Notes under the pieces: generated by a model
Seen by the model: only the letters and a program-made list of their open reading frames with translations
Told to the model about the DNA's origin: nothing
The model's database searches: none
Shown here: positions 1-64,000 of the stretch, one piece after another
How the letters are laid out: each line of letters starts with the position of its first letter
How positions within the stretch are numbered: the stretch's first letter is position 1
Translations under genes and position numbers: made by a program
NCBI GenBank assembly: GCA_938074535.1
Contig: CALJER010000008.1
Coordinates: 1-64,000, forward strand
Direction: 5' to 3'
Length of the DNA stretch: 64,000 nt
Source of the DNA: an uncultured archaeon
Lineage (GTDB): Archaea > Hadarchaeota > Hadarchaeia > Hadarchaeales > WYZ-LMO6

Positions 1-1061
1 CTCAGCCAGTTCTCCTTCGCCTCCTTCTCCCCCACCCTCTGCTCCAGCATCCTCCTCTGCCTCTCCATCCCCTGCAGCTCCGCCCTCAGGGACCCCCTCC
101 TCCCCTCCGCCGAGGAGAGCTCCGAGCCCACCCTCTCCCTCTCCGCCCTGGCCTCGGAATGGGCCCTCTCCGCCTCCGCAGCCTCCCTCTCCAGGGCCTT
201 CAGGTCGGGCGGTCCCCCCAGCCTCGCCCCCAGCTCCTCCTGCTGCCTCTGGAGCTCCTCTATCCTCGCCCCCTCCTCCCTCTCCATGGTCCTGAGCCTC
301 TCCACCTTCCTCCCCAGCTCCTCCAGCTCCTCCAGCTTCCTCCTCACCTCCTCCAGCCTGGAGGAGAGCTCACCCTCCCTCCGCCTGAGCTCCTCCGCCC
401 TCCTCCCGTCCTCCTCCCTTTTCCTCCTCACCTCCTCCAGCTTCTCGAGGAGGGACCTCCTGTCCCGGCCCTCCACCATCCTCTTCCTGTCCCCGGCCTC
501 CTCGGAGAGCCTCCTGCCGAGGGCCCCGAGCTTCTGGCGGGCTTCCTCCAGCCTGTCCATCCCCATCAGCTCGTCCACCTTCTTCCTCCTCTCCGCCGGG
601 CGGAGGGTGAGGAAGTAGTCCAGCCTGTTCTGCTGGGAGTAGACGGCCCTCTCGAAGAGCTCGTAGTTCAGTCCCAGCAGCTTCTCCACCCACTCCGTGA
701 CCTTTCCAGACGTTGCCCCCTCCACCAAAGTGCCATCGGCCTTCCTCAGCTCGGCCGACGTGACCCCTCCCCTCCTCCTTATCACCCTCCTCACCACGTA
801 CTCCTCCTGGCCCGGGGGCGCGAAGCCCACCTCCACCTCCGCCGACTCGGCAGGCTCGGGCTTGCTCCTGATCAGGTCTTCCAGCTTCACCCCCCTCTCC
901 TTCAGGCCGGGAACCCTGCCGAAAAGGCCCATGGAAATGGCCTCCAGCACGCTGCTCTTGCCGCTCCCCATCCCCCCCACCAGCAGGTTGGTGCCGTCGC
1001 CGAACCTCAGCTCGGTCTGCGCGTGGGACTTCCAGTCCCTCAGCCTCACCCGGGTGATCAT
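1..1061 (-). CDS. rad50: DNA double-strand break repair ATPase Rad50 (N-terminal part; runs off the window edge)
   Basis: Not in the ORF track. Minus-strand translation from ATG 1061 gives MITRVRLRDWKSHAQTELRFGDGTNLLVGGMGSGKSS (SMC Walker A), then E/R/L-rich coiled coil. ATGA overlap with the mre11 stop. Confidence 0.93.
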   Translation of the reverse strand, partial: MITRVRLRDWKSHAQTELRFGDGTNLLVGGMGSGKSSVLEAISMGLFGRVPGLKERGVKLEDLIRSKPEPAESAEVEVGFAPPGQEEYVVRRVIRRRGGVTSAELRKADGTLVEGATSGKVTEWVEKLLGLNYELFERAVYSQQNRLDYFLTLRPAERRKKVDELMGMDRLEEARQKLGALGRRLSEEAGDRKRMVEGRDRRSLLEKLEEVRRKREEDGRRAEELRRREGELSSRLEEVRRKLEELEELGRKVERLRTMEREEGARIEELQRQQEELGARLGGPPDLKALEREAAEAERAHSEARAERERVGSELSSAEGRRGSLRAELQGMERQRRMLEQRVGEKEAKENWL

Positions 1062-2347
1062 CTCTCCCCCTCCAGCTCCGCCTCCACCATCCTCCTGACG
1101 AAAGCCCTCACCTTCTGCTCGACCTCCTCCTCCTTCCCCTCCATCATCAGGGTGCAGAGGCTCCCGGCCTCCAGCCCGTAGGAGTACCCAAGCTCCGCCA
1201 GCTGCTTCTCGAGCAGGCGCAGGGTCATCTCCTCCAGCGAGCGGACGTCCCTGAGCCTCTCCAGCACCTCCCTTCTCGCCTCCTCCTGGGGTGAGGAGAG
1301 GTCCTCCTTGCTCACCACCAGAAGCGCCCTGCCCGAAAACTCCTCCACCAGGGAGATGTCGTCCAAATCGCCCTTCCTCCCCTTCCCCAGCTTCCCCTTC
1401 AGCTTGAGGCGGATGAGGGGCAGCTTCCCGCGGTTTTTCCTCTCCCCGGAGAGGAGGGCCTCCACCCTCTCCCTCACCCTCCTCTCCAGCGAGGAGACCT
1501 CCCCTCCCTCCGCGTCCACCTCCTCGTAGAAGAAGTCCCTGGGAGTTTCCAGCTCCACGAAGCGGTATCTCTCCCCCTCCACCAGATAGAAGCCCTTGCG
1601 GCTGCTCGCCTCCACCGGAAGGAGCTGCGTGCGCTCGGTGCTTCCAGGAAAGAGGAGGGGCCTTCCCCAGGCGGTGGACTCCGCCCGGTAGTGCACGTGG
1701 CCGCAGAGGTAGAGGTCGAAGCCGCGGGGGAGCTCCTCCGGGGAAAGGCCTGCGGTCTCCTCCGCGGAGAAGACGTAGCGGCCAAGGGACTGGTGCAGCA
1801 TGAGGACGTTGAAGGCATCCCTCACCGGCCTGGGATCCCAGGTCTGCAGAAAGCCCTTCGAGTATCTCTCCGGCACGTGGCTCATCCCGTGCACCGCCAC
1901 CCTACCCCCCGGGCCCTCGAAGACCACGGACTCCCTGTGCAGGTGGATGAGCATTCCGGCGGCCTCCAGCACCTCCACCGGGTTCTTCAGACCCTCCGTC
2001 CTGCTCTCGTGGTTTCCGTGGAGGGCCACCACCGGGACTCCCTGAAGGGAGAGCGGCGAGATCTCCCCCTCCTCCTTCCCCAGCACCTCCACCAGCCTCA
2101 TCCTTCCCCTGCCCATCCTGGGGAGGGTGAAAATCCTCATCGCCCTGGCCCACACCTCCGGTCTGGGGGACCTGGTGTCGAAGAGGTCCCCCAGCAGCAG
2201 GATGAGGTCGGCGCCCTCCTCCACCGCCCTGCGGAGCGCCTCCTCCGCCTGGTCGAAGGAGTCTCCCTCCCTGGGGGTCCCCCACTTCGTCCCCAGGTGG
2301 GTGTCGCCGATCACCGCCAGCTTCAAGCCCACCCCCTCCCCTTTCAC
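1058..2347 (-). CDS. mre11: DNA repair nuclease Mre11
   Basis: Metallophosphoesterase motifs DTHLG, GDLFD, GNHE, GHVH; directly upstream of rad50. Confidence 0.93.
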   Translation of the reverse strand: MKGEGVGLKLAVIGDTHLGTKWGTPREGDSFDQAEEALRRAVEEGADLILLLGDLFDTRSPRPEVWARAMRIFTLPRMGRGRMRLVEVLGKEEGEISPLSLQGVPVVALHGNHESRTEGLKNPVEVLEAAGMLIHLHRESVVFEGPGGRVAVHGMSHVPERYSKGFLQTWDPRPVRDAFNVLMLHQSLGRYVFSAEETAGLSPEELPRGFDLYLCGHVHYRAESTAWGRPLLFPGSTERTQLLPVEASSRKGFYLVEGERYRFVELETPRDFFYEEVDAEGGEVSSLERRVRERVEALLSGERKNRGKLPLIRLKLKGKLGKGRKGDLDDISLVEEFSGRALLVVSKEDLSSPQEEARREVLERLRDVRSLEEMTLRLLEKQLAELGYSYGLEAGSLCTLMMEGKEEEVEQKVRAFVRRMVEAELEGER

Positions 2348-2432
2348 CTCACGCTCTTTAACCCGTGGGGCGAAAGTGTTGTCCGACCTCCCTCCTTTTA
2401 AGCTTTATTCCGGCGGAGGGATACCACAGAGG

Positions 2433-3650
2433 ATGAGCCTCCCCTGGTCCGAGAAGCACAGGCCCGGGAAGCTGAGCGAGGTGGTGGGGCAGGGGGCGGC
2501 CCTTCAGAAGGTGAGGGAATGGGCGGAGGGGTGGAGGAGGGGGAAGCCGGGGAAGAGGGCCCTCCTGCTCTACGGTGCTCCTGGCTCCGGGAAGACCACC
2601 CTCGCCGAAGCCCTGGCGGCGGAGGAGGGATGGGACCTCATCCAGCTGAACGCGAGCGATCAGAGGACCTTCGAGGTGCTCAAGAGGGTGGCGGGGGAGG
2701 CGGCGGTCACGGGCACGCTCACGGGAAAGAAGGGGGAGAGGAGGCTGGTGGTCCTGGACGAGGCCGACAACCTCCACCCCCACGAGGACAGGGGCGGGTA
2801 CAGGGCGGTGAAGGAGATCCTGGAGAGGACCCTGAACCCCGTGATCCTCACCGCCAACGACCGCACGGCCCTCCCCCGGGAGATCCGCGAGCTCTGCCTG
2901 GAGGTCAACCTGAGGCGCCTCCCCCCGAGGGAGATCGAGGAGATCCTGAGGAGGATCTGCGAGGAGGAAGGAATAGAGGCCGAGCCCCTGGTCCTGAGGA
3001 GGATAGCGGAGGCCTCCAGGGGAGACGCCAGGGCCGCCATCAACGACCTCCAGACCTCCTGCGGGGGCAGGAAGAAGTGCAGGATCCAGGACCTGGCCCT
3101 CTACCTGAGGGAGCTGGAGACCAGCGTGTTCGAGGTGCTGGGGAAGCTGCCGCACGTGGAATCGGTGGAGAAGGGCAGGAGGCTGGTGATGGAGCTCGAC
3201 CTCCCTCCCGCAGAGTTCCTGGGATGGGTGAGCGAGAACCTTCCCCCCGCCCTGGACCCCAAGGACAGGGCCAGGGTGTGCGACGCCCTCTCGAGGGCGG
3301 ACCTCTTCCTGGCGAGGGCCGTGAGGACGGGAAACTACGGAATGTGGAGCTACGCCTCCGAGCTCATGGGGGCAGGGCCCTCCCTCCTGAGGGAAGGGGG
3401 GGTCTCGCCCCGAAGGCTGCAGTACCCCAGCTCGGCCAGCCTCTACGCCAGGACCAGGTGGAAGAGGGCCCTGAGGGACTCCCTGGCGAAGAAGTGGGCC
3501 TCGCGCTGCCACACCTCCTCCAGGGTCTGCAGGGAAAACCTGGAGTACCTGGCCCTCATGGTGGAGGGGAGGGCGGGGGAGAAGATAGCGCAGGAGCTGG
3601 AGCTCACGGAGCAGGAAAGGGAGTACCTGAAGAGCCTGGTGACCGCTTGA
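2433..3650 (+). CDS. rfcL: Replication factor C large subunit
   Basis: MSLPWSEKHRP start, Walker A GAPGSGKT, LNASDQR, LDEADNL. Start moved to ATG 2433, downstream of a TTTAAG/TTTATT promoter-like tract. Confidence 0.93.
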   Translation: MSLPWSEKHRPGKLSEVVGQGAALQKVREWAEGWRRGKPGKRALLLYGAPGSGKTTLAEALAAEEGWDLIQLNASDQRTFEVLKRVAGEAAVTGTLTGKKGERRLVVLDEADNLHPHEDRGGYRAVKEILERTLNPVILTANDRTALPREIRELCLEVNLRRLPPREIEEILRRICEEEGIEAEPLVLRRIAEASRGDARAAINDLQTSCGGRKKCRIQDLALYLRELETSVFEVLGKLPHVESVEKGRRLVMELDLPPAEFLGWVSENLPPALDPKDRARVCDALSRADLFLARAVRTGNYGMWSYASELMGAGPSLLREGGVSPRRLQYPSSASLYARTRWKRALRDSLAKKWASRCHTSSRVCRENLEYLALMVEGRAGEKIAQELELTEQEREYLKSLVTA

Positions 3651-4738
3651 AGGTGGTGAAGAACCTCAGGCTGGGCAGGCTGGCCACCGACCTCCCCAAC
3701 CGGGGCCTGCCCGTGTACGGCTGGTTCCCCCTGAAGGAGGCCTTCTCCAGGCACCTGGTGGTGATGCTCCTCCGAAGCCTTTGGATGGGAAAGGGGGACA
3801 GGGTGCTCGATCCCTTCTGCGGGAAGGGGACCACCCTCCTGGCCTGCAAGGAGCTGGGGGTGGACGCCGTGGGTTATGAGGTGCATCCCCTCTTCCTCTT
3901 CCTCTCCAGGGTGGAGCTGAGGGACTATGAGCCCGCCTCCCTCAGGAGGGCCGGGGAGGAGCTCCTCTCCGCCCCCTTCCGCCCCCCCAGCACCCCTCCC
4001 CCGGAGTTCCTGAAGAGGTTCTTCCCTCCCGGCGCGCTTCAGGACCTCCTCTTCTTCAGGGAGAGGATCATGGAGAGGGAAGAGGGGGAGAGGGAGTTCC
4101 TGCTCACCGCCCTGGCCCTGGCCGCGGCGGAGAGCAGCTGGGCCTTCAGGGATGGGGGGGTGCTCAAGGTGAGGAAGAGGAGGGTTCCCCCCCTGAGGGA
4201 GGCCCTGGCCAGGAGGATGGGGTGGATGTGCGACGATCTGGAGAAGCTGGAGACCAGGGGGGCCAGCCTCTCGGTGGTGGAGGGCGACGCAAGGGAGATG
4301 GAGGTGGAGGAGGAGTCCTTCGACGCCGTGATCACCTCACCGCCCTATCCCGGGAAGCTGGAGTACGCCTCCGCCTACAGGCTGGAGCAGGAGATCCTGG
4401 GGCTTCCCCCTCCCCGCCCCGAGAGGCTGCTTGGGGTGAGGACGAAGGACGGGGGGCCGAGCTTCGACTGTGAGGCCTACCTCGAGGACCTGTCCAAGGT
4501 AGTGGAGAAGCTCTACCAGGCATGCGTGGAGGGGGGGGAGGTGGCGGTGGTGGTCTCGGACGGGTGCTTCCCTGAGGAGAGGAGGGTCTTCGAAGTCTGC
4601 ACTCCCCTCTGCGAGGCCGCCGAGAAGGTCGGATTCAGAGCGAAGAAGGCCATCATCGTGAACGAGAGGTTCTGCACCACCCCTTCCAGGAAGAAGCTGG
4701 GGGTCATGCGGGAGTACCTGCTCCAGTGGAGGAAGTAG
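3647..4738 (+). CDS. Orphan DNA methyltransferase (N4-cytosine/N6-adenine type)
   Basis: SAM-binding motif VLDPFCGKGTT and catalytic motif ITSPPY. TTG start overlaps the rfcL stop (TTGA). Confidence 0.8.
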   Translation: MKVVKNLRLGRLATDLPNRGLPVYGWFPLKEAFSRHLVVMLLRSLWMGKGDRVLDPFCGKGTTLLACKELGVDAVGYEVHPLFLFLSRVELRDYEPASLRRAGEELLSAPFRPPSTPPPEFLKRFFPPGALQDLLFFRERIMEREEGEREFLLTALALAAAESSWAFRDGGVLKVRKRRVPPLREALARRMGWMCDDLEKLETRGASLSVVEGDAREMEVEEESFDAVITSPPYPGKLEYASAYRLEQEILGLPPPRPERLLGVRTKDGGPSFDCEAYLEDLSKVVEKLYQACVEGGEVAVVVSDGCFPEERRVFEVCTPLCEAAEKVGFRAKKAIIVNERFCTTPSRKKLGVMREYLLQWRK

Positions 4739-5132
4739 TCTTCAGTCTCTGAATCAGCAACAGCACCCTCCTCTTTATCTCCTCCACCACCCTCCTGGCC
4801 TCCCCGCGCTCCATGCCCGCCGGATCGGGCAGCTCCCACCTCTCCGCGGGGGCCCGCACGACGGGACACTGGGCCCCGCCGCAGACCACCACGACCATGT
4901 CCGCTCCCTCGAGGAGCTCGCGGGTGAGGGGGCGCGGCCTCCTGCCGCTCACGTCTATTCCCTCCTCACGCATGAGCTCGACGGCGAGGGGGTGCACGGC
5001 TGGAGCGGGGGAGAGCCCCGCGCTCACCGCCCTCCATCCCTCCGGCGCAAACCTGTTGAAGAAGGCCTCCGCCACCACACTCCTGAAGCGGTTCTCCGCG
5101 CAGACGAAGAGGACCGTCCTCACCCGCCCCAC
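4704..5132 (-). CDS. Low-molecular-weight phosphatase / arsenate reductase ArsC family protein
   Basis: VLFVCAENRFRS (CX5R P-loop), SAG, two further Cys, WELPDP. Confidence 0.85.
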   Translation of the reverse strand: MGRVRTVLFVCAENRFRSVVAEAFFNRFAPEGWRAVSAGLSPAPAVHPLAVELMREEGIDVSGRRPRPLTRELLEGADMVVVVCGGAQCPVVRAPAERWELPDPAGMERGEARRVVEEIKRRVLLLIQRLKTTSSTGAGTPA

Positions 5133-6322
5133 TCCAGGAGCCTCTTCTCCCCCTCAATTTTCTTCAGTTCGGTAATGTCCTGCGTCACCTCCAGCGTGCC
5201 CAGGTACTTCCCCTTCTCATCCCTCACCGCAAAGTACCTGATGTAGATCAGGCGCCCATCCTTCTGGATCCAGAACTCCGCCGCATCCTTTTCCCCCCTC
5301 CGGAAGGCCTCCAGGATCCTGTTGACCACGTGGACGCTCTTCTGCGGATGGCAGAGCTGGACCTTCCTCCCCAGAACCGCCTTCGTCCTGACGAAGAGAC
5401 GCTTCTCCGACCTGTTGAAATACCTCACGGTGTCGTCCTCCCCCACGAAGGTGAGATCCACGGGCAGGGTATCCAGGATGGCCCTCACCTCCTCCTTGGA
5501 GAGGGAGCCCGTCTCCAGCCGGAGCACCTCCTCCACCTTTTCCCCGGCCTTTTCCCCTCCTCCAGCCTGCCCGGGAGGACGCGGGGGGGTGAAGCAGCAG
5601 TAGCCTATCTCGTCGAAGTCCTTTCTCACCTCCCCCCACTCCTCCTCACCGAGCACCCTCAAGGCGGAGGGAAAGAGGATGTGGTCCTCCTTGAAGAAGT
5701 GGTCCTTCAGGAGGCGGCTCAGGGAGAGCACCCTTTCCCCCACCTTCTCCTTGAGCTCCCCGAAGTCCCCGCCGGGGCGCTCCCGGAGGAGGGCGTGGAG
5801 CGCCTTCTTTTCCTTCCTGAGCTGGTCGTGCTCCATCCACATGATGGCGGGGGGCTCGGTTATCCCGTGCTTCTCCAGCATGGGAAAGAGCACGTTCTCC
5901 TCCCTGAGGTAGTGCTTCTCCGCCTCCATGAGCTCCTCCGAAAGCCCAAGCATGAGGGAGAGCTCCCCCCCGGCGGAGGGAAGATCCCCAAGCCCCGCGA
6001 TCCTGCCCACCGCCTCCTCCATCCTCTCCACCCTCCTCTGCAGCTCCCGGTGCTCCCCCAGCAGGATCTCCAGCGGATGGCCGGGGGGAAGCTCCAGCCG
6101 CTGCTTCTCCAGCTGCTCCCTGAAAACCTCCAGGTGGACCTCACACAGCCTCCGGATTTCCTCCCTGGAAAAGCCCTCCTCCAGGAGTTCCTGCTCCACC
6201 CTGGCGATCTCCACGGGAGTCACCCCCTCCAGGACCTCCCTGAAGCTCTGCTTGAGCTCCCGGGGAGAAGCGCCGGCGTGCAATCTCCTCAGGATCTCCT
6301 TCAGCGCCTCCTTTCTTTCCAT
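5120..6322 (-). CDS. DUF438 / hemerythrin-like / PAS domain protein
   Basis: N-terminal LHAGAS...LCEVH, hemerythrin-like HYLREENVLFP, WMEHD and HFFKEDHILFP, C-terminal PAS with CHPQKS and LEVTQDIT. Confidence 0.85.
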   Translation of the reverse strand: MERKEALKEILRRLHAGASPRELKQSFREVLEGVTPVEIARVEQELLEEGFSREEIRRLCEVHLEVFREQLEKQRLELPPGHPLEILLGEHRELQRRVERMEEAVGRIAGLGDLPSAGGELSLMLGLSEELMEAEKHYLREENVLFPMLEKHGITEPPAIMWMEHDQLRKEKKALHALLRERPGGDFGELKEKVGERVLSLSRLLKDHFFKEDHILFPSALRVLGEEEWGEVRKDFDEIGYCCFTPPRPPGQAGGGEKAGEKVEEVLRLETGSLSKEEVRAILDTLPVDLTFVGEDDTVRYFNRSEKRLFVRTKAVLGRKVQLCHPQKSVHVVNRILEAFRRGEKDAAEFWIQKDGRLIYIRYFAVRDEKGKYLGTLEVTQDITELKKIEGEKRLLEWGG

Positions 6323-6343
6323 CCAGTATCCCTCCCCGGGCCG

Positions 6344-7273
6344 CTATAAAATCCTCTGGGGAACCACCCTCCCGAAGTAGGGCTCCCTCCTCTCTACCGC
6401 CAGCTCGAAGGCCCTCCTCACCCCTTCCTCCCTTCCCCCCCTGAGGGGTGAGAGCACGTCCACCAGGCCGTCGTTCCTCATGAGGCACGGCTTGAGGTAG
6501 CCGTCGTGGGTGAGCCTGAGGCGGGTGCAGTGCAGGCAGAACTCGGAGTTGTGCATGGGCCGGACCACCTCCACCTCCACCCCATCCACCTCGTAGACCC
6601 TCCTCGCGTGCAGTTCCTTCCTTACCCTCACCTCCCTCCCCCTCTCCCGCAGCCTCCTCTCCACCTCCGAGGGGTCTAGGTGGAAGCTCTCGTAAATCCG
6701 GGGGGGATCGCCCGGCAGGCGGATGAGCTCCAGCAGCTGCAGCTTCAGACCCCTTTCCCTGGCGAACCCCATCATCCCCTCGACCTCCTCCTCGTTCACC
6801 CCCCTCAGGAGGAGCATGTTGAGCTTCACGGGGGTCAGACCCGCGTCCACCGCAGCCTCTATTCCCCTGAGGGCCTTGTCCAGCGCCCCCACCCCTGTGA
6901 GCCTGGCGTACTTCTGCGGGTCCAGCGTGTCCAGGCTCACGTTCACCCTCCTCAGCCCCGCCCCCGCCAGACCCTCAGCCCTCTCCGCCAGCCCCACCCC
7001 GTTGGTGACCATGGAGACCTCCTCCGCGTGGGCCGAGACCTCCCTCACCACCTCCTCCAGATCCGGGCGCATGAGGGGCTCCCCTCCCGTGAGTTTGACC
7101 TTCCCCATGCCCAGGGAGGAGGCCACCTCCACCACCCTTCCTATCTCCTCCGCGCTCATCCTCCTCCCTCCCCCCTCCCGTCCCTCCCTGTGGCAGTAGA
7201 AGCAGCGCAGGTTGCACTCCCCCGTCACCGAAACCCTCAGGCTCCTCACGGGTCTTCCGAACCTGTCCTTCAT
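6344..7273 (-). CDS. moaA: GTP 3',8-cyclase MoaA
   Basis: DRFGRP, radical SAM CNLRCFYC, TGGEP, C-terminal FCLHCTRLRLT...PCL. Confidence 0.95.
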   Translation of the reverse strand: MKDRFGRPVRSLRVSVTGECNLRCFYCHREGREGGGRRMSAEEIGRVVEVASSLGMGKVKLTGGEPLMRPDLEEVVREVSAHAEEVSMVTNGVGLAERAEGLAGAGLRRVNVSLDTLDPQKYARLTGVGALDKALRGIEAAVDAGLTPVKLNMLLLRGVNEEEVEGMMGFARERGLKLQLLELIRLPGDPPRIYESFHLDPSEVERRLRERGREVRVRKELHARRVYEVDGVEVEVVRPMHNSEFCLHCTRLRLTHDGYLKPCLMRNDGLVDVLSPLRGGREEGVRRAFELAVERREPYFGRVVPQRIL

Positions 7274-7999
7274 TCACCTCCTCCTCACCCTCAGCTCCAC
7301 CTCCTCCCCCCTTCCGCCTTTGAGGGAAGAGACCATCCCGAGCACGGTGCTGGAGACGATCTTCCTGACGAAGGGGTTCATGGCCAGCCTCTTCCCGTCC
7401 ACCCGGAGCTCCGCTCCCTCCAGGGCCGGGCACCTCCTTTTCCCCTTTTTCCCCGAGGCCGCCGCCAGCAGGAACTCCCTGCAGCTCCCGAACCCGCACT
7501 CCCCGCAGTCCAGTCCTCCAGCGGGGGTGGTCGCCCTCTCCTCCGCCAGGTCAGCCAGGGCACCGGAGGCCAGGAAGGGGAGGACGGGCTTTCCCTCCAC
7601 GCCCTTCCCCACGAAGGCCGCGGTGAGCGCGTCGTCCAGCTCCCTCGCCTCCTCCTCGCTCCTGGCCACCATCACCTTCACCACCTCCTCCCCCTTGAAG
7701 CCCTCCAGGATGACGAAGTCCAACCCCCTGAGGGAGAGCAGCACCTCCCTCAGCCCGGGTTTTTTCCTCCTCTCCCTCACCGCCACCTCCTCCCCGCTCA
7801 CCGCCACCACCACCGAGCTCCCCGCCTCCGCATGCCTCCAGGTGTCCGTTCCCTCCCTGTCTATGGTGGGGTGTTTGGAGAGGTGCTTCACCGTCCCCAC
7901 CCTGTACCCCCTCCTGACCAGCTCCCCCACCAGTCCCACCACCACCTCCGTCTTCCCGCTGTCCTTGTACCCGCCCACCCCGAGCACCCTGAACATCAT
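7274..7999 (-). CDS. mobB: Molybdopterin-guanine dinucleotide biosynthesis protein MobB with C-terminal Fe-S domain
   Basis: GYKDSGKT P-loop, VGTVKH, EGFK, DCGECGFGSC...C motif. Start adjacent to the moeA stop. Confidence 0.88.
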   Translation of the reverse strand: MMFRVLGVGGYKDSGKTEVVVGLVGELVRRGYRVGTVKHLSKHPTIDREGTDTWRHAEAGSSVVVAVSGEEVAVRERRKKPGLREVLLSLRGLDFVILEGFKGEEVVKVMVARSEEEARELDDALTAAFVGKGVEGKPVLPFLASGALADLAEERATTPAGGLDCGECGFGSCREFLLAAASGKKGKRRCPALEGAELRVDGKRLAMNPFVRKIVSSTVLGMVSSLKGGRGEEVELRVRRR

Positions 8000-9219
8000 C
8001 ACCCTCCGAAGAGGAAGACCTCCACCTCCTCTCCCTCCGCCAGCCTCTCCTTCTCCCTGGGCACGCGCAAATAACCGTCCGCCTCCAGCAGGGAGGTGAT
8101 GGCCCCGGAGCCCCTTCTCACCACCTCCGCCCTGAGCTCCCCACCCTCCAGCCTGAGCCTCACGGGGATGAGCTCCTCCCTCCCCCTGGCCTTCTCCGTT
8201 CCCTCCAGGAGCCTCGCCCTGAGGGAGAGGGTGGGGGGGCCGGGGAGGCCGCTCATCCTCCTGAGGTAGGGTTCCACCAGCAGGTGAAAGACGAGGAGGG
8301 CGGAGAGGGGGTAGCCGGGAAGACCGAACACGGGCTTGTTCCCGACCAGGGCGAAGAAGGTGGGCTTCCCAGGCTTCAGGGCCAGACCGTGGAAGAGGAG
8401 CCTCCCCATCCCGGCCACCGCCGAGGGGACCAGATCCCTCTCCCCCTCGGAGGAACCCCCCGAGACCAGCAGGGCCTCGCCTTCGGAGAGCCCCCGCCGG
8501 ATCTTCCTCACGAGCTCCCCGGGCCTGTCCCTGGCCACCCCCAGCCAGACGGGCTGGCAGCCGCAGGAGGCCACGGCGGCGCAGAGCATGGGGCCGTTCG
8601 AGTTGAACACCTTTCCCCTGCCCAGCCTCCTCCCAGGCTCCTCCAGCTCGTCCCCCGTGGCCATCACGCCCACCCTCGGTCTGGCGTAAACCTTCACCCT
8701 GCCCACCCCCGCCGCCGACAGCGCCCCCACCTCCCTCGAGCTCAGAACCACTCCCGGGAGCAGCAGGGTCTCCCCCCTTCTTCTCTCCGCCCCCCTCCTC
8801 CACACGTTCTCCCCCGGGGAAACCGGACGGTAGATCCTCACCGTCCTTCCCTCCTCCACCGCGTGCTCCTTCATCACCACCGCATCCGCGCCAGGGGGGA
8901 GGGGGGCACCGGTGGCCACGCGCACGCATCCTCCCTTCCTCACCCCCACGGAGGGCCACTCCCCCGCCTCCACCTCACCCAGCCTCTCCAGGGGAACCGG
9001 AGCGGCCTCCTCCGCCCCAAAGGTGTCCTCCGCCTTCACGGCATAGCCGTCGTAGAGGGCCCTGTCGAAGGGGGGGAGGTCCACCCCGCACCTCGCCTCC
9101 TCCGCCAGCACCCTTCCCGCCGCCTCCCAGATCCCCACCTCCTCCACGCGGGGGGAAGGTCTCCACTCCCCCTCCAGCCTCCTCCTGGCCTCCTCCAGCC
9201 CCACTACCTTCTTGACCAT
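7999..9219 (-). CDS. moeA: Molybdopterin molybdo/tungsto-transferase MoeA
   Basis: PPFDRALYDGYAV, ATGAPLP, TGDEL, SGGSS, KPGKP, GLPGYP motifs. Confidence 0.93.
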   Translation of the reverse strand: MVKKVVGLEEARRRLEGEWRPSPRVEEVGIWEAAGRVLAEEARCGVDLPPFDRALYDGYAVKAEDTFGAEEAAPVPLERLGEVEAGEWPSVGVRKGGCVRVATGAPLPPGADAVVMKEHAVEEGRTVRIYRPVSPGENVWRRGAERRRGETLLLPGVVLSSREVGALSAAGVGRVKVYARPRVGVMATGDELEEPGRRLGRGKVFNSNGPMLCAAVASCGCQPVWLGVARDRPGELVRKIRRGLSEGEALLVSGGSSEGERDLVPSAVAGMGRLLFHGLALKPGKPTFFALVGNKPVFGLPGYPLSALLVFHLLVEPYLRRMSGLPGPPTLSLRARLLEGTEKARGREELIPVRLRLEGGELRAEVVRRGSGAITSLLEADGYLRVPREKERLAEGEEVEVFLFGG

Positions 9220-9881
9220 TCCCTCGCCTCCTGGGCCAGAAGGGTGAGGAAGATCCTGAAGCCGCTCAGGATGGTCGTCCCCTTAGCCTTGCTGTACTCG
9301 TGGTAGAAGCACCTGACGGGCACCTCCCTCACCCTCCATCCTTTCCTAGAGGCCTGAAGAATGAGCTCGGAGGAAACGGCGTACCTGTCGTTCCTTATCT
9401 CCACCTCCTCCAGCGCCCTGCGGGAGAAGCCCCTGTTCCCCGACTGGGAGTCCGTGAAGATCCCGCTCAGGAGGAAGGTCAGGACGTCGAGCACGAAGTT
9501 GCCGAAGCGCTTGTTCAGGGGGATGCCCTCGCTCCTCCTCCTCCCCACCACGAAGTCCGCCTCCTCCAGCTCCTCCACGATCCTCTCCACCGCCTCCGGG
9601 TCGTGCTGCCCGTCGGCGTCGAAGGTCACGGCCGCCTTCGCCCCCCTCCTGGCCGCCTCCCTAAGGCCCGTTCTCAGGGCCGCACCCAGCCCCGAGTTCA
9701 CCTCGTGCCTGAGCACCACGGCCCCGGCGGACCGGGCCACCTCTCCGGTGGCATCCACCGAACCGTCGTCCACCACCACCAGGTTCCTCCACCCCCTCTC
9801 CTTCAGCTCCCGCAGGACCTTTCCCACCGACCTCTCCTCGTTGTAGGCCGGAAGGACCACCCAGACCTCTTCCTTCCTCAT
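9204..9881 (-). CDS. Glycosyltransferase family 2 (polyprenol-phosphate glycosyltransferase-like)
   Basis: VVLPAYNEE, VVDDGSVD, FDADGQHDP, DSQSG. Start at ATG 9881. Confidence 0.9.
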   Translation of the reverse strand: MRKEEVWVVLPAYNEERSVGKVLRELKERGWRNLVVVDDGSVDATGEVARSAGAVVLRHEVNSGLGAALRTGLREAARRGAKAAVTFDADGQHDPEAVERIVEELEEADFVVGRRRSEGIPLNKRFGNFVLDVLTFLLSGIFTDSQSGNRGFSRRALEEVEIRNDRYAVSSELILQASRKGWRVREVPVRCFYHEYSKAKGTTILSGFRIFLTLLAQEAREWSRR

Positions 9882-10408
9882 CTCCTCCGCTCCAGCAGCT
9901 TCCTGACCCTCACCGGCTCCCCCTCCGCCCCCCCGGAAGCCCCGAACGGGGGCCTCCCCCTCACCCTCCCCAGCACCTCCTCCCTGAGCTCCCCGAAGGT
10001 GGGGGGGCGGACGAGGGAGGCCTCCGCCCTCCTGTTCCTGGGCCCCCCTCCCAGCTGGCCCGCGCAGCCGGCGGTGCAGATGTCCGCGGAGCCCGTGCCA
10101 GGCCTCCTGGAGAGGGGGCCCCGAAGGATCTCCACGCTCACCACCCTGGCGTGGGGAAGCGTGTGCTCCATCTTCCACCGCGCGCCCCTCCTCACCCCCT
10201 CCTCCGCCAGCTCGCACCGGAGGGGGGAGAAGTACCTGGGAATCCAGCAGGGCAGCAGCGCCGCCGCCGGCAGGATGGGCGGGAAGCAGAGGGAGGAGGA
10301 GAGGAGGTGGGGGGTGGTGCCGCACCTCAGGATGAGGAAGGAAGAACCGAGGCCCAGGAGGAGGGGCAGCATCACCGGGAGGAGGTAGGGGTGGTAGAGC
10401 CCCTTCAT
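9878..10408 (-). CDS. Membrane protein with bacterial PH-like (bPH_2/DUF304-like) domain, possibly degenerate
   Basis: Two N-terminal hydrophobic segments, then LPHARVVSVEILRGPLSRRPGTGSADICTAG resembling the bPH_2 signature. Confidence 0.5.
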   Translation of the reverse strand: MKGLYHPYLLPVMLPLLLGLGSSFLILRCGTTPHLLSSSLCFPPILPAAALLPCWIPRYFSPLRCELAEEGVRRGARWKMEHTLPHARVVSVEILRGPLSRRPGTGSADICTAGCAGQLGGGPRNRRAEASLVRPPTFGELREEVLGRVRGRPPFGASGGAEGEPVRVRKLLERRR

Positions 10409-10515
10409 GTTTGGATGGGGACCGAGCTCCCTGCCCTTCATTCCCCCTCCTTAAGCCCCGGAGGAGTAAAAGCGTTACACCAAAGGATAATAACGCAGTT
10501 TTCCATTCTTCCCCG

Positions 10516-10926
10516 ATGAAGACCTGGTACAGCGAGATAACCTTCTCCACCAGGAGGAAGAGCGAGGTGGTGGACCTCACCGACCAGGTTCTGCAGGAGG
10601 TGAAGAAATCGGGGGTAAGGAACGGACTGCTGGTGGTCAACCTCCCCCACGCCACCGCCTCCCTCACCCTGAACGAGGGGGAGAGCGGGGTGAAGCACGA
10701 CCTCCTCCGCAAACTGGACGAGCTCATCCCCCCCTCCGGGAACTACGAGCACGACAGGATAGACGACAACGCCCACGCCCACCTGAAGTCGGCCCTGGTG
10801 GGCACCGGCAGGGTGCTGCCGGTGGTGGAGGGAAGGGTGGTGAGGGGCACCTGGCAGAACTTCCTGGTGATAGAGGAGGACGGACCCCGGACCAGGAGGC
10901 TCTCCGTCTTCCTGATGGGTGAGTGA
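10516..10926 (+). CDS. yjbQ: YjbQ / UPF0047 family protein
   Basis: HATASLTLNE, YEHD, NAHAHLKS, GTWQ motifs. Start at ATG 10516. Confidence 0.92.
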   Translation: MKTWYSEITFSTRRKSEVVDLTDQVLQEVKKSGVRNGLLVVNLPHATASLTLNEGESGVKHDLLRKLDELIPPSGNYEHDRIDDNAHAHLKSALVGTGRVLPVVEGRVVRGTWQNFLVIEEDGPRTRRLSVFLMGE

Positions 10927-11469
10927 GTGCCCCTCTACCTCGACATAGAGACCTCCTCCAAGACCGCCGATGCGGGCTCGGTGGTGGCCCTGGGCATCCT
11001 CAAGGGGGAGAAACCCTCCGTCAGGTTCTGCGCGGACGAGGGGGAGGAAAGGGAGGCCCTGGAGGAGCTGGCCAGGGAGCTGGAGGGATGCGAGCTGGTG
11101 GTGACCTGGTACGGCTCGGGCTTCGACCTTCCCTTTCTGAAGGCGAGGGCCATCCTGCTGGGGGTGGACCTGAGGAAGCTGCTCCTCCTCCCCTCCCTGG
11201 ACCTCTACCTGTGGTGCAAAAACCACCTCCTCCTCTCCAGCTACCGCCTGGACTCCGTGGCCAGGTTCTTCGGCCTGACCAGGAAGGTGGAGTTCGAGGG
11301 GAAGGACGTCTCCACCCTCTTCAGGCTGGCCCGGGGGGGCGACCGGAACTCCAGGGAGCTGATCCTCCAGCACTGCGCGGAGGACCTTGAACTCCTCAGG
11401 GAGGTGCACAGGAGAATGGAGCGGTGGGTGGAGCATGGGGGGCAAGCTGGAGGAGCTGAAAAGGCTTGA
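10927..11469 (+). CDS. YprB-like RNase H-fold (DEDD) exonuclease
   Basis: LYLDIETS, VTWYGSGFDLPFL, LDL, HCAEDL motifs. Confidence 0.8.
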   Translation: MPLYLDIETSSKTADAGSVVALGILKGEKPSVRFCADEGEEREALEELARELEGCELVVTWYGSGFDLPFLKARAILLGVDLRKLLLLPSLDLYLWCKNHLLLSSYRLDSVARFFGLTRKVEFEGKDVSTLFRLARGGDRNSRELILQHCAEDLELLREVHRRMERWVEHGGQAGGAEKA

Positions 11470-12046
11470 GGCCGAGGTCTCCGGGTGCCGGAAGTGCGGG
11501 CTCTGGAAGAGCAGGACCAGGGCGGTCTTCGGCTCCGGCTCCCTTCAGCCCCGCCTGATGCTGGTGGGGGAGGCGCCGGGCTCCCAGGAGGACAGGGAGG
11601 GTCTTCCCTTCGTGGGGGCCGCGGGAAGGCTCCTCACCTCCCTCCTCCTCTCCGCCGGGCTGAGGAGGGAAGAGGTGTACATCACCAACGTGGTCAAGTG
11701 CCGCCCCCCTGGGAACAGGACCCCCCTTCCCGAGGAAACGGAGGCCTGCAGACCCTACCTTGAAGGGCAGGTGAGGATCCTGGAGCCGGGGCTGGTGGTG
11801 GCGCTGGGGAGGGTGGCGGCCTCCGTCCTGCTGGGGAGGCCCGTGGTGGTGGCCAGGGAGCACGGGAGGAGGACGGGGTGCAGGTTCGCGGGGAGGAGCT
11901 TTTCCCTCTTCCTCACCTACCACCCGGCGGCCGGCCTCTACAGCGGGGGGAACCGCTCCTCTCTGGAGGAGGACTTCAGAAAGCTGGGGAGGCTCCTCAG
12001 GGCCCGACCTCGTACTCCGTCCTGTCCTCTATCCCCGCCCTCCTGA
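11435..12046 (+). CDS. udg: Uracil-DNA glycosylase family 4
   Basis: CRKC, VGEAPG, PFVGAAG, NVVKCRPPGNR, TYHPAA. Start at ATG 11435. Confidence 0.93.
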   Translation: MGGKLEELKRLEAEVSGCRKCGLWKSRTRAVFGSGSLQPRLMLVGEAPGSQEDREGLPFVGAAGRLLTSLLLSAGLRREEVYITNVVKCRPPGNRTPLPEETEACRPYLEGQVRILEPGLVVALGRVAASVLLGRPVVVAREHGRRTGCRFAGRSFSLFLTYHPAAGLYSGGNRSSLEEDFRKLGRLLRARPRTPSCPLSPPS

Positions 12047-12680
12047 AGGCCTCCTTCCTGCTCAGGCAGGACTCGCACCTCCCGCAGTGCGCCCTCCCGC
12101 TCAGGTAGCAGCTCCAGGTCTCGTAGATCAGGGGACCCATGGTCCTGAAGCTGCGCCTCAGGCACTCCGCCTTGTCCATTCCCTCCTGTGCCGGTGAGGT
12201 GATCTCCACCAGCCTGTTGAAGTGCCCCACCGCCAGGGCGCCCGAGAGCAGGGAGGAGAAGAGGGGGGTGGTGTCCGGATACTTCACCCATCCCGTGGCC
12301 GCATCCACCTCCGTGTCGCTGAGGGTGGCCCCGTAGAGGACCCTCTCCGCTCCCACCGTGTGGGCGTAGGCCGAGGCGAGGGTGAGGAAGACCGCGTTGC
12401 GCAGGGGCACCACCACATCGGGGCGGTACTCCCCCCCGACCTCCACCCGCTCGTCCGTGAGCTGGGTTCCCCTCCAGAGCTCCCCCATGAACTCCATCCC
12501 CACCACCACCGGCTCGCGGAACCCCAGCTTCCTGCAGAGGGAGAGGGCGACCTCCACCTCTTTCCGCCCCTTCTGCCCGTACCTGAAGATCAGGGGGTGG
12601 ATCTCGTACCCCCTGGCCGCGTACTGGGAGGAAAAGCCCGTGCTGTCCATCCCGCCGCTCACGAGGGCCACCGCCTTCAT
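11997..12680 (-). CDS. queC: 7-cyano-7-deazaguanine synthase QueC
   Basis: SGGMDS PP-loop, YGQ, VPLRN, YPD, TWSCY and HCGRCESC Zn site. Confidence 0.9.
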   Translation of the reverse strand: MKAVALVSGGMDSTGFSSQYAARGYEIHPLIFRYGQKGRKEVEVALSLCRKLGFREPVVVGMEFMGELWRGTQLTDERVEVGGEYRPDVVVPLRNAVFLTLASAYAHTVGAERVLYGATLSDTEVDAATGWVKYPDTTPLFSSLLSGALAVGHFNRLVEITSPAQEGMDKAECLRRSFRTMGPLIYETWSCYLSGRAHCGRCESCLSRKEAFRRAGIEDRTEYEVGP

Positions 12681-12729
12681 CTCCCTTCCCTCCGCTCGGT
12701 GGGCTTAATACTCCTCCCCTCCGAGTTTC

Positions 12730-14049
12730 ATGATGTTCGGGTACTCGGGGGAGCTGGCGAGGCTCCTCTCCGGGCTCTCGGTCAGGGTGGGGGACCTCCT
12801 GAGGGTGGAGAGCGGCGGAAGGGTGTACGAGGGCATCCTCATGCCCAGGACCGGGCTGGGGGACCAGAGCTGTCTGGTGCTGAAGCTGCCCAGCGGCTAC
12901 AACGTGGGAGTGAGGGTGGGGAGGGAGACCAGGATCACCAAGGTGGGGGAGGGGGAACCCTGGAAGAGGCTCCCCCCTCCCCCCTCCCCCCCCGCTTCCT
13001 CCAAACCCCTGGTGAGGCTGGTGGGGACGGGCGGAACCATAGCCTCCAGGGTGGACTACAGGACGGGTGGGGTCCACCCCGCCTTCTCCCCCGAGGAGCT
13101 GTACTCCCTGGTGCCGGAGCTGGCGGAGCTGGCCAGGCTCGAGACGGTGGAGGCCTGCAGCGTGTTCAGCGAGCACATGACGCCGGAGCTTTGGGTCAGG
13201 ATAGCGGAGAAAGCGGCGGAGGGCCTCAATTCCGGCGCCAGGGGAGTGGTGGTGGCCCACGGGACCGACACCATGGCCTACACCGCCTCCGCCCTCAGCT
13301 TCATGCTCAGGAACCTCACGGGCCCCGTGGTCCTGGTGGGGGCCCAGCGCTCCTCCGACCGGCCCAGCACCGACGCCCACCTCAACCTCCTGAGCGCCGT
13401 GGCGGTGGCCTCCCTCTCCGACCTGGGGGAGGTGTGCGTGGTCATGCACGCCTCCACCGAGGACGACTCCTGCCTGATCCACAGGGGCACCAGGGTGAGG
13501 AAGTGCCACACCAGCCGCAGGGACGCCTTCGTGAGCATCAACGAAGGCCCGCTGGGGGTGGTGAGGGGAAGGGAGGTGAGGATGCTCGGAGAGTACAGGA
13601 GGAGGGGGGAAGGAAGGGTGGAGGTGGACGGCAGGATGGAACCCAGGGTGCTCCTCCTCAAAGTCACGCCGGGAATGGGGGCCGACCTCCTCTTCTCCGC
13701 CCTGGAGCTGGGCTACCGCGGGATAGTGGTGGAGGGCACGGGCCTGGGGCACGCCCCGGAGGCCCTCTTCCCCGCCCTCAGGGAGGCGAGAGAGAGGGGG
13801 GTGCCCGTGGTGATGACCTCCCAGTGCCTCTGGGGGAGGGTCAACCTGAACGTTTACTCCACGGGCAGGGACCTGCTGGGGATGGGGGTGATCCCGGCGG
13901 AGGACATGCTTCCGGAGGTGGCCTACGTGAAGCTGATGTGGGTGCTGGGCCGCACGAGGGAGCCCGAGGAGGTCAGGAAACTGATGCTCCAGAACCTGGC
14001 CGGAGAGCTATCGCCCAGGAGCCCCCTGACCTCCCACCGGCCCTTCTGA
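12730..14049 (+). CDS. gatD: Glu-tRNA(Gln) amidotransferase subunit D
   Basis: LKLPSGYNVG, TGGTIASRVDYRTG, HGTDTM, GAQRSSDRPS. Confidence 0.96.
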   Translation: MMFGYSGELARLLSGLSVRVGDLLRVESGGRVYEGILMPRTGLGDQSCLVLKLPSGYNVGVRVGRETRITKVGEGEPWKRLPPPPSPPASSKPLVRLVGTGGTIASRVDYRTGGVHPAFSPEELYSLVPELAELARLETVEACSVFSEHMTPELWVRIAEKAAEGLNSGARGVVVAHGTDTMAYTASALSFMLRNLTGPVVLVGAQRSSDRPSTDAHLNLLSAVAVASLSDLGEVCVVMHASTEDDSCLIHRGTRVRKCHTSRRDAFVSINEGPLGVVRGREVRMLGEYRRRGEGRVEVDGRMEPRVLLLKVTPGMGADLLFSALELGYRGIVVEGTGLGHAPEALFPALREARERGVPVVMTSQCLWGRVNLNVYSTGRDLLGMGVIPAEDMLPEVAYVKLMWVLGRTREPEEVRKLMLQNLAGELSPRSPLTSHRPF

Positions 14050-14053
14050 GCCT

Positions 14054-16306
14054 TCAGCCCCTCTTCCTCCCCGACCTCAGGGTGAGCGCGGAGGGAAGGA
14101 AGAAAAGGGCGGCCAGGAAGGCGTAGAAGATGACCAGGGCCACCAGCTCCCCGAACCTGGTCATGGCGGGCATCCTGGAGAGGGAGAGGATGAGGAAGCC
14201 GCCGCCCATGGTCACCGCCGAAGCCAGCACCGCCCTCCCTATGCTTCCCGCGGTGCGCGAGACCACCTCTTCCGGAGAGCCGTTCTTCCCCAGCTCCTCC
14301 CTGAGCCTGGAGGAGAGCTGGACGCTGTAATCTATTCCCATCCCTATCATGAGGGAGAAGCTCCCGAGGGTGAAGACGTCGAGGGACCAGCCCAGCAGGT
14401 AGAAGGTCCCCAGCTCCCACATCACCACCATGCCCACGGGGAGGAGGGTGAGGGCTCCCAGCAGGGGGGAGCGGAAGAGGAGGATCAGCACGAAGAGGCA
14501 GGCGACGAGGGCCAGGACCGTCGTTTTGACCATGTTGGGGAGGACCCTGGAGAAGAGGTCGGAGATGACGGCAGGAGCCCCACCCACCGCCGGCTCTCCG
14601 TCCATCCTGAGGCTGACGAGCTGGCTGGAGAAGTTCTCCACGTGGTCCCTCACCGCCTCCGTAACCCTCTTGAAGTCCCTGTCGGTCCTGCCCAGCACGC
14701 TGAAAGTGACGAGGGTCCTGTCCCCGGAGAGGGGAGGGAGAAGGCCGGGATTGGACTCCCTCAGGTTCTCCAGCACCCCCACCACCTCCTCCCTGGTCGG
14801 GGGGAGGTAGCCGCTGAACACGAGAACCGCGTCCGCCACGCTGTAGCTCCCCCCCACCAGACCCTGCACCCTGGGATCCGCCCTCACCCCGTTCTCGAAC
14901 TCCAGCAGCTGCTGCAGGGCCCGGGGCTGCAGGAAGTCCCCCTGCACCAGGACGAAGAGCTGGTTCTGGCCCCCGAAGAGCTCCTCTAGCCTGTGCTGGG
15001 TCTGGAGGGACCCCGCTCCAGAGGGCAGGAGGAGATCGAAGGACATGGTGGAGCCCACCCTGGGTGCCACGAGGGCGGAGAGAGCCAGGCTCGCCGCCAG
15101 GACCGCCAGGATGGGGCCGCGGTGGCGTGCGATCCCCCTCCCCAGGGAGGCCAGACCCCTGCTCACCCCCCCCTCCCTCCCGCCCCTTCCCACTTCCTTC
15201 CTGCGCACCAGGGCGGGCAGGAGGGTCATGGTCAGGAGGAAGGCGAAGCCCACGGCCAGGGCGGCGAACTGCCCTAGCGTTCTCACGGGGGGAAGGTCGG
15301 AGATGGAAAAGGAGAGGAAGCCTATCATGGTGGTGAGGAAGCACATGAAGACCGCCCCACCCACCTTCCCGGCGGAGGTGCCCAGGGCCTCCTCCACCCC
15401 CTTCCCCCTCTTTCTCTCCTCGTAGTACCTGGAGAGGAGGTAGAGGGAGTAGTCTATCCCCGCCACCATGGAGATGGGAACCAGGGCCACGTGAAGGGAG
15501 GTGAAGTCCGAACCCGTCAGACCCATCACCCCCATGGTCCAGAGGGCCGACAGCCCCACCACCACCAGGCACCTCCCCACATCGGAGAGTCTGCGGAAGG
15601 TCAGGAAGAGGAGGAGGATGATGAAGAGGACGGTGGCGGGCATGAGCACGCGGTTGTCCCTGCTCATGACCCTCCCTATGTCCCTCTCCATGGAGTAAGA
15701 ACCCGCTAGGCCGAGGTTCAGACCCTCCACCCCTTTCACCCTCTCCTCCATCACCTCCACCGCCTCCAGGAGCTCCTCCTTGGGCAGGGAGGAGTTGAGA
15801 TACACCACCATCTTCCCCGCCCTCAGGTCGGGGGTGAGAGAGCCCGCGAGCTGGGCAGAAGCCTGGGGGTTGGAGCTGAAGGCGAGGTAGGCCTCCATCA
15901 CCATGGACTCCACGAGAGGATCGTTGGAAGGATCCTGGAGGAGCTCCCTCACCTGCGGGAGGTGCTGGAGGAGGAGGTCGGCGTAGGACAGGCATCCCAC
16001 CACCCTGTTCTCCAGTGAGGGGGAGGAAAGGAAGAAGTTCTCCAGGTAGAGGATCCTCCTGAGGGCCTCCGCCCTCAGCAGGTTCTCTCCCTCCACCAGC
16101 ACCGTCTCGAACGCCATTCCCTGGAACTCCTCCGCCACCAGCAGGGTCACCCTGACGGAGGGCTGCTCGGGAGAAAGGAACTTCTTGTAGTCTGTGGTCT
16201 GCCTGACCTGGCTGGCCCCGTAGGCCATGAGGCATGAAACGAGGAGGATGGCCAGCAGCACGGCTCCCCTCCTCCTGGCGCAGGAAAGAGCGATCCTGGT
16301 GAGCAT
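14054..16306 (-). CDS. RND/MMPL family membrane transporter
   Basis: Two repeats of a soluble domain plus TM bundle, with GIDYS motifs in both halves. Confidence 0.88.
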   Translation of the reverse strand: MLTRIALSCARRRGAVLLAILLVSCLMAYGASQVRQTTDYKKFLSPEQPSVRVTLLVAEEFQGMAFETVLVEGENLLRAEALRRILYLENFFLSSPSLENRVVGCLSYADLLLQHLPQVRELLQDPSNDPLVESMVMEAYLAFSSNPQASAQLAGSLTPDLRAGKMVVYLNSSLPKEELLEAVEVMEERVKGVEGLNLGLAGSYSMERDIGRVMSRDNRVLMPATVLFIILLLFLTFRRLSDVGRCLVVVGLSALWTMGVMGLTGSDFTSLHVALVPISMVAGIDYSLYLLSRYYEERKRGKGVEEALGTSAGKVGGAVFMCFLTTMIGFLSFSISDLPPVRTLGQFAALAVGFAFLLTMTLLPALVRRKEVGRGGREGGVSRGLASLGRGIARHRGPILAVLAASLALSALVAPRVGSTMSFDLLLPSGAGSLQTQHRLEELFGGQNQLFVLVQGDFLQPRALQQLLEFENGVRADPRVQGLVGGSYSVADAVLVFSGYLPPTREEVVGVLENLRESNPGLLPPLSGDRTLVTFSVLGRTDRDFKRVTEAVRDHVENFSSQLVSLRMDGEPAVGGAPAVISDLFSRVLPNMVKTTVLALVACLFVLILLFRSPLLGALTLLPVGMVVMWELGTFYLLGWSLDVFTLGSFSLMIGMGIDYSVQLSSRLREELGKNGSPEEVVSRTAGSIGRAVLASAVTMGGGFLILSLSRMPAMTRFGELVALVIFYAFLAALFFLPSALTLRSGRKRG

Positions 16307-16358
16307 CTGGAGAAGGTCTCATCCTCTCCCTTAAAGGGTTTTGGAAACACCTTATGGG

Positions 16359-16934
16359 ATGAAACCCCTCCCGAGATCCTTCTACGAAAGGGATCCTTCC
16401 GCGGTGGCGAGGGAGCTGCTGGGGAAGGTGCTGGTGCACCGCTCTGGGGAGGGCCTCACCTCGGGGAGAATCGTGGAAACGGAGGCCTACTACGGGGAGG
16501 GAGACCCCGCCTCCCGCGCCTCCAGGGGCAGGGGGGGTCTGAGCGAGGTGATGTGGGGGCCCGGGGGCATCTCCTTCGTCTACATGGTGCACGGAAACTG
16601 GCTCTTCAACGCGGTGGCCTTTCCCGAGGGGAAAGCGGGGGCGGTGCTGGTGAGGGCGCTGGAGCCCCTACAGGGGCTGGAGCTGATGAGGAGGAGAAGG
16701 GGGGTGGAGGAGGAGAGGGAGCTGACCTCGGGGCCCGGCAAGCTCACCGAAGCCATGGGAATCACGGGCCTCCACCACGGCAGGGACCTCACGGACCCCG
16801 ACGGCGAGCTCCTCATCCTGCCGGGGAGGAGGGTCAGGCGCTTCATGCGCTCCCGCAGGATAGGGGTGAAGGAGGACCTCCCGGAAAGGCTGCGCTTCTT
16901 CCTCCCGGGGAGCCCCTTCGTCTCCAAGCGGTGA
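16359..16934 (+). CDS. mpg: DNA-3-methyladenine glycosylase (MPG/AAG family)
   Basis: VARELLGK, GRIVETEAY, AVLVRALEP, GPGKL, RIGV. Confidence 0.92.
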   Translation: MKPLPRSFYERDPSAVARELLGKVLVHRSGEGLTSGRIVETEAYYGEGDPASRASRGRGGLSEVMWGPGGISFVYMVHGNWLFNAVAFPEGKAGAVLVRALEPLQGLELMRRRRGVEEERELTSGPGKLTEAMGITGLHHGRDLTDPDGELLILPGRRVRRFMRSRRIGVKEDLPERLRFFLPGSPFVSKR

Positions 16935-16964
16935 TTTCTAAAACCCTCAGGAGAAGGGAGTGGG

Positions 16965-18857
16965 ATGAGGGACTACTCCGGGCTGGGCCTGAGGGTGGGT
17001 CTGGAGATCCACCAGGAGCTGAACACCGGCAAGCTCTTCTGCCGATGCCCCTCCGTCCTGCGCGAGGAGGAAGCCCCGCTGAAGGTGAGGAGGAGGCTGC
17101 GCCTCTCCCAGAGCGAGCTGGGGGAGACGGACCGGGCGGCCCTGCTCGAGGTCTCCAGGGAGAGGGAGTTCAGGTACCAGGTGCACCCCGACACCCTCTG
17201 CCTGGTGGAGCTGGACGAGGAGCCCCCCCACCCCCTGAGCGAGGAAGCCCTGGAGGTGGCCCTGATGCTCTCCCTCATGCTGGAGGCCAGGCCCGTGGAC
17301 GAGATCCACGTGATGAGAAAAATCGTGGTGGACGGGAGCAACACCTCTGGCTTCCAGCGCACGGCCCTCATCGCCACGGATGGGAAGCTCAGGACGGAGA
17401 AGGGGGTCTTCCACCTTCCCACCATCTGTCTGGAGGAGGATGCCGCCAGGAAGGTGGGGGAGGGGGAGGGATACGTGGAGTACAGGCTCGACAGGCTGGG
17501 GATCCCCCTGCTGGAGGTGGCCACCGCACCCGAGTTCTCCGATCCGCAGACCCCGGCCGAGGCCGCCCTGAAGCTGGGGATGCTGATGAGGGCCACGGGG
17601 AGGGTGAAGAGGGGCCTCGGCACCATAAGGCAGGACCTCAACATCTCCATCTCTGGGGGGACCAGGCAGGAGATCAAGGGGATCCAGGAGCTTGAGCTCA
17701 TACCCGTGGTGATAGAGAGGGAGGTCGAGCGGCAGCTCGCCCTGCTGGAGATAAGGGAGGAACTGAGGAGGAGGGGGGCCGGGAAGGTGGGGAGGGACTT
17801 CGTGGATGTTTCTTCCCTCTTCGGGAGGACCCGCTCCCAGCTGGTGAGGAGGGCCCTGGAGAGGGGGGAGGTGGTGATGGCCCTCAAACTCCCCGGCTTC
17901 GGGGGCCTGCTGGGAAGGGAGGTGCAGCCGGGGAGGAGGCTGGGGACGGAGCTCTCCGACAGGGCCAGGGTGGAGGGCGGGGTGGGGGGCATCCTGCACA
18001 CCGACGAGCTGCCTGGATACGGGATCTCCGGGGAGGAGGTGGAGGAGCTGAGGAGGATGGTGGGGGCGGGGGAGGGGGATGCGGTGGTGGTGGTGATGGG
18101 GCCGAGGGAGAAGTGCGGGAAGGCGCTGGAGGCGGTGGCGAGGAGGGCGGAAGAGGCTGCGGAAGGGGTGCCCGCCGAGACCAGGAGGGCCCTGCCCGAT
18201 GGAAACACGGAGTTCATGAGGCCCCTGCCGGGGGCGGAAAGGATGTACCCCGAAACGGACATACCGCCCCTCCCCATCACCCCCGAGAGGCTAGCCGGCC
18301 TCAGGCTCCCTGAAACCCCCGAAAGGGTGAGGGAGCGGCTGGTGAGAGAGCACGGGCTGAGCGGGGAAACGGCCGACCGCCTGCTCTTCTCGGGAATGGC
18401 CGAAACCTTCGAGAAACTGGTGAGGGAATCGGGCGCTCCCTCCAGGCTGGTGGCCTTCACCCTGCTCGAAACGCTGGTGAGCCTGAGGAGGGAGGGAACA
18501 AGGGTGGAGGAGATAGGGGAGGAGTTCATGCTCGGGGCCTTCCGGAAGGTGGCCTCGGGGGAGGTGGCCAAGGAGGCCCTGCCGGATCTCCTGAGGCTGG
18601 GGGCAGGGGGAAGGGGAGTGGAGGAGGCGGTCAGGGAGCTCGGCCTGGGCAGGGTGGGGGAGGAGGAGCTAAGGCTCAAGGTGGAGGAGGCGGTTTCCTC
18701 CCACCTGGAGCTGGTGAAGGAGAGGGGGGAAGGGGCGGTGCGCCCCCTGATGGGCATCGTCATGAAAGACTTCAGGGGGAAGGTGGACGGGAGGGTGGTG
18801 AGCGAGCTGCTCACGAAGGAGGTGAGGAGGAGGCTGGGAGAATGTGCGGGATCATAG
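16965..18857 (+). CDS. gatE: Glu-tRNA(Gln) amidotransferase subunit E
   Basis: GLEIHQEL, KLFC, DGSNTSGFQRT, RGLGTIRQDLN, RMYPETD. Confidence 0.97.
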   Translation: MRDYSGLGLRVGLEIHQELNTGKLFCRCPSVLREEEAPLKVRRRLRLSQSELGETDRAALLEVSREREFRYQVHPDTLCLVELDEEPPHPLSEEALEVALMLSLMLEARPVDEIHVMRKIVVDGSNTSGFQRTALIATDGKLRTEKGVFHLPTICLEEDAARKVGEGEGYVEYRLDRLGIPLLEVATAPEFSDPQTPAEAALKLGMLMRATGRVKRGLGTIRQDLNISISGGTRQEIKGIQELELIPVVIEREVERQLALLEIREELRRRGAGKVGRDFVDVSSLFGRTRSQLVRRALERGEVVMALKLPGFGGLLGREVQPGRRLGTELSDRARVEGGVGGILHTDELPGYGISGEEVEELRRMVGAGEGDAVVVVMGPREKCGKALEAVARRAEEAAEGVPAETRRALPDGNTEFMRPLPGAERMYPETDIPPLPITPERLAGLRLPETPERVRERLVREHGLSGETADRLLFSGMAETFEKLVRESGAPSRLVAFTLLETLVSLRREGTRVEEIGEEFMLGAFRKVASGEVAKEALPDLLRLGAGGRGVEEAVRELGLGRVGEEELRLKVEEAVSSHLELVKERGEGAVRPLMGIVMKDFRGKVDGRVVSELLTKEVRRRLGECAGS

Positions 18858-20650
18858 GGTACGTGGGGACGAGGAGGGCCGCTCCCCTGCTCCTGGAGGG
18901 GCTCAGGAGGCTGGAGTACCGGGGGTACGACTCCGCCGGAATGGCCACCCTGGAGGGAAAGCTGTGGGTGAGGAAGGACGCCGGAAAGCTGGAGGAGATA
19001 GAGAGGAAACTGGGGCTCTCCTCCCTTCCCGGGAGGACGGGGATAGGGCACGTCAGGTGGGCCACCCACGGAAGCCCCAGCAGGAGGAATGCCCATCCCC
19101 ACCTGGACGACTCGGGGGAGGTGGCGGTGGTGCACAACGGGATCATCGAGAACTACCTGGAGCTGAGGAGGGTCCTGGAGAGGAAGGGACACAGGTTCGT
19201 CTCGGAAACGGACACGGAGGTTATTCCCCACCTCATCTCCCACTTCCTCAGGAGGGGGGAGGGACTGGAGAGGAGCGTGGAGAGGGCGGTGGGGGAGCTG
19301 AAGGGGAGCCTGGCCGTGGCCGTGCTCTACGCCCGGGAACCAGAGAAGCTCGTAGGGGTGCGCCGCAGCTCCCCCCTGCTGGTGGGGAAGGGGAACGGGG
19401 AGAGCTTCCTGGCCTCCGACATCCCCGCCCTCCTCCCCTTCACCAGGAGGGTGGTGCCCCTCCAGGAGGAGGAGATGGTCGTCCTCACCCCCTCCTCCTT
19501 CTCCCTCAGGCACCTTCCCTCCGGGAGGGCCGTCGCGAGGAAGCCCATGGAGGTCAAATGGACCGCGGAGATGGCGGAAAAGGGTGGATACCCCCACTTC
19601 ACCCTGAAGGAGATCCTGGAGCAGCCCTGGGCGGTGGGGGAGACCCTGAGGGGGGCCGGGGAGGAGGCGGAGAAGCTCTCGCGCTTCCTGCTCAGGGCCG
19701 AGCACCTGTACTTCGTGGGGTGCGGGACCTCCTACCATGCGGCCGTGGTGGGGAAGTACCTGCTCGCCAAGCTGGCAGGACTTCAGGTTGAAGCGGTGGT
19801 GGCCTCCGAGTTCTCGGAGAGCTGCGGCGGGGACGGCAGAACGGCCGTGCTGGCCATCACCCAGTCGGGGGAAACGGCCGACGTGCTGAGGGCGGTGAGA
19901 CATCTCAGGTCTTTGGGGGGGAGGGTGGCCTGTCTCACCAACGTGGTGGGAAGCTCGGTGACCAGGGAGAGCCAGCTGGTGTGCTACATCCGGGCGGGGC
20001 CTGAGGTGAGCGTGGTGGCCACCAAGACCTTCACCTCCCAGGTGGCCTACCTCCTTCTCCTCTCCCTCCGGCTTGGGGAGGAGAGCGGGAGACTGGACAG
20101 AACGGAGAAGAAGGAGCTCCTCTCCTCCCTTCTGGCCTCACCCGGCCTCATGGAGCGCGCCCTGCGTTCCTCCCTGACACGAACGAAGGCTCTGGCCCGG
20201 AAGATGCTGGAGGAGGAGCACCTCTACCTGGTGGGGAGGGGGCTGGGCTATCCCGTGGCCATGGAGGGCGCCCTGAAGGTCAAGGAGATCTCCTACCTGC
20301 ATGCCGAGGCCCTGGCGGGGGGTGAGCTGAAGCACGGCACGCTGGCCCTCCTGGAGAAGGGAACCCCCGTGATAGCGGTGGCCGTGCCCGGGGAAAGCAA
20401 GGGCAGGCTGATGAGCAACCTGGAGGAGATGAGGGCCAGGGGGGCAAGGATGATTGCGGTGGCGGAGGAGAGGGACAGGGAAGTCAGGGAGCACGCCGAC
20501 CTCCTGCTCCCCGTCCCAAGGACCGGGGAGTTCCTCAGCCCCCTCACCTTCATCCTCCCCCTGCAGCTCCTGGCCTACCACCTCTCCGTGGGGCGGAAGC
20601 TGGACCCGGACAGGCCACGCTCCCTGGCCAAGTCCGTGACGGTGGAATGA
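18842..20650 (+). CDS. glmS: Glutamine-fructose-6-phosphate transaminase (isomerizing)
   Basis: MCGIIG, LEYRGYDSAG, RWATHG, SGETAD, ELKHG, C-terminal LAKSVTVE. Confidence 0.97.
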   Translation: MCGIIGYVGTRRAAPLLLEGLRRLEYRGYDSAGMATLEGKLWVRKDAGKLEEIERKLGLSSLPGRTGIGHVRWATHGSPSRRNAHPHLDDSGEVAVVHNGIIENYLELRRVLERKGHRFVSETDTEVIPHLISHFLRRGEGLERSVERAVGELKGSLAVAVLYAREPEKLVGVRRSSPLLVGKGNGESFLASDIPALLPFTRRVVPLQEEEMVVLTPSSFSLRHLPSGRAVARKPMEVKWTAEMAEKGGYPHFTLKEILEQPWAVGETLRGAGEEAEKLSRFLLRAEHLYFVGCGTSYHAAVVGKYLLAKLAGLQVEAVVASEFSESCGGDGRTAVLAITQSGETADVLRAVRHLRSLGGRVACLTNVVGSSVTRESQLVCYIRAGPEVSVVATKTFTSQVAYLLLLSLRLGEESGRLDRTEKKELLSSLLASPGLMERALRSSLTRTKALARKMLEEEHLYLVGRGLGYPVAMEGALKVKEISYLHAEALAGGELKHGTLALLEKGTPVIAVAVPGESKGRLMSNLEEMRARGARMIAVAEERDREVREHADLLLPVPRTGEFLSPLTFILPLQLLAYHLSVGRKLDPDRPRSLAKSVTVE

Positions 20651-21082
20651 GGCTCGGGGGAGCAATGCCCTCCGGGTGACGTTGACCATGATCTCGTGCG
20701 CCCCCGCCCTCAGCCCCACGTCCCTTCGGTCCCTCACTTCCGCGCTGAGCTGCTCGCAGTTGCTGCCCCTCGGGGCCGTCCAGCGCCACGTCACCTACAC
20801 CAAGTGTGAAGGGAGATGCCGATACCAAGCTCCTCCCTCAGCCTCCCGAACTCGAGAGAGGTTCTGAGGGCCCGCGGCAGGCCCAGACACTACCCGGACG
20901 AGCGCTTTCCCTCCTCACGGTGGGGAGGAGAGGAGGGAAGCACGCAATCTGACGCTGGCTCGGAGGGCAAAGGAGATGAACCGCAGAATCTCGGAGAGAG
21001 AGGCCAAGCTCAAGCGGAGGAGGTAGGAACTTCGCCCGGGCTGTGACACCCAAGTAAAAAAAAAGAGGAAAAGAAAATTAAT

Positions 21083-22078
21083 ATGGTGAAGGGCCTCATC
21101 CTGGCCGGGGGTTTTGCCACCCGCCTTGGCACCATCGGAGAGGTCTTCCCCAAGGCCATGCTGATGGTCGAGGGGGACACCCTCGTGGGGCATCTCCTCT
21201 CCAAGCTGGAAAAGATGGGGATAGAGACGGTGATCACCACCAACAGGCGCTTTGCAGACTTCTTCCGTCCCTACCCTAACGTCCTGGTGGAGGGTGCCAC
21301 CAGGGAGGAGGAGAAGCTGGGGGCCGTGACGGCCATAGCCAACGCCGTGAGGGAGAGGGGGATCGAAGAGGACCTGCTGGTGGTATGCGCCGACAACTAC
21401 TTCTCCTCCGACCTGAGGGGCTTCGTCTCCTCCTACCAGGGGGATCCCACCGTGGGAATCTACTACGCCGGAGGGGATCCCGGGATGCGCCTCCAGGAGA
21501 TGGCCACGGTGAAGTTCTGCGGAAGCGAGCTTTACCCCCCTCCCGCCCGGAACTTCTGCCTGGAGGAGTTCAGGGAGAAGGTGGACCCTCCCCTCAGCCC
21601 CTACGTGAGCACGGGACTCTACCTCTTCCCCCCCAGGATCTTTCCTGTGCTGCTGGAGTACTCCGCCGAGAAGAAAAGGGATGCCCCGGGGTTCTTCATC
21701 CAGCACCTCATGGAGAGGGGAATTGCGGTGAGGGGATACCTGCTGGAGGGGGAGTGGTTCGACGCCTCCTACCAGAACTACCTGCTGATGTTCAAAGACT
21801 CCAAACTGGTCAGGAAGGATGAGGACGTGATCCAGTTCCGGAGGGAGAGCGGGGACACGGTGATGCTGCTCTCCTTCCTGAGGAAGGGGGGGATGTACCA
21901 CGTGTCCAGGGGGGAGAGGCTCCTCTTCTTCATAGAGGGCGGGGTGGAGATGAAGATGGGGATGAAGAGGACGAGGGTGAGGGGAAAAGAGGTGGTGGAG
22001 GTTCCCCCGGGGGAAGAGATCAGCCTTCTGAACGCCACCCATCCCTATTCGGTCTTCCTTTCCCTTAAAATCGGGTAG
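21083..22078 (+). CDS. Sugar-phosphate nucleotidyltransferase with C-terminal cupin-like domain
   Basis: ILAGGFATRL...PK, DLLVVCADN, FREK, GEWFDA. Beta-rich C-terminus ...VEVPPGEEISLLN. Confidence 0.8.
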   Translation: MVKGLILAGGFATRLGTIGEVFPKAMLMVEGDTLVGHLLSKLEKMGIETVITTNRRFADFFRPYPNVLVEGATREEEKLGAVTAIANAVRERGIEEDLLVVCADNYFSSDLRGFVSSYQGDPTVGIYYAGGDPGMRLQEMATVKFCGSELYPPPARNFCLEEFREKVDPPLSPYVSTGLYLFPPRIFPVLLEYSAEKKRDAPGFFIQHLMERGIAVRGYLLEGEWFDASYQNYLLMFKDSKLVRKDEDVIQFRRESGDTVMLLSFLRKGGMYHVSRGERLLFFIEGGVEMKMGMKRTRVRGKEVVEVPPGEEISLLNATHPYSVFLSLKIG

Positions 22079-22179
22079 AGCGCGAAGGGATGCCGGTGAA
22101 ATTCTAACCTGGGACCAGGGAAACCTCCCAGGCAAAAACCGATATATGGCCTGCCGCGGGATGTTAGGGCGGTGGTTCC

Positions 22180-23193
22180 CTGCCTTGCATACTGGTCTGC
22201 GGAGGACAATGGGGTGACGAGGGAAAGGGCAAAATCGTGGCCTACCTTTCCCTCAAGTACAGGCCCCATGTGGTGGCCAGGGCAGGCGTGGGGCCCAACG
22301 CCGGCCACACGGTGCACTTCGGCGGGAAAAAGTTCGGGCTGCGGCAGGTCCCCTGCGGCTTCGTTTATCAGGGGGCCAGGCTCCTGATAGGGCCGGGCGT
22401 CCTGGTCAACCCCGAGATTCTCCTGAAGGAAGCGGGGGAGACGGGGACCAAGAACAGGCTGGGGGTGGACAGGAGGTGCGCCGTCATCGAACCCCGCCAC
22501 GTGGAGAGGGACAGGACCTCCGAGCACCTCAGCAGGAAGATAGGGACCACCGGGAGCGGCTGCGGGCCCGCCAACGTGGACAGGGTGAACAGGGTGGCCA
22601 GGCTGGCGGAGGAGGTGGAGGAGCTGCGGCCCTTCCTCGCCGACGTCCCACTGGAGGTGAACGAGGCCCTGGAGGAGGGAAGGCTGGTGCTCATAGAGGG
22701 AAGCCAGGGCTTCGGGCTCTCCCTCGTCCACGGCACCTACCCCTACGTCACCAGCAAGGACACCTGCGCCGGGACGATGCTGGCGGACGTGGGCGTGGGA
22801 CCCACGAAGGTTTCCGAGGTCCTGCTGGTGTTCAAGGCCTACGCCACCAGGGTGGGCGAGGGAACCTTCCCCACCGAGATGCCGGAGGAGGAGGCGGAGA
22901 GGCTGGGGATAGTGGAGTACGGGACGGTCACGGGAAGGAGGAGGAGGATAGGCCACTTCGACTTCGAGATGGCCAGGAGGGCGGCCATGGTCAACGGGGC
23001 CACCCAGATAGCCATCACCTGTCTGGACAAGCTCTTCAAGGAGTGCGCCGGGGCCAGGAAAATGGAGCAGCTGACGGAAGAAGCCAGGAGGTTCGTGAGG
23101 AGGGTGGAGGAGGCCACGGGCGTGCCCGTAACTCTTCTTTCCACGGGGGAGGGTGTGGAGGAAATCATCGATCTCACCCGGGGAAGACTTTGA
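22180..23193 (+). CDS. purA: Adenylosuccinate synthetase (short archaeal type), apparent CTG start
   Basis: The in-frame extension upstream of the track ORF reads (CTG)[17 protein letters not shown]. Also [29 protein letters not shown]. Confidence 0.95.
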
Positions 23194-23849
23194 GGAGGCT
23201 GGTGATAGCGGTCACGGGCACCCCCGGAACGGGAAAATCCCGCTTCTCCTCCGAGCTCTCCAGAAGGCTGGGGGCCGGGCTGGTGAGGCTGAACGAGCTG
23301 GTGGAGAGGGAGAAAGCCTACGTCCTGGATGAGGATGGCGAGAAGGTGGTGAAGCTGGGGGAGATGATCAGGGCGGTGGGAAGGGTCCTCAGGGAGACGA
23401 AGGGGCCCGTGGTGGTGGAGGGGCACCTCTCCCACCTCCTCCCCACCAGATATCTCTCCCACGTGGTGGTGCTGAGGACCCATCCGAGGGTGCTGGAGAG
23501 GAGGCTGAGGAGGAGGGGGTACCCGGAGGAGAAGGTGCGTGACAACGCGGAGGCGGAGGCCCTGGACCTCATCCTCTGGGAGGCGGTGCAGAGGCACGGA
23601 AAAAAGGTGTACGAAATTGACACGAGCGGGAGGAGAAACACCGTCTCCCTCTTCCTGGAGGCCCTGGAGGAGGGCGTCAAGCTGCCCCCGGGAGGAGTGA
23701 GGTGGCTGGAAGAGTACGTGAATCTGTGGGAGACCAGGCGCTGGAAGCCGAGGGACGGTGGAGGCGGCATCCTCGCAGTCCCCGCAGAGCGGAAGCTCAG
23801 AGACGCTGCACCTAAAGTTGAAAACACGAAAGCAAAGGGCCCGCCGTAA
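23190..23849 (+). CDS. Adenylate kinase (AK6/Fap7-like)
   Basis: TTG start overlapping the purA stop; [34 protein letters not shown]. The C-terminal ~40 aa look atypical. Confidence 0.88.
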
Positions 23850-23850
23850 A

Positions 23851-24764
23851 ATGAAGAAAATCCTTGCTTCGGCAGTAGCGGTGCTGGTCGCGTCTGTTCT
23901 GGCGGCGGGTCTCATCCACCTGAGCAAAAAAAAACCCGCCGAGGAGCTGCTGGGGCTGGGGAACCTCTACAACATGTGCGGCAACCATCCCCTCTGGCGC
24001 CAGTTCCTCATGGACAGGATAGCGGGGCAGGCGCGGGGAGAGGTGGATGGAACCTCCTCGGCGGACCAGGGGACCCCGGGGACTGCTCCTGCGACTACTG
24101 CATGCAAGCCTTCAACCGTTGCCTAGCCTAACACTCCTCGCCGGAGGAACTGCGGCGGCTCTGCACTCCGCGCTGGTAAACAACTTCACCTGGCTCAGCT
24201 GGAACGCCCGTAACAGCTTCGAGAACATGGGCGTCACGCTCCAGGAGGCCCATATCCCGTTTGAGGTCGCCTGCAAGGGCGACGTGGTCTTAAACCGCTC
24301 ACGCCGGAGGAACTGCGGAAGTACCGGGTCGTGGTGGTGCCCAAAGATTACGACCTCGGGCTGGAAACCCCGAACCTGCTGCAGCAGCACTCCGCCGCCG
24401 GGGGCTTCGTCCTGAAGCGAGACGACTTCGATGATTCCCAGCTCATACCCGCCCTGGGGGGTTCGGGATCGACCTCGGGCTGGGAACGCTCCGGGGGACC
24501 TCTCACTGATGGCCCACCGCGGGAATGGCTCATCCCGCTGCACATGCTCAACTACAGGTACGACAGGGGAGCAAGCGGCTTCTCGGACCTAACCGGAGTG
24601 GAGGTGACACTGACCGTCCCGGAGGGTCTCACCCTGGAGGGAAGAGTGCTGAAGGTTCTCAGCCCGGAGGGAGGGAGCACCGCTCTGGACTTCGAGGTGC
24701 GTGGGGGGAGGTCGCGTTCGCCCTCCCCAGCCTCCACCGTTACTCCCTCGCAGCGTTCGAGTGA
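23851..24764 (+). pseudogene. Fragmented gene for a secreted/membrane-anchored glycoside-hydrolase-like protein
   Basis: Signal-anchor MKKILASAVAVLVASVLAAG, then coherent fragments in different frames: YNMCGNHPLWRQFLMDRI..VDG; LQEAHIPFEV; EELRKYRVVVVPKD; LHMLNYRYD..LKVLSPEG; VAFALPSLHRYS. Confidence 0.55.
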
Positions 24765-24785
24765 GAAGCGGCCCGACACACCGGG

Positions 24786-25739
24786 TCAGCTCAACTCCCA
24801 CTTGACCTTTTCTCCCTCCTCCACCCTCCTCACCCTCCCCCCCTCCTCCAGGTACCTCAGATGGGCCAGGGTCTCACCGGTAGCAAACCATCTCTGAATG
24901 GGGGGGAACCTCTCCCAGGGATCCTCGAAATCCCAGGTCATACCGGAGGCCAGCTCGTAGGCGGTTTTTCTTCCCCCCTCGAGCAGGGAGAGGACCTCCT
25001 CCGCCCTCAGGTGGTGGTGGAGCTTGAGCTCCTCCACCCTGCCCCTGAGATCCCGGAAGGGCCTCCGGTGGCCGGGGAGAACGAGATCCACTTCCATGGA
25101 AGCCACCCTCTCCAGGCTCTTCAGGTAGTCCCCCAGCGGGTTCTCCTCCTCAGAGAGGGGGGTGATGTTGGGGGTGATGTCCCCCAGCACATGGTCCCCA
25201 GAAAGGAGGAGCTTTTGATGGGGCTCGTAGAGGCAGAGATGCCCCCTCGTGTGGCCCGGAGTTGAGACGCAGACGAAGGAGAACTCCCCCACCTCTATCC
25301 TGCTTCCCTCGCCCACGAAGGTGAAGGTGGGAAGGGCGCTGGGCCCGTACAGACGCCCCGGATGGGTCTCCAGCATCCTGAGGAGCTCCTCTTCTGGGAT
25401 GCCTGCGAGGAGAATCAATCCCCCCACTCCCTCCCAGGAAGCGAGGAGCTCTGATTCCGGCCTGTTGAAGTAAACGCGTGAATCCCCTGAGGCAAGGAAG
25501 GAGACCAGCCCCAGGTGGTCGGCGTGGAGGTGGGTGATGAAGAAATCCGTCTTCTGCGGATCCACCCCCAGCTCCCTCAGGGCCCGAAGAAGGACCGAGG
25601 CGCACTCCTCACGGTTCATCCCCGTATCCACCACAAGATCCCTTTCCTCACCCTTCACCACGTAGGAGTTCACCGACTTCAGGGGGCTGCGGGGCAGGGG
25701 GACCTCCACCCGGTGGAGGCCCGGCAGGACCTCCTCCAT
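24786..25739 (-). CDS. MBL-fold metallo-hydrolase with C-terminal winged helix
   Basis: VDTG, THLHADHLG, PGHTRGH, SGDHVL, LPGH, ETLAHLRYL. Confidence 0.9.
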   Translation of the reverse strand: MEEVLPGLHRVEVPLPRSPLKSVNSYVVKGEERDLVVDTGMNREECASVLLRALRELGVDPQKTDFFITHLHADHLGLVSFLASGDSRVYFNRPESELLASWEGVGGLILLAGIPEEELLRMLETHPGRLYGPSALPTFTFVGEGSRIEVGEFSFVCVSTPGHTRGHLCLYEPHQKLLLSGDHVLGDITPNITPLSEEENPLGDYLKSLERVASMEVDLVLPGHRRPFRDLRGRVEELKLHHHLRAEEVLSLLEGGRKTAYELASGMTWDFEDPWERFPPIQRWFATGETLAHLRYLEEGGRVRRVEEGEKVKWELS

Positions 25740-25908
25740 CCCCCCACCTAACCCTGGGGGTATTTATGCCGAACCGTCTGGGAAGAAGTCGGGGCGAATT
25801 TTAGAGAAAACCCGGAAAACTTTTTCCTTTTCCGCCAAACACCCTTTAACCTCCTCCTTTCCCACCACCCCATACCTTTATAAAGAGCCTTCCCTTTTTC
25901 TTTTTTTG

Positions 25909-26769
25909 ATGTGGATTCTTAGAACCACCCTGCTCCTGGGAGCCATGACCGGGCTCCTGCTGGTGGTGGGGCTGGGGCTGGCCTACGTGGCCGGTCTTCC
26001 CTTCCTCCCCACCCTCACGGCAGCCTTCGTGCTGGCCATGGTGATGAACCTGGTGATGTTCTTCTACGCCGACAAGTGGGTGCTGCGGATGTACAGGGCG
26101 AAACTGGTGAGCGAGGAGGAGCAGCCCACCCTCCACCGCCTCGTTTCCAGGCTGGCGGAGAGGGCGGGAATCCGAAAACCGAGGGTGGCGGTGGTTCCCA
26201 TGGACGTCCCCAACGCCTTCGCCACCGGAAGGAACGACAGGAACGCGGTGGTGGCCGTGACCAGGGGGGCCATGGAGGTGCTGAAGGAGGAGGAGCTGGA
26301 GGGGGTGATAGGGCACGAGCTGGCCCACATCAAGAACCGGGACATGCTGGTGAGCACCCTGGCCGCCATCGTGGCCGGTGCCATCTCCTACCTGGCGCTG
26401 GTGGGGAGGATGCAGCTCTTCTTTGGAGGCGGCGACAGGAGGAGCGGGGGAAGCACCCTTCTTCTCCTGCTGGCCCTCATCCTCGTGCCCCTGGCCGCCG
26501 TGATGATAAGGCTGGCCGTGTCCAGGACCAGGGAATACGGGGCGGACGAGGAGGGGGCCAGGATCTCGGGCAAGCCCCTGGCCCTGGCGGCGGCCCTCAG
26601 GAGGCTGGAGGAGTACTCCCGCTCGGAGAGGATGGTGCAGGGGAATCCCTCCACCTCGAACCTCTTCATCGTCAACCCCTTCAGGGGAAGCCACCTGCTG
26701 GAGCTTTTCTCCACCCACCCCTCCACCGACAAGAGGATCCAGAGGCTGGAGGCCCTGGCAAGGGCGTGA
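25909..26769 (+). CDS. htpX: Zinc metalloprotease HtpX
   Basis: PNAFATG, GHELAH, SRTREYGAD, FSTHP. TATA-like CTTTATAAAG about 25 nt upstream. Confidence 0.95.
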   Translation: MWILRTTLLLGAMTGLLLVVGLGLAYVAGLPFLPTLTAAFVLAMVMNLVMFFYADKWVLRMYRAKLVSEEEQPTLHRLVSRLAERAGIRKPRVAVVPMDVPNAFATGRNDRNAVVAVTRGAMEVLKEEELEGVIGHELAHIKNRDMLVSTLAAIVAGAISYLALVGRMQLFFGGGDRRSGGSTLLLLLALILVPLAAVMIRLAVSRTREYGADEEGARISGKPLALAAALRRLEEYSRSERMVQGNPSTSNLFIVNPFRGSHLLELFSTHPSTDKRIQRLEALARA

Positions 26770-26775
26770 GCGGGC

Positions 26776-26934
26776 TCAGAACATCAGGTGGAGGAAAACC
26801 ACGAGCAGGATGGAGGCCAGGGAGAAGCCCACCACCGTCCTCGGGGAGACCTTTATCCCCTCACCCTCCTCCGAGAAGTACCTCATCAGACCGGCACCGC
26901 TGGGGGGCAGCCTTTCCTCCCTCCTGCGCATCAT
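26776..26934 (-). CDS. secG: Preprotein translocase subunit Sec61beta
   Basis: LPPSGAGLMRYFSEEGEGIKVSP followed by one TM helix; typical archaeal Sec61beta. Confidence 0.88.
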   Translation of the reverse strand: MMRRREERLPPSGAGLMRYFSEEGEGIKVSPRTVVGFSLASILLVVFLHLMF

Positions 26935-26985
26935 CCCTCTCCTCTTCCCGCACCTTTTAACCCTTCCGGGAGGAATAGCAGTAAC

Positions 26986-28371
26986 ATGGTGAAGAGGTAC
27001 CTGCCGGACGAAACCGTGCTGCTCAACGGAATGCTGAAAAGGAGGGTGGAGGAGGAAGGGGACTGCGAGGTGGTGGTGCCCAATCTCCTGCTGGCCCACC
27101 TCGAGGCCCAGGCCAGGGAGGGAAAGGACTCCGGACTGGTGGGGCTGGCCGAACTCTCCCACCTGAAGAAGCTCTCCGAGGAGGGCAGGATCAAGCTCAG
27201 CTTCTGGGGGGAGCGGGAGCTCCGCGAGGAGGGCAGCCTGAGCCGCCTGCTCAGGGAGGCCGCCGGAGAGTCGGATTCCGTCCTCCTCACCAGCGACCAG
27301 GTCACGGCGGAGCTGGCGAGGATCGAGGGACTGAGGGTGGAGCTCCTCTCACCGCCTCCGGAGGAGAGGAAGCCCAGACTCCTGGAGTACTTCGGTCCCG
27401 ACACCATGTCCGTGCACCTGAAGGCGAAGGTGAGACCCCTGGCCAAGGTGGGGAGACCCGGGAAGCTGAGGGTGCAGTACGCCGGGGAACATCCCCTGAG
27501 CGAGAGGGAGCTGAGGGAGATGGTCCACGAGATCGTGGAGCTGGCCAAGCGCGATCCCGAATGCTTCGTGGAGATAGAGAGGAAGGGCGCCACGGTAATC
27601 CAGTACAGGGAGTACAGGATAGCCATAGCCCGGCCGCCCTTCAGCGACGGCCTGGAGATCACGGCCGTGAGGCCCGTGGCCAAGGTGAGGCTGGAGGACT
27701 ACAGGCTCTCGAACAAGCTGAAGGAGAGGCTGAAGGGCAGCGCGGAGGGGATCCTCATCGCCGGCCCTCCCGGCGCGGGCAAGAGCACCTTCGCCCAGGC
27801 CCTGGCGGAGTTCTACCGTTCCTCCCACAAAATCGTGAAGACCATGGAATCACCCAGGGACCTGCAGGTGGGGGACGAGATCACGCAGTACACCTCCCTG
27901 GAGGGGGACATGGAGAAGACCGCCGACATCCTCCTGCTGGTGAGGCCGGACTACACCATCTACGACGAGCTGAGGAAGACCTCCGACTTCCAGATCTTCA
28001 CCGACATGAGGCTGGCCGGGGTGGGGATGGTGGGAGTGGTGCACTCCACCAGGGCCATCGATGCCGTCCAGCGCCTCATCGGGAGGGTGGAGCTGGGCAT
28101 GATCCCCATGATCGTGGACACCGTCATCTTCATCAAGGAGGGAGAAATCTCGCAGGTCTACTCCCTCAGGTCCTCCATCAAGGTCCCCTCCGGGATGAGG
28201 GACGAGGACCTGGCCAGGCCCCTGGTGGAGGTGCTGGACTTCGAGACCGGGGAGCCTGTCTACGAGATTTACACCTTCGGGGAGCAGGTGGTGGTCAGCG
28301 ATCTGAGGGAGCTGCGGCAGCAGGGGAGGGAGGCCCCTCCCTTCAGGTACTCCCGCAGGAGGTGGAGGTAG
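26986..28371 (+). CDS. PIN-domain ATPase (PINA / MJ1533-like)
   Basis: N-terminal PIN-like domain, MSVHLK, PPFSDGLEITAVRP, GPPGAGKSTF, MESPRDL, DMRLAGVGMVGVVH. Confidence 0.9.
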   Translation: MVKRYLPDETVLLNGMLKRRVEEEGDCEVVVPNLLLAHLEAQAREGKDSGLVGLAELSHLKKLSEEGRIKLSFWGERELREEGSLSRLLREAAGESDSVLLTSDQVTAELARIEGLRVELLSPPPEERKPRLLEYFGPDTMSVHLKAKVRPLAKVGRPGKLRVQYAGEHPLSERELREMVHEIVELAKRDPECFVEIERKGATVIQYREYRIAIARPPFSDGLEITAVRPVAKVRLEDYRLSNKLKERLKGSAEGILIAGPPGAGKSTFAQALAEFYRSSHKIVKTMESPRDLQVGDEITQYTSLEGDMEKTADILLLVRPDYTIYDELRKTSDFQIFTDMRLAGVGMVGVVHSTRAIDAVQRLIGRVELGMIPMIVDTVIFIKEGEISQVYSLRSSIKVPSGMRDEDLARPLVEVLDFETGEPVYEIYTFGEQVVVSDLRELRQQGREAPPFRYSRRRWR

Positions 28372-28882
28372 ATCCGGCCCCTCCCTGGAGGAACCTCCTC
28401 TGGACCTCCAGCACCTCCTCGCTGTTCCTCGCACGGGCATATCCCTCCAGCCGCTCCAGGTTCAGGTCGAAGAAGGAGGGCCCCCACTTGAAGGGCCTCA
28501 GCATCTCCTCCGCCTCCTCCCTGTGCCCCAGGATGAAGAGGGCCGCCGACAGGGCCTCGGCCGTGCTGAGGGTGGTGGGCCTCCCGTAGTGGGTGGGGTT
28601 GGCGGCCACCAGATAGGGAAGGATCCTGGGCACCAGCCCCCTCGGGGGGACCTGCTCGCAGAGGTGCTTCCAGGAGCAGTCCAGGGCCGCCAGCCCCCTT
28701 CTCTCCGCGATCCCCCTGTCCTCCGGGGAGAGGGCTTTCCCGGCCCTCGGATCCAGCAGGACCGCACCCCGCGGCAGGTGGCTGAAGCGGAAAACCATCT
28801 CCACCTTGCCCAGCCTGCGCAGGCGCAGGGCGGTGCACCTCCTGGGATCGCACTCCCCCGCACCGTAGACCACTATCCTCAG
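28343..28882 (-). CDS. tsr3: rRNA aminocarboxypropyltransferase Tsr3 (DUF367)
   Basis: ECDPRRCTA, LDCSW, LPYLVAANPTHYGRP..LSTAEA, FKWG. Start is CTG 28882 (overlapping the upstream TGA) or GTG 28873. Confidence 0.92.
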   Translation of the reverse strand: MRIVVYGAGECDPRRCTALRLRRLGKVEMVFRFSHLPRGAVLLDPRAGKALSPEDRGIAERRGLAALDCSWKHLCEQVPPRGLVPRILPYLVAANPTHYGRPTTLSTAEALSAALFILGHREEAEEMLRPFKWGPSFFDLNLERLEGYARARNSEEVLEVQRRFLQGGAGSTSTSCGST

Positions 28883-29913
28883 AACCCTCCCCCTCCCGAA
28901 CCTTTGCCCGCGTTCCCAAAGGGACACTCGGGGTCGGGGGCGGAGGGCCTCCCCTGCACCTTCAGCACCCTGGACATGCACCCGAAGCACTGGTGGAAGT
29001 GGGGGCAGGGGGAGCAGGGGGGCTCCCTCCCCTCCCTGGACTTGAACCTGCGGATGAGCTCCGAGCCCCTCACTTTCTCCCAGGCCCTCCTCAGGCTCTC
29101 CTCCGGGTAGCGGGAAAGGGTGAGAGAGGGAGGGGAGAACATGCAGGGGAGGATCCCACCGTCCGGGGCCAGGTAGAGGGTGGTCCCGCAGGCACATCCC
29201 CTCACCTCCGGAATGGTTATCCCGCTCCTCCCGCCGGGGAGGGAGACACCCTCCCTCTCGGCGAAGGCCCAGAGGAAGGGGGCATCGTAGTAGACCTCCA
29301 CCCCCCAGTCCCTGCCGTAGATCAGGCGCATGGCCCGGAGGTGGTCCCGGGGGGAAAGACCGTAGGCCCTGTAGTAGGGGTCCTCGCCGCCGTCCCTGGG
29401 CTGGAGGGGGATGAAGGTCACGAACTTCCCCCCCTGCCTCCTGACGAACTCCACCGTTTCCCCCATCTGGTGCAGGTTCTTCCTGGAGAGAACCACCGTG
29501 ACACCGTGGAAGATTCCCTCCCTGCTGGCCCTCTCCACGCCCCGCTGGAAGGACTGAAAGCTGGCCCCCTCCTTCGTCTCCTCGTAGACCTCCCTGCTCG
29601 CCCCGTCCATGGAGAAAACCACCCTCACTCCCCTCCTTCCCAGCTCCCTGGCGAGCTCCTCCCCGAGCAGGGAGCCGTTGGTGATGAGGTAGAGGTCCAG
29701 CCCCTCCATCTCCGAGAGGAGGGGGAGCAGGCCCTCCCTCAGGAGGGGCTCTCCTCCCTCCAGGATTACCCAGTCCGGCCTCAGCTCCACTATTTCCTCC
29801 GCCAGAGGAAGAAGGAGCTCTCTGGGCATCTCCTCCGCCTTCTCCGCCAGGCAGTGCCTGCACCTCAGGTTGCACCTGGAAGTTATGGCCCAGTCAACGA
29901 AGCGCGGCCCCAT
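28879..29913 (-). CDS. Radical SAM protein with SPASM domain
   Basis: CNLRCRHC, GGEPLL, GCACG...ILPC and C-terminal CSPC...CFGC...DPEC. Confidence 0.88.
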   Translation of the reverse strand: MGPRFVDWAITSRCNLRCRHCLAEKAEEMPRELLLPLAEEIVELRPDWVILEGGEPLLREGLLPLLSEMEGLDLYLITNGSLLGEELARELGRRGVRVVFSMDGASREVYEETKEGASFQSFQRGVERASREGIFHGVTVVLSRKNLHQMGETVEFVRRQGGKFVTFIPLQPRDGGEDPYYRAYGLSPRDHLRAMRLIYGRDWGVEVYYDAPFLWAFAEREGVSLPGGRSGITIPEVRGCACGTTLYLAPDGGILPCMFSPPSLTLSRYPEESLRRAWEKVRGSELIRRFKSREGREPPCSPCPHFHQCFGCMSRVLKVQGRPSAPDPECPFGNAGKGSGGGGF

Positions 29914-29955
29914 CCTCCCACCAAAACCCACCGAGCACCTCCTATAAAAGCGAAG

Positions 29956-30357
29956 CTACTCGAGCTCCACCACCACCCAGCCGCGCTTCCTGAGCTCCTC
30001 CGCCACGAAACGCCGGTGGCAGATGGAAGAGAGCGGCTCCACGCACATCACACAAACCCTCCTCCTCTCCGCCAGCTTCTCGAGTTTCTCCATCCCCCTG
30101 GCGAACTCCTCCGTGCGCATGAACCTCCTGTATCCCCCCCTCCTGTAGCCCCCAAGCTCGGGCAGGTGGGAGTAGGAGAGCCCCAGGGAGGGGAGGGACC
30201 TCTCCAGCTCCTCCTTTTTGAACTCTTCCCTCTTGGAGGTGGGAAAAGCCCTGACGTCCACCACCGCCTCCACCCGGGAGCGACGCAGGAGCTCCGCGAG
30301 CTGAGGCAGGGTCTTGTTCCCGTAACCCACCGTCCAAATCCTCTTCTCCCCGCCCAC
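29956..30357 (-). CDS. DUF488 family protein
   Basis: IWTVGY, VDVRAFP, ELGG, MCVE...CHR. Confidence 0.85.
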   Translation of the reverse strand: MGGEKRIWTVGYGNKTLPQLAELLRRSRVEAVVDVRAFPTSKREEFKKEELERSLPSLGLSYSHLPELGGYRRGGYRRFMRTEEFARGMEKLEKLAERRRVCVMCVEPLSSICHRRFVAEELRKRGWVVVELE

Positions 30358-30401
30358 CGGGTTATATCGAGAAAGGGGGAATTTAAAGGGAGGGCGGTGG
30401 T

Positions 30402-31514
30402 TTGAGGATCTCCCACGCCAGGATCCTGGAGGGAAGAGAGCTGGAGGTGGTGGAGGGCTACCTGGAGATCAAGGAGGGAAGGATAGAGGAGATAGGAAGC
30501 GGCTTCACCCCCAGCTCGGACCTGGATCTGAAGGGAGGGTTCGTTCTTCCTCCCCTGGTGAACGCCCACACCCACCTGGCCGACTCGGTGGCCCGCGAGC
30601 TCTACGCCGGCAGAACGCAGGAGGAAACGGTGGGGCCAGAAGGGCTCAAGCTCAGGGTGCTGGAGGAAACGCCCGAGCGTGAGCTGATCGGGGAAATGCG
30701 CCGCACCCTCGGAGGCATGCTGAGAACGGGGACCCTGGCCCACTGCGACTTCAGGGAGGGCGGGAGGAGGGGCGTGGAGCTCCTGCGCGAAGCTTCCTGG
30801 GGGGGCAGGAGCCTGGTGCTGGGCCGTCCCCTCCCGGGGGAGGGGGTGGAAGAGCTCCTCTCCAGGGCGGACGGGGTGGGCCTGCCCTCCCTCCTGCGGT
30901 ACCCCCTCGAAGAGCTCCGCAGCCTCTCGGAAAGGGTCAGGAAAAGGGGAAAGCTTTTCTCCTCCCACGTGGCGGAGCTTCCCCACCAGGCGGAGGAGGA
31001 GATCAGGAGGGCCCTCGAGCTGAAGCCTTCCTTTGTCGTCCACCTCACCCACGCGGGGAGGGAGGACCTCTCCTCCCTCAGGAAAGGGGGAATACCTGCG
31101 GTCTTCTGTCCCCGCTCCAACCTCCTCCTCTCGGCCGGGATCCCGCCCATAGGCGCGGCCCTGGAGGAGGGGCTCCCCTTCATGCTCGGAACCGACAATG
31201 TATGCGTTTGCTCCCCCAACCTCTGGGAGGAACTCAAGTTCGCCTGGGCCTGCGTCAGGAGGGAGAACCCGAGGGCGGGCGGGGAGGAGGCGAGGGCCCT
31301 CCTGAGGGCCGCCACCCTCGAGCCCTCCCGCCTCTTCGGCCTCTCCTGGGGCCCCCTCCAGGAAGGCGGCGAGGCGACCTTCCTCCTCCTCTCCGCGGGA
31401 GGGGAGCTGAGGAACCTCAGGGACCCCTACTCCGGTCTGGTGAGCCGAACCCAAACCGAAAACCTCAGAGCGGTATGGTGGAGGGGGAAGGATATTTTAA
31501 GAAGAAGGGGGTAG
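30402..31514 (+). CDS. Amidohydrolase family protein (deaminase-like)
   Basis: VNAHTHLAD, DFREGG, HVAE, VHLTHA, CPRSN, LGTDN. Confidence 0.88.
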   Translation: MRISHARILEGRELEVVEGYLEIKEGRIEEIGSGFTPSSDLDLKGGFVLPPLVNAHTHLADSVARELYAGRTQEETVGPEGLKLRVLEETPERELIGEMRRTLGGMLRTGTLAHCDFREGGRRGVELLREASWGGRSLVLGRPLPGEGVEELLSRADGVGLPSLLRYPLEELRSLSERVRKRGKLFSSHVAELPHQAEEEIRRALELKPSFVVHLTHAGREDLSSLRKGGIPAVFCPRSNLLLSAGIPPIGAALEEGLPFMLGTDNVCVCSPNLWEELKFAWACVRRENPRAGGEEARALLRAATLEPSRLFGLSWGPLQEGGEATFLLLSAGGELRNLRDPYSGLVSRTQTENLRAVWWRGKDILRRRG

Positions 31515-31529
31515 TGTTCTGGAGCTGGG

Positions 31530-32372
31530 GTGAAGAGCCTGAAGGTAAAGGACGTGATGACGGGGGAGGTGAAGTACGCCGAAATCCCTGGCACCAGAGC
31601 TGAGGCCATCGAGCTCCTCAAGAAGCTGGAGGTCAGCGCCATTCCTGTGGTGAACAGCAACACCAGGGAGCTGGCTGGGATGGTGACCCTCAGGAAGCTG
31701 CTGGAGCACCCGGAGGAGGACCAGCTGGCCATGCTGGTGGACAGGGACGTGCCCAGGGTGAGCCCGGAGGACGAGCTGAAGGTGGCCGCGGAACACATCC
31801 TGAGGACGGGAAACCGGAGGCTCCCCGTGGTGAAAGAGGGGGAGCTGGTGGGGGTGATAACCGTCAGGGACATCGTGTACCGTGCCCTCGCCACTATGAA
31901 CCTCGAGAGGCCGGCCTCCGACTTCATGCATCCCAGCGTGGCCGCCGTCTGGGAGGGAACCCCCCTCAGGGCAGCCGTGGAGATCATGAGCCTCGCAAGG
32001 GTAAGGGCCCTGCCGGTGATAAACGAAAGCGGGGACCTGGTGGGGATCATCGACGACTCCGATATCATAAAGCTGGCCGAGGTGGAGACCACCTCCAAGA
32101 TCAGCCAGATGACGGGAAAGAGCGAGGGGGACAGCTGGAGCTGGGACAGCGAGGCCAGGATCTACATAACCAAGACTGAGCTGAAGCTGCCCCCCACCCC
32201 CGTGAAGGAGGTCATGGTGAAGGACCTGATCTGCATCACGAAAAAAACCTCGGTGAGCAGGTGCGCTCAGCTGATGAAGGAGAACCGCATAGAGCAGACG
32301 CCCGTCCTCTCAGCCGACAACAAGTTCCTGGGGCTGGTGAGGGACATAGACTTGCTGGGTGCTCTCCTCTGA
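31530..32372 (+). CDS. CBS-domain protein (four CBS repeats)
   Basis: Repeated VKDVM..., LPVV...LVGVIT..DI CBS motifs. Confidence 0.9.
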   Translation: MKSLKVKDVMTGEVKYAEIPGTRAEAIELLKKLEVSAIPVVNSNTRELAGMVTLRKLLEHPEEDQLAMLVDRDVPRVSPEDELKVAAEHILRTGNRRLPVVKEGELVGVITVRDIVYRALATMNLERPASDFMHPSVAAVWEGTPLRAAVEIMSLARVRALPVINESGDLVGIIDDSDIIKLAEVETTSKISQMTGKSEGDSWSWDSEARIYITKTELKLPPTPVKEVMVKDLICITKKTSVSRCAQLMKENRIEQTPVLSADNKFLGLVRDIDLLGALL

Positions 32373-33939
32373 CCAGGGGGTGAAACCCTTGTCGTCGGGG
32401 GAGGAGCTGATGGAGCTGGCCAAGCGCAGGGGCTTCCTCTGGCCCTCTTTCGAGCTCTACGGAGGGGCCAGCGGCTTCTACGACTTCGGCCCCCTGGGCA
32501 GCACCCTGAAGAACAAGATTGTGGAGAAGTGGAGGGAGCACTTCGTGAGGAGGGAGGACTCGCTGGAGATCGACTCCCCCACCCTCACCCCTGAGGAGGT
32601 CTTGAGAGCCAGCGGACACCTGGAGCACTTCGTGGACCTCATGAGCGAGTGCGGGAAGTGCGGGCAGTCCTTCAAAATCTCCGAGCTGGTGAAGGAGAGG
32701 ACCGGGCTGGATGTGGAGGGGAAGCCGAGGGAGGAGGTGGAGGCCCTGCTGGAGGAGAAGGGGATCACCTGCCCGGACTGCGGCGGGAGGCTGGGGAAGG
32801 TCCTCGAGTTCAACACCATGTTCAGAACCACCATAGGGCCTGGGGGGAGGAAGGTGGGATACCTCAGGCCCGAGACGGCGCAGGGGATCTTCGTGGACTT
32901 CAGGCGCCTTTGGAGGCACGGAAGGGAGAGGCTCCCCCTCCCCGTGGCGCAGATAGGGAAGGGCTACAGAAACGAGATCTCCCCCAGGCAGGGGATGATA
33001 AGGCTCAGGGAGTTCACCATGGCGGAGCTGGAGGTCTTCTTCGATCCGGAGAACCCCACCCATCCTTCCTTCGGGAAGGTGGCGGGGGAGAGGCTCAGGC
33101 TCTGGAGGGCCGAGGACGAGATGAAGGGGGAGGAGAGGATGGTGGAGGTGAGCGCTCGGGAGGCGGTGGAGAAGGGGATGGTCTGCCACCAGCTGATGGC
33201 CTACTACCTGGCCCTCACCAAGCGCTTCCTGATGGACCTTGGGTTGCCCGAAGAGCGCCTCAGGTTCCGGGAGCAGACACCAGGACAGAGGGCCCACTAC
33301 TCCAGGGAAACCTGGGACGCCGAGGTCAGGACGGAAAGATTCGGCTGGGTGGAGGTGGCGGGAATAGCCTACCGGACGGACTACGACCTTTCCAGGCACG
33401 CCGAAGCCAGCGGGGAGAGCCTCTCCGTGGTCCTGCAGCCGGGAAAGAGAAAGGTGGTGTGCCACGTGGTGGAGCCCTCCTTCGGCATAGACAGGATCTT
33501 CTACTGCGTGCTGGAGACGGCGTACCTGCAGGGAAGGAAGGGGCTGAGGTTCAAGAAAGAGCTCTCCCCCCTGGAGGTGGGTGTCTTCCCCCTCCTCCGC
33601 AGGGACGGTCTGCCGGAGAAGGCCAGGGAGGTGGCGGAGCTGCTGAAGCAGAGGGGGTTCTGGACGGAGTACGACGAGGCGGGGTCCATCGGGAGAAGGT
33701 ACGCCAGGGCGGACGAGGTGGGCATCCCCTACTGCGTCACGGTCGACCACCGCACCCTCTCCGACGGCACCGTGACCATCAGGGAGCGGGAAACCGCCAG
33801 GCAGGTGAGGACGCCCCTGGAAAAGCTCCCCTCCGTTCTTTCCTCCCTCCTGAAGGACGAGCTGAGGTTCGAGGAAGCCGGGACCCCCCTAGAGGAGAAA
33901 GAGGAGGGGGAAGAGGAGGAAGAGGGAGAAGAGGGTTAA
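32359..33939 (+). CDS. glyS: Glycine--tRNA ligase (archaeal/eukaryotic type)
   Basis: RRGF..SFELYGG..GFYDFGPLG, LRPETAQG, RNEISPRQG.IRLREF, EPSFGIDR, SIGRRYARADEVG. Exact start uncertain. Confidence 0.96.
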   Translation: MLSSDQGVKPLSSGEELMELAKRRGFLWPSFELYGGASGFYDFGPLGSTLKNKIVEKWREHFVRREDSLEIDSPTLTPEEVLRASGHLEHFVDLMSECGKCGQSFKISELVKERTGLDVEGKPREEVEALLEEKGITCPDCGGRLGKVLEFNTMFRTTIGPGGRKVGYLRPETAQGIFVDFRRLWRHGRERLPLPVAQIGKGYRNEISPRQGMIRLREFTMAELEVFFDPENPTHPSFGKVAGERLRLWRAEDEMKGEERMVEVSAREAVEKGMVCHQLMAYYLALTKRFLMDLGLPEERLRFREQTPGQRAHYSRETWDAEVRTERFGWVEVAGIAYRTDYDLSRHAEASGESLSVVLQPGKRKVVCHVVEPSFGIDRIFYCVLETAYLQGRKGLRFKKELSPLEVGVFPLLRRDGLPEKAREVAELLKQRGFWTEYDEAGSIGRRYARADEVGIPYCVTVDHRTLSDGTVTIRERETARQVRTPLEKLPSVLSSLLKDELRFEEAGTPLEEKEEGEEEEEGEEG

Positions 33940-34848
33940 GAACATCACCGCCGCCCCGTAGAGACCCTCCTCGCTCCTGTAGGTGTGGGCCAGGATCAGG
34001 TTGAAGGCGGCGGGAGGCATGAGGGAGAGGAGGAGGGAGGGCCTGGGGGAGAGGTCGGAGGCAAAGTTCAGGTCCAGGAGCATCATCGCCAGGATGGTGA
34101 TGGCCGGGGAGAGCAGGAACCTCGCCGCCCCTATCACGACCAGCTCCTCTTTGTACTTCCCCGCTCCAACCACCTCCAAGCAGTAGCCCGCGAAGAGCAG
34201 CATCAGGAAGAAGAAGGGCCCGGCCAGGTAGGTGTCGAAGAAAGCACCCACCTCCTCGGGAAGGGGGGCACCCACCGCCACGAAGACCGAGGCGAAGAGG
34301 AGGGCCAGGAGGGGCGGAAAGCCCGTGAAATAATCGAGGAGGTGCCTCCTCCCCCCCGACAGGGAGGAGAGCAGGAAGACGCCCACCAGCAGGTTGGGGA
34401 CGGCCACGGCCACGGCGTAGAAGCTGGCCGGGAGCAGGTACTCGGTCCCTAGGAGGGCGTACACCAGGGGCAAACCAAGGTGGCCCACGTTCATGAAAGC
34501 CGAGTTCAGGACCACGCCCACCGTCCTCTCCCTCCTCAGCCCCGCCAGGAGGCAGAGCCCGGTGGAAAAGAGGAAGCATCCCCCCACCGCCAGGAGGGCC
34601 ATCCACATGGCCGACAAACCGCCCAGGAGCTCGGAGGAGGAGTACCGGGCCACGGACACCAGCACCGTGAGGGGCAGAACTACGCACATGATCGCCCACT
34701 CCAGCAGGCGGAAGAAGGGAGCGGTGAGGGGCTCCAGCCTCCCCACCCTCCTGAGCCCCACTCCCGCCAGCAGAGGCGCGAGCAGGTAAAGGGCCGTTCC
34801 CAGGTAGCCAGGCATCCATCCCTCCTCTCCCTTCCTCCATAAAGCCAA
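33889..34848 (-). CDS. AEC (auxin efflux carrier)-family membrane transporter
   Basis: About 10 TM segments, NVGHLGLP motif, ARFLLSP, MPPA. Confidence 0.8.
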   Translation of the reverse strand: MALWRKGEEGWMPGYLGTALYLLAPLLAGVGLRRVGRLEPLTAPFFRLLEWAIMCVVLPLTVLVSVARYSSSELLGGLSAMWMALLAVGGCFLFSTGLCLLAGLRRERTVGVVLNSAFMNVGHLGLPLVYALLGTEYLLPASFYAVAVAVPNLLVGVFLLSSLSGGRRHLLDYFTGFPPLLALLFASVFVAVGAPLPEEVGAFFDTYLAGPFFFLMLLFAGYCLEVVGAGKYKEELVVIGAARFLLSPAITILAMMLLDLNFASDLSPRPSLLLSLMPPAAFNLILAHTYRSEEGLYGAAVMFLTLFSLFLLFPLLFLL

Positions 34849-34879
34849 CCCTTATTTTCCCCGAGGGAGAGAAGGAAAG

Positions 34880-35392
34880 ATGGTCAGCCCAAAACCCTCG
34901 ATGGACGAGTACTTCCTGGAGCTGGCCAAGGCGGTGAGCCTGAGGTCCACCTGCCTGAGGAGGAAATTCGGGGCCATCATCGTGAGGGACGGGGTGGTGC
35001 TGAGCTCAGGCTACAACGGAGCGGCGCGGAAGGTAAGGGAGTGCAGGGAGGTGGGCATCTGCCTCAAGGAGCTGGTGAAGGCGCCCCACGGGGAGGGCTA
35101 CGATGTCTGCCCGGCCGTCCATGCCGAGGCCAACGCCCTCGTCAACGCCGCCAGATCAGGCGTGAGCATCCTGGGGGGAACCATGTACCTGCACGGCCAG
35201 GACATGCAGGGGAGGGTGGTGGAGGGGAAGCCCTGCACCTTCTGCCGGAGGCTCCTGATAAACTCCGGCATCGAGAAAATCGTGTTCAGGAGGGAGGACG
35301 GCACGATGGGCTGCTACGACATCAAGGAGTGGGTGAGGGACGAGTCGCTGGACCACCAGAGGAAGGTCCAGCAGTACACGGGTAAGGGGTAG
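34880..35392 (+). CDS. dCMP deaminase family protein
   Basis: RSTCLRR, SGYNG, VHAEAN, PCTFC Zn-deaminase motifs. Confidence 0.88.
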   Translation: MVSPKPSMDEYFLELAKAVSLRSTCLRRKFGAIIVRDGVVLSSGYNGAARKVRECREVGICLKELVKAPHGEGYDVCPAVHAEANALVNAARSGVSILGGTMYLHGQDMQGRVVEGKPCTFCRRLLINSGIEKIVFRREDGTMGCYDIKEWVRDESLDHQRKVQQYTGKG

Positions 35393-35393
35393 T

Positions 35394-36086
35394 TCAGAGG
35401 TACCTGCTGTCCTCCGGGTACTTGGAGTAGACGTAGTTCAGCAGGTCCCTGAGCCTCATCTCGTTGAACTTCTTCAGCTCCTCCATCTTCTTCCTGACCT
35501 CCTCCGGCAGGGTGCTGAGGAACTCCTCCGCCAGTTTTTCTCCCCTGGCGGTCAGGGAGCAGGACACCACCTCAGCGCCTTCCCTCTCCACCTCCACCAG
35601 CCCCGCCTTCTCCAGCTCCAGCACGGTGTCGGACACCTCCACGGAGTACGGGCCGTGGAGGTGGGGCAGGAAGCGGAAGGGGAGGGAGTCCACCCCCTGC
35701 TCCCTCTTGAGGAGGAAGAGGAGCTTCTGGAGCCTCACGCTCCCCTCCACTTCCCCCCCCAAGGTGCGGAGGAGAACCGAAACCCACTTCTCCCTTTCCC
35801 CCACCTTCCTCTCCCTCCCCTTCGACGGTCTGGAAACCGCCGACATCTCCTGCTTCAGGAGGATGGCCATCTCCACCCCCTGGGGGGTGAGCCTCAGGAT
35901 CCTCCGGAAGGGCCACACCTTGGACTCCTCCTCCTCGATCAGGCCCTCCTTCATGAGCTCCCTGATGCGCGTCTCCACCGTGAGGGAGCTCCCCTTCACC
36001 TCGGCCTGAAGTTCCCTGACGTGCTTTGGCCCCCGGAGGAGGCTGAGGAGAATCTCTGGGGCCTTGCTTCTCCTCAACCTGTACAT
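35394..36086 (-). CDS. Winged-HTH regulator fused to a Panacea/YwgA-like (DUF4065-like) domain
   Basis: N-terminal wHTH (HVRELQ..TVETRIRELMKEGLIE..LRLTPQG); C-terminal RLQKLLFL...HGPYS..LTARG...LLNYVYSKYP. Confidence 0.7.
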   Translation of the reverse strand: MYRLRRSKAPEILLSLLRGPKHVRELQAEVKGSSLTVETRIRELMKEGLIEEEESKVWPFRRILRLTPQGVEMAILLKQEMSAVSRPSKGRERKVGEREKWVSVLLRTLGGEVEGSVRLQKLLFLLKREQGVDSLPFRFLPHLHGPYSVEVSDTVLELEKAGLVEVEREGAEVVSCSLTARGEKLAEEFLSTLPEEVRKKMEELKKFNEMRLRDLLNYVYSKYPEDSRYL

Positions 36087-36093
36087 TCAGAGA

Positions 36094-36114
36094 ATGTTAC
36101 AGGAAATGTAACGT
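36094..36114. promoter_or_regulatory. Inverted-repeat operator between the regulator's TATA box and its start codon
   Basis: ATGTTACA-GGAAA-TGTAACGT (7/8 arm match). Minus-strand TATAAA at 36114-36119; ATG at 36086. Confidence 0.55.
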
Positions 36115-36231
36115 TTATACCTTACCCTGCCGCTCCCAGCTCCTGAGCTGACCTTCTGTGTCCGCTCTGCCCTGTATGGCACACCAATACCATATTCTAC
36201 AACACCACAATAACGTTTTTAAGAAGCGTTA

Positions 36232-36254
36232 CGTGTTTTAAAAATGATAACACG
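36232..36254. promoter_or_regulatory. Inverted-repeat operator upstream of nrdG
   Basis: CGTGTTTT-AAAAATG-ATAACACG; same TGTT-N11-AACR spacing as the 36094 site. Confidence 0.5.
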
Positions 36255-36266
36255 GAGGGAGGTTGG

Positions 36267-37013
36267 TTGGGGGTTCTGCTCGAAGAAGTGGTGACCTTCC
36301 CTCCCCCCCTAGAGCCCGTGTGGGGGGGCTTCCAGAAGCTCTCTTTGCTGGACTACCCCGCAAAGGTGGCCTCGGTGCTCTTCGTGAGGGGGTGCAACTT
36401 TCGATGCCCCTTCTGCTACAACACCGAGCTGGTCGGGGGACCGCCCGAAAAGGAGCTCCCCTGGAAGGAGATCCTGGGATACCTGAAGAAGAGGAAGGAG
36501 TGGCTGGACGGAGTGGTCATCACGGGTGGCGAACCCACCCTCTACTCGGGGCTTCCGGGGTACCTGAGGGAGCTGAAGGGGATGGGGCTGAGCGTGAAGC
36601 TCGACACCAACGGCTCCAACCCGGACATGCTGGGGGAGCTCCTGAGGGAGGGCCTGGTGGACTACGTGGCCATGGACGTGAAGGCGCCGCTGAGGGAGGA
36701 GGCGTACGCCAGGGCGGCGGGGGTGAAGGTCCGCCTGGAGGACGTGAGGAGGAGCCTCTCCCTTCTCCTCTCCTCCGGGGTGGAGTACGAGCTCAGGACC
36801 ACCGTGGTGCCTACCCTGCTCGGGGAGAAGGACCTCTTGGAGATAGCGGAGGAGATAAGGGGGGCCAGGAGGTACTACCTGCAGCAGTTCAGGCGCACCT
36901 CCACCCACGTGGACGAGCGCTTCTCCCAGATCCACCCCTACCCCAGGGAGTTCCTGGAGGAGGTCGCGAGGCGGATCTCGGGCTGCTTCGGTAAGTGCGG
37001 GGTGAGGGGATGA
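36267..37013 (+). CDS. nrdG: Anaerobic ribonucleotide reductase activating enzyme
   Basis: GFQKLSLLDYP, GCNFRCPFCYN, ITGGEPT, KLDTNG, MDVKAP; precedes nrdD. Confidence 0.93.
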   Translation: MGVLLEEVVTFPPPLEPVWGGFQKLSLLDYPAKVASVLFVRGCNFRCPFCYNTELVGGPPEKELPWKEILGYLKKRKEWLDGVVITGGEPTLYSGLPGYLRELKGMGLSVKLDTNGSNPDMLGELLREGLVDYVAMDVKAPLREEAYARAAGVKVRLEDVRRSLSLLLSSGVEYELRTTVVPTLLGEKDLLEIAEEIRGARRYYLQQFRRTSTHVDERFSQIHPYPREFLEEVARRISGCFGKCGVRG

Positions 37014-39082
37014 TCAAGAAGCTCAGGAAGAGGGACGGGACGCTGCAGGAGTTCGAGCCGGACAGGATAGGGGAGGCCATAAGGAAGGCGGCGGAGGCGC
37101 AGGGGCTCTTGGACTTCGAGGGGGAGGCGAGGAGGCTGCAGGGGCTGGTGGTGCGCAGGCTGGAGGAGAAGGGGTACGGGGAGGAGAGGCCCCCGGACGT
37201 GGAGGGGATACAGGACGAGGTGGAGGAAGTGCTGAGGGAGGAGGGCTACGGGACGCTGGCGGAGAGGTACCACGAGTACAGGAGGAGGCACGACGAGCTC
37301 AGGAGGAGCAGGAGCACGGTGTTCGACGTGGGGAAGATGGTGGAGGAGTTCATAGGGTACAGGGACTGGAGGGTGAGGGAGAACGCCAACCTCAGGCCTT
37401 CTATTTCTTCCATGATGTTCAACTCGGCGGGGGCGGTGAACGCCAGGTACCTCCTGGACAAGGTCTACCCGCCGGAGGTCAGCGACGCCCACACGGACGG
37501 GGACCTGCACCTCCACGACCTCTACCAGGGCGTCTGCGGGTACTGCTGCGGGCACTCGATGGAGGACATACTGACGAAGGGGCTGGTGAGCGTGGGGAAC
37601 AACCCCCACTCCAACCCTCCGAAGCACCTGGACGTGGCCCTGATGCAGGCGGTGAACTACATAGGGGTGATGACGCAGGAGTGGGCGGGGGCGCAGGCCT
37701 TCTCCTGGGTGGACGCCTATTTGGCGCCCTTCATCAGGGAGGACGGGCTGAGCTACAGGCAGCTCAAGCAGCTCCTCCAGATGTTCGTGTACAACCTGAA
37801 CGTGACCTCCAGGTGGGGTGGGCAGAGCCCCTTCTCCAACGTGACGCTGGCCTGCGGGGTGCCGGAGCCCCTGAGGGACAGGCCGGCGGTGGTGGGGGGG
37901 AGAACCCTGGACAGGACGTACGAGGAGTACGAGGAGGAAATAGAGATGTTCGACAAAGCCTTCCTCGAGGTGCTGCTCGAGGGGGACGCAGCGGGCAGGC
38001 CCTTCACCTTCCCCATTCCCACCTTCGCCATCACCGGGGACTTCCCCTGGGAGGACGGGCTCAGCAGCCTCCTCTTTGGGGTGGCGGCGAAGTACGGGCT
38101 GCCCTACTTCCAGAACTTCGTGAGGAGCGACCTGAGCCCCTGGCAGGTCTATTCCATGTGCTGCAGGCTCTCCCTGGACCTGAGGGAGCTGCAGAGGAAC
38201 GTGACGGGGGGGCTCTTCGGGTCCAGCCCGAAGACGGGGAGCGTGGGCGTGGTCACCATCAACCTCTCCAGGGCGGGGTACCTGGCGAAGGGGAGCGAGG
38301 AGGAGCTCTTCAGGAGGCTGAGGTACATGTGCATCCTGGCCGGGAGGGCGCTGGAGCACAAGAGGAGGATCGTGGAGAGGAACATCCAGGCGGGCCTCCT
38401 CCCGTACACGAAGGAGTACTTCGGGGACCTGAGCAGGCACTTCTCCACCATAGGGGTGGTGGGGGGGCACGAGATGTGCCTGAACATGGGGATAGAGGGG
38501 GGAATAGCGAGCAGGGAGGGGGCGGAGCTGTGCAGGAGGGTGCTGGAGTTCCTCAGGGGGGAGTGCAGGAGGCTGCAGGAGGAGACCGGGCACCTCTACA
38601 ACCTGGAGGCCACGCCGGCGGAGGGGGTGAGCTACAGGCTGGCAAGGCTGGACAGGAGGAAGTTCGGGGCCTCCATACGCACGAGCGGGGAGAGGGAGCC
38701 CTTCTACACCAACTCCACCCAGCTGCCGGTGGACTCCGACCTGGACCTGGTGGACGCGCTCAGGCACCAGGAGCCCCTCCAGACCCTGTACACGGGGGGA
38801 ACGGTGTTCCACATCTACCTGGGAGAGAGCCTGGAGGAGGGGGAGAGCTGCAGGAGCCTCATGAGGAAGGTCACCTCCAGGACCAGGCTGCCCTACTTCA
38901 CCCTCACGCCCACCTACTCCATATGCGGCGGCCACGGGCTGCTGAGGGGGGAGCAGCCCTCCTGCCCGGTGTGCGGGAGGGAGACGGACGTGTACTCCAG
39001 GGTGGTGGGGTACTACCGACCGGTCAAGAACTGGAACGCAGGGAAGCAGGAGGAGTTCAGGCTGAGGAGGAAATACAGCTGA
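37010..39082 (+). CDS. nrdD: Class III (anaerobic) ribonucleoside-triphosphate reductase with ATP cone
   Basis: KRDG ATP cone, HLHDL, GYCCG, FTFPIPT, SMCCRL, EATPAE, glycyl radical motif YSRVVGYYRP. Confidence 0.96.
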   Translation: MIKKLRKRDGTLQEFEPDRIGEAIRKAAEAQGLLDFEGEARRLQGLVVRRLEEKGYGEERPPDVEGIQDEVEEVLREEGYGTLAERYHEYRRRHDELRRSRSTVFDVGKMVEEFIGYRDWRVRENANLRPSISSMMFNSAGAVNARYLLDKVYPPEVSDAHTDGDLHLHDLYQGVCGYCCGHSMEDILTKGLVSVGNNPHSNPPKHLDVALMQAVNYIGVMTQEWAGAQAFSWVDAYLAPFIREDGLSYRQLKQLLQMFVYNLNVTSRWGGQSPFSNVTLACGVPEPLRDRPAVVGGRTLDRTYEEYEEEIEMFDKAFLEVLLEGDAAGRPFTFPIPTFAITGDFPWEDGLSSLLFGVAAKYGLPYFQNFVRSDLSPWQVYSMCCRLSLDLRELQRNVTGGLFGSSPKTGSVGVVTINLSRAGYLAKGSEEELFRRLRYMCILAGRALEHKRRIVERNIQAGLLPYTKEYFGDLSRHFSTIGVVGGHEMCLNMGIEGGIASREGAELCRRVLEFLRGECRRLQEETGHLYNLEATPAEGVSYRLARLDRRKFGASIRTSGEREPFYTNSTQLPVDSDLDLVDALRHQEPLQTLYTGGTVFHIYLGESLEEGESCRSLMRKVTSRTRLPYFTLTPTYSICGGHGLLRGEQPSCPVCGRETDVYSRVVGYYRPVKNWNAGKQEEFRLRRKYS

Positions 39083-39117
39083 TCACGATCCCCCCACTGA
39101 CCTCCAAGGGGGTAAAA

Positions 39118-39165
39118 AGGCGGGGGCAACATCCCCCTGCGAGGGGGTAAGGTTGCCCCCTGCCT
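39118..39165. terminator. Long GC-rich hairpin between convergent nrdD and cooC-like genes (terminator or structured RNA)
   Basis: AGGCGGGGGCAAC pairs with GTTGCCCCCTGCCT, with inner stem CCCCCT/GGGGG. Followed by a T5 run on the minus strand. Confidence 0.5.
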
Positions 39166-39200
39166 CCCCTCGTGTCGGACGCGCACGCACCCTTACGGCT

Positions 39201-39950
39201 TCAGGGGGGTAGATACCCCAGTCTCCGGAGGAGTTCCCCCACCCCCAGCAGGGCCGGGGCATCCCCGCGCAGCTGGAAGATGGTTCGCCCCTCCCTGTCC
39301 AGCTCCTCCACCTCTTTGTCCTCCGGCACCCTCCCAAGGACTTCCATGCCTACAGGTACCTCCACCTCCTCCCCCCCCTTCATCCTGTTCAGAACCAGCC
39401 CCGCCCTCCTGTACTTCACCGCCCCCCTGTCCGCCACCCCCTTTATGGTGAAAGCCACTCCCAGCGACCTGGGAGAGGGGTCGGAGACCAGCAGTAGGTC
39501 ATCCACCTCCCTCATCACCCTCCGGTTGATCTGCTCCACCCCGGCCTCCCCGTCTATCACCACCACCTCGAAGCTCCTGGAGACCGAGGTGAGGATCTCC
39601 CTCAGCAGCTCGTTGACCCTGCAGTAGCATCCCTCCTCCTCGGGCCTCCCCATCGCCAGCAGCGAGAATCCCCTCCTCTCCTCCATCACCCCCAGCACCC
39701 CGTAGTCCAGGGAGAGGGCGAGCTCCTCCCGGCTCACCTTTCCCAGGGAGGAGATCCATTCCCTCCTCAGGTCCTCCACCGTCCTCCTCACCTCCACCCC
39801 CAGGGCCTGGGAGAGACCCGAGGAGGGATCCGCATCCACCGCGAGCACCCTCCTCCGGCCACCCTCCACCAGCAGCCGCAGGGAGGCTGAGGCCAGGAAG
39901 GTCTTCCCCACGCCCCCCTTCCCGCAGAAAACCATCACCCCTTCCCTCAC
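39201..39950 (-). CDS. CooC/AcsF-like nickel-insertion ATPase
   Basis: GKGGVGKT, VDADP, MGRPEEEGCYC (CxC), IDGEAGVEQINRR, LVLNR. Confidence 0.88.
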   Translation of the reverse strand: MREGVMVFCGKGGVGKTFLASASLRLLVEGGRRRVLAVDADPSSGLSQALGVEVRRTVEDLRREWISSLGKVSREELALSLDYGVLGVMEERRGFSLLAMGRPEEEGCYCRVNELLREILTSVSRSFEVVVIDGEAGVEQINRRVMREVDDLLLVSDPSPRSLGVAFTIKGVADRGAVKYRRAGLVLNRMKGGEEVEVPVGMEVLGRVPEDKEVEELDREGRTIFQLRGDAPALLGVGELLRRLGYLPP

Positions 39951-40657
39951 TTCTTCCCCTCCCTCAGCATCCTATCCCTTATCGCCCTGAGCTCCGCCAC
40001 GCTCCCGCACACCTCCCTGTAGTCGCATCTGTCGCAGTCCAGCGAAACCTCCTCCACCATCTTGCCCACGGCCCCCGCTATCTTCCTGGCCTTCTCCCCA
40101 AACCCCCAGAGGGCCCTCACGCCCTCCTCGCAGGTGGAGAAGACCACCTCCGCGGAAGACAAGGGGAAGCCGGAGCGCAGGGCCCTCAGGAGGGCCCCCC
40201 CCACCACGGAGAGGGAGAGGCCCCTCTCCACCGCCTCCCTGCTCACCCTGCTCCAGGCCTTCAGCTGGGAGGGCAGGCCCCTGACCATGTACCCCCTGAG
40301 CCCGATCCTGAGCGGAGCCAGGTTCAGCCTCCGGTACTCCTCATCCCTGACCTCCCTCGATTCCACCAGACAGAGCTGGGCGAAGGGGACCACGCCCCTC
40401 AGCCGCGGCAGGTCCTCCCCCCACAGGCTCACCCTCCCCTCCTCCACCAGCCCGGGAGTCTCGGTGAGGAGAACCGAGGAGAAGGAGGGGAGCTCCGGCG
40501 GACCGAGCTCCACCCACGTATCCTCCTTCAGAACCACGCCGGATTCCCCCAGGAAGCCGTCCGGGTCGAGGGGCGTGAGCCTCCTCACCCTCCCCCCGCT
40601 TTCTCCCCTTTTCAGAAGCTCCCGCAGGGACCTCAGGTCCTCATCGAAGAGCTTCAT
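39947..40657 (-). CDS. Truncated acetyl-CoA synthase beta (CdhC)-like protein with C-terminal CxxCx5C motif
   Basis: KEDTWVELG...VEEGRVSLWGEDL...PFAQ and GYMVRG...WSRVSREAV resemble the CdhC N-terminal domain. A-cluster domain absent; ends with LDCDRCDYREVC. Confidence 0.65.
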   Translation of the reverse strand: MKLFDEDLRSLRELLKRGESGGRVRRLTPLDPDGFLGESGVVLKEDTWVELGPPELPSFSSVLLTETPGLVEEGRVSLWGEDLPRLRGVVPFAQLCLVESREVRDEEYRRLNLAPLRIGLRGYMVRGLPSQLKAWSRVSREAVERGLSLSVVGGALLRALRSGFPLSSAEVVFSTCEEGVRALWGFGEKARKIAGAVGKMVEEVSLDCDRCDYREVCGSVAELRAIRDRMLREGKK

Positions 40658-41426
40658 CCGCCCTCTCCCGCGCGAGCAGGCAGGCCCCGTAGGCCCCCGC
40701 CAGGATGGGGTCCAGCGGGAGCCTCCTCACCTTCCTCCCCAGTTGCTCCTCCAGGGCCCTCACGAAGCTCTCCAGCCTGCTCACCCCTCCGGCCACCACC
40801 ACCTCCCCCCTCATCCCCACCTTCCTCACGATGGAGGAGACCCTCCCCGCGATGGCCCTGGTGACGGCGGCCACGACGTCCTGCACCTCCTCCCCCTCGT
40901 TCAGGAGGGCCACCACCTCGCTCTCGGCGAAAACCGTGCACTGGGAGGTGATGGAGAGTTTCTTGGTGGAGCGAGACACCGCCTCGTCCCACTCCTCCAG
41001 CCCTATGCCCAGGGCTTCCCCCAGAAGCTCCAGGAACCTCCCCGCCCCGGCCGCGCACCTGTCGTTCGTCCCGTAGTCCACCACCCTTCCCCCCTCCATC
41101 ACCGCCACCCTGGTGGTGTTGGCCCCCACCTCCACCACCGTTCCGGCCTCGGGAACCAGGGAGCTGCACGCCCTGGAAAGGCAGAGAAGGACGGGTCTCT
41201 CCTCCCTGACGAAGTCCAGACCCCTCACCCTCTCCCCCGTCCCCACGCAGTAGGCCACCTCCTCCCACCTCCTCCCGGCACCCTCCAGCGCGAGGGCGAA
41301 GGCACGCTCCGCCGTCTCCCTGGCCCTCGGCCCGGTCTCCAGGACGGCGTGGCCCAGAAGGGAACCATCTTCCATGAGGAGGGCCTTCACCCTCCCGCTC
41401 CCCACGTCCAGTCCTCCCACCAGCAT
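40641..41426 (-). CDS. CoA-enzyme activase (BadF/BadG/BcrA/BcrD ATPase family), degenerate paralog
   Basis: GLDVGS, GTG, NDRCAAGAGRFLE, CTVFAESE, GGV, GAYGA. VEVGANTT replaces the usual DIGGQD. Confidence 0.88.
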   Translation of the reverse strand: MLVGGLDVGSGRVKALLMEDGSLLGHAVLETGPRARETAERAFALALEGAGRRWEEVAYCVGTGERVRGLDFVREERPVLLCLSRACSSLVPEAGTVVEVGANTTRVAVMEGGRVVDYGTNDRCAAGAGRFLELLGEALGIGLEEWDEAVSRSTKKLSITSQCTVFAESEVVALLNEGEEVQDVVAAVTRAIAGRVSSIVRKVGMRGEVVVAGGVSRLESFVRALEEQLGRKVRRLPLDPILAGAYGACLLARERADEALR

Positions 41427-42208
41427 CAGCTTCCCCCCACCTTCTGCCTGGCGAAGAGGGCCGCCCCGAGGGCCCCCACCAGCTGCGGGTCGAAGTCCAG
41501 CCTGAGGAGGGGGACCCCCAGCATCTCCTCCAGGTACCTCACCACCCCCACGTTCTTCGCCACCCCTCCGGAGAGGACCACCTCCCTCTCCACCCCCATC
41601 CTCGAGGCCAGCGCCTTCACCCTCGCCGCCATGGCCTGATTCACACCCGCCGCCACATCCTCGGCGCTGGCACCCTCAGCCAGCTGGGAGAGGACCTCCG
41701 ACTGGGCGTAGACCGCACACACGTTGGTGATGGGTATGGGCCTCCTGGAGGAAAGGGAGAGCCTTCCCAGCTCCTCCACTCCCACTCCCAGCGTCTTGGC
41801 CATCAGCTCCAGGAACCTCCCCGTTCCCGCCGCGCACTTGTCGTTCATGACGAAGTTCAGCAGCCTTCCCTCCCCGTCCACCCTTATCACCTTGCAGTCC
41901 TGCCCCCCTATGTCTATCACCGTCCTCACGGAGGGAAGGAGCCAGTGGGCACCCTTTCCGTGGCAGGAGATCTCCGACACGTTCTCCCCCGCGAAAGGAA
42001 TCCTCACCCTGCCGTAGCCCGTCCCCACGCAGTAGGCCACCTCCTCCCACCTCCTCCCCGCCTTCCTCAGCGCCTCCTCCATCACCTCCCTGGCCGAGAG
42101 CTCCGGTCTGGGTTTGACCCTCCTCACCTCGTGGGAGAGGATGCGCCCGTCCTCCAGCAGGACGGCCTTGGCGGTGAGGGAGCCCACGTCGCAGCCTGCC
42201 ACCAGCAT
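41426..42208 (-). CDS. CoA-enzyme activase (HgdC/BcrA-type ATPase)
   Basis: DVGSLTAK, TGYGR, EISCHGKG, DIGGQDCK, MNDKCAAGTGRFLE, CAVYA, GGVAKN. Confidence 0.93.
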   Translation of the reverse strand: MLVAGCDVGSLTAKAVLLEDGRILSHEVRRVKPRPELSAREVMEEALRKAGRRWEEVAYCVGTGYGRVRIPFAGENVSEISCHGKGAHWLLPSVRTVIDIGGQDCKVIRVDGEGRLLNFVMNDKCAAGTGRFLELMAKTLGVGVEELGRLSLSSRRPIPITNVCAVYAQSEVLSQLAEGASAEDVAAGVNQAMAARVKALASRMGVEREVVLSGGVAKNVGVVRYLEEMLGVPLLRLDFDPQLVGALGAALFARQKVGGS

Positions 42209-42209
42209 G

Positions 42210-43577
42210 CTAGCCCAGTCCCATCGTTTCGTTGAACTCCAAAATCCTGCGCTTGATCTCCGAAACGGGGCTGACCCTGAAGTCCCAGGAGTCAGCCTCC
42301 AGCCTGAGGCAGGGCAGGCCCGTCTCCCTCTGGAGCGCCCTTATGAAGGCCTGGAAGCCCCCCCAAGTGTTCTTGCAGGCAGGATGGCCGGCGAACACGA
42401 AGCAGTCCCCTCCCCACTGCTCCACGCACCACACGTAGTCCTCCAGCCACTGGTCGGGCAGATCCACAGGCCCCCTCTGCTGCCTGGTCATGGGGTAGCT
42501 CCAGCACCTCTGCGCCAGCCCCTCCAGCATGGTGTCCAGGGAGGAGGTGTCGATGGGTTTCTCCGCGTGGAAGAGGGTGAGGACGTCCACCACGTAGCTC
42601 ATCCCGTTCTCCTCCAGCCAGAACCAGAGGTCCATGCTGGGGGGGTAGAAGCCCGTGTACACCCAGATCTGCCTGATGCGCTCCTCCGGCTTCGCTCCTT
42701 CCCCCTTCCTGAGCCTGTCCTTGGAGGCCTCCAGCACGGCCTCGAAGACCCTGGTCCCCTGCGGGGTCCCCACCGAGCTGAACTTCACGCCCTGGAGGAA
42801 GATGTTGAAGGAGGAGTGGACGGGGTTGGGGCGGGCCCTCTTCAGGTCATTTATCTCCAGGTAATACTTCCTGCACTTCTCGCTCTCCTCCACCACCTCC
42901 CTCAGCCTCTCCTCCTCCAGTTTCTTCCCGGCGAACTCCTCCAGCCTCCTCACCTGGTGCCTGTACTCCTTCGTGTAGTAGTCGAAGGCCCTCTCCCCGT
43001 GGTAGGTGGGACAGTCTATCCCCAAATAGGGAACACCCAGGCGGACCGCCATGTACTCGTAGAGCTTGGAGTTGGCGTCGCAGCTTCCTGGGGCGGCGGT
43101 AACCACCAGATCCGGGCGCAGGCCCAAGCCCTTCAGGATGGCCCCGCAGGCTGCCCTCTGGGAGGTGCACATGGTCTCGAGCAGTCCCTCCTCCACGCTC
43201 CAGTCGAAGTAGACGTGGGGATCCTCGAGGAAAATGGTGGCGAAGGAGGTGAGGACCTCCGGCACCAGCGGGACGAGGTCCAAAGCGTAAAAGACCTCCG
43301 GGGCGGTGTTGAAGCTGGAGAGCACCACCTTCTTTCCCTCCTCCCTCGCCCCCCTCAGCATCCCGAGATACCAGGCCGCCCACCTAGAGACCTCCAGGGC
43401 CACCCTCCGGATGGCGGGGTCGGAGAGGAAGAGATGCCTCAGGACCTCGGCCTGGGAGGGAACGGCCGCCACCAGGTCCTCCATTTCCCTCTCCGTAACG
43501 TCCTCGGGGATGGAGGAAGCCGTGGAAAGAAGGATGAAGAGCCTCTCCTCGAGCGGCAGCTGCCTAGCCTCTTCCAC
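42210..43577 (-). CDS. 2-hydroxyacyl-CoA dehydratase / benzoyl-CoA reductase family subunit (HgdA/BcrB-like)
   Basis: PEVFYALD, MCT, SCD..K, LEEFAGKK, C-terminal ACK...GLPCLRLEAD..D; about 70-aa N-terminal extension. Confidence 0.85.
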   Translation of the reverse strand: MEEARQLPLEERLFILLSTASSIPEDVTEREMEDLVAAVPSQAEVLRHLFLSDPAIRRVALEVSRWAAWYLGMLRGAREEGKKVVLSSFNTAPEVFYALDLVPLVPEVLTSFATIFLEDPHVYFDWSVEEGLLETMCTSQRAACGAILKGLGLRPDLVVTAAPGSCDANSKLYEYMAVRLGVPYLGIDCPTYHGERAFDYYTKEYRHQVRRLEEFAGKKLEEERLREVVEESEKCRKYYLEINDLKRARPNPVHSSFNIFLQGVKFSSVGTPQGTRVFEAVLEASKDRLRKGEGAKPEERIRQIWVYTGFYPPSMDLWFWLEENGMSYVVDVLTLFHAEKPIDTSSLDTMLEGLAQRCWSYPMTRQQRGPVDLPDQWLEDYVWCVEQWGGDCFVFAGHPACKNTWGGFQAFIRALQRETGLPCLRLEADSWDFRVSPVSEIKRRILEFNETMGLG

Positions 43578-43899
43578 CAGCCTCCCTCCTCTCGGCCAGC
43601 CTCCTCAGCTCCCTCTCCTCCAGCCTCGGGCGGAGGTAAATCGCGTACCCACCCTGGGTCTTCTCCACCATGAGCTTCCATCCGCCCTTCTCCCCCTCCT
43701 CCCTCTCCGACTGTCCTCTCACCACCCTGTCCAGCATCTCCTCCATCCCCTCCAACAGCTCCCTGGGAAGTCTGGACCTGAAGTCGGGGCAGATCCTGGT
43801 GCTGGCGGGGTTCTCCTCGCTCCCCTTCAGCTGACACCTTATCCTCTCCCACTCCATCCACGCGGCCCAGAAGCAGTCACCGCACCTAACGGGGCTCAT
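43564..43899 (-). CDS. Small Cys-rich hypothetical protein within the dehydratase/reductase operon
   Basis: MSPVRCGDCFW...RCQ...ICPDF. ATG overlaps the upstream stop (ATGA); SD-like GGGGAG. Confidence 0.7.
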   Translation of the reverse strand: MSPVRCGDCFWAAWMEWERIRCQLKGSEENPASTRICPDFRSRLPRELLEGMEEMLDRVVRGQSEREEGEKGGWKLMVEKTQGGYAIYLRPRLEERELRRLAERREAGGRG

Positions 43900-45029
43900 C
43901 TCCCCAGCCTCTCCAGGAAGGCCTGGATTCTGGTCCTGATCCTCCCCACCTCCGCCAGCGGGCCGTACTGCCTCTCCAGGAGCAGAGTGGGCACCCCCTC
44001 CTCCTCCAGCCTCCTGGCGAAGAGGGTGTTGTCTCCTCCATGCGTGTCGCAGAACTTCATGTGCTCCAGGACCACTCCTTCCACCCTCCATTCTTTGATG
44101 AGCCTCCTCAAAAAGTTGAGCTTCCTCTCGAACTCCCCATAGGTCCTGGCGCAGGGTACGTGGTAGTAGTACCTCCTCACCAGGGCCTCAAAGGGGTCCC
44201 CCCCCTCTTCCACCATGTCCACGATGGACCTCATGCCGAAGCAGAGGGAGTCCGTGACCACCAGGCCCCCCTGCCCCTCTATCACCCTCACCAGCTCCGG
44301 ATCGTCGTTCACGCTCCCCACGAGCATCAGCCTGGTTCCGGAGTACTCCTTTCCCCTCTCCTCCACTTCCTCCAGCGCTTCCTCCAGCAGGCGGTTGTAG
44401 ACCTCCCTTCTCACAGCCGTGCTCGCCACGTGGAGGGCCAGGGCCTCCTGCCCGGAAACAGGGGGTCTCTCCCTCTTTCTCCTTTCGTTGAGCTCCAGGA
44501 GGAGCCTCCTCCCCCTGTTGTACTCCCTGATGGCCTCCTCCAGCTTTTCGGGAGAGAGCTCCGTCCCGAAGTGCCCCTCCATGGCCTTCAAAAGGGAGAA
44601 GATCTCGCCCCGGTAGAACTCCAGCCCGTGCTCCGTGAGGGTGTGGGGGATCCCAAAGTAGTAGAAGAAGGGGGGGAGGTTCCCCGCCGCCTTCCAGCAG
44701 TCGTACATCCTCCTCACATGATCGCAGGTGCGGGAGATCACGGCCCCATCCAGGAAGTCGTACCTTCCCTCCAGCACCAGCTGCAGGCAGCAGCGCGTGT
44801 AGCTGCAGTTGACGGGACCGTACCAGGCGTCCGCCAGGGAGGTTCCTGAGCAACCCGTCCCCCTGATCCTGAAGGGAAGCATGCCCAGGGCGTGGACGAG
44901 CTCTTCCGGGAAGTAGCTGCAGGTGTAGCCCACGACCCTCCCTCCTCCCCTCTTCCACTCTTCCAGCAGGGGATTGGAGATCCCCGAGGAGACCCGCTCC
45001 AGGGCTTCTAGACTTCCCACTTCAAACAT
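43896..45029 (-). CDS. 2-hydroxyacyl-CoA dehydratase / benzoyl-CoA reductase family subunit (HgdB/BcrC-like)
   Basis: VGYTCSYFPEEL, NCSY, TCDHVRR, DSLCFG, MKFCD, RTRIQAFLE. Start at ATG 45029. Confidence 0.88.
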   Translation of the reverse strand: MFEVGSLEALERVSSGISNPLLEEWKRGGGRVVGYTCSYFPEELVHALGMLPFRIRGTGCSGTSLADAWYGPVNCSYTRCCLQLVLEGRYDFLDGAVISRTCDHVRRMYDCWKAAGNLPPFFYYFGIPHTLTEHGLEFYRGEIFSLLKAMEGHFGTELSPEKLEEAIREYNRGRRLLLELNERRKRERPPVSGQEALALHVASTAVRREVYNRLLEEALEEVEERGKEYSGTRLMLVGSVNDDPELVRVIEGQGGLVVTDSLCFGMRSIVDMVEEGGDPFEALVRRYYYHVPCARTYGEFERKLNFLRRLIKEWRVEGVVLEHMKFCDTHGGDNTLFARRLEEEGVPTLLLERQYGPLAEVGRIRTRIQAFLERLGR

Positions 45030-45078
45030 GGTTCTTGCGGGCATAAATCTTTTTTTTTGAAGGGGCCAAGAAAAACCG

Positions 45079-46275
45079 ATGGGAGATAAGAAGGTGGTGG
45101 TCCTGGGAGGGGGCGGGGTGGTGGGAAGAACCGCCGTGAAGGACCTGGCCAAGAGCGGGGTCTTCTCGGAGGTGGTGGTGGCCGACAAGGAGGTGGAGAA
45201 GGCGAGGGAGCACCTGGAGGGAGTTCCCCGCCTCTCCTTCGTGAAGGCAGACCTCACGGAGTTGTCCATCCTCAGGGAGGTGATAAAGGGGGCGGACGTG
45301 GTTCTGAACACCGTAGGACCCTTTTACAAGTTCGGCCCCTTGCTCACGAGGGAGGCCATACGGACCGGGGTGAACTACGTGGACATCTGCGACGACTACG
45401 AGGCCACGCTGGAGCAGCTGAAGATGGACGAGGAGGCGAGGAAGAGGGGTGTGACCGTCCTCACGGGCATGGGCTCTTCACCCGGCGTGGCCAACGTGGT
45501 GGCCAAGTTCTGCTCCCAGTTGCTGGACCAGCCGGAGGAGATCCACATCTACCACATCCACGGGGGGGAGCCGGAAGAGGGGCCCGGGGTGATCTACCAC
45601 CGCATCCACTACATGACGGGAAAAATCCCCATGCTGAAGGATGGGAAGATGGTGTACTTCGGGTTCTTCAGTGAGGAAGGGAGAAGGGAAATAGAGGAAG
45701 TGGACTTCTACGAGCCCATAGGGGTGGCGAAGGTTTACCCCTACCCGCACCCGGAGACCATCACCCTCCCCAGGTACATCCCGGGCCTCAGGAAGGTCAC
45801 CAACAAAGGGTCCGTCCTACCCCTGGAATACTACGAACTGCTGCGGGAGGCCGTGAAGATGGGTTTAGCCGATGAGAAGCCCCTGAAGGTGGGAGGGGCC
45901 TCCGTGGCCCCCATCGACTTCCTGGTCTCCTTCGTCCTCTCCAAGAGGAAGGAATATGCGAGCAGGCTGCCTGAACCCGTGGGTTGCCTGAAGATCGTGG
46001 TGAGGGGGAGAAAGGGGGGAAAGAGGATGGAGTACAGGTTCGCCATCCCCTCCAGGGGTGCGGGTATGGGGGAGGGAACGGCCATTCCCGCCTCGGTGGG
46101 CACGCAGATGGTGGCCAGAGGGGAGATCGAGGAGAAAGGGGTCCTCCCCCCGGAGGCCTGCGTGGATCCCATGAAATTCTTCGAGGAGGCGAGGAGCAGG
46201 GAGGGGATGGGCGGCGTCAGGATCATCTTCGAGAGCGTGGACGAGGAGGGGAGGGTGACCAGCATACCCCTTTGA
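45079..46275 (+). CDS. Saccharopine dehydrogenase-like NAD(P)-dependent oxidoreductase
   Basis: VLGGGGVVG Rossmann motif, NTVGPF, YVDICDD, GMGSSPG, HPETITLP, GVLPPE. Confidence 0.88.
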   Translation: MGDKKVVVLGGGGVVGRTAVKDLAKSGVFSEVVVADKEVEKAREHLEGVPRLSFVKADLTELSILREVIKGADVVLNTVGPFYKFGPLLTREAIRTGVNYVDICDDYEATLEQLKMDEEARKRGVTVLTGMGSSPGVANVVAKFCSQLLDQPEEIHIYHIHGGEPEEGPGVIYHRIHYMTGKIPMLKDGKMVYFGFFSEEGRREIEEVDFYEPIGVAKVYPYPHPETITLPRYIPGLRKVTNKGSVLPLEYYELLREAVKMGLADEKPLKVGGASVAPIDFLVSFVLSKRKEYASRLPEPVGCLKIVVRGRKGGKRMEYRFAIPSRGAGMGEGTAIPASVGTQMVARGEIEEKGVLPPEACVDPMKFFEEARSREGMGGVRIIFESVDEEGRVTSIPL

Positions 46276-46312
46276 CCCAAGCCTTTTTTTCCTCCAGAAA
46301 ACCACTCTTTTG

Positions 46313-47611
46313 ATGTTCAAGTGGAGGGAAAAGGAGTACGAGGAGCTTGAGGCTCAGCCCGAGGCCCTCCCCGAGGGGGTGGATCCCGAGGAATACGTCA
46401 TCGCCACCTACTTCCTCTCCCTCCCCTCCGCCCTGGATCCCTGGGAGGTGGCTAGGGCCCTGGCCATAGAGCAGAGCACGGGAACCTGGGTGCCCGTTCC
46501 CGGGGAGACCCCCGAGGTGAGGAAGAAGCACGTGGCCAAAGTGGTGGGACTGTACGAGGCCCCCTATCCGGAAGTCCTCTCCCCCACGGAGGCCAGGGAG
46601 AGGAACTATGTGGTGCAAATCGCCTTCCCGCAGGTGAATTTCGGGAAACAGATCCCCATGCTCCTCTCCACGGTGGCGGGGAACCTGATGTGCTGGGAGA
46701 AGATCAAGCTCCTGGACCTCCGCTTCCCCAAGAGCTTCGTGGAGGGCTTCGGGGGCCCCAAGTTCGGGATAGAGGGGATAAGGAAGCTGCTGGGAGTGGA
46801 GGAGAGGCCCCTGATCAACAACATGATCAAGCCCTGCACCGGCTTTACACCCGACGTGGGTGCGAGGCTGGCCTACGAAGCGGCGGTAGGGGGAGTGGAC
46901 ATGATCAAGGACGACGAGCTACTGGGCAACCCCTCCTTTAACCCCATAGAGGAGAGGGTGCCGAAGTACATGGAGGCTCTGGACAGGGCGAACAGGGAAA
47001 AGGGGGAAAAGACCCTCTACACGGTCAACATCACGGACGAGGCCTCCAGGGTGATGGAGAACGCGGACAGGGCCATAGAGCTTGGGGCGAACGCCCTCAT
47101 GATCAACTATCTCACCGCCGGAATCTCCCTGCTCAGGGAGCTGGCGGAGGATCCAAGCATCAACGTCCCCATCCTGGCCCACATGGACTTCTCCGGCACC
47201 ATGTACGTCTCCCCCTACTCAGGCCTCTCCTCCTCGCTCCTGCTGGGGAAGCTGCCCAGGCTGGCGGGTGCCGACATCTTGGTCTACCCAGCACCCTACG
47301 GGAAGGCCCCCTTCATGAAGGAGAGATACGTGAGGATAGCCCACCACCTGACCTTTCCCCTCTACCACCTCCGCCCCACCTTCCCCATGCCCAGCGGGGG
47401 GATCACGCCCTCCATGGTGCCCGAGGTGGTGGGGGATCTGGGGAAGGACATCGTGATAGGGACGGGGGGAGGGATCCACGCCCACCCCATGGGTCCCAGG
47501 GCCGGAGCCAGGGCCTTCAGGCTGGCGGTGGAGGCGGTGATGAGGGGGATGAGCCTGCAGGAGATGGCCAAGGAGCACGAGGAGCTGAGGGTGGCCCTGC
47601 AGATGGGCTGA
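46313..47611 (+). CDS. RuBisCO-like protein (form IV RLP)
   Basis: EQSTGTW, GPKFGIEG, IKPCTG, DMIKDDE, YTVNIT, PSGG, GGGIHAHP. Lacks the second Lys of KPKxG, the Arg of HRA and His327 of true RuBisCO. Confidence 0.92.
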   Translation: MFKWREKEYEELEAQPEALPEGVDPEEYVIATYFLSLPSALDPWEVARALAIEQSTGTWVPVPGETPEVRKKHVAKVVGLYEAPYPEVLSPTEARERNYVVQIAFPQVNFGKQIPMLLSTVAGNLMCWEKIKLLDLRFPKSFVEGFGGPKFGIEGIRKLLGVEERPLINNMIKPCTGFTPDVGARLAYEAAVGGVDMIKDDELLGNPSFNPIEERVPKYMEALDRANREKGEKTLYTVNITDEASRVMENADRAIELGANALMINYLTAGISLLRELAEDPSINVPILAHMDFSGTMYVSPYSGLSSSLLLGKLPRLAGADILVYPAPYGKAPFMKERYVRIAHHLTFPLYHLRPTFPMPSGGITPSMVPEVVGDLGKDIVIGTGGGIHAHPMGPRAGARAFRLAVEAVMRGMSLQEMAKEHEELRVALQMG

Positions 47612-47620
47612 GGGGGTTCC

Positions 47621-49120
47621 TTGGGGTACATCCTGGCCCACGACCTGGGGACGGAGCTCAACAAGGCCGCCCTGGTGGACGAGGAAGGGAGGATAGTCGC
47701 CTACTGTACCCAGGAGTACCCCGTCTCCTATCCCAGGCCGGGGTGGGCGGAGCAGGATCCGGAGCTCTGGTGGGAGGCCGTCAGGGAAACCACGAAAAAG
47801 GTGCTGGAGCTGGCGGGGATCAAACCGGGAGAGGTGGAGGCGCTGGTCTTCGACAGCATGATGTACACGCTGGTGGCGGTGGACCGGGGAGGAAGACCGC
47901 TCAGGCCGGCCATCCTCTGGCTCGACACCAGGGCGAAGGCCCAGGCGGAGGAGCTGATGGGAAGCCTGGACCTGCTGGGGATGCTGGAGAGGGGGGTGAT
48001 CCCGCCCACCTCGGCCAAGGACATCACCCCGAAGATCCTGTGGGTGAAGCAGGAGGAGCCGCACGTTTTCGAGAAGGCCTGCTTCATCGACAGCAAGGAC
48101 TACCTGGTCCACCGGTGCGTGGGGGAGTTCTACACCGACTGGAGCTGCGCCAGCCTCTTCTGCCTCTTCAACTTCAGGGAGAAGAGGTGGGAGGAGGAGC
48201 TGGTGGAGGAAATGGGCCTTTCCCTGGAAAGGCTCTCCAGGCCCGTGAAGAGCACGGAGGTGGTGGGGAACCTCACGGAGGAAGCCTCCAGGGAGCTTGG
48301 ACTGCCCAGGAAGGTGGAGGTGGTGTGCGGGTCCGGGGACGCCACCGCGGTGGCGGTGGGAGCGGGGGGACCCCACCTGTACGTGGGGACCTCGGCCTGG
48401 ATAGGTGCCCACGTGGAGGAGCCCCTCTTCGACCTGACCGGCGTGGGCAGCATCTGCTCCGCCGATCCCTCCAGGTTCTTCCTGATAGGGGAGATGGAGA
48501 ACGCCGGGGCCTGCCTGAAGTGGTTCAGGGAGACCCTGGCCAGGGAGGAGAAGGAAAGGGCGGAGAAGGAGGGAAAAGGCCCCTACCAGCTGCTGGACGA
48601 GCTGGCCTCCGGTGCGGAGGCCGGGTCGGGGAAGCTCCTCTTCCTCCCCTGGATGATGGGGGAGAGGTGCCCCTTCACCCAGTCCACCGCCAGGGGGGCC
48701 TTCCTGAACCTCACCTTCGGGCACACCAAAGGGCACCTGGTGAGGGCGGTGCTGGAAGGGGTGGCCTACCACATGAGGTGGATCCTGGAGGTGGTGGAAG
48801 GGATGGGGCTCTCCCTCCCCTCCATCAGGGCCTGCGGCGGAGGGGCTAAGAGCGGGGTCTGGCTCCAGATCTTCGCCGACGTGATGGGGAGGAAGGTGGA
48901 GAGGGTCTCCTCCCCGCACCACGTGGGCTCGCTGGGAGCCGCCACCCTTGCCAGGGTAGGTCTGGGAAAGACGGACTTTTCCTCGGCGGAGAGGTCCGTG
49001 AAGGTGGAGGGGGAGTTCCTCCCCTCGGAGGAAAACCGGGACATCTACGACAGGATGTACGAGGAGTTCAGGGGGATGCAGGGGAGGCTGTCGGAGGTCT
49101 TCGAGCGCCTCAACACCTAG
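47621..49120 (+). CDS. FGGY-family carbohydrate kinase (xylulokinase-like)
   Basis: HDLGT, GWAEQDP, ILWLDTR, GSGD, GTS, FLPWMMGERCP, RAVLEGVA, GGGAKS..W.QI.ADV. Confidence 0.92.
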   Translation: MGYILAHDLGTELNKAALVDEEGRIVAYCTQEYPVSYPRPGWAEQDPELWWEAVRETTKKVLELAGIKPGEVEALVFDSMMYTLVAVDRGGRPLRPAILWLDTRAKAQAEELMGSLDLLGMLERGVIPPTSAKDITPKILWVKQEEPHVFEKACFIDSKDYLVHRCVGEFYTDWSCASLFCLFNFREKRWEEELVEEMGLSLERLSRPVKSTEVVGNLTEEASRELGLPRKVEVVCGSGDATAVAVGAGGPHLYVGTSAWIGAHVEEPLFDLTGVGSICSADPSRFFLIGEMENAGACLKWFRETLAREEKERAEKEGKGPYQLLDELASGAEAGSGKLLFLPWMMGERCPFTQSTARGAFLNLTFGHTKGHLVRAVLEGVAYHMRWILEVVEGMGLSLPSIRACGGGAKSGVWLQIFADVMGRKVERVSSPHHVGSLGAATLARVGLGKTDFSSAERSVKVEGEFLPSEENRDIYDRMYEEFRGMQGRLSEVFERLNT

Positions 49121-49539
49121 ATGTCCACGACCGCCTGGACGACCGTCCTGTCCTTCCCCCTCCTGACCTCCATCAGGTGGTAGGTCACGGCCTTGACCGC
49201 CGTTCTTCCCTCGTGCTTCCTCGGATCGAACCTCTCCCCCCAGGCCCTCCCCCTCAGCTTCCACCTGCCGCCCTCCTCCTCCACCTCCACACGGAAGCGG
49301 GAGAAGAGGAGGCCTTCGGCGTCCCTGAAGTAGAGGAGCCTGTCCAGCCAGTCGTAGAGGAGGGCCTGCTCGTCCTCCGCCTCCAGCTCCACCCCCACCT
49401 CCTCCCGAGCCTCCACCCTGCCCGTGTCCGTCATGACCTCGAAGAGGGCCAGGGCAGCGTTCTCGAAGGCCTCCCCCAGGTCCCTACCGTAGGCCCTGAA
49501 GCCCACGTCCGAGGGATGCTCCACCCACTCGAACTTCAT
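49117..49539 (-). CDS. Archease
   Basis: FEWVEHPSDVG, AFENAA, VKAVTYH, C-terminal VDI. Confidence 0.94.
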   Translation of the reverse strand: MKFEWVEHPSDVGFRAYGRDLGEAFENAALALFEVMTDTGRVEAREEVGVELEAEDEQALLYDWLDRLLYFRDAEGLLFSRFRVEVEEEGGRWKLRGRAWGERFDPRKHEGRTAVKAVTYHLMEVRRGKDRTVVQAVVDI

Positions 49540-49570
49540 CTTCCCAGCTTGGAGGATGGGGGGTAAAGGG

Positions 49571-49972
49571 TCATCGGCGGCCCCTCCTCTCCCTCTCCAG
49601 CAGCCTTCCAAGCTTCTCGTCCAGCTCCCTGATCCTTGCCTCCAGCGCCTCCGTCCCGGGAAGGCTGGTGCCGCGGAGGATGAGGCCTGCCAGCAGACCT
49701 ATGAGGCTGGCGTAGAGACAAATCCCGGAGACCATCAGACCCATCGCCAGGACCTTTCCCCCCGTGGTCACCACCACGATGCTCCCGAAGCCCACCGTGC
49801 TCTCGATGGAGAGGGCCAGGAAGAGGGCGTCCAGGAAACCCTTCAGGTTGGGGTTCTCGCCGCGCTCCACCGCATAGAGCACCAGCGCCCCCACCACCGT
49901 CACGAGAAGGAAGACCAGAACCACATAGCCCAGCCTGCTTCTCCTCAGAAAGCCCAGCACCCTTCTCACCAA
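49571..49972 (-). CDS. Two-TM potassium channel family protein (KcsA-like)
   Basis: TM1, pore helix FLDALFLA, filter STVGFGS, TM2 (GKVLAMGLMVSG), C-terminal coiled coil. Confidence 0.8.
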   Translation of the reverse strand: MVRRVLGFLRRSRLGYVVLVFLLVTVVGALVLYAVERGENPNLKGFLDALFLALSIESTVGFGSIVVVTTGGKVLAMGLMVSGICLYASLIGLLAGLILRGTSLPGTEALEARIRELDEKLGRLLERERRGRR

Positions 49973-50017
49973 CCTCCCACATCCTGGATGTTTGGGCCTT
50001 CCTAAATACTCCGGTGA

Positions 50018-51145
50018 TCAGCCCTTGAACTTCACGAACCTCTTCCACACCTCCCTGGCCTTCGGATGGTGGAGATGGTCCAAAGCCGTGCCCCTTGCCT
50101 CCCTTATCCCCATCCAGTCCACCAGCTCCCTGAACCTTCCTCCCGCCAGCCCATCCGCCACCAGGGCGTAGCCCTGCGCCGTTTCCTTGGTGAGCCTCGC
50201 CCCCTCCAGTCCACCCACTTCCCTGATCCCGCCCAGCCTGCGCTCCAGCTCCTCCCTGATCCTCCCTATCCTCGCTAGCCTCCCGGAGACCAGGAGCTCC
50301 CTCGCCCCCCCGACCGAGACCCTCATGGAAGCCACGGCCTTCTCTATTCCCTCCATCATAGCCTCAAAAGCCAGCTCGAACCTCTCCCCCCTTCCCTCCG
50401 CGAACCTCTCGGGGTCCATTTCCCCCGTGATGGTGGCCGCGCCCCCCACGAAGACATCCCCCCTCTCCCACCTCCCCACCAGCTGCACCAGCTCCCCATC
50501 GAAAGAGGAAGCCGTGAGGAAGCCTATTCCGGGAAAGGTGGTTCCCCCTATCCCGTCCACGATCCTCCCTCCCTCCACGCCCAGCACCGCGTTGTAACCG
50601 AACCCCAGCTCTGCCAGGATGAAGGAGACCTCCCCGTAGGGGATGCCGAGCCTGGAGGCCTGGGAGTGGACACCCAGCACCGCCACCGCCATCTTGTCCG
50701 CCGTCCCCATGTCCAGCTTGTTGACCTTCCTGAACTCTGGGACCGTGGGCAGCTCCACCACCGAGGGGATGAAGACCACCGGAAGTCCCTCCCTCCTCAT
50801 CCAGAGGCAGGCCTCCGTCATGTTCTTGTAGAGGACCGCGCCGAAGAGCCCCTGCTCGATGGCCTTCAGGACCTCCTCCTTGGTGGTGAGGAGGATGTAG
50901 TTGTAGTACCACTGCTCGAACCTCTCCTCCGGAACCTCCTCTATCCTCGTCAGCTCCACCCCGTACCCGGAGGGTCCGGCGATGAGGTCCACGGGGAGGG
51001 CCTCCTCAACCGCCTCCCTGAAGAGCTCTGGCCTCCTCACCAGCTCGGCGTTGTCCAGCGATCTCTCGTAGACCACCCTGCCGTCCTCCAGACCGCAGAG
51101 GTCCATGCTCTTGGTCCCGGGGTCTATCCCCAGCACCCTCACCAT
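50018..51145 (-). CDS. DUF1464 family protein (ASKHA-fold)
   Basis: GIDPGTKSMD, GPSGYG, RKVNKLDMGTADK, ELGFGY, DGIGGT, AQGYALVADGLAGG. Confidence 0.85.
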   Translation of the reverse strand: MVRVLGIDPGTKSMDLCGLEDGRVVYERSLDNAELVRRPELFREAVEEALPVDLIAGPSGYGVELTRIEEVPEERFEQWYYNYILLTTKEEVLKAIEQGLFGAVLYKNMTEACLWMRREGLPVVFIPSVVELPTVPEFRKVNKLDMGTADKMAVAVLGVHSQASRLGIPYGEVSFILAELGFGYNAVLGVEGGRIVDGIGGTTFPGIGFLTASSFDGELVQLVGRWERGDVFVGGAATITGEMDPERFAEGRGERFELAFEAMMEGIEKAVASMRVSVGGARELLVSGRLARIGRIREELERRLGGIREVGGLEGARLTKETAQGYALVADGLAGGRFRELVDWMGIREARGTALDHLHHPKAREVWKRFVKFKG

Positions 51146-51160
51146 CGAGTCCCCTCCCTC

Positions 51161-51499
51161 CTAGGTCCCCTCCAGCCTTATCCTGTGCCCCACCCTCACC
51201 CCTCCCCTCCTGAGGGTGTCCGGAGGAAACTCCAGCAGGACCTCGGAGCCCCTCGGGGCCAGGCAGAACCTCCAGGGCTTCATCCTCCTCACCACCTTCA
51301 CCGCCCTGCCGTCCTTCAGGAAGAGGAGGTCCAGGGGGAAGCGCATGAGGCAGGTGTGAACGTGCAGACTTCCCCCCCTGAAGAGGAGGGTGGTGGGCTC
51401 CTTCCTGAGCATCTGACCCTTCAGCCTCTTCCAGAAGCCCTCCGCCCTCTCCACCTCCTCCGCCAGCACGCGACCCGTGTCCTCATCCACCACCTTCAT
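51161..51499 (-). CDS. DUF192 family protein
   Basis: AEGFWKRLKG.M, VHTCLMRFPLDLLFL, MKPW, LE. Confidence 0.82.
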   Translation of the reverse strand: MKVVDEDTGRVLAEEVERAEGFWKRLKGQMLRKEPTTLLFRGGSLHVHTCLMRFPLDLLFLKDGRAVKVVRRMKPWRFCLAPRGSEVLLEFPPDTLRRGGVRVGHRIRLEGT

Positions 51500-51560
51500 C
51501 GATGAACCACCAGATTTTCCCTCACATAACCCTTAAGGAGAGGGGGGTGAAAGGAGAAAG

Positions 51561-52331
51561 ATGGAAACCGAGATCGCCTCCAGGATCATAAAGGAGTTCT
51601 GCCAGGACCTGCTGGAGAGCCTGAAGCTGGACGTGGTGGTGGCCGGGGCGGGTCCAGCTGGGCTCACCGCGGCGAGGTACCTGGCCAGGAGAGGGAGGAA
51701 GGTGGCCGTGTTTGAGAGGAACCTCTGGGTGGGGGGAGGAATGTGGGGCGGAGGGATCCTCTTCCCAAAGCTCGTCGTGGAAAGGGAGGCCGCGCCCCTC
51801 CTCCAGGAGGCGGGAGTGAGGCTGAGGGGGGAGGGTCCCCTCCTGACGGCGGATGCGGTGGAGGTGGTGGCCAAGTGCACCTCCTCAGCCCTGGAAGCCG
51901 GTGCCAGGATCTTCGTGGGGATGGAGGTGGAGGACCTGGTGGTGAGGAACTCCAGGGTCTGTGGGGTGGTCCTGAACTGGAGGGCCGTGAATCTGGCCAG
52001 GATGCATGTGGACCCCATAGGGGTGGAGGCCGGGGTGGTAATCGATGCCACGGGGCACGAGGCCTTCCTGGCGAGGGTCCTGGAGAGGAAGGTACCGGGC
52101 GTGAGGTTCCCCACCCCCACCGGGAAAATCGTGGGGGAGGGACCCATGGACGCTGAAAAAGCTGAGAAGGAAATTGTGGAGAACACGAAGGAGATCTACC
52201 CCGGACTGGTGGTGGCGGGGATGACGGCCGGAGCCGTCTTCGGCTCTCCCAGAATGGGTCCCGTCTTTGGGGGGATGCTGCTCTCGGGGAGGAAAGCCGC
52301 CGAGCTCGCCCTGAAGCTCCTGCGGGCCTGA
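51561..52331 (+). CDS. thi4: Sulfide-dependent thiazole synthase Thi4
   Basis: GAGPAG, GGGMWGGG, MHVDP (His type), DATGH, PRMGPVFGGMLLSG. Confidence 0.93.
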   Translation: METEIASRIIKEFCQDLLESLKLDVVVAGAGPAGLTAARYLARRGRKVAVFERNLWVGGGMWGGGILFPKLVVEREAAPLLQEAGVRLRGEGPLLTADAVEVVAKCTSSALEAGARIFVGMEVEDLVVRNSRVCGVVLNWRAVNLARMHVDPIGVEAGVVIDATGHEAFLARVLERKVPGVRFPTPTGKIVGEGPMDAEKAEKEIVENTKEIYPGLVVAGMTAGAVFGSPRMGPVFGGMLLSGRKAAELALKLLRA

Positions 52332-52376
52332 GCCCCTCAGGGCTGCCAGCGGCGACCAAAGCAGGGATGGGGAAGG

Positions 52377-52461
52377 CGCCGGGGGAGGGATTTGAACCCT
52401 CGGGACCCAAAGGGTCACACGCTCTCAAGGCGTGCGCCTTACCTGGCTTGGCTACCCCGGC
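52377..52461 (-). tRNA. tRNA-Ser (anticodon TGA)
   Basis: Minus strand GCCGGGGTAGCCAAGCCAGGTAAGGCG-CACGC-CT-TGA-GA-GCGTG-long variable arm-GAGGGTTCAAATCCCTC-CCCCGGC-G; discriminator G; no intron. Confidence 0.95.
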
Positions 52462-52534
52462 CCAGAAAAACTTGGAAGGGGAGGGTATAGAGCTGACGAA
52501 AACCTCTTTTAGTCGGGACCGCCCCGGTGGAAGG

Positions 52535-52870
52535 ATGGGAGCCGGGCTGGGGGACATTTCCAGGCTGGCCTGGTATCTGGAGCTGCTGGCCTTTTTCTGC
52601 GTGGGATTGGGGGTGGTCCTGCTGGGCGTGGACGCGTACCTGGCGGGGGCCGCGCAGCAGCTCTCCGAGCTGGGGGCCGAGACGGAAGGGGTGGAGAGCA
52701 CCCTCGACTCCGCCGTGGCGGTGGTCCTGATCCTGGGAACCATCATGCTGGTGTGCGGCGGGGGATGCTGGTACCTGAGCCACAGGATCCAGAAAATCAT
52801 GGAGGAGTCCTCCGAGGACCTGAGAACCATAGAGGTGAGGAGGGCCTCCCGCCAGGCCCCGAGGGAGTAG
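52535..52870 (+). CDS. Hypothetical two-TM membrane protein
   Basis: Two hydrophobic helices, typical codon style, SD-like GGTGGAAGG before ATG 52535. Confidence 0.6.
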   Translation: MGAGLGDISRLAWYLELLAFFCVGLGVVLLGVDAYLAGAAQQLSELGAETEGVESTLDSAVAVVLILGTIMLVCGGGCWYLSHRIQKIMEESSEDLRTIEVRRASRQAPRE

Positions 52871-52884
52871 GTCCTCTCCCAAGG

Positions 52885-52918
52885 TTTATACATCGAAACC
52901 GATATCGAAAGTGATATG
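52885..52918 (+). promoter_or_regulatory. TATA box plus tandem palindromic operator of the PadR-ABC operon
   Basis: TTTATA at 52885-52890, then ACATCG-AAAC-CGATAT overlapping GATATC-GAAAGT-GATATG, which runs into the ATG. Confidence 0.6.
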
Positions 52919-53446
52919 CTCGGGTGGATGCGGGGCAGGGCCGTGCCCAGGGGCCTGCTGCGCTACTACGTGCTGGAGTCCCTGGGCGAGAAACCCATGT
53001 CGGGCTCGGAGCTCATGGACGAGATCGAGGGGAGGAGCGAGGGGTGCTGGAGGCCCAGCCCAGGCTCCATCTATCCCCTGCTGGCCTGGCTCCAGGACAC
53101 GGGTCACGTGGAGGAGATGCCGCGCGACCGGAGCGGAAGGAGGCGCTACAGGCTCACGCCCAAGGGGAAAAAGCTCCTCCGGGAGGAGAGGAGGGTGTGG
53201 ACGAGGGTGGGGGGGACGGACTTCTTTGTCCCCCCCTTCGGCCCCCCCTGGCACAGGCTGCCCCCCGAGAGGGCGGCGGAAATGAGGAGGGCGATGCGCA
53301 AGGTGGTGGTCGCCTTCATGGAAGCCATGGGAACCCTGGCGGAGGAAGCCTCGGAGGAGGCTCTGGAGGGGATGCGCAGGATCCTGGAGGAAACGGCTGA
53401 AAGGTTCGAGGAGGTGAGCCGGAAGCTCAGGGAGGGGAGGAAATGA
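52916..53446 (+). CDS. PadR-family transcriptional regulator
   Basis: GLLRYYVL, PMSGSEL, WRPSPGSIYPLL, YRLTPKG. Confidence 0.92.
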   Translation: MLGWMRGRAVPRGLLRYYVLESLGEKPMSGSELMDEIEGRSEGCWRPSPGSIYPLLAWLQDTGHVEEMPRDRSGRRRYRLTPKGKKLLREERRVWTRVGGTDFFVPPFGPPWHRLPPERAAEMRRAMRKVVVAFMEAMGTLAEEASEEALEGMRRILEETAERFEEVSRKLREGRK

Positions 53447-54435
53447 GAGAAATGGTGAGAGCGGAGGAACTCACCAGGGTCTTCAACGGCCTCACCGCCG
53501 TGGACCACGTCACCTTCGGGGTGAGGGAGGGGGAAATCTTCGGTTTCCTCGGGCCCAACGGGGCCGGAAAGACCACCACCATCCACATGCTCACCACCGT
53601 CCTGAAGCCCACCGGAGGCAGGGCGGAGGTTTGCGGCTACGATGTGGTGAAAGAACCGGAGAAGGTGCGGAAGTCCATAGGGGTGGTGCCCCAGGAGTAC
53701 ACGGCGGACGAGGACCTGACCGGGTACGAGAACGTGATGCTCTGTGCGGACCTCTACGGCCTCCCCAGGGAAGAGGGCAGGAAGAGGGCCCTGGAGCTCC
53801 TCTCCCTGGTGCAGCTGGAGCCCTTCAAGGACAAGAGGGTGGAGACCTACTCTGGAGGGATGAGGAGGAGGCTGGAGCTGGCCTGCGGACTCATCAACCG
53901 CCCGAAAGTGCTCTTCCTGGACGAGCCCACGCTGGGGCTGGACGTTCAGACCAGGGCCTCCATCTGGGAGCACATCCTCTCCCTGAGGGAGAACTTCGGG
54001 ATGACGGTCTTCCTCACCACCCACTACCTGGAGGAGGCCGACCACCTCTGCGACCGCATCGCCATCATCGACCACGGGAAAATCGTGGAGGAGGGGAGCC
54101 CGTCGGAGCTGAAGGACTCGCTGGGGGGAGACCTCCTCACCCTGGAGTGCGAGGGGGAGGGAGTGGAGGAGATCCTGAGGGCCCTGGAGGGGGTGAGGGA
54201 GGTGAAGGCGGAGGGGAGGGAATACAGGGTGAAGGTTACCAGGGGGGAAACCGTGGCACCCCTCCTCCTGAAGGCCCTGGGCGAGAAGGGCCTGACGGTC
54301 AAACGCCTCTCCCTCGCGAAGCCCACCCTCGACGAGGTCTACCTGGAAAAGACCGGGAAGTCGCTCAGGGACCAGGGGGAGAGCCCGGAGGAGGTTATAA
54401 AACAGAGGGTGACCCTGTGGAGGGCCAGGAGGTAG
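53443..54435 (+). CDS. ABC exporter ATP-binding subunit (DrrA-like)
   Basis: GPNGAGKTT, YSGGMRRR, LDEPT, TTHYLEEA. Confidence 0.94.
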   Translation: MREMVRAEELTRVFNGLTAVDHVTFGVREGEIFGFLGPNGAGKTTTIHMLTTVLKPTGGRAEVCGYDVVKEPEKVRKSIGVVPQEYTADEDLTGYENVMLCADLYGLPREEGRKRALELLSLVQLEPFKDKRVETYSGGMRRRLELACGLINRPKVLFLDEPTLGLDVQTRASIWEHILSLRENFGMTVFLTTHYLEEADHLCDRIAIIDHGKIVEEGSPSELKDSLGGDLLTLECEGEGVEEILRALEGVREVKAEGREYRVKVTRGETVAPLLLKALGEKGLTVKRLSLAKPTLDEVYLEKTGKSLRDQGESPEEVIKQRVTLWRARR

Positions 54436-55256
54436 GGGGCCGTCCCCTGCAGGGCTTTCTCGCCCTGACCAAAAGGGAGCTGAAAAAGTGGTACAAGGAA
54501 CCCCTCCTCCTGCTCATCACCGTCCTCCAGCCCCTCATCTGGATGGTCTTCCTGGGGAAGGCCATGAACCTGGGGGCAGTTTTCGGGGGAGGGGTACCGC
54601 CCGAGCTGGCCAGGGGACTCATGCTCCGCTCCTTCGGGACCACCGACTACTTCTCCTTCATGGCCACGGGGATGATCGCCGTCACCTGCCTCTTCACCAC
54701 CATGTTCACCGGGTTCTCCATCATCTGGGACCGCAGACTGGGCTTCCTCAACAAGGTCCTGAGCACCCCCGTTTCCAGGGCCTCCGTGATCTTCTCCAAG
54801 GTCGTCTACGCCACCCTTCGCTCTTCCTTCCAGGTCCTCATCATCCTGGTGGCCGCCTTCGCCCTGGGGCTGAAGGTGGGCCCCGGCTTCCATCCCCTCC
54901 ACCTGCTTGGGGTCTTCCTGGTCGCCTTCATGGTGTGCGTGACCTTCTCCTCCCTCTTCCTCATGCTGGCCCTCAGGTCCACCAGGTGGGAGGCCCCCAT
55001 GGCCATGGTGAACCTGATGCTCATGCCCCTGATGTTCGCCTCCAACGTCTTCTTCCCCCTGGAGCTGATGCCAGGCTGGCTGAGGGCCATAGCCAGCGTG
55101 AACCCCCTCTCCTACACCAACGATGCCGTGAGGCAGTTCACCATCTGGAGGCTGGACAGGGGCGCCCTCTTGAGGGACCTGGCCTACCTGGGGCTCTTCA
55201 GCCTGACCATCTCTTCCCTGAGCGTCTACCTGGCCAAGAAGTACCTCTCCCGCTAA
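54417..55256 (+). CDS. ABC-2 type permease
   Basis: [44 protein letters not shown] start after a GGGTGA SD. Confidence 0.92.
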
Positions 55257-55639
55257 CCCTTGAGCTCTATCTTGATGTGGACTTCCGGCGGGATCTGCAG
55301 GCGCATGAGCTGCCGCATCGCCCTCTCATCCGCCTTCACGTAGATGAGCCTTTTATGTATCCTGAGCTCCCACTTATCCCAGGTGGCCGTTCCCTCCCCA
55401 TCCGGAGCCTTCTTCACGGGCACCACGATGCGCTTGGTGGGAAGGGGGATGGGACCCCAAACCACCCTCTCCCCTCCCTCCTGGGCCTTCTTCGCCTGGG
55501 CCATGATGCGCTTGGGGGGGAGGGGAATGGGTCCGGACATCTCCACTCCGGTGCGCTGGGCTATCTCCTTGATCTGCGCACATATCTCATCCAGCTTCCT
55601 GTGATCCGTACCGGACAGGTGGATCTTGGCCCGCTGCAT
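55253..55639 (-). CDS. rps10: 30S ribosomal protein uS10 with internal 26-aa duplication
   Basis: AKIHLSG, GPIPLP(T/P)KR present twice, [19 protein letters not shown]; follows tuf. Confidence 0.95.
55379..55534 (-). repeat. Diverged 2 x 78-nt tandem repeat within rps10
   Basis: [26 protein letters not shown] (55457-55534) and [26 protein letters not shown] (55379-55456). Confidence 0.88.
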
Positions 55640-55679
55640 CCAGGCACCCCTCACCTTTTACCGGGAGGGTAAAAAAGGT

Positions 55680-56942
55680 TCACTTGGCCTTCACCACGTC
55701 TATACACACGCCCGCCGCGATGGTCATACCCATGTCGCGGATCGCAAACCTGGCGAGCTGGGGTATGTCCGAAACCTTCTCGATCACGAGGGGCTTCGTA
55801 GGCTTTACCCTGATGGTGGCCATGTCGCCCTTCTTTATGAACTGGGGATGCTCCTCCACCACCTGGCCCGTCCTCGGATCCAGCTTGTTGATAATTTCCG
55901 TGATCTGGCAGGCCACCTGGGCGGTGTGAACGTGGAACACGGGCGTGTAGCCCACCGCTATGGCCGTCGGGTGCTGCAGGACTGCTATCCTGGCCACGAA
56001 CTCGCTCGCCACCGTCGGCGGGGAGCTCGGCAGGCCCGCCACGTCACCCCTCCTGATCTCGTTCTTGGCTATCCCCCTTATGTTGAACCCTATGTTGTCC
56101 CCCGGTTCAGCCTTGGGGATGGACTCGTGGTGCATCTCTATGGACTTCACCTCGCCCGTCTTCCCGGAAGGCTCGAGCACCAGGGTATCACCCACCTTGA
56201 GCACCCCCGTTTCCACCCTGCCCACCGGCACCGTCCCCACACCCGTGATGGAGTACACGTCCTGGATGGGAATCCTCAGGGGCTTGTCTATGGGCTTCGG
56301 AGGTATCACGAAAGAGTCGAGGGCCTGCAGCATGGTGGGGCCGCTGTACCACTTCATCTTCTCGCTGGGCTTCGTCACGTTCTCTCCGTGGAAGGCCGAC
56401 ACGGGAACGAAGGGGAACTTGTCCGCGTTCCTGAACCCCACCACTCTCAGCATCTCCATGATCTCCGACCTCAGCTTCTCGTAAACCTCCTTCTTGTACT
56501 CCACCAAGTCCATCTTGTTGACCGCCACCGCCAGCTGCCCCACCCCCAGCGTGAAAGCAAGGGCGGCGTGCTCCCTCGTCTGGGGCATGATCCCATCGTC
56601 CGCAGCCACCACCAGGATGCCCGCATCCGCCTGACTGGCCCCCGTGATCATGTTCTTGACGAAGTCCCTGTGGCCGGGGGCATCTATGAGGGTGAAGTAA
56701 TACTTGTCGGTCTCGAACTTCCTGTGGGCCAGGTCAATGGTGAGGCCGCGCTCCCTCTCCTCCTTCAAGTCGTCCATCACCCAAGCGAACTTGAAGGCCT
56801 TCCCCTTGTCCCCTAGGGCCTCGAACTTCTTTATCTCCTCCTCCTTCACCACCCCCGTCTCGAAGAGCAGCCTCCCCAGGAGGGTGGACTTGCCGTGGTC
56901 CACGTGCCCCATCGTCACCAGGTTCAGGTGTGGTTTGGCCAT
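55680..56942 (-). CDS. tuf: Translation elongation factor EF-1alpha
   Basis: [37 protein letters not shown]. Confidence 0.98.
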
Positions 56943-56993
56943 CTTCTCGACCTTAGTCTCGATTGTCCTCCCGAATTTAAATCTTTTTGTGTT

Positions 56994-57599
56994 TCACCTG
57001 GCCTTCTCGGCTATCCTCTCTATCTCTTCCTTCCTGGCCACCGCATAGCTCTTGGAGTCGTACTGGGAGGCCAGGATGATTTCTTCGGCCAAACACTCCT
57101 CTATGGGTTTTTTGTTCCTGAAGGAAGCGGCGAAGGCCCCTGCCGCCAGATTCATCAGGGCCACGTCGATTCCCCTGGCGGGAGAGGCGTCCACCGCCAG
57201 ATGATAGGTGATGCCTCCGTAGGTAATCCTGGTAGTTTCCTCCCGGGGAGCGGCGTAGTGGATGGCGTCCACCAGCACCTGCAGGGGGTTCTTCTTCGTC
57301 CTTTCCTCTATGATCTCGAAAGCCCTCTTCACGATGTTGTAGGCCTTGTGCTTCTTTCCGCACGCACCCGCTCCCCGAATCACCTTCCCCCCTATCTTCT
57401 TGGCCCCCGGCCCAGACCTCATGACCTTGTTTATGAGGCGCTCCACTATCGGCACTTTTGCCTTGCCCAGACTCTCGTAGACATGCCTCCCGCCCGAAGA
57501 CAGGGCCAGCGTGGGCTGCAACCTCAGGTACCTCTTCATCCCCGGGTCCCTGATCTCCACCCCCTCCGCAGACCACTTCCCGAAGTACTTCATCTCCAA
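56994..57599 (-). CDS. rps7: 30S ribosomal protein uS7
   Basis: FGKW, IVERLINK, NPLQVLV, PREET, AEEII, EIERIA. Confidence 0.96.
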   Translation of the reverse strand: MEMKYFGKWSAEGVEIRDPGMKRYLRLQPTLALSSGGRHVYESLGKAKVPIVERLINKVMRSGPGAKKIGGKVIRGAGACGKKHKAYNIVKRAFEIIEERTKKNPLQVLVDAIHYAAPREETTRITYGGITYHLAVDASPARGIDVALMNLAAGAFAASFRNKKPIEECLAEEIILASQYDSKSYAVARKEEIERIAEKAR

Positions 57600-57603
57600 A
57601 CCA

Positions 57604-58032
57604 TCACCTCGCGGGCTTTTCCTTCCTGCCCTTCACCAGCTCCTTCAGGGAAACTCCGTTCACCTTCACCACCCTGTACCTCACCCCGGGGATGTCTCCC
57701 TTAGGACCCCCCTGGGCACCGCCTATCCCCTCTATGATCACCTCGTCGTGCTCGTCGATGAACCCTATGGCACCGTCACCGGGAGCGAAGGCAGTCACCT
57801 GCCTGCCGTTCTTCACTATCTGGACCCTGACGCACTTCCTTATGGCCGAGTTGGGCTGCTTCGCCTCCATCCCCACCTTCTCCAAAACGATAGCCCTGGC
57901 CTGGGGGGCCCCTTCCAGGGGATCGGCTTTCTTGTCCAGCCCCAGCATCCTCCGCTGGTAAGCCGAGTCCCTCCACCTGAACCTCTGCCTGCTGGACTTC
58001 AGCTTCCTGGCCGCAAATTCTCCCCTTCCCAT
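57604..58032 (-). CDS. rps12: 30S ribosomal protein uS12
   Basis: [24 protein letters not shown]. Confidence 0.98.
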
Positions 58033-58053
58033 CTCATCCCCTCCGGCGCCCCC

Positions 58054-58478
58054 TCATTTTATTATTATGTTGTGGATTCCACAGTTCCTCTGGGCGAGCC
58101 TCTTCGCCCTCTTAATCCTTGCACCGCCCTTCCCTATCGCAAGTCCCTTGTCCTGCTGCCTCACCTCAAGCACCGCCACCTTCTTCCCGTCCTCCTCCGC
58201 GAAGACCAGGGAACCTATCTGGGCGGGGGCAAAGAGCAGTCTGAGGAACTCCTCCGGATCCTCCGAGTACCCCACCACCTCCACCTCCTTCCCGAGCATC
58301 TTCTTGAGCTTCTTTACGTGGCACCCGTTCTTACCCACGCAGAGTCCCACCAGCTCCTTCTGCACCAGAAACACCAGTCTGTTCTCCCCCTCGCTGAGGA
58401 TGCAATCCCTGGCCTTCACCCCGCTTACCATCTCCAGGAGGGAAATATATCTCATCTCTTCCTCGCTGAGGACGATGT

Positions 58479-58482
<4 letters not shown>
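58054..58482 (-). CDS. nusA: Archaeal NusA-like KH-domain transcription factor
   Basis: VGKNG and AIGKGG KH motifs; conserved position between rpl30e and rps12. Confidence 0.93.
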
Positions 58483-62561
<4,079 letters not shown>

Positions 62562-62572
62562 CTCCCCACCCC

Positions 62573-64000
62573 TCAGGCCTTATCCCGCAGCTTTATGCGG
62601 GCATCCAGGCAGAGCGACCTGAGCTCGTCCAGCATCAGCTTGAAGGCGTAGGGCATCTCCACGGTGTAGATCTCCGACTCCTCCCCGCAGAAGGAGCAGT
62701 AGGTCCTTCCCCTCCTCCTGTCGTAAACCGCAAAGTGCCCGCACTTCCCGCAGACCAGGGCATCGAACTTGTCCGAGCTCTCCAGGAGCCTGTCCCTGAG
62801 GAGCCTGGCCGCACCGTACCCTATCAGGCAGTCCCTCTCCATCTCCCCGAACCTGAGCCCCCCTTCCCTCGCCTTTCCCTCCGTGGGCTGGTGGGTGAGG
62901 ACCTGAACGGGACCCCTGGACCTCACGTGCACCTTGTCCGCCGCCATGTGATGGAGCTTCTGGTAGTAGCAAACCCCTATGAAGATCTCCGCCGGAATCA
63001 TCTCCCCTGTCATCCCGTTGTACATCACCTCCTTTCCCACCGGCTGGAAGCCCCTCTCCTTCAGCATCTCCCTGATTTTCTCCTCGGGCTCGCCTCCGAA
63101 GGTGGTGCCGTCCATCACCCTGCCTGCCAGCGCCCCCGCCTTCCCCGCCACCATCTCCAGGAGCTGCCCTATGGACATCCTGGAAGGTATGGCGTGCGGG
63201 TTGATGATGAGGTCGGGAACGATGCCGCTCTCCGTGAAGGGCATGTCCGCTCCGTCCATCACCAATCCCACCACTCCCTTCTGCCCGTGCCTCGAGGCAA
63301 ACTTGTCCCCCACCTCCGGTATCCTGAGGCTCCTCACCCTCACCCTGGCCGCCCTGTTTCCCTCGGCCGTCATCACCAGGTAAACCATGTCGGCTATTCC
63401 TTCCTCCCCTGGTTTTATCCGGATGGAGCTCTCCCTCCTTCCCACCTCCATCTTCACCCCGAACTCGTCCGTTTCTTCGAAGAACCTCGGGGGGCTGGTC
63501 CTACCTATCACCACGTCCTCCACCCTGAGCCTGGACTCCGGCTCCACTATTCCCTCCTCTCCCAGGTTGGCGTAGCGGGAGATGTCCGAGTACCCTCTTA
63601 CCTCCTCGCTGGGTATCTCGAACTTGTCCCTCTGCCCTCCGGAGTACCTTCCCTCCTCGGCCTCGTAAATGGTGAAGGAGGTGCTCCTCCCCAGCCCACG
63701 GTCTATCGAATCCCTGTTGACGATGAGGGCGTCCTCCATGTTGTAACCTCCGTAGCAGGCGATGGCCACCACCAGATTCTGACCGCAGGGCCTCTCCCCC
63801 AGCCCCAGGAGGTCCACCACCTTGGTCCCCACCAGGGGGCGCTGGGGGTAGTGGAGGAAGTAGGCGTGGGTGTCGGTCCTGATGTGCATGCTCACGGAGA
63901 AAATTCCCAGGGCCTGCTTCGCCATGTTCGCCCCGTAGGTGTTCCTGGGAGACTGGTTGTGCTCGGCGTAGGGGATGAGGGAAGCGCTTCCTCCCAGCAT
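62573..64000 (-). CDS. rpoB: DNA-directed RNA polymerase subunit B (C-terminal part; start outside the window)
   Basis: HNQSPRN, GDKFASRHGQKG, PDLIINPH, KLHHM, GGLRFGEMERD, C-terminal Zn ribbon. Confidence 0.97.
   Translation of the reverse strand: MLGGSASLIPYAEHNQSPRNTYGANMAKQALGIFSVSMHIRTDTHAYFLHYPQRPLVGTKVVDLLGLGERPCGQNLVVAIACYGGYNMEDALIVNRDSIDRGLGRSTSFTIYEAEEGRYSGGQRDKFEIPSEEVRGYSDISRYANLGEEGIVEPESRLRVEDVVIGRTSPPRFFEETDEFGVKMEVGRRESSIRIKPGEEGIADMVYLVMTAEGNRAARVRVRSLRIPEVGDKFASRHGQKGVVGLVMDGADMPFTESGIVPDLIINPHAIPSRMSIGQLLEMVAGKAGALAGRVMDGTTFGGEPEEKIREMLKERGFQPVGKEVMYNGMTGEMIPAEIFIGVCYYQKLHHMAADKVHVRSRGPVQVLTHQPTEGKAREGGLRFGEMERDCLIGYGAARLLRDRLLESSDKFDALVCGKCGHFAVYDRRRGRTYCSFCGEESEIYTVEMPYAFKLMLDELRSLCLDARIKLRDKA

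Follow-up and report, generated by a model that had tools for sequence, protein, structure and literature searches.

A conserved gene module joining a benzoyl-CoA-reductase-like core to an ACS-like protein and a CooC-type ATPase in an uncultured Hadarchaeales archaeon and elsewhere

Results

The window analysed here is a stretch of 64,000 nucleotides from a Hadarchaeales contig. Its minus strand carries seven genes between 39201 and 45029, all overlapping or abutting, which bears out the gene layout given in an earlier sequence-only reading of this DNA. The features are as follows.

43896-45029, minus strand: g1, 377 aa, predicted BzdN-like HGD-D subunit; ATGA overlap with g2
43564-43899, minus strand: g2, 111 aa, small protein with four invariant cysteines; 14-nt overlap with g3
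42210-43577, minus strand: g3, 455 aa, predicted divergent HGD-D subunit; 1-nt gap to g4
41426-42208, minus strand: g4, 260 aa, BcrAD/HgdC-type ATPase subunit by sequence; 1-nt overlap with g5
40641-41426, minus strand: g5, 261 aa, second BcrAD-type ATPase subunit by sequence; 17-nt overlap with g6
39947-40657, minus strand: g6, 236 aa, CdhC-like domain protein, translationally coupled to g5; 4-nt overlap with g7
39201-39950, minus strand: g7, 249 aa, CooC-family ATPase
45030..45078: divergent intergenic region, 49 bp, with an A-rich tract and a TATA-like element, read from the sequence
45050-45043: TATA-like element AGATTTAT, ~18 nt upstream of the g1 ATG

The codon-position GC of all seven followed the pattern of real genes in the window, with a GC3 of 0.84-0.90 in six operon genes and about 0.70 across the longer frame containing g2. 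Because the TATA-like element lies only ~18 nt from the g1 ATG, the transcript is probably leaderless, and the true g1 start may be the GTG at 45020; both points lean on the usual archaeal TATA-to-start distance. The gene content bore out the earlier observation that the operon holds neither a CODH nor a complete ACS, and the true cdhA-cdhC genes, together with their own CooC, were located on another contig of the same genome. A ferredoxin gene was not found within the operon, and no CoA-ester genes adjoined it.

Both g1 and g3 were HGD-D proteins (Pfam, 2.5e-91 and 1.3e-53), and the double_cubane model was the top NCBIfam match for each. The nearest solved structure to g1 was BzdN (8s02_B, 1.5e-51, over residues 23-376), and C37, C75, C102, C263, C293 and C327 of g1 aligned with the BzdN cluster ligands Cys36, 73, 100, 263, 293 and 327; all six double-cubane [8Fe-9S] cysteines were present in 19 of the 21 high-scoring members of the g1 family. 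The NCBIfam scores of g1 remained below cut-off, at 177 bits versus 350 for double_cubane and 172 versus 454 for bzdN. Going by its ligands, g1 is predicted to be a BzdN-like HGD-D protein acting as the double-cubane [8Fe-9S] electron-relay subunit.

The profile of the g3 family was about equidistant from HadB (1.4e-27, its best solved match), DCCP (6e-24) and BzdO (5.6e-22), with BzdO no closer than the other two. Only three cysteines were conserved in this family: C137, C166 and C401, which were invariant and aligned with BzdO Cys95, 128 and 380. The BzdO Glu was kept as the conserved E107, N169 occupied the position of BzdO His131 (Asn in 39/39 family members), and the signature E-C-C-D-N-C was found in 38/39; a C-D motif was common to g3 and DCCP. 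These features point to g3 as a divergent substrate-binding (catalytic) HGD-D subunit, predicted to hold a three-cysteine [4Fe-4S] cluster.

The products of g4 and g5 matched BcrAD_BadFG (Pfam, 2.5e-62 and 1.2e-40) and exceeded the TIGR00241 cut-off of 125 bits (NCBIfam, 270 and 184), while g4 scored 221 versus 380 with bzdQ. At least 90% of 101 activase-like ORFs share C125 and C164 of g4, and g5, which deviates at several family-conserved positions (EVGAN versus DIGGQ of g4), keeps the two cluster cysteines as C124 and C163. Judged by sequence, g4 is a BcrAD/HgdC-type ATPase ('activase') subunit and g5 a second, more divergent BcrAD-type ATPase subunit.

Two HGD-D subunits with two different ATPases make up the class I benzoyl-CoA reductase architecture that had been recognised earlier at this locus. 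BzdNOPQ (8s02, 8s1t, 8s2r) likewise combines two HGD-D with two different ASKHA ATPases, and shares with the operon the six BzdN ligands in g1 and the three BzdO [4Fe-4S] cysteines plus Glu in g3. A true class I benzoyl-CoA reductase of the Bzd type, serving the anaerobic breakdown of aromatics, is nevertheless highly improbable as the product of the operon, in spite of this four-subunit agreement, of BzdN being the best solved relative of g1 and of a homologue being named 'benzoyl-CoA reductase subunit B' by one source. Every subunit fell under its Bzd/Bcr equivalog cut-off (besides the bzdN and bzdQ scores above, 25.5 versus 449), the g3 profile was as close to HadB or DCCP as to BzdO, and the catalytic His131 of BzdO is Asn throughout the family. 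Oah was not found in the 94%-complete genome (top score 53 bits versus a cut-off of 464), and Asn in place of the BzdO His together with no Oah argues against true benzoyl-CoA reduction. The bzd gene clusters are not known to contain ACS-like or CooC-like genes.

The (R)-2-hydroxyacyl-CoA dehydratases (HadBC/HadI and HgdAB/HgdC; 3o3m) resemble the operon in their HGD-D heterodimer, their three-cysteine [4Fe-4S] cluster with an open iron site and their ATP-dependent ASKHA activator. A 2-hydroxyacyl-CoA dehydratase of amino-acid fermentation, encoded with its activator, would fit with HadB as the solved structure closest to the g3 family, with the NCBI label '2-hydroxyacyl-CoA dehydratase' of homologues, and with Hadarchaeota being amino-acid and sugar heterotrophs, as described in an excerpt of PMC10811742. 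This is quite unlikely, however, given equivalog scores far under their cut-offs (HadB 43 bits versus 750, HadC 149 versus 700), two different ATPase genes versus one homodimeric activator, the six-cysteine double-cubane motif in g1 and the added g6/g7 pair; neither a 2-hydroxyacid dehydrogenase nor a CoA-transferase gene adjoins the Hadarchaeal operon.

DCCP/DCCP-R (6eno, 7yyl) shares the six-cysteine [8Fe-9S] motif of g1 and ATP-driven electron injection. The operon could encode a DCCP-like enzyme that reduces a small molecule and not a CoA ester, with g6 and g7 supplying or tuning a heterometal cluster; the double_cubane matches of g1 and g3, the C-D motif of g3 and the absence of CoA-metabolism neighbours at the archaeal operon would all suit such an enzyme. 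It is very unlikely, though: the 177 bits of g1 lie under the cut-off, g3 has three conserved cysteines only, DCCP pairs a single HGD-D protein with a homodimeric reductase whereas core and ATPase are heteromeric here (two HGD-D and two ATPase genes), and bacterial neighbourhoods of the gene set are rich in acyl-CoA enzymes. With all equivalog scores far under cut-off, the core falls outside every characterised clade, in line with the earlier view that the enzyme is uncharacterised.

g6 matched CdhC in Pfam (25.6 bits versus a cut-off of 24, 1.2e-5), and hhalign placed the g6 family on the genome's own CdhC with a probability of 99.3 (E 4e-20), g6 40-213 spanning CdhC 20-200. The AF2 model of g6 had a pLDDT of 94.2, and all 23 of its 23 Foldseek matches at E<=0.001 were ACS chains. 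The g6 family comprised 363 representatives at E<=1e-10. C208, C211 and C217 were invariant in 67 sequences, C208 and C211 falling on the first CxxC of the A-cluster motif; the C-terminal motif reads CxxCx5C where ACS/CdhC has CxxCx8C. Of the four [4Fe-4S] cysteines in the A-cluster motif, g6 keeps three; unlike ACS (CdhC/AcsB), it stops at residue 236 and has neither the fourth cysteine nor the Cys-Gly-Cys Ni site, and the C-terminal A-cluster domain is missing altogether. By fold and motifs, g6 is a stand-alone copy of the CdhC N-terminal domain, which corresponds to the middle domain of bacterial ACS.

g7 has a CbiA/MinD-type P-loop, and its nearest solved structure was CooC1 (3kje, 2.2e-16) over the full length (residues 7-242), with the CXC (CYC) motif aligned. 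Among 86 family members, GKGGVGKT, C108 and C110 were invariant and C9 was present in 98%; unlike CooC-type maturases, the g7 family has an additional conserved Cys ahead of the Walker A motif. The nearest paralogue in the genome was the cdh-linked CooC beside cdhA-cdhC, which is 40% identical. Unlike ACS and CooC, the g6/g7 pair is linked to HGD-D enzymes and not to CODH/ACS.

Complex prediction, which the sequence-only reading had proposed for the subunits, supported binding of g6 and g7, with a score of 0.82 versus 0.00 for the best of 3 controls. Of 80 solved complexes, 58 attained the mark used for such predictions, as did 2 of 110 mismatched pairs; these counts apply only roughly to g6-g7, for which my own alignments were used. 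Contact agreement between runs was at least 98%, partner pLDDT was at least 85, and the predicted interface was built on conserved residues (D82, Y83 and E91 of g7, and 126-135 of g6). The cysteine motifs of both proteins were absent from the confidently predicted 1:1 interface residues. The two proteins are thus predicted to bind each other.

The recurrence of the gene set was assessed on metagenome contigs anchored on g6, a sample that covers g1/g3-clade enzymes accompanied by g6/g7. The search pattern, which matches only 43 of 156 family representatives, gave at least 117 loci; the 117 listed form 67 clusters at 70% identity and are not independent. Among the loci listed, a g7-like gene lay directly downstream of g6 in 82/89 whose flank measured 700 nt or more, and upstream of g6 there were one or more activases in 48/54, two activases in 44/54 and one or more HGD-D genes in 25/29. 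Counted by 70%-identity cluster, again among the loci listed, the numbers were 55/57 for the g7-like gene, 35/36 for an activase and 20/21 for two or more HGD-D genes. The complete set was found in 18 of 24 loci among those listed, and the gene set was unchanged under altered gene orders (1AA367, AA367, 1367, 137A6); at one locus (L091), the two activases were fused as a single ORF. Because the same gene set occurs in many unrelated contigs, the arrangement is far beyond chance.

Across 41 Hadarchaeales genomes, g6 orthologues and HGD-D genes were found in the same 4. Bacterial loci had acyl-CoA dehydrogenases, AMP-forming ligases, enoyl-CoA hydratase, thiolase, ETF and thioesterase as neighbours, and a Ni/Co uptake gene adjoined in one sequence cluster only (L038/L074) among the loci listed. 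The six genes g1, g3, g4, g5, g6 and g7 recur as a conserved module across many uncultured bacteria and archaea. The CooC-like and CdhC-like genes accompany these HGD-D and activase genes on other contigs too, the opposite of the outcome that the sequence-only reading had named as refuting its proposal.

The small four-cysteine protein g2, which the sequence-only reading had counted into the system, lies outside this module. It had no Pfam or NCBIfam match and a low-confidence AF2 model (pLDDT 65). g2 was 70-85% identical across three congeneric genomes, with C6, C9, C22 and C37 invariant in four congeneric copies, and no homologue occurred among the 117 metagenome loci listed. It is a lineage-specific add-on to the module, found, across the genomes and loci covered here, only in this genus.

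Discussion

The resemblance of g6 to the CdhC N-terminal domain, up to the first cysteine motif, and of g7 to the cdh-linked CooC suggests that the two descend from an ACS and AcsF-type CooC pair. The role of this pair may be read in two ways. The first, in line with the earlier proposal, is that g6 is a permanent extra subunit with its own metallocentre (Fe-S, possibly with Ni) for electron entry or catalysis, and that g7 does no more than mature it, in the way that AcsF serves ACS. The three invariant A-cluster cysteines, the predicted g6-g7 binding, the 17-nt coupling of g6 to g5 and the lack of a ferredoxin gene in the operon would agree with this. It is a doubtful but serious possibility, as g6 is without the fourth cluster Cys, the Ni site and the A-cluster domain, and one g6 subfamily adjoins a rhodanese-domain gene and has no CooC, HGD-D or activase neighbours at all.

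The alternative favoured here, which I consider to have about an even chance of being right, is a so far uncharacterised reductase driven by ATP, whose substrate is probably a CoA ester, with an ACS/AcsF-derived metallocentre module that serves it. By homology, g4 and g5 would form a heterodimeric ASKHA ATPase with a [4Fe-4S] cluster bridged by two cysteines per subunit, whose ATP hydrolysis would push a low-potential electron onto g1 and its double-cubane [8Fe-9S] cluster. From there the electron would pass on to the three-cysteine [4Fe-4S] cluster of g3, where the open iron site may bind and reduce (or ketyl-activate) the substrate. The ATPase g7, which carries a CXC metal site, would dock onto the ACS-like domain of g6 and, with ATP, load or pass on either a metal ion or an Fe-S unit at the three-cysteine site of g6, the metal's identity and the direction of transfer being conjectural; this may serve assembly or repair of the enzyme's metalloclusters. 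DCCP and BzdNO both obtain their clusters in E. coli with no helper proteins of this kind, so a dedicated assembly factor is not obviously required; the BzdNO case is described in an excerpt of PMC11971306.

The sequence-only interpretation is partly supported as a whole: the core architecture, its place outside the characterised clades, the conservation of the gene set and the predicted g6-g7 binding favour it, and the inclusion of g2 is not supported. Reductase, dehydratase and aroyl-CoA chemistry are not separable by sequence; a CoA thioester is the likeliest substrate, and benzoyl-CoA an improbable one. The combination of a benzoyl-CoA-reductase-like core with an ACS-like protein and a CooC-type ATPase appears to be undescribed.

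Operon structure and genomic setting

Seven ORFs, here named g1 to g7 from the 45029 end to the 39201 end, occupy positions 39201-45029 of the minus strand and show the same codon-position GC pattern as the real genes of the window. The seven-gene operon proposed by the sequence-only reading was borne out by these ORFs, their junctions and the Pfam and NCBIfam gene list.

Table. The operon (39201-45029, minus strand, in order of transcription; Pfam matches except where noted) and its upstream neighbours
g1: dehydratase-type family HGD-D, 2.5e-91; ATGA overlap with g2
g2: small protein with four Cys, no family in Pfam or NCBIfam; 14-nt overlap with g3
g3: HGD-D, 1.3e-53; 1-nt gap to g4
g4: activase, BcrAD_BadFG, 2.5e-62; 1-nt overlap with g5
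g5: activase, BcrAD_BadFG, 1.2e-40; 17-nt overlap with g6
g6: CdhC, 25.6 bits (cut-off 24); 4-nt overlap with g7
g7: MinD/CbiA-type P-loop ATPase
45020: GTG, which may be the true start of g1
45030-45078: 49-bp region common to g1 and the divergent saccharopine-dehydrogenase-like gene that starts at 45079
45079-49120, one strand, divergent from the operon: saccharopine-dehydrogenase-like gene, RuBisCO large-subunit homologue (433 aa), FGGY-family kinase

The window is archaeal, has ~65% G+C and encodes split RpoA, aEF-1alpha and archease; the assembly (53 contigs, 1.21 Mb) has a completeness of 93.6%, and close g6 homologues are labelled Candidatus Hadarchaeales. At the far end of the operon, a convergent nrdD ends 118 bp past g7. 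Within 45030-45078, a TATA-like AGATTTAT lies ~18 nt 5' of the g1 ATG, and because this distance is so short the predicted operon mRNA is probably leaderless. The saccharopine-dehydrogenase-like and RuBisCO-like genes adjoin the operon also in three congeneric genomes. A ~91%-identical relative was seen over 39201-45002 in two runs (X5 and X6) that are labelled metatranscriptomic but probably represent DNA and are not readable as expression; the match stops near 45002, so the upstream region differs there.

[quoted passage not shown] As anticipated, the operon itself contains neither a CODH nor a complete ACS: g6 has no A-cluster domain, and the cdh genes are on another contig.

The core resembles class I benzoyl-CoA reductase

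The closest solved relative of g1 was BzdN (8s02_B, 1.5e-51, residues 23-376). The [8Fe-9S] ligands of BzdN, which are Cys36/73/100/263/293/327 (PMC11971306), aligned with g1 C37/C75/C102/C263/C293/C327, giving g1 the double-cubane ligand set of a BzdN-type subunit as described there. Among g1-like ORFs, all six Cys were kept in 19 of 21 with high scores and in 11 of 11 with lower scores.

The second HGD-D protein, g3, was very divergent: a single-sequence search gave the double-cubane cluster protein (DCCP) as best solved match (9e-9), while a g3-family profile built from 34 homologues was about equidistant from HadB (1.4e-27), DCCP (6e-24) and BzdO (5.6e-22). Its invariant C137, C166 and C401 aligned with BzdO Cys95/128/380, which hold a [4Fe-4S] cluster with water on the fourth iron (PMC11971306). 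The conserved E107 stood at the Glu position of HadB and DCCP in profile alignments, and it was taken as the equivalent of BzdO Glu65 because its 30-residue spacing to the first cluster Cys matches, the BzdO alignment stopping short of this position. At the position of the catalytic BzdO His131, g3 has Asn169, and Asn was found in 39 of 39 family members; an E-C-C-D-N-C signature was present in 38 of the 39. Measured against the BzdO-type set (three Cys, Glu65 and His131), g3 hence has the Cys and the Glu, with Asn in place of the His. Homologues of g3 were labelled Proteobacteria, Actinobacteria, Asgard and Archaeoglobaceae.

Both activases passed the generic activase model (g4 270 and g5 184 bits, cut-off 125); g5 is off consensus at several conserved positions. 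Each carries two Cys 39 residues apart (g4 C125/C164, g5 C124/C163), which at least 90% of 101 activase-like ORFs retain and which presumably bridge a [4Fe-4S] cluster by analogy to HgdC. Two unlike ATPase subunits with two conserved Cys each are the Bzd-type arrangement.

Table. Scores against curated equivalog models (bits, cut-off in brackets)
g1: double_cubane (NF040772) 177 (350); bzdN 172 (454); HadC 149 (700)
g3: double_cubane (NF040772) 50 (350), the best g3 score of all models; HadB 42.7 (750); bzdO 25.5 (449)
g4: bzdQ 221 (380)
g5: bzdQ 111 (380)

The core had been read as class I benzoyl-CoA reductase (BCR)-like, and two unlike HGD-D proteins with two unlike ATPases are indeed the architecture of the Bzd enzyme. 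None of the four core proteins, however, reached a curated NCBIfam equivalog cut-off of BCR (TIGR03190/03191/03192 and TIGR02259-02263), dehydratase or DCCP (NF040772), which sets this core apart from Bzd and places it outside the characterised dehydratase clades. The other two known systems differ in gene content as well: 2-hydroxyacyl-CoA dehydratase has a single homodimeric activator gene whereas here there are two different activase genes, and DCCP is a homomeric HGD-D protein whereas here there are two unlike HGD-D genes. An ATP-driven BCR-type low-potential reductase is the best-supported reading of the core, and a ketyl-type dehydratase, to which the HadB profile match of g3 could point, appears less likely.

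The small four-Cys protein g2 was confirmed in the operon and is conserved with its four Cys within the genus, but it had no counterpart in the metagenome loci listed, where an unrelated Cys-free protein of ~80 aa took its place in some cases. Its AF2 model was of low confidence (pLDDT 65, and 45-55 over the Cys-bearing part).

g6 is an ACS-like domain paired with a CooC-type ATPase

Searching a profile of seven close g6 homologues against 1.84 billion 50%-identity representatives retrieved 562 family representatives at E<=1e-3, of which at least 363 passed E<=1e-10 and 67 passed E<=1e-30, and the 150 matches listed were mostly full-length at ~240 aa. For g6-like clusters, an Atlas search pointed to Bacillota. 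CxxCx5C was found in 155 of 156 family sequences examined, and C208, C211 and C217 were the only invariant columns of a 67-sequence alignment. With hhalign, the g6 alignment matched the genome's own 488-aa CdhC at a probability of 99.3 (E 4e-20; g6 40-213 on CdhC 20-200). This CdhC carries GCTLCQSFAPTHVC...C and SCGC, and the first two Cys of its GCTLCQSFAPTHVC fall at the aligned place of the g6 CxxC. The AF2 model of g6 (pLDDT 94.2, pTM 0.90) gave 23 Foldseek matches at E<=0.001, all of them ACS chains, over ~167-195 aligned columns (TM by query 0.51-0.66).

Both searches identify the fold of the CdhC N-terminal domain, the middle domain (A2) of bacterial ACS, and together they define g6 as this domain followed by just the beginning of the A-cluster motif. 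The protein ends 19 residues past its third Cys, without the fourth cluster Cys, the Cys-Gly-Cys Ni site and the C-terminal domain of a complete A-cluster protein, and it scored 29.6 bits against the cdhC equivalog (cut-off 356). Judged by its sequence, g6 is not an ACS, and its earlier description as a truncated CdhC/ACS-like protein was accurate.

The assignment of g7 as a CooC-like ATPase held likewise. Its best solved match, covering residues 7-242 and including the aligned C-Y-C motif, was CooC1 of C. hydrogenoformans (3kje, 2.2e-16). The deviant Walker A GKGGxGK[ST], the CXC motif and the full-length CooC1 similarity of the CooC/AcsF family were all present in g7. GKGGVGKT was invariant in a 58-sequence alignment; C108 and C110 were invariant in 86 g7-like ORFs, and C9, just before Walker A, was kept in 98%. 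The 1.2-Mb genome encodes four CooC-type paralogues, all with CXC, the three outside the operon being located at contig positions C14:12435-13193, C16:20105-20833 and C5:17054-17740. One of these is divergent from cdhA-cdhC, and this cdh-linked CooC is the closest genomic paralogue of g7 (40% identity; 186 bits to the g7-family profile, compared with 99 and 73 for the other two). Since g6 is ACS-like and g7 is nearest to the cdh-linked CooC, the g6-g7 pair mirrors CdhC with its CooC.

A g6-g7 complex was predicted with a score of 0.82 (runs 0.86, 0.81 and 0.82), against 0.00 for the best of three controls; this is above a mark that was passed by 58 of 80 solved complexes and, among mismatched pairs, by 2 of 110, which is a rough guide here since custom alignments were used. 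Contacts agreed between runs by at least 98%, and partner pLDDT was at least 85. Complex prediction, which the sequence-only reading had put forward as a check on all subunits, thereby supports binding between g6 and g7. The modelled interface involves g7 residues 33-34, 71-96 and 122-127, including D82, Y83 and E91 (at least 90% conserved), and g6 residues 40-46, 54, 109-117, 126-135 and 202; the g6 126-135 region belongs to a G-Y-M-x-R-x-x-P...W stretch common to CdhC, and the D-Y-G of g7 corresponds to E-Y-G in the cdh-linked CooC. The Cys motifs of g6 and g7 were not among the confidently placed contacts of the 1:1 prediction. The predicted docking surface of g7 71-96 on g6 126-135 may also hold for AcsF on ACS.

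The module is conserved beyond the genus

Among 41 Hadarchaeales genomes, full-length g6 orthologues were found in four, the window's own and three congeneric ones, and HGD-D genes in exactly the same four; any g6 match was seen in nine, the other five having true CdhC only. The three congeneric genomes are syntenic over the whole region at 70-96% protein identity, and as close kin they add little independent evidence. Metagenome contigs were scanned with a degenerate pattern built on the C-terminal motif of g6; it covers 43 of 156 family representatives and was verified against the window. The scan retrieved at least 119 stretches (numbered with L), at least 117 of them with a g6-family ORF, in at least 67 clusters at 70% identity.

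Table. Neighbours of g6-family ORFs in metagenome stretches, among the matches listed
g7-like gene directly downstream, same strand (at least 700 nt of flank): 82/89 loci, 55/57 clusters
At least one activase upstream (at least 1700 nt of flank): 48/54 loci, 35/36 clusters
At least two activases upstream: 44/54 loci, 33/36 clusters
At least one HGD-D gene upstream (at least 4600 nt of flank): 25/29 loci
At least two HGD-D genes upstream: 24/29 loci, 20/21 clusters

Conservation of the CooC-like and CdhC-like genes beside dehydratase genes elsewhere, on which the earlier interpretation depended, was thus observed (82/89 and 25/29 among the matches listed). Of 24 loci with adequate flanks on either side, again among the matches listed, 18 had the complete six-gene set, and Pfam annotation of 12 long loci gave the order HGD-D, HGD-D, BcrAD, BcrAD, CdhC-like, CbiA/CooC-like. 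The same gene set also occurred in the orders 1AA367, AA367, 1367, 137A6 and 33AA67 (A, activase; digits, homologues of the gene so numbered), and in L091 the two activases are fused into one ORF. That rearranged orders keep the gene set favours a functional link over inherited synteny. Overall, g6 nearly always travels with the rest of the module; every locus was found through g6, and such loci cannot show whether the g1/g3 clade ever occurs without g6 and g7.

Apparent fusions of g6 with g7, or others containing g7, were ruled out, as the long g7 ORFs were open upstream frames overlapping g6 in another frame.

The exceptions fell into several kinds. A g6 subfamily (L034, L053, L056, L086, L107 and L137) has no CooC, activase or HGD-D gene nearby; in L064 and L025, g6 is followed directly by an HGD-D pair; and L067 and L081 keep g7, with activases not detected. 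In the exceptional subfamily the gene order is TetR, g6-like, coiled-coil protein and a rhodanese-domain (sulfurtransferase-type) protein (for example L053:6947-9913, L107:4747-7821 and L086:8344-10030).

Of 45 loci that extend at least 2.5 kb downstream, among the matches listed, 7 have a second, paralogous HGD-D pair after g7 or g6 (pairs were recorded in L044, L071, L090, L116, L130, L131, L064 and L112). This second pair has all six double-cubane Cys and a Gly at the position of g3 Asn169, and is sometimes accompanied by a further activase. A CbiM-type Co/Ni uptake gene (L038:589-1272, seen also in L074) follows the g7-like gene after 6 nt and is the sole metal-transport link among annotated loci.

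In bacterial modules, a conserved gene, U, lies directly 5' of the g1-like gene in ~19 loci among the matches listed (L024:3-1367, L043:1650-3137, L052:9384-10868, L038:7123-8445, L023:5631-7367, L082:877-2202 and others). Its product of 440-580 aa is all-alpha and Cys-poor, and gave no Pfam or NCBIfam match and no usable Atlas lead; a search of the window's genome with the L024 copy did not find it.

Substrate and function

The bacterial modules neighbour acyl-CoA dehydrogenase pairs, GMC oxidoreductases, AMP-forming ligases, enoyl-CoA hydratase, thiolase, ETF, thioesterase, aldehyde:ferredoxin oxidoreductases and TetR/GntR regulators. This setting fits a CoA-ester substrate that differs from pathway to pathway, and the substrate is probably a CoA ester. 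In the window, the flanks of the archaeal operon (nrdDG, saccharopine-dehydrogenase-like, RuBisCO-like and FGGY kinase genes) contain no acyl-CoA genes. The 93.6%-complete genome has seven or so AMP-binding ligase genes, and Oah/BamA (TIGR03200) was not found in it above cut-off (best 53 bits against 464).

The best-supported account of g6 and g7, as homology has it, is that a pair serving the core was recycled from the ACS/AcsF system. CooC-type proteins are known only as maturation ATPases, and as the partner of g7 is an ACS homologue, the action of g7 on g6 was taken to resemble that of AcsF on ACS. In the reading preferred here, g6 may then hand on a metal or Fe-S unit to g1, g3, g4 or g5. 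As an analogy, formation of the P-cluster by fusion of two [4Fe-4S] clusters depends on NifH, a relative of the ATPase class of g7. The double cubane resembles P-cluster precursors, according to a ChemBioChem review (PMC7317905). On the other side, BzdNO produced in E. coli acquired its clusters (PMC11971306), which counts against a strict requirement for helpers of the g6/g7 type. The main rival to a delivery role is that g6 may remain in the enzyme as a metallated subunit.

A more specific form of the delivery reading would give enzymes of this HGD-D clade a heterometallic (for example Ni-containing) or otherwise non-standard Fe-S cluster at the active site, with g7 and g6 as an ATP-dependent insertase recycled from ACS/AcsF, in which g7 loads the three-Cys site of g6 and g6 delivers to g3 or g1; I consider this rather improbable. 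If true, the clade would form a new class of Ni-Fe-S radical or reductase enzymes, and g7 would be the first CooC-type maturase to serve a client other than CODH/ACS.

Literature searches gave no account of HGD-D/BCR-type enzymes accompanied by CooC-like and truncated ACS-like genes, and passages in PMC7317905, PMC11237513, PMC1924859 and bioRxiv 10.64898/2026.07.07.736967 did not bear on the combination; an earlier mention is possible in subscription papers and supplements, and the clade may already sit in the supplementary alignments or trees of the BzdNO paper or in DCCP sequence-network clusters. Current database names ('benzoyl-CoA reductase subunit B', '2-hydroxyacyl-CoA dehydratase', 'CO dehydrogenase/acetyl-CoA synthase beta subunit') are generic and partly misleading, and they can mislead MAG reconstructions of aromatic degradation and Wood-Ljungdahl potential.

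The ATP-driven enzymes of the BCR, HAD and DCCP type carry out reductions that are among the lowest-potential known in biology. In the g6-anchored loci, a widespread and unstudied branch of these enzymes is nearly always paired with a cut-down ACS and a private CooC ATPase. The pairing suggests a new way to build or repair complex Fe-S clusters, or a new metallocofactor, and the module provides a concrete, testable case of a CooC-type ATPase outside CODH/ACS.

Follow-up and report, generated by a model that had tools for sequence, protein, structure and literature searches.

Three adjacent genes of an uncultured archaeon of the Hadarchaeales, coding for a saccharopine-dehydrogenase-like oxidoreductase, a RuBisCO-like protein (RLP) and an FGGY-family carbohydrate kinase, on balance probably constitute one operon for an undescribed short pathway in which the RLP would act by enolisation. 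They lie in a contiguous stretch of 64,000 nucleotides, here called the window. The module recurs in many uncultured anaerobes, and its chemistry has seemingly not been worked out by anyone. Searches of the literature outside subscription journals gave no description of the module, and passages in PMC7325909, PMC11650866 and bioRxiv 10.1101/2025.11.05.686826 deal with other RLPs or with nomenclature. The preliminary description of this DNA had proposed a pathway made up of the kinase and the RLP; the pairing is upheld, whereas the two-gene unit is not, as there is a third, dehydrogenase-like member, which is swapped for a class-III aminotransferase elsewhere.

Operon organisation and host

The three genes are on the same strand and form one unit in the order dehydrogenase-like gene, RLP, kinase, with spacers of 37 nt and 9 nt (table 1). 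The RLP starts with the ATG at 46313, and its relatives share the same initiator Met. As its stop codon ends at 47611 and the TTG of the kinase is at 47621, the 9-nt distance noted previously is correct; the same spacing is present in a 95%-identical locus (L002). The region upstream of the operon is likely to be an archaeal promoter, predicted from its sequence to serve both the operon and the divergent HGD-D gene. The latter is located on the minus strand, and its most likely start is the ATG at 45029, because the in-frame, high-identity alignment with orthologues from the same genus does not begin before about residue 95 of the long ORF. Two roles can be envisaged for the T7 run in the first spacer, either as an archaeal terminator or as a TATA-like element giving rise to a leaderless RLP mRNA.

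Table 1. Features of the operon and their positions in the window.
Feature	Position	Strand	Basis
Putative promoter region, ATAAATC + T9 (45044-45059)	45030..45078	.	divergent intergenic, sequence read
Saccharopine-dehydrogenase-like NAD(P) oxidoreductase, 398 aa, operon gene 1	45079..46275	+	PF03435, PF16653
T7 run inside the 37-nt dehydrogenase-RLP spacer	46284..46290	+	sequence read
RuBisCO-like protein (RLP), 432 aa	46313..47611	+	ORF, Pfam, NCBIfam, tree, structure model
GAGGGGG Shine-Dalgarno-like motif over RLP stop codon, 5 nt 5' of kinase start	47610..47616	+	sequence read
FGGY-family carbohydrate kinase, 499 aa, TTG start	47621..49120	+	FGGY_N, FGGY_C

The 3' end of the kinase gene overlaps the convergent archease gene (49117-49611, minus strand). 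Other neighbours in the window are acyl-CoA dehydratase / benzoyl-CoA-reductase-like genes, DUF1464, an ABC transporter and EF-1alpha. The G+C content of the operon equals that of its surroundings (0.64-0.65) and so gives no hint of recent transfer, despite the patchy occurrence of the module in the order. Public sequencing runs with the stretch 45079-49120 amount to one listed run, which is DNA and possibly the source sample, with no RNA run among them.

The host had been taken for an anaerobic archaeon, and this fits the presence of NrdD (893.7 bits against a cut-off of 548) and of radical SAM genes, EF-1alpha and an archaeal RNA polymerase on the host DNA, and the closest public record, which is a Candidatus Hadarchaeales MAG with 95% protein identity.

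The RLP and its active site

The RLP belongs to the RuBisCO large-subunit superfamily, as the N-terminal domain (RuBisCO_large_N, PF02788, 46.7 bits, cut-off 20.7, E 4.5e-12) and the catalytic TIM-barrel domain (RuBisCO_large, PF00016, 172.9 bits, cut-off 30.1, E 1.2e-50) both score above the gathering score. Its AlphaFold model (pLDDT 79.4) gives TM values of 0.81-0.85 to RLP and RuBisCO structures, with RLPs reaching up to 0.85. The motifs listed in the preliminary description are all present in the translation: KDDE (199-202), PYGK (328-331), SGG (361-363), GGG (384-386), KPCTG (173-177) and AHMDF (289-293). The predicted metal site residues K199, D201 and E202 are accompanied by K173 and H290, all of them kept in 15-16 of the 16 family rows.

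The active site was compared over 21 columns in 16 family rows and in five form III-labelled, six MtnW-labelled and OiaX-like representatives; the column numbers (K175, K201, H327 and so on) follow the spinach RuBisCO numbering. E60, N123, K175, K201, D203, E204, H294, K334, S379, G380, G381 and G403 are conserved in 15 or 16 of the 16 rows (Asn in the N123 column in all of them), G404 in 15, and T65 and W66 in 14. In RuBisCO, Glu60, Asn123 and Lys334 position and stabilise CO2 and the carboxylated intermediate. Keeping these three residues is in itself no proof of carboxyl chemistry.

Where all five form III-labelled representatives have K177, R295, H298 and H327, the RLP of the window has C175, M291, S294 and V324, and in the family the columns of K177, R295 and H327 are occupied by Cys (13/16), Met (13/16) and Val (14/16), respectively. 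The earlier assignment to form IV-type RLPs lacking His327, rather than to RuBP carboxylases, agrees with these four replacements. The distal phosphate-site columns hold Met, Ser/Ala/Thr and Val in the family, that is, hydrophobic or small residues.

A word-indexed search with the RLP returned 3403 proteins at E <= 0.001, and the family itself comprises at least 576 matching stretches in genome collections. Its members are 60-79% identical across Chloroflexota, Asgard archaea, Bathyarchaeia, Archaeoglobi and Caldisericota, and occur in bacteria and archaea from anoxic sediments and hot springs. Among longer proteins, three matches were obtained, RLP-DUF1537 fusions included, all at 36% identity or less and in other clades, and thus no Rosetta-stone fusion of the family. 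A Binatia locus (L058) has a 1020-aa ORF in which Pfam recognises no further domain ahead of the RLP part; high G+C has probably misled the ORF calling here.

In a quick LG+G4 tree of 101 rows, the family and MtnW form separate starred clades (SH-aLRT 99 and 96), with the family as the large group closest to MtnW; both are located inside one starred clade of 52 rows. Judged by sequence, the RLP family is related to MtnW/YkrW yet distinct from it.

The partner enzymes

The kinase is a member of the FGGY carbohydrate kinase family, with FGGY_N (172.8 bits, 1.3e-50) and FGGY_C (116.5 bits, 1.7e-33) both above the gathering score. It is xylulokinase-like and scores under the XylB cut-offs (TIGR01312, 326.8 against 380.25 bits; NF011601, 217.8 against 912 bits); the gluconokinase model gives 266.9 bits with a cut-off of 648.55, and the best solved relative is the E. 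coli xylulokinase 2itm (206.7 bits).

The upstream gene codes for a member of the saccharopine / carboxynorspermidine dehydrogenase / lysine 6-dehydrogenase fold family (PF03435, 65.7 bits, cut-off 25.1; PF16653, 40.3 bits, cut-off 31). No equivalog matches this protein, the best being carboxynorspermidine synthase with 31 bits against a cut-off of 800. Among solved structures its best relatives are remote (4ina, 64 bits; carboxyspermidine dehydrogenase 8deb, 51 bits; PH1688 3abi, 35 bits), and a look-up in the ESM Atlas gave generic family names only. The saccharopine-dehydrogenase fold is found also in enzymes that do not handle amines, so that the case for an amine substrate is built on the mutual exclusion with an aminotransferase described below. 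This pattern suggests that the protein may act on a C-N bond, in imine formation or hydrolysis.

Conservation of the module

Gene neighbourhoods were clustered for 80 sources, namely 79 public loci and the window, which are the best 80 of at least 576 loci. Of the 79 public loci, 52 have an FGGY orthologue linked to the RLP (53/80 with the window) and 26 have the dehydrogenase-like gene beside it (27/80), whereas a class-III aminotransferase (PF00202, 274 bits) is near the RLP in 21 of the 80 sources; the dehydrogenase-like gene and the aminotransferase never co-occur in these 80. Flanks of at least 3 kb on either side of the RLP are available for 44 loci; of these, 35 have the kinase (27/27 bacterial and 8/17 archaeal), 33 have one of the two amine-type enzymes, and 38 have any partner. 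A linked kinase is thus absent in nine of the 17 archaeal loci. Asgard genomes whose RLP has no adjoining kinase contain a 45%-identical kinase elsewhere in four of four cases; in three other archaeal genomes without a linked kinase (two Archaeoglobi and one Methanolliviera) the best kinase match is 35-37% identical.

Closer to the window, the dehydrogenase-like orthologue adjoins the RLP in all three same-genus genomes that have the RLP, and in another Hadarchaeales family an RLP of 46% identity is found with a dehydrogenase-like gene and an FGGY kinase (G033:C5:52660-57597). Gene order varies, from kinase-RLP-dehydrogenase in Dehalococcoidia to dehydrogenase-RLP-kinase in the window, and the flanks beyond the module are otherwise unrelated across phyla of both domains. 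The preliminary description had staked its reading on the RLP not clustering with a characterised clade and on the kinase linkage being conserved. The RLP falls outside the MtnW clade, according to both the tree and the AU test given below, and the linkage is conserved far beyond chance, so the reading is left standing.

How should the mutual exclusion of the two amine-type enzymes be understood? On the one hand, the dehydrogenase/aminotransferase state changes at least four times on the RLP tree (47 rows), and the RLPs remain about 60% identical or more; such partner swapping between similar RLPs suggests that the two enzymes do the same job. On the other hand, the exclusion tracks taxonomy closely (Anaerolineae versus Dehalococcoidia) and could therefore reflect two pathways.

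Proposed pathway

In the pathway that we favour, the dehydrogenase-like enzyme would make (or, in the reverse direction, consume) a carbonyl at a carbon bearing an amine or possibly an alcohol, a step that a class-III aminotransferase would take over in other lineages. The xylulokinase-like FGGY kinase would spend ATP on phosphorylating that same small polyhydroxy compound at a terminal hydroxyl. The RLP would then hold the single phosphate in its retained P1 site, and its metal site of carbamylated Lys, Asp and Glu would turn the keto-phosphate into an enediolate. The enediolate could be isomerised, or a carboxyl could be added or removed, with the product entering central metabolism; the carboxyl option is included because Glu60, Asn123 and the loop-6 Lys334 are all kept. 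The order of kinase before RLP is one that we infer. As for the substrate, the preliminary description had suggested a sugar or sugar acid. The conserved amine-type third member indicates that the substrate is probably not a plain sugar or sugar acid and that it carries, gains or loses an amino group.

Alternative explanations

The module could be a variant salvage of SAM by-products such as MTA or 5'-deoxyadenosine, with the RLP acting on a 5-methylthio- or 5-deoxy-pentulose phosphate, the FGGY kinase phosphorylating the free thio- or deoxy-pentulose, and the aminotransferase or dehydrogenase-like enzyme performing the last amination, for example of the 2-oxo acid to methionine. This seems rather unlikely to us, although several characteristics point to it. 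The R. rubrum RLP acts on methylthioribulose-1-P, and all methionine-salvage routes known to us finish with a transamination. The placement of the family next to MtnW within the 52-row clade is consistent with such a role, as are the distal phosphate-binding columns, which are hydrophobic or small much as in MtnW. Moreover, an MTA phosphorylase (292 bits, cut-off 274.85) and MtnA (352 bits, cut-off 279) are encoded on another contig of the same genome, which had been overlooked, and MtnA is over its cut-off in nine of the ten module-bearing Chloroflexota genomes tested. However, the earlier statement that no methionine-salvage genes are adjacent holds, for none (mtnK/A/B/X/D) occurs within 10 kb of the module in the window, and no mtn gene is among the clusters common to at least four of the 80 sources (21 cluster representatives and 21 further flank ORFs typed with Pfam). 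Of 41 Hadarchaeales genomes, 32 have MtnA above its cut-off and only four carry the module (RLP of at least 90% identity), so the presence of one does not follow that of the other. In addition, a class-II aldolase, which could already consume the pentulose-1-phosphates, is encoded in the own genome and in nine of the ten Chloroflexota tested. As MtnA and the aldolase are common genes, these phyletic patterns discriminate poorly in either direction.

A narrower version of the enolisation pathway takes the RLP as a true carboxylating or decarboxylating enzyme whose substrate would be a keto compound with one phosphate and an uncharged tail. Its basis is that Glu60, Asn123 and Lys334 are kept, unlike in MtnW, and we regard it as quite improbable. 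From a ketosamine or amino-polyol the amine-type enzyme would generate a dicarbonyl or ketose, the kinase would phosphorylate it, and the RLP would carboxylate and cleave, or decarboxylate, the product. If true, this would be a second natural C-C chemistry with CO2 in the RuBisCO superfamily, beyond RuBP, and would enable anaerobes to process glycated amines or amino-sugar alcohols without oxygen.

That the RLP is itself the DK-MTP-1-P enolase of methionine salvage (MtnW) is highly improbable. The best NCBIfam and PDB matches are indeed MtnW (378.8 bits; 2zvi, 295.7 bits, about 39% identity), and several databases give relatives of the RLP the name of the methionine-salvage enolase, JGI doing so for many of them, but the scores are below both MtnW cut-offs (NF007095, 378.8 against 409 bits; TIGR03332, 337.4 against 513.6 bits). 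All six MtnW-labelled proteins carry Gly, Lys and Ser or Asn, respectively, in the columns where the family has E60, N123 and K334; the Lys in the N123 column is the reported general base of the MtnW enolase. The family occupies its own starred clade in a different gene context, and forcing it together with the six MtnW rows, a group named after the tree was seen, costs 289.7 log-likelihood units and is rejected by the AU test (p-AU 1.3e-5).

It is scarcely credible that the adjacency is functionally meaningless and the three genes serve unrelated processes: some archaeal loci do carry the RLP alone, but several phyla, from both domains, have the three families grouped around the RLP, in differing orders and with otherwise unrelated flanks, and the grouping returns with the 46%-identical RLP. 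A functioning RuBP carboxylase of unusual form, for which 16 of 21 active-site columns identical to form III-labelled proteins could be cited (K175, K201, D203, E204, H294 and K334 included), is practically out of the question, given the replacement of K177, R295, H298 and H327 throughout the family, scores under the form III and large-subunit NCBIfam cut-offs (279.8 against 497.45 and 256.7 against 438 bits), the RLP as the sole RuBisCO-family gene in the genome, and a single IF-2B-family gene found there that scores as MtnA rather than as ribose-1,5-bisphosphate isomerase (205 bits against a cut-off of 314).

Significance

Few RLP clades have an assigned reaction, and so far a new pathway has come to light with each assignment, namely methionine salvage, the MTA-isoprenoid shunt and branched-sugar catabolism. 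For the operon proposed here, assigning the substrate would correct the annotation of many family members as methionine-salvage enolase and would add a pathway to models of Hadarchaeales, Asgard archaea, Bathyarchaeia, Anaerolineae and Dehalococcoidia. It would also define the role of a RuBisCO-type site that has kept the CO2-handling residues and lost the second phosphate site, which bears on the origin of carboxylase activity.

Comparison with known systems

The nearest characterised relative, with TM 0.85, is MtnW/YkrW (Bacillus subtilis 2zvi, Geobacillus kaustophilus 2oek). It shares with the RLP the Lys-Asp-Glu metal site, K175, H294 and a hydrophobic distal phosphate site, the residues of the latter being Pro, Ala/Ser and Leu in MtnW as against those of the family given above. 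It differs in context: the genes linked to the RLP of the window are those of an FGGY kinase and an amine-type enzyme, not mtn genes. Form III RuBisCO of the archaeal nucleoside (pentose-bisphosphate) pathway has the same fold and the 16 identical columns, whereas the RLP is without the four residues replaced in its family and under the family cut-off.

OiaX-like RLPs (the name, 3-oxo-isoapionate-4-phosphate decarboxylase, is that of NCBIfam NF042437) keep E60, N123 and K334 and have Ser or Cys in place of K177, as does the family of the window. They retain R295 and H327, however, which this family does not, and the RLP scores 194 bits against the OiaX cut-off of 700 and lies in a different region of the tree. 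Carter and co-workers reportedly described in 2018 D-apionate pathways that use two RLPs, the decarboxylase OiaX and the transcarboxylase/hydrolase OiaT. The logic is alike, in that an oxidoreductase gives a keto compound, a kinase phosphorylates it, and the RLP acts on the keto-phosphate. The kinase of those pathways belongs to the DUF1537 family, not FGGY, and we know of no amine-type enzyme in them.

The Rhodospirillum rubrum 'DeepYkr' RLP is said, from the work of Erb and co-workers in 2012, to be a methylthioribulose-1-P isomerase of the MTA-isoprenoid shunt. It is only distantly related to the RLP of the window (3qfw, 130.8 bits), and its cupin methylsulfurylase partner is found neither in the window nor among the typed cluster representatives and flank ORFs. 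Its substrate is nevertheless a monophosphorylated pentulose with an uncharged tail, and it forms a derivative of xylulose-5-phosphate, as would be expected of a xylulokinase-like kinase.

Structure and surroundings of the operon

The genes for the saccharopine-dehydrogenase-like oxidoreductase, the RuBisCO-like protein (RLP) and the FGGY kinase form a real, intact operon. The spacers are 37 nt between the dehydrogenase-like gene and the RLP and 9 nt between the RLP and the kinase, and the latter carries a Shine-Dalgarno-like motif (GAGGGGG) ahead of the TTG start. A divergent region of 49 nt, containing ATAAATC and T9, lies 5' of the dehydrogenase-like gene, and the 3' end of the kinase gene overlaps a convergent archease gene. 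The coordinates, motifs and 9-nt spacing of the preliminary description were all correct on re-examination, and its pairing of RLP and kinase stands; what it overlooked is the third, upstream member.

Coordinates of the operon and related features (G, Hadarchaeales genome, G000 being that of the window; C, contig; L, public locus fetched around an RLP relative)
Feature	Location	Strand
Saccharopine-dehydrogenase-like oxidoreductase, 398 aa	window, 45079-46275	+
RLP, 432 aa	window, 46313-47611	+
FGGY kinase, 499 aa, TTG start	window, 47621-49120	+
Six-gene block, divergent	window, 39201-45029	-
Second saccharopine-dehydrogenase-like gene	G000:C9:30679-31779	
Divergent module	G033:C5:52660-57597	
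Module of similar layout	G035:C68:6-6473	
Dehydrogenase-like gene and two kinases	G027:C40:7181-12485	
Small PF25653 protein, Theionarchaea	L025:9313-9669	
SAM hydroxide adenosyltransferase (PF01887/PF20257), Thorarchaeota type	L074:14746-15498; L075:12461-13210; L080:12469-13218	
APC amino-acid permease, UBA186	L003:9287-10885	
Class I/II aminotransferase, Baldrarchaeota	L005:3857-5008	

The G+C content of the module equals that of its surroundings (about 64% in the window), where archaeal housekeeping genes are found (EF-1alpha, RNA polymerase subunits, GatD/GatE, archease and anaerobic ribonucleotide reductase). The genome, in which the window is contig C8, is 1.2 Mb and an estimated 93.6% complete, and a second saccharopine-dehydrogenase-like gene on another contig is 38% identical to the operon copy. 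Directly upstream of the operon, the six-gene block encodes two HGD-D proteins (2-hydroxyacyl-CoA dehydratase / benzoyl-CoA reductase / double-cubane reductase type), two BcrAD/BadFG activator ATPases, a short CdhC-like protein and a CbiA/MinD-type ATPase, and resembles a low-potential reductase or dehydratase system driven by ATP.

Distribution within Hadarchaeales

Among 41 Hadarchaeales genomes, RLP orthologues (90-95% identity) occur only in the genus of the window, in four of its five genomes including the window's own and always in the same three-gene arrangement; the fifth genome is 88% complete in 310 contigs. The closest public relative among the matches listed is a Candidatus Hadarchaeales MAG (L002), with 95% protein identity over the RLP. 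Another family holds a divergent module in G033 and one of similar layout in G035, in which an RLP about 45-46% identical to that of the window is accompanied by a dehydrogenase-like gene (46-47%) and one or two FGGY kinases (41-48%). G027 has a dehydrogenase-like gene with two kinases and no RLP at the threshold used, and the other genomes have RuBisCO-family genes of just 35-40% identity, or none at that threshold. Therefore, the module is an accessory, patchily distributed unit.

Assignment of the RLP

The best family and structure matches of the RLP are to MtnW/YkrW, the methionine-salvage DK-MTP-1-P enolase (about 39% identity to MtnW PDB structures). Its scores are nevertheless below both curated MtnW cut-offs (378.8 against 409; 337.4 against 513.6), and far below those of form III RuBisCO (279.8 against 497.45), and of OiaX, the RLP decarboxylase of the D-apionate pathway (194 against 700). 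A search of 1.84 billion representative proteins gave 2386 matches at E <= 0.001, from the best 150 of which the 90 of 395-470 aa were labelled with NCBIfam and used for a tree: six exceeded a cut-off for MtnW and five one for form III or the large subunit, and a further four resembled OiaX at scores below its cut-off. In the resulting quick LG+G4 tree of 101 rows, where support is SH-aLRT only, the window RLP belongs to a 16-row clade (support 99) and all six MtnW-labelled rows to a separate one of 14 (support 96); a 52-row clade (support 99), in which several unlabelled lineages are also found, encloses both. A tree constrained to unite the window RLP and the six MtnW-labelled rows is worse by 289.7 log-likelihood units (p-AU 1.3e-5), the group having been named post hoc with the tree already seen.

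The window RLP is a member of a widespread RLP family. Of 8000 candidates scored in a word-indexed search, 3403 proved to be relatives, and near-full-length relatives of 60-79% identity carry archaeal (Bathyarchaeota, Jordarchaeales, Thorarchaeota, Theionarchaea, Methanofastidiosa) and bacterial labels (Chloroflexota, Caldisericia, Acidimicrobiales). Fourteen diverse members, 62-79% identical to the window RLP, share 135 invariant columns. Distant RuBisCO-family proteins include fusions with a TIR domain (P0236, an odd case), a cupin (P0216), an IF-2B isomerase (P0228, P0234) and a DUF1537-type kinase (P0273, P0274); none of these proteins is a member of the window RLP's family.

Active-site residues

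Residue identities were read from an alignment at 21 columns, whose numbers we take to be spinach RuBisCO positions and whose roles are presumed to be those in RuBisCO. The window RLP retains E60, T65, W66, N123, K175, K201, D203, E204, H294, K334, S379, G380, G381, G403 and G404, and has Met at T173 (Ile in form III), Cys at K177, Met at R295, Ser at H298, Val at H327 and Ala at L335. Whereas all five form III-labelled rows have Lys, Arg, His and His at 177, 295, 298 and 327, the window RLP has Cys, Met, Ser and Val. All six MtnW-labelled rows have Gly at 60, Lys at 123 and Ser or Asn at 334, and the window RLP family differs at each; with the OiaX-like rows it has in common E60, N123 and K334, plus Ser or Cys at 177. 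The metal site and the proximal phosphate site are therefore preserved in the RLP, as are the residues that in RuBisCO close over the reaction centre, and its distal phosphate site is replaced by small or hydrophobic residues. Judged from these residues, the substrate would carry a single phosphate and an uncharged tail, catalysis would probably proceed by enolisation, and carboxyl addition or loss is possible.

Because the distal pocket is hydrophobic and the family is sister to MtnW, we retain as an unlikely alternative a methionine-salvage variant in which the substrate is a thio- or deoxy-pentulose phosphate. On contig C5 of the window genome, genes for MTA phosphorylase and MtnA are separated by about 2 kb; contig C46 encodes a class-II aldolase similar to the ribulose-1-P and fuculose-1-P enzymes and below all cut-offs. 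MtnA is over cut-off in 32 of the 41 Hadarchaeales genomes, with or without the RLP module, and in nine of ten module-bearing Chloroflexota genomes; the class-II aldolase family is present in nine of the same ten. These distributions speak neither for nor against such a substrate.

Conservation of the gene neighbourhood

In a species-representative genome collection at least 576 matching stretches were confirmed, and the best 80 were taken together with flanks of up to 8 kb each. ORFs of 79 of these loci and the window were clustered (L081 duplicates L078 and was left out; L001 is the window itself). Of these sources, 78 yielded the RLP and 53 the kinase; 27 have the dehydrogenase-like gene and 21 a class-III aminotransferase, and no locus carries both of these. 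Many loci are shortened by contig ends, and a stricter set comprises the 44 whose flanks are both 3 kb or longer. Here the kinase is present in 35 (27/27 bacterial, 8/17 archaeal), immediately adjoining the RLP on the same strand in 22; the dehydrogenase-like gene is found in 18, the aminotransferase in 15, either one in 33, and any partner in 38.

Gene order is dehydrogenase-RLP-kinase in the window and Bathyarchaeia, kinase-RLP-dehydrogenase in Dehalococcoidia and aminotransferase-kinase-RLP in Anaerolineae, and the outer flanks are unrelated between lineages. When the presence of dehydrogenase or aminotransferase is mapped on a 78-RLP tree, the state must have changed at least four times, and the nearest non-Hadarchaeales neighbour of the window with a partner carries the aminotransferase.

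In Asgard genomes with an RLP and no linked kinase, a kinase of 45% identity, the level of linked orthologues, is encoded elsewhere (4/4 tested). The best kinase match is just 35-37% identical in three genomes (two of Archaeoglobi, one of Methanolliviera), and one Theionarchaea genome gave weak matches only; therefore the kinase-RLP linkage is strong, though not universal.

Some loci have extra neighbours: a transporter of the MFS type; an APC permease (directly 3' of the RLP in UBA186, an archaeal locus with the aminotransferase version); a class I/II aminotransferase (in Baldrarchaeota, likewise an archaeal locus with the aminotransferase version, where its gene separates those of the class-III aminotransferase and the kinase); a membrane protein of the DUF401 family; and a small protein of 118-135 aa that matches the HMG-CoA reductase N-terminal domain (PF25653). 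The last is directly 3' of the RLP at one Theionarchaea locus and no more than a few kb away at several Anaerolineae loci (L023, L031, L035, L037, L040). Three Thorarchaeota-type loci have a gene for a SAM hydroxide adenosyltransferase following the dehydrogenase-like gene of the module.

Proposed route

Our preferred reading, with moderate confidence in the overall scheme, is that the operon encodes a three-step route of carbonyl/amine conversion, phosphorylation and enolisation; the interpretation in the preliminary description holds in outline and was incomplete. The dehydrogenase-like enzyme, or the aminotransferase in its place, would form a carbonyl from (or convert it into) an amine, possibly an alcohol; the xylulokinase-like kinase would phosphorylate a terminal hydroxyl; and the RLP would enolise the keto-phosphate at its Mg2+-carbamate site, the enediolate being resolved by isomerisation or by gain or loss of a carboxyl group. 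One specific idea is that the substrate may be a ketosamine or amino-polyol, from which both amine-type enzymes would yield an identical dicarbonyl or ketose. A full-text literature search, with most subscription journals outside its reach, found no description of the module. D-apionate is degraded by oxidoreductase-kinase-RLP routes, whose logic the proposed route parallels; it differs from them in its kinase and oxidoreductase families and in the apparent involvement of an amino group.
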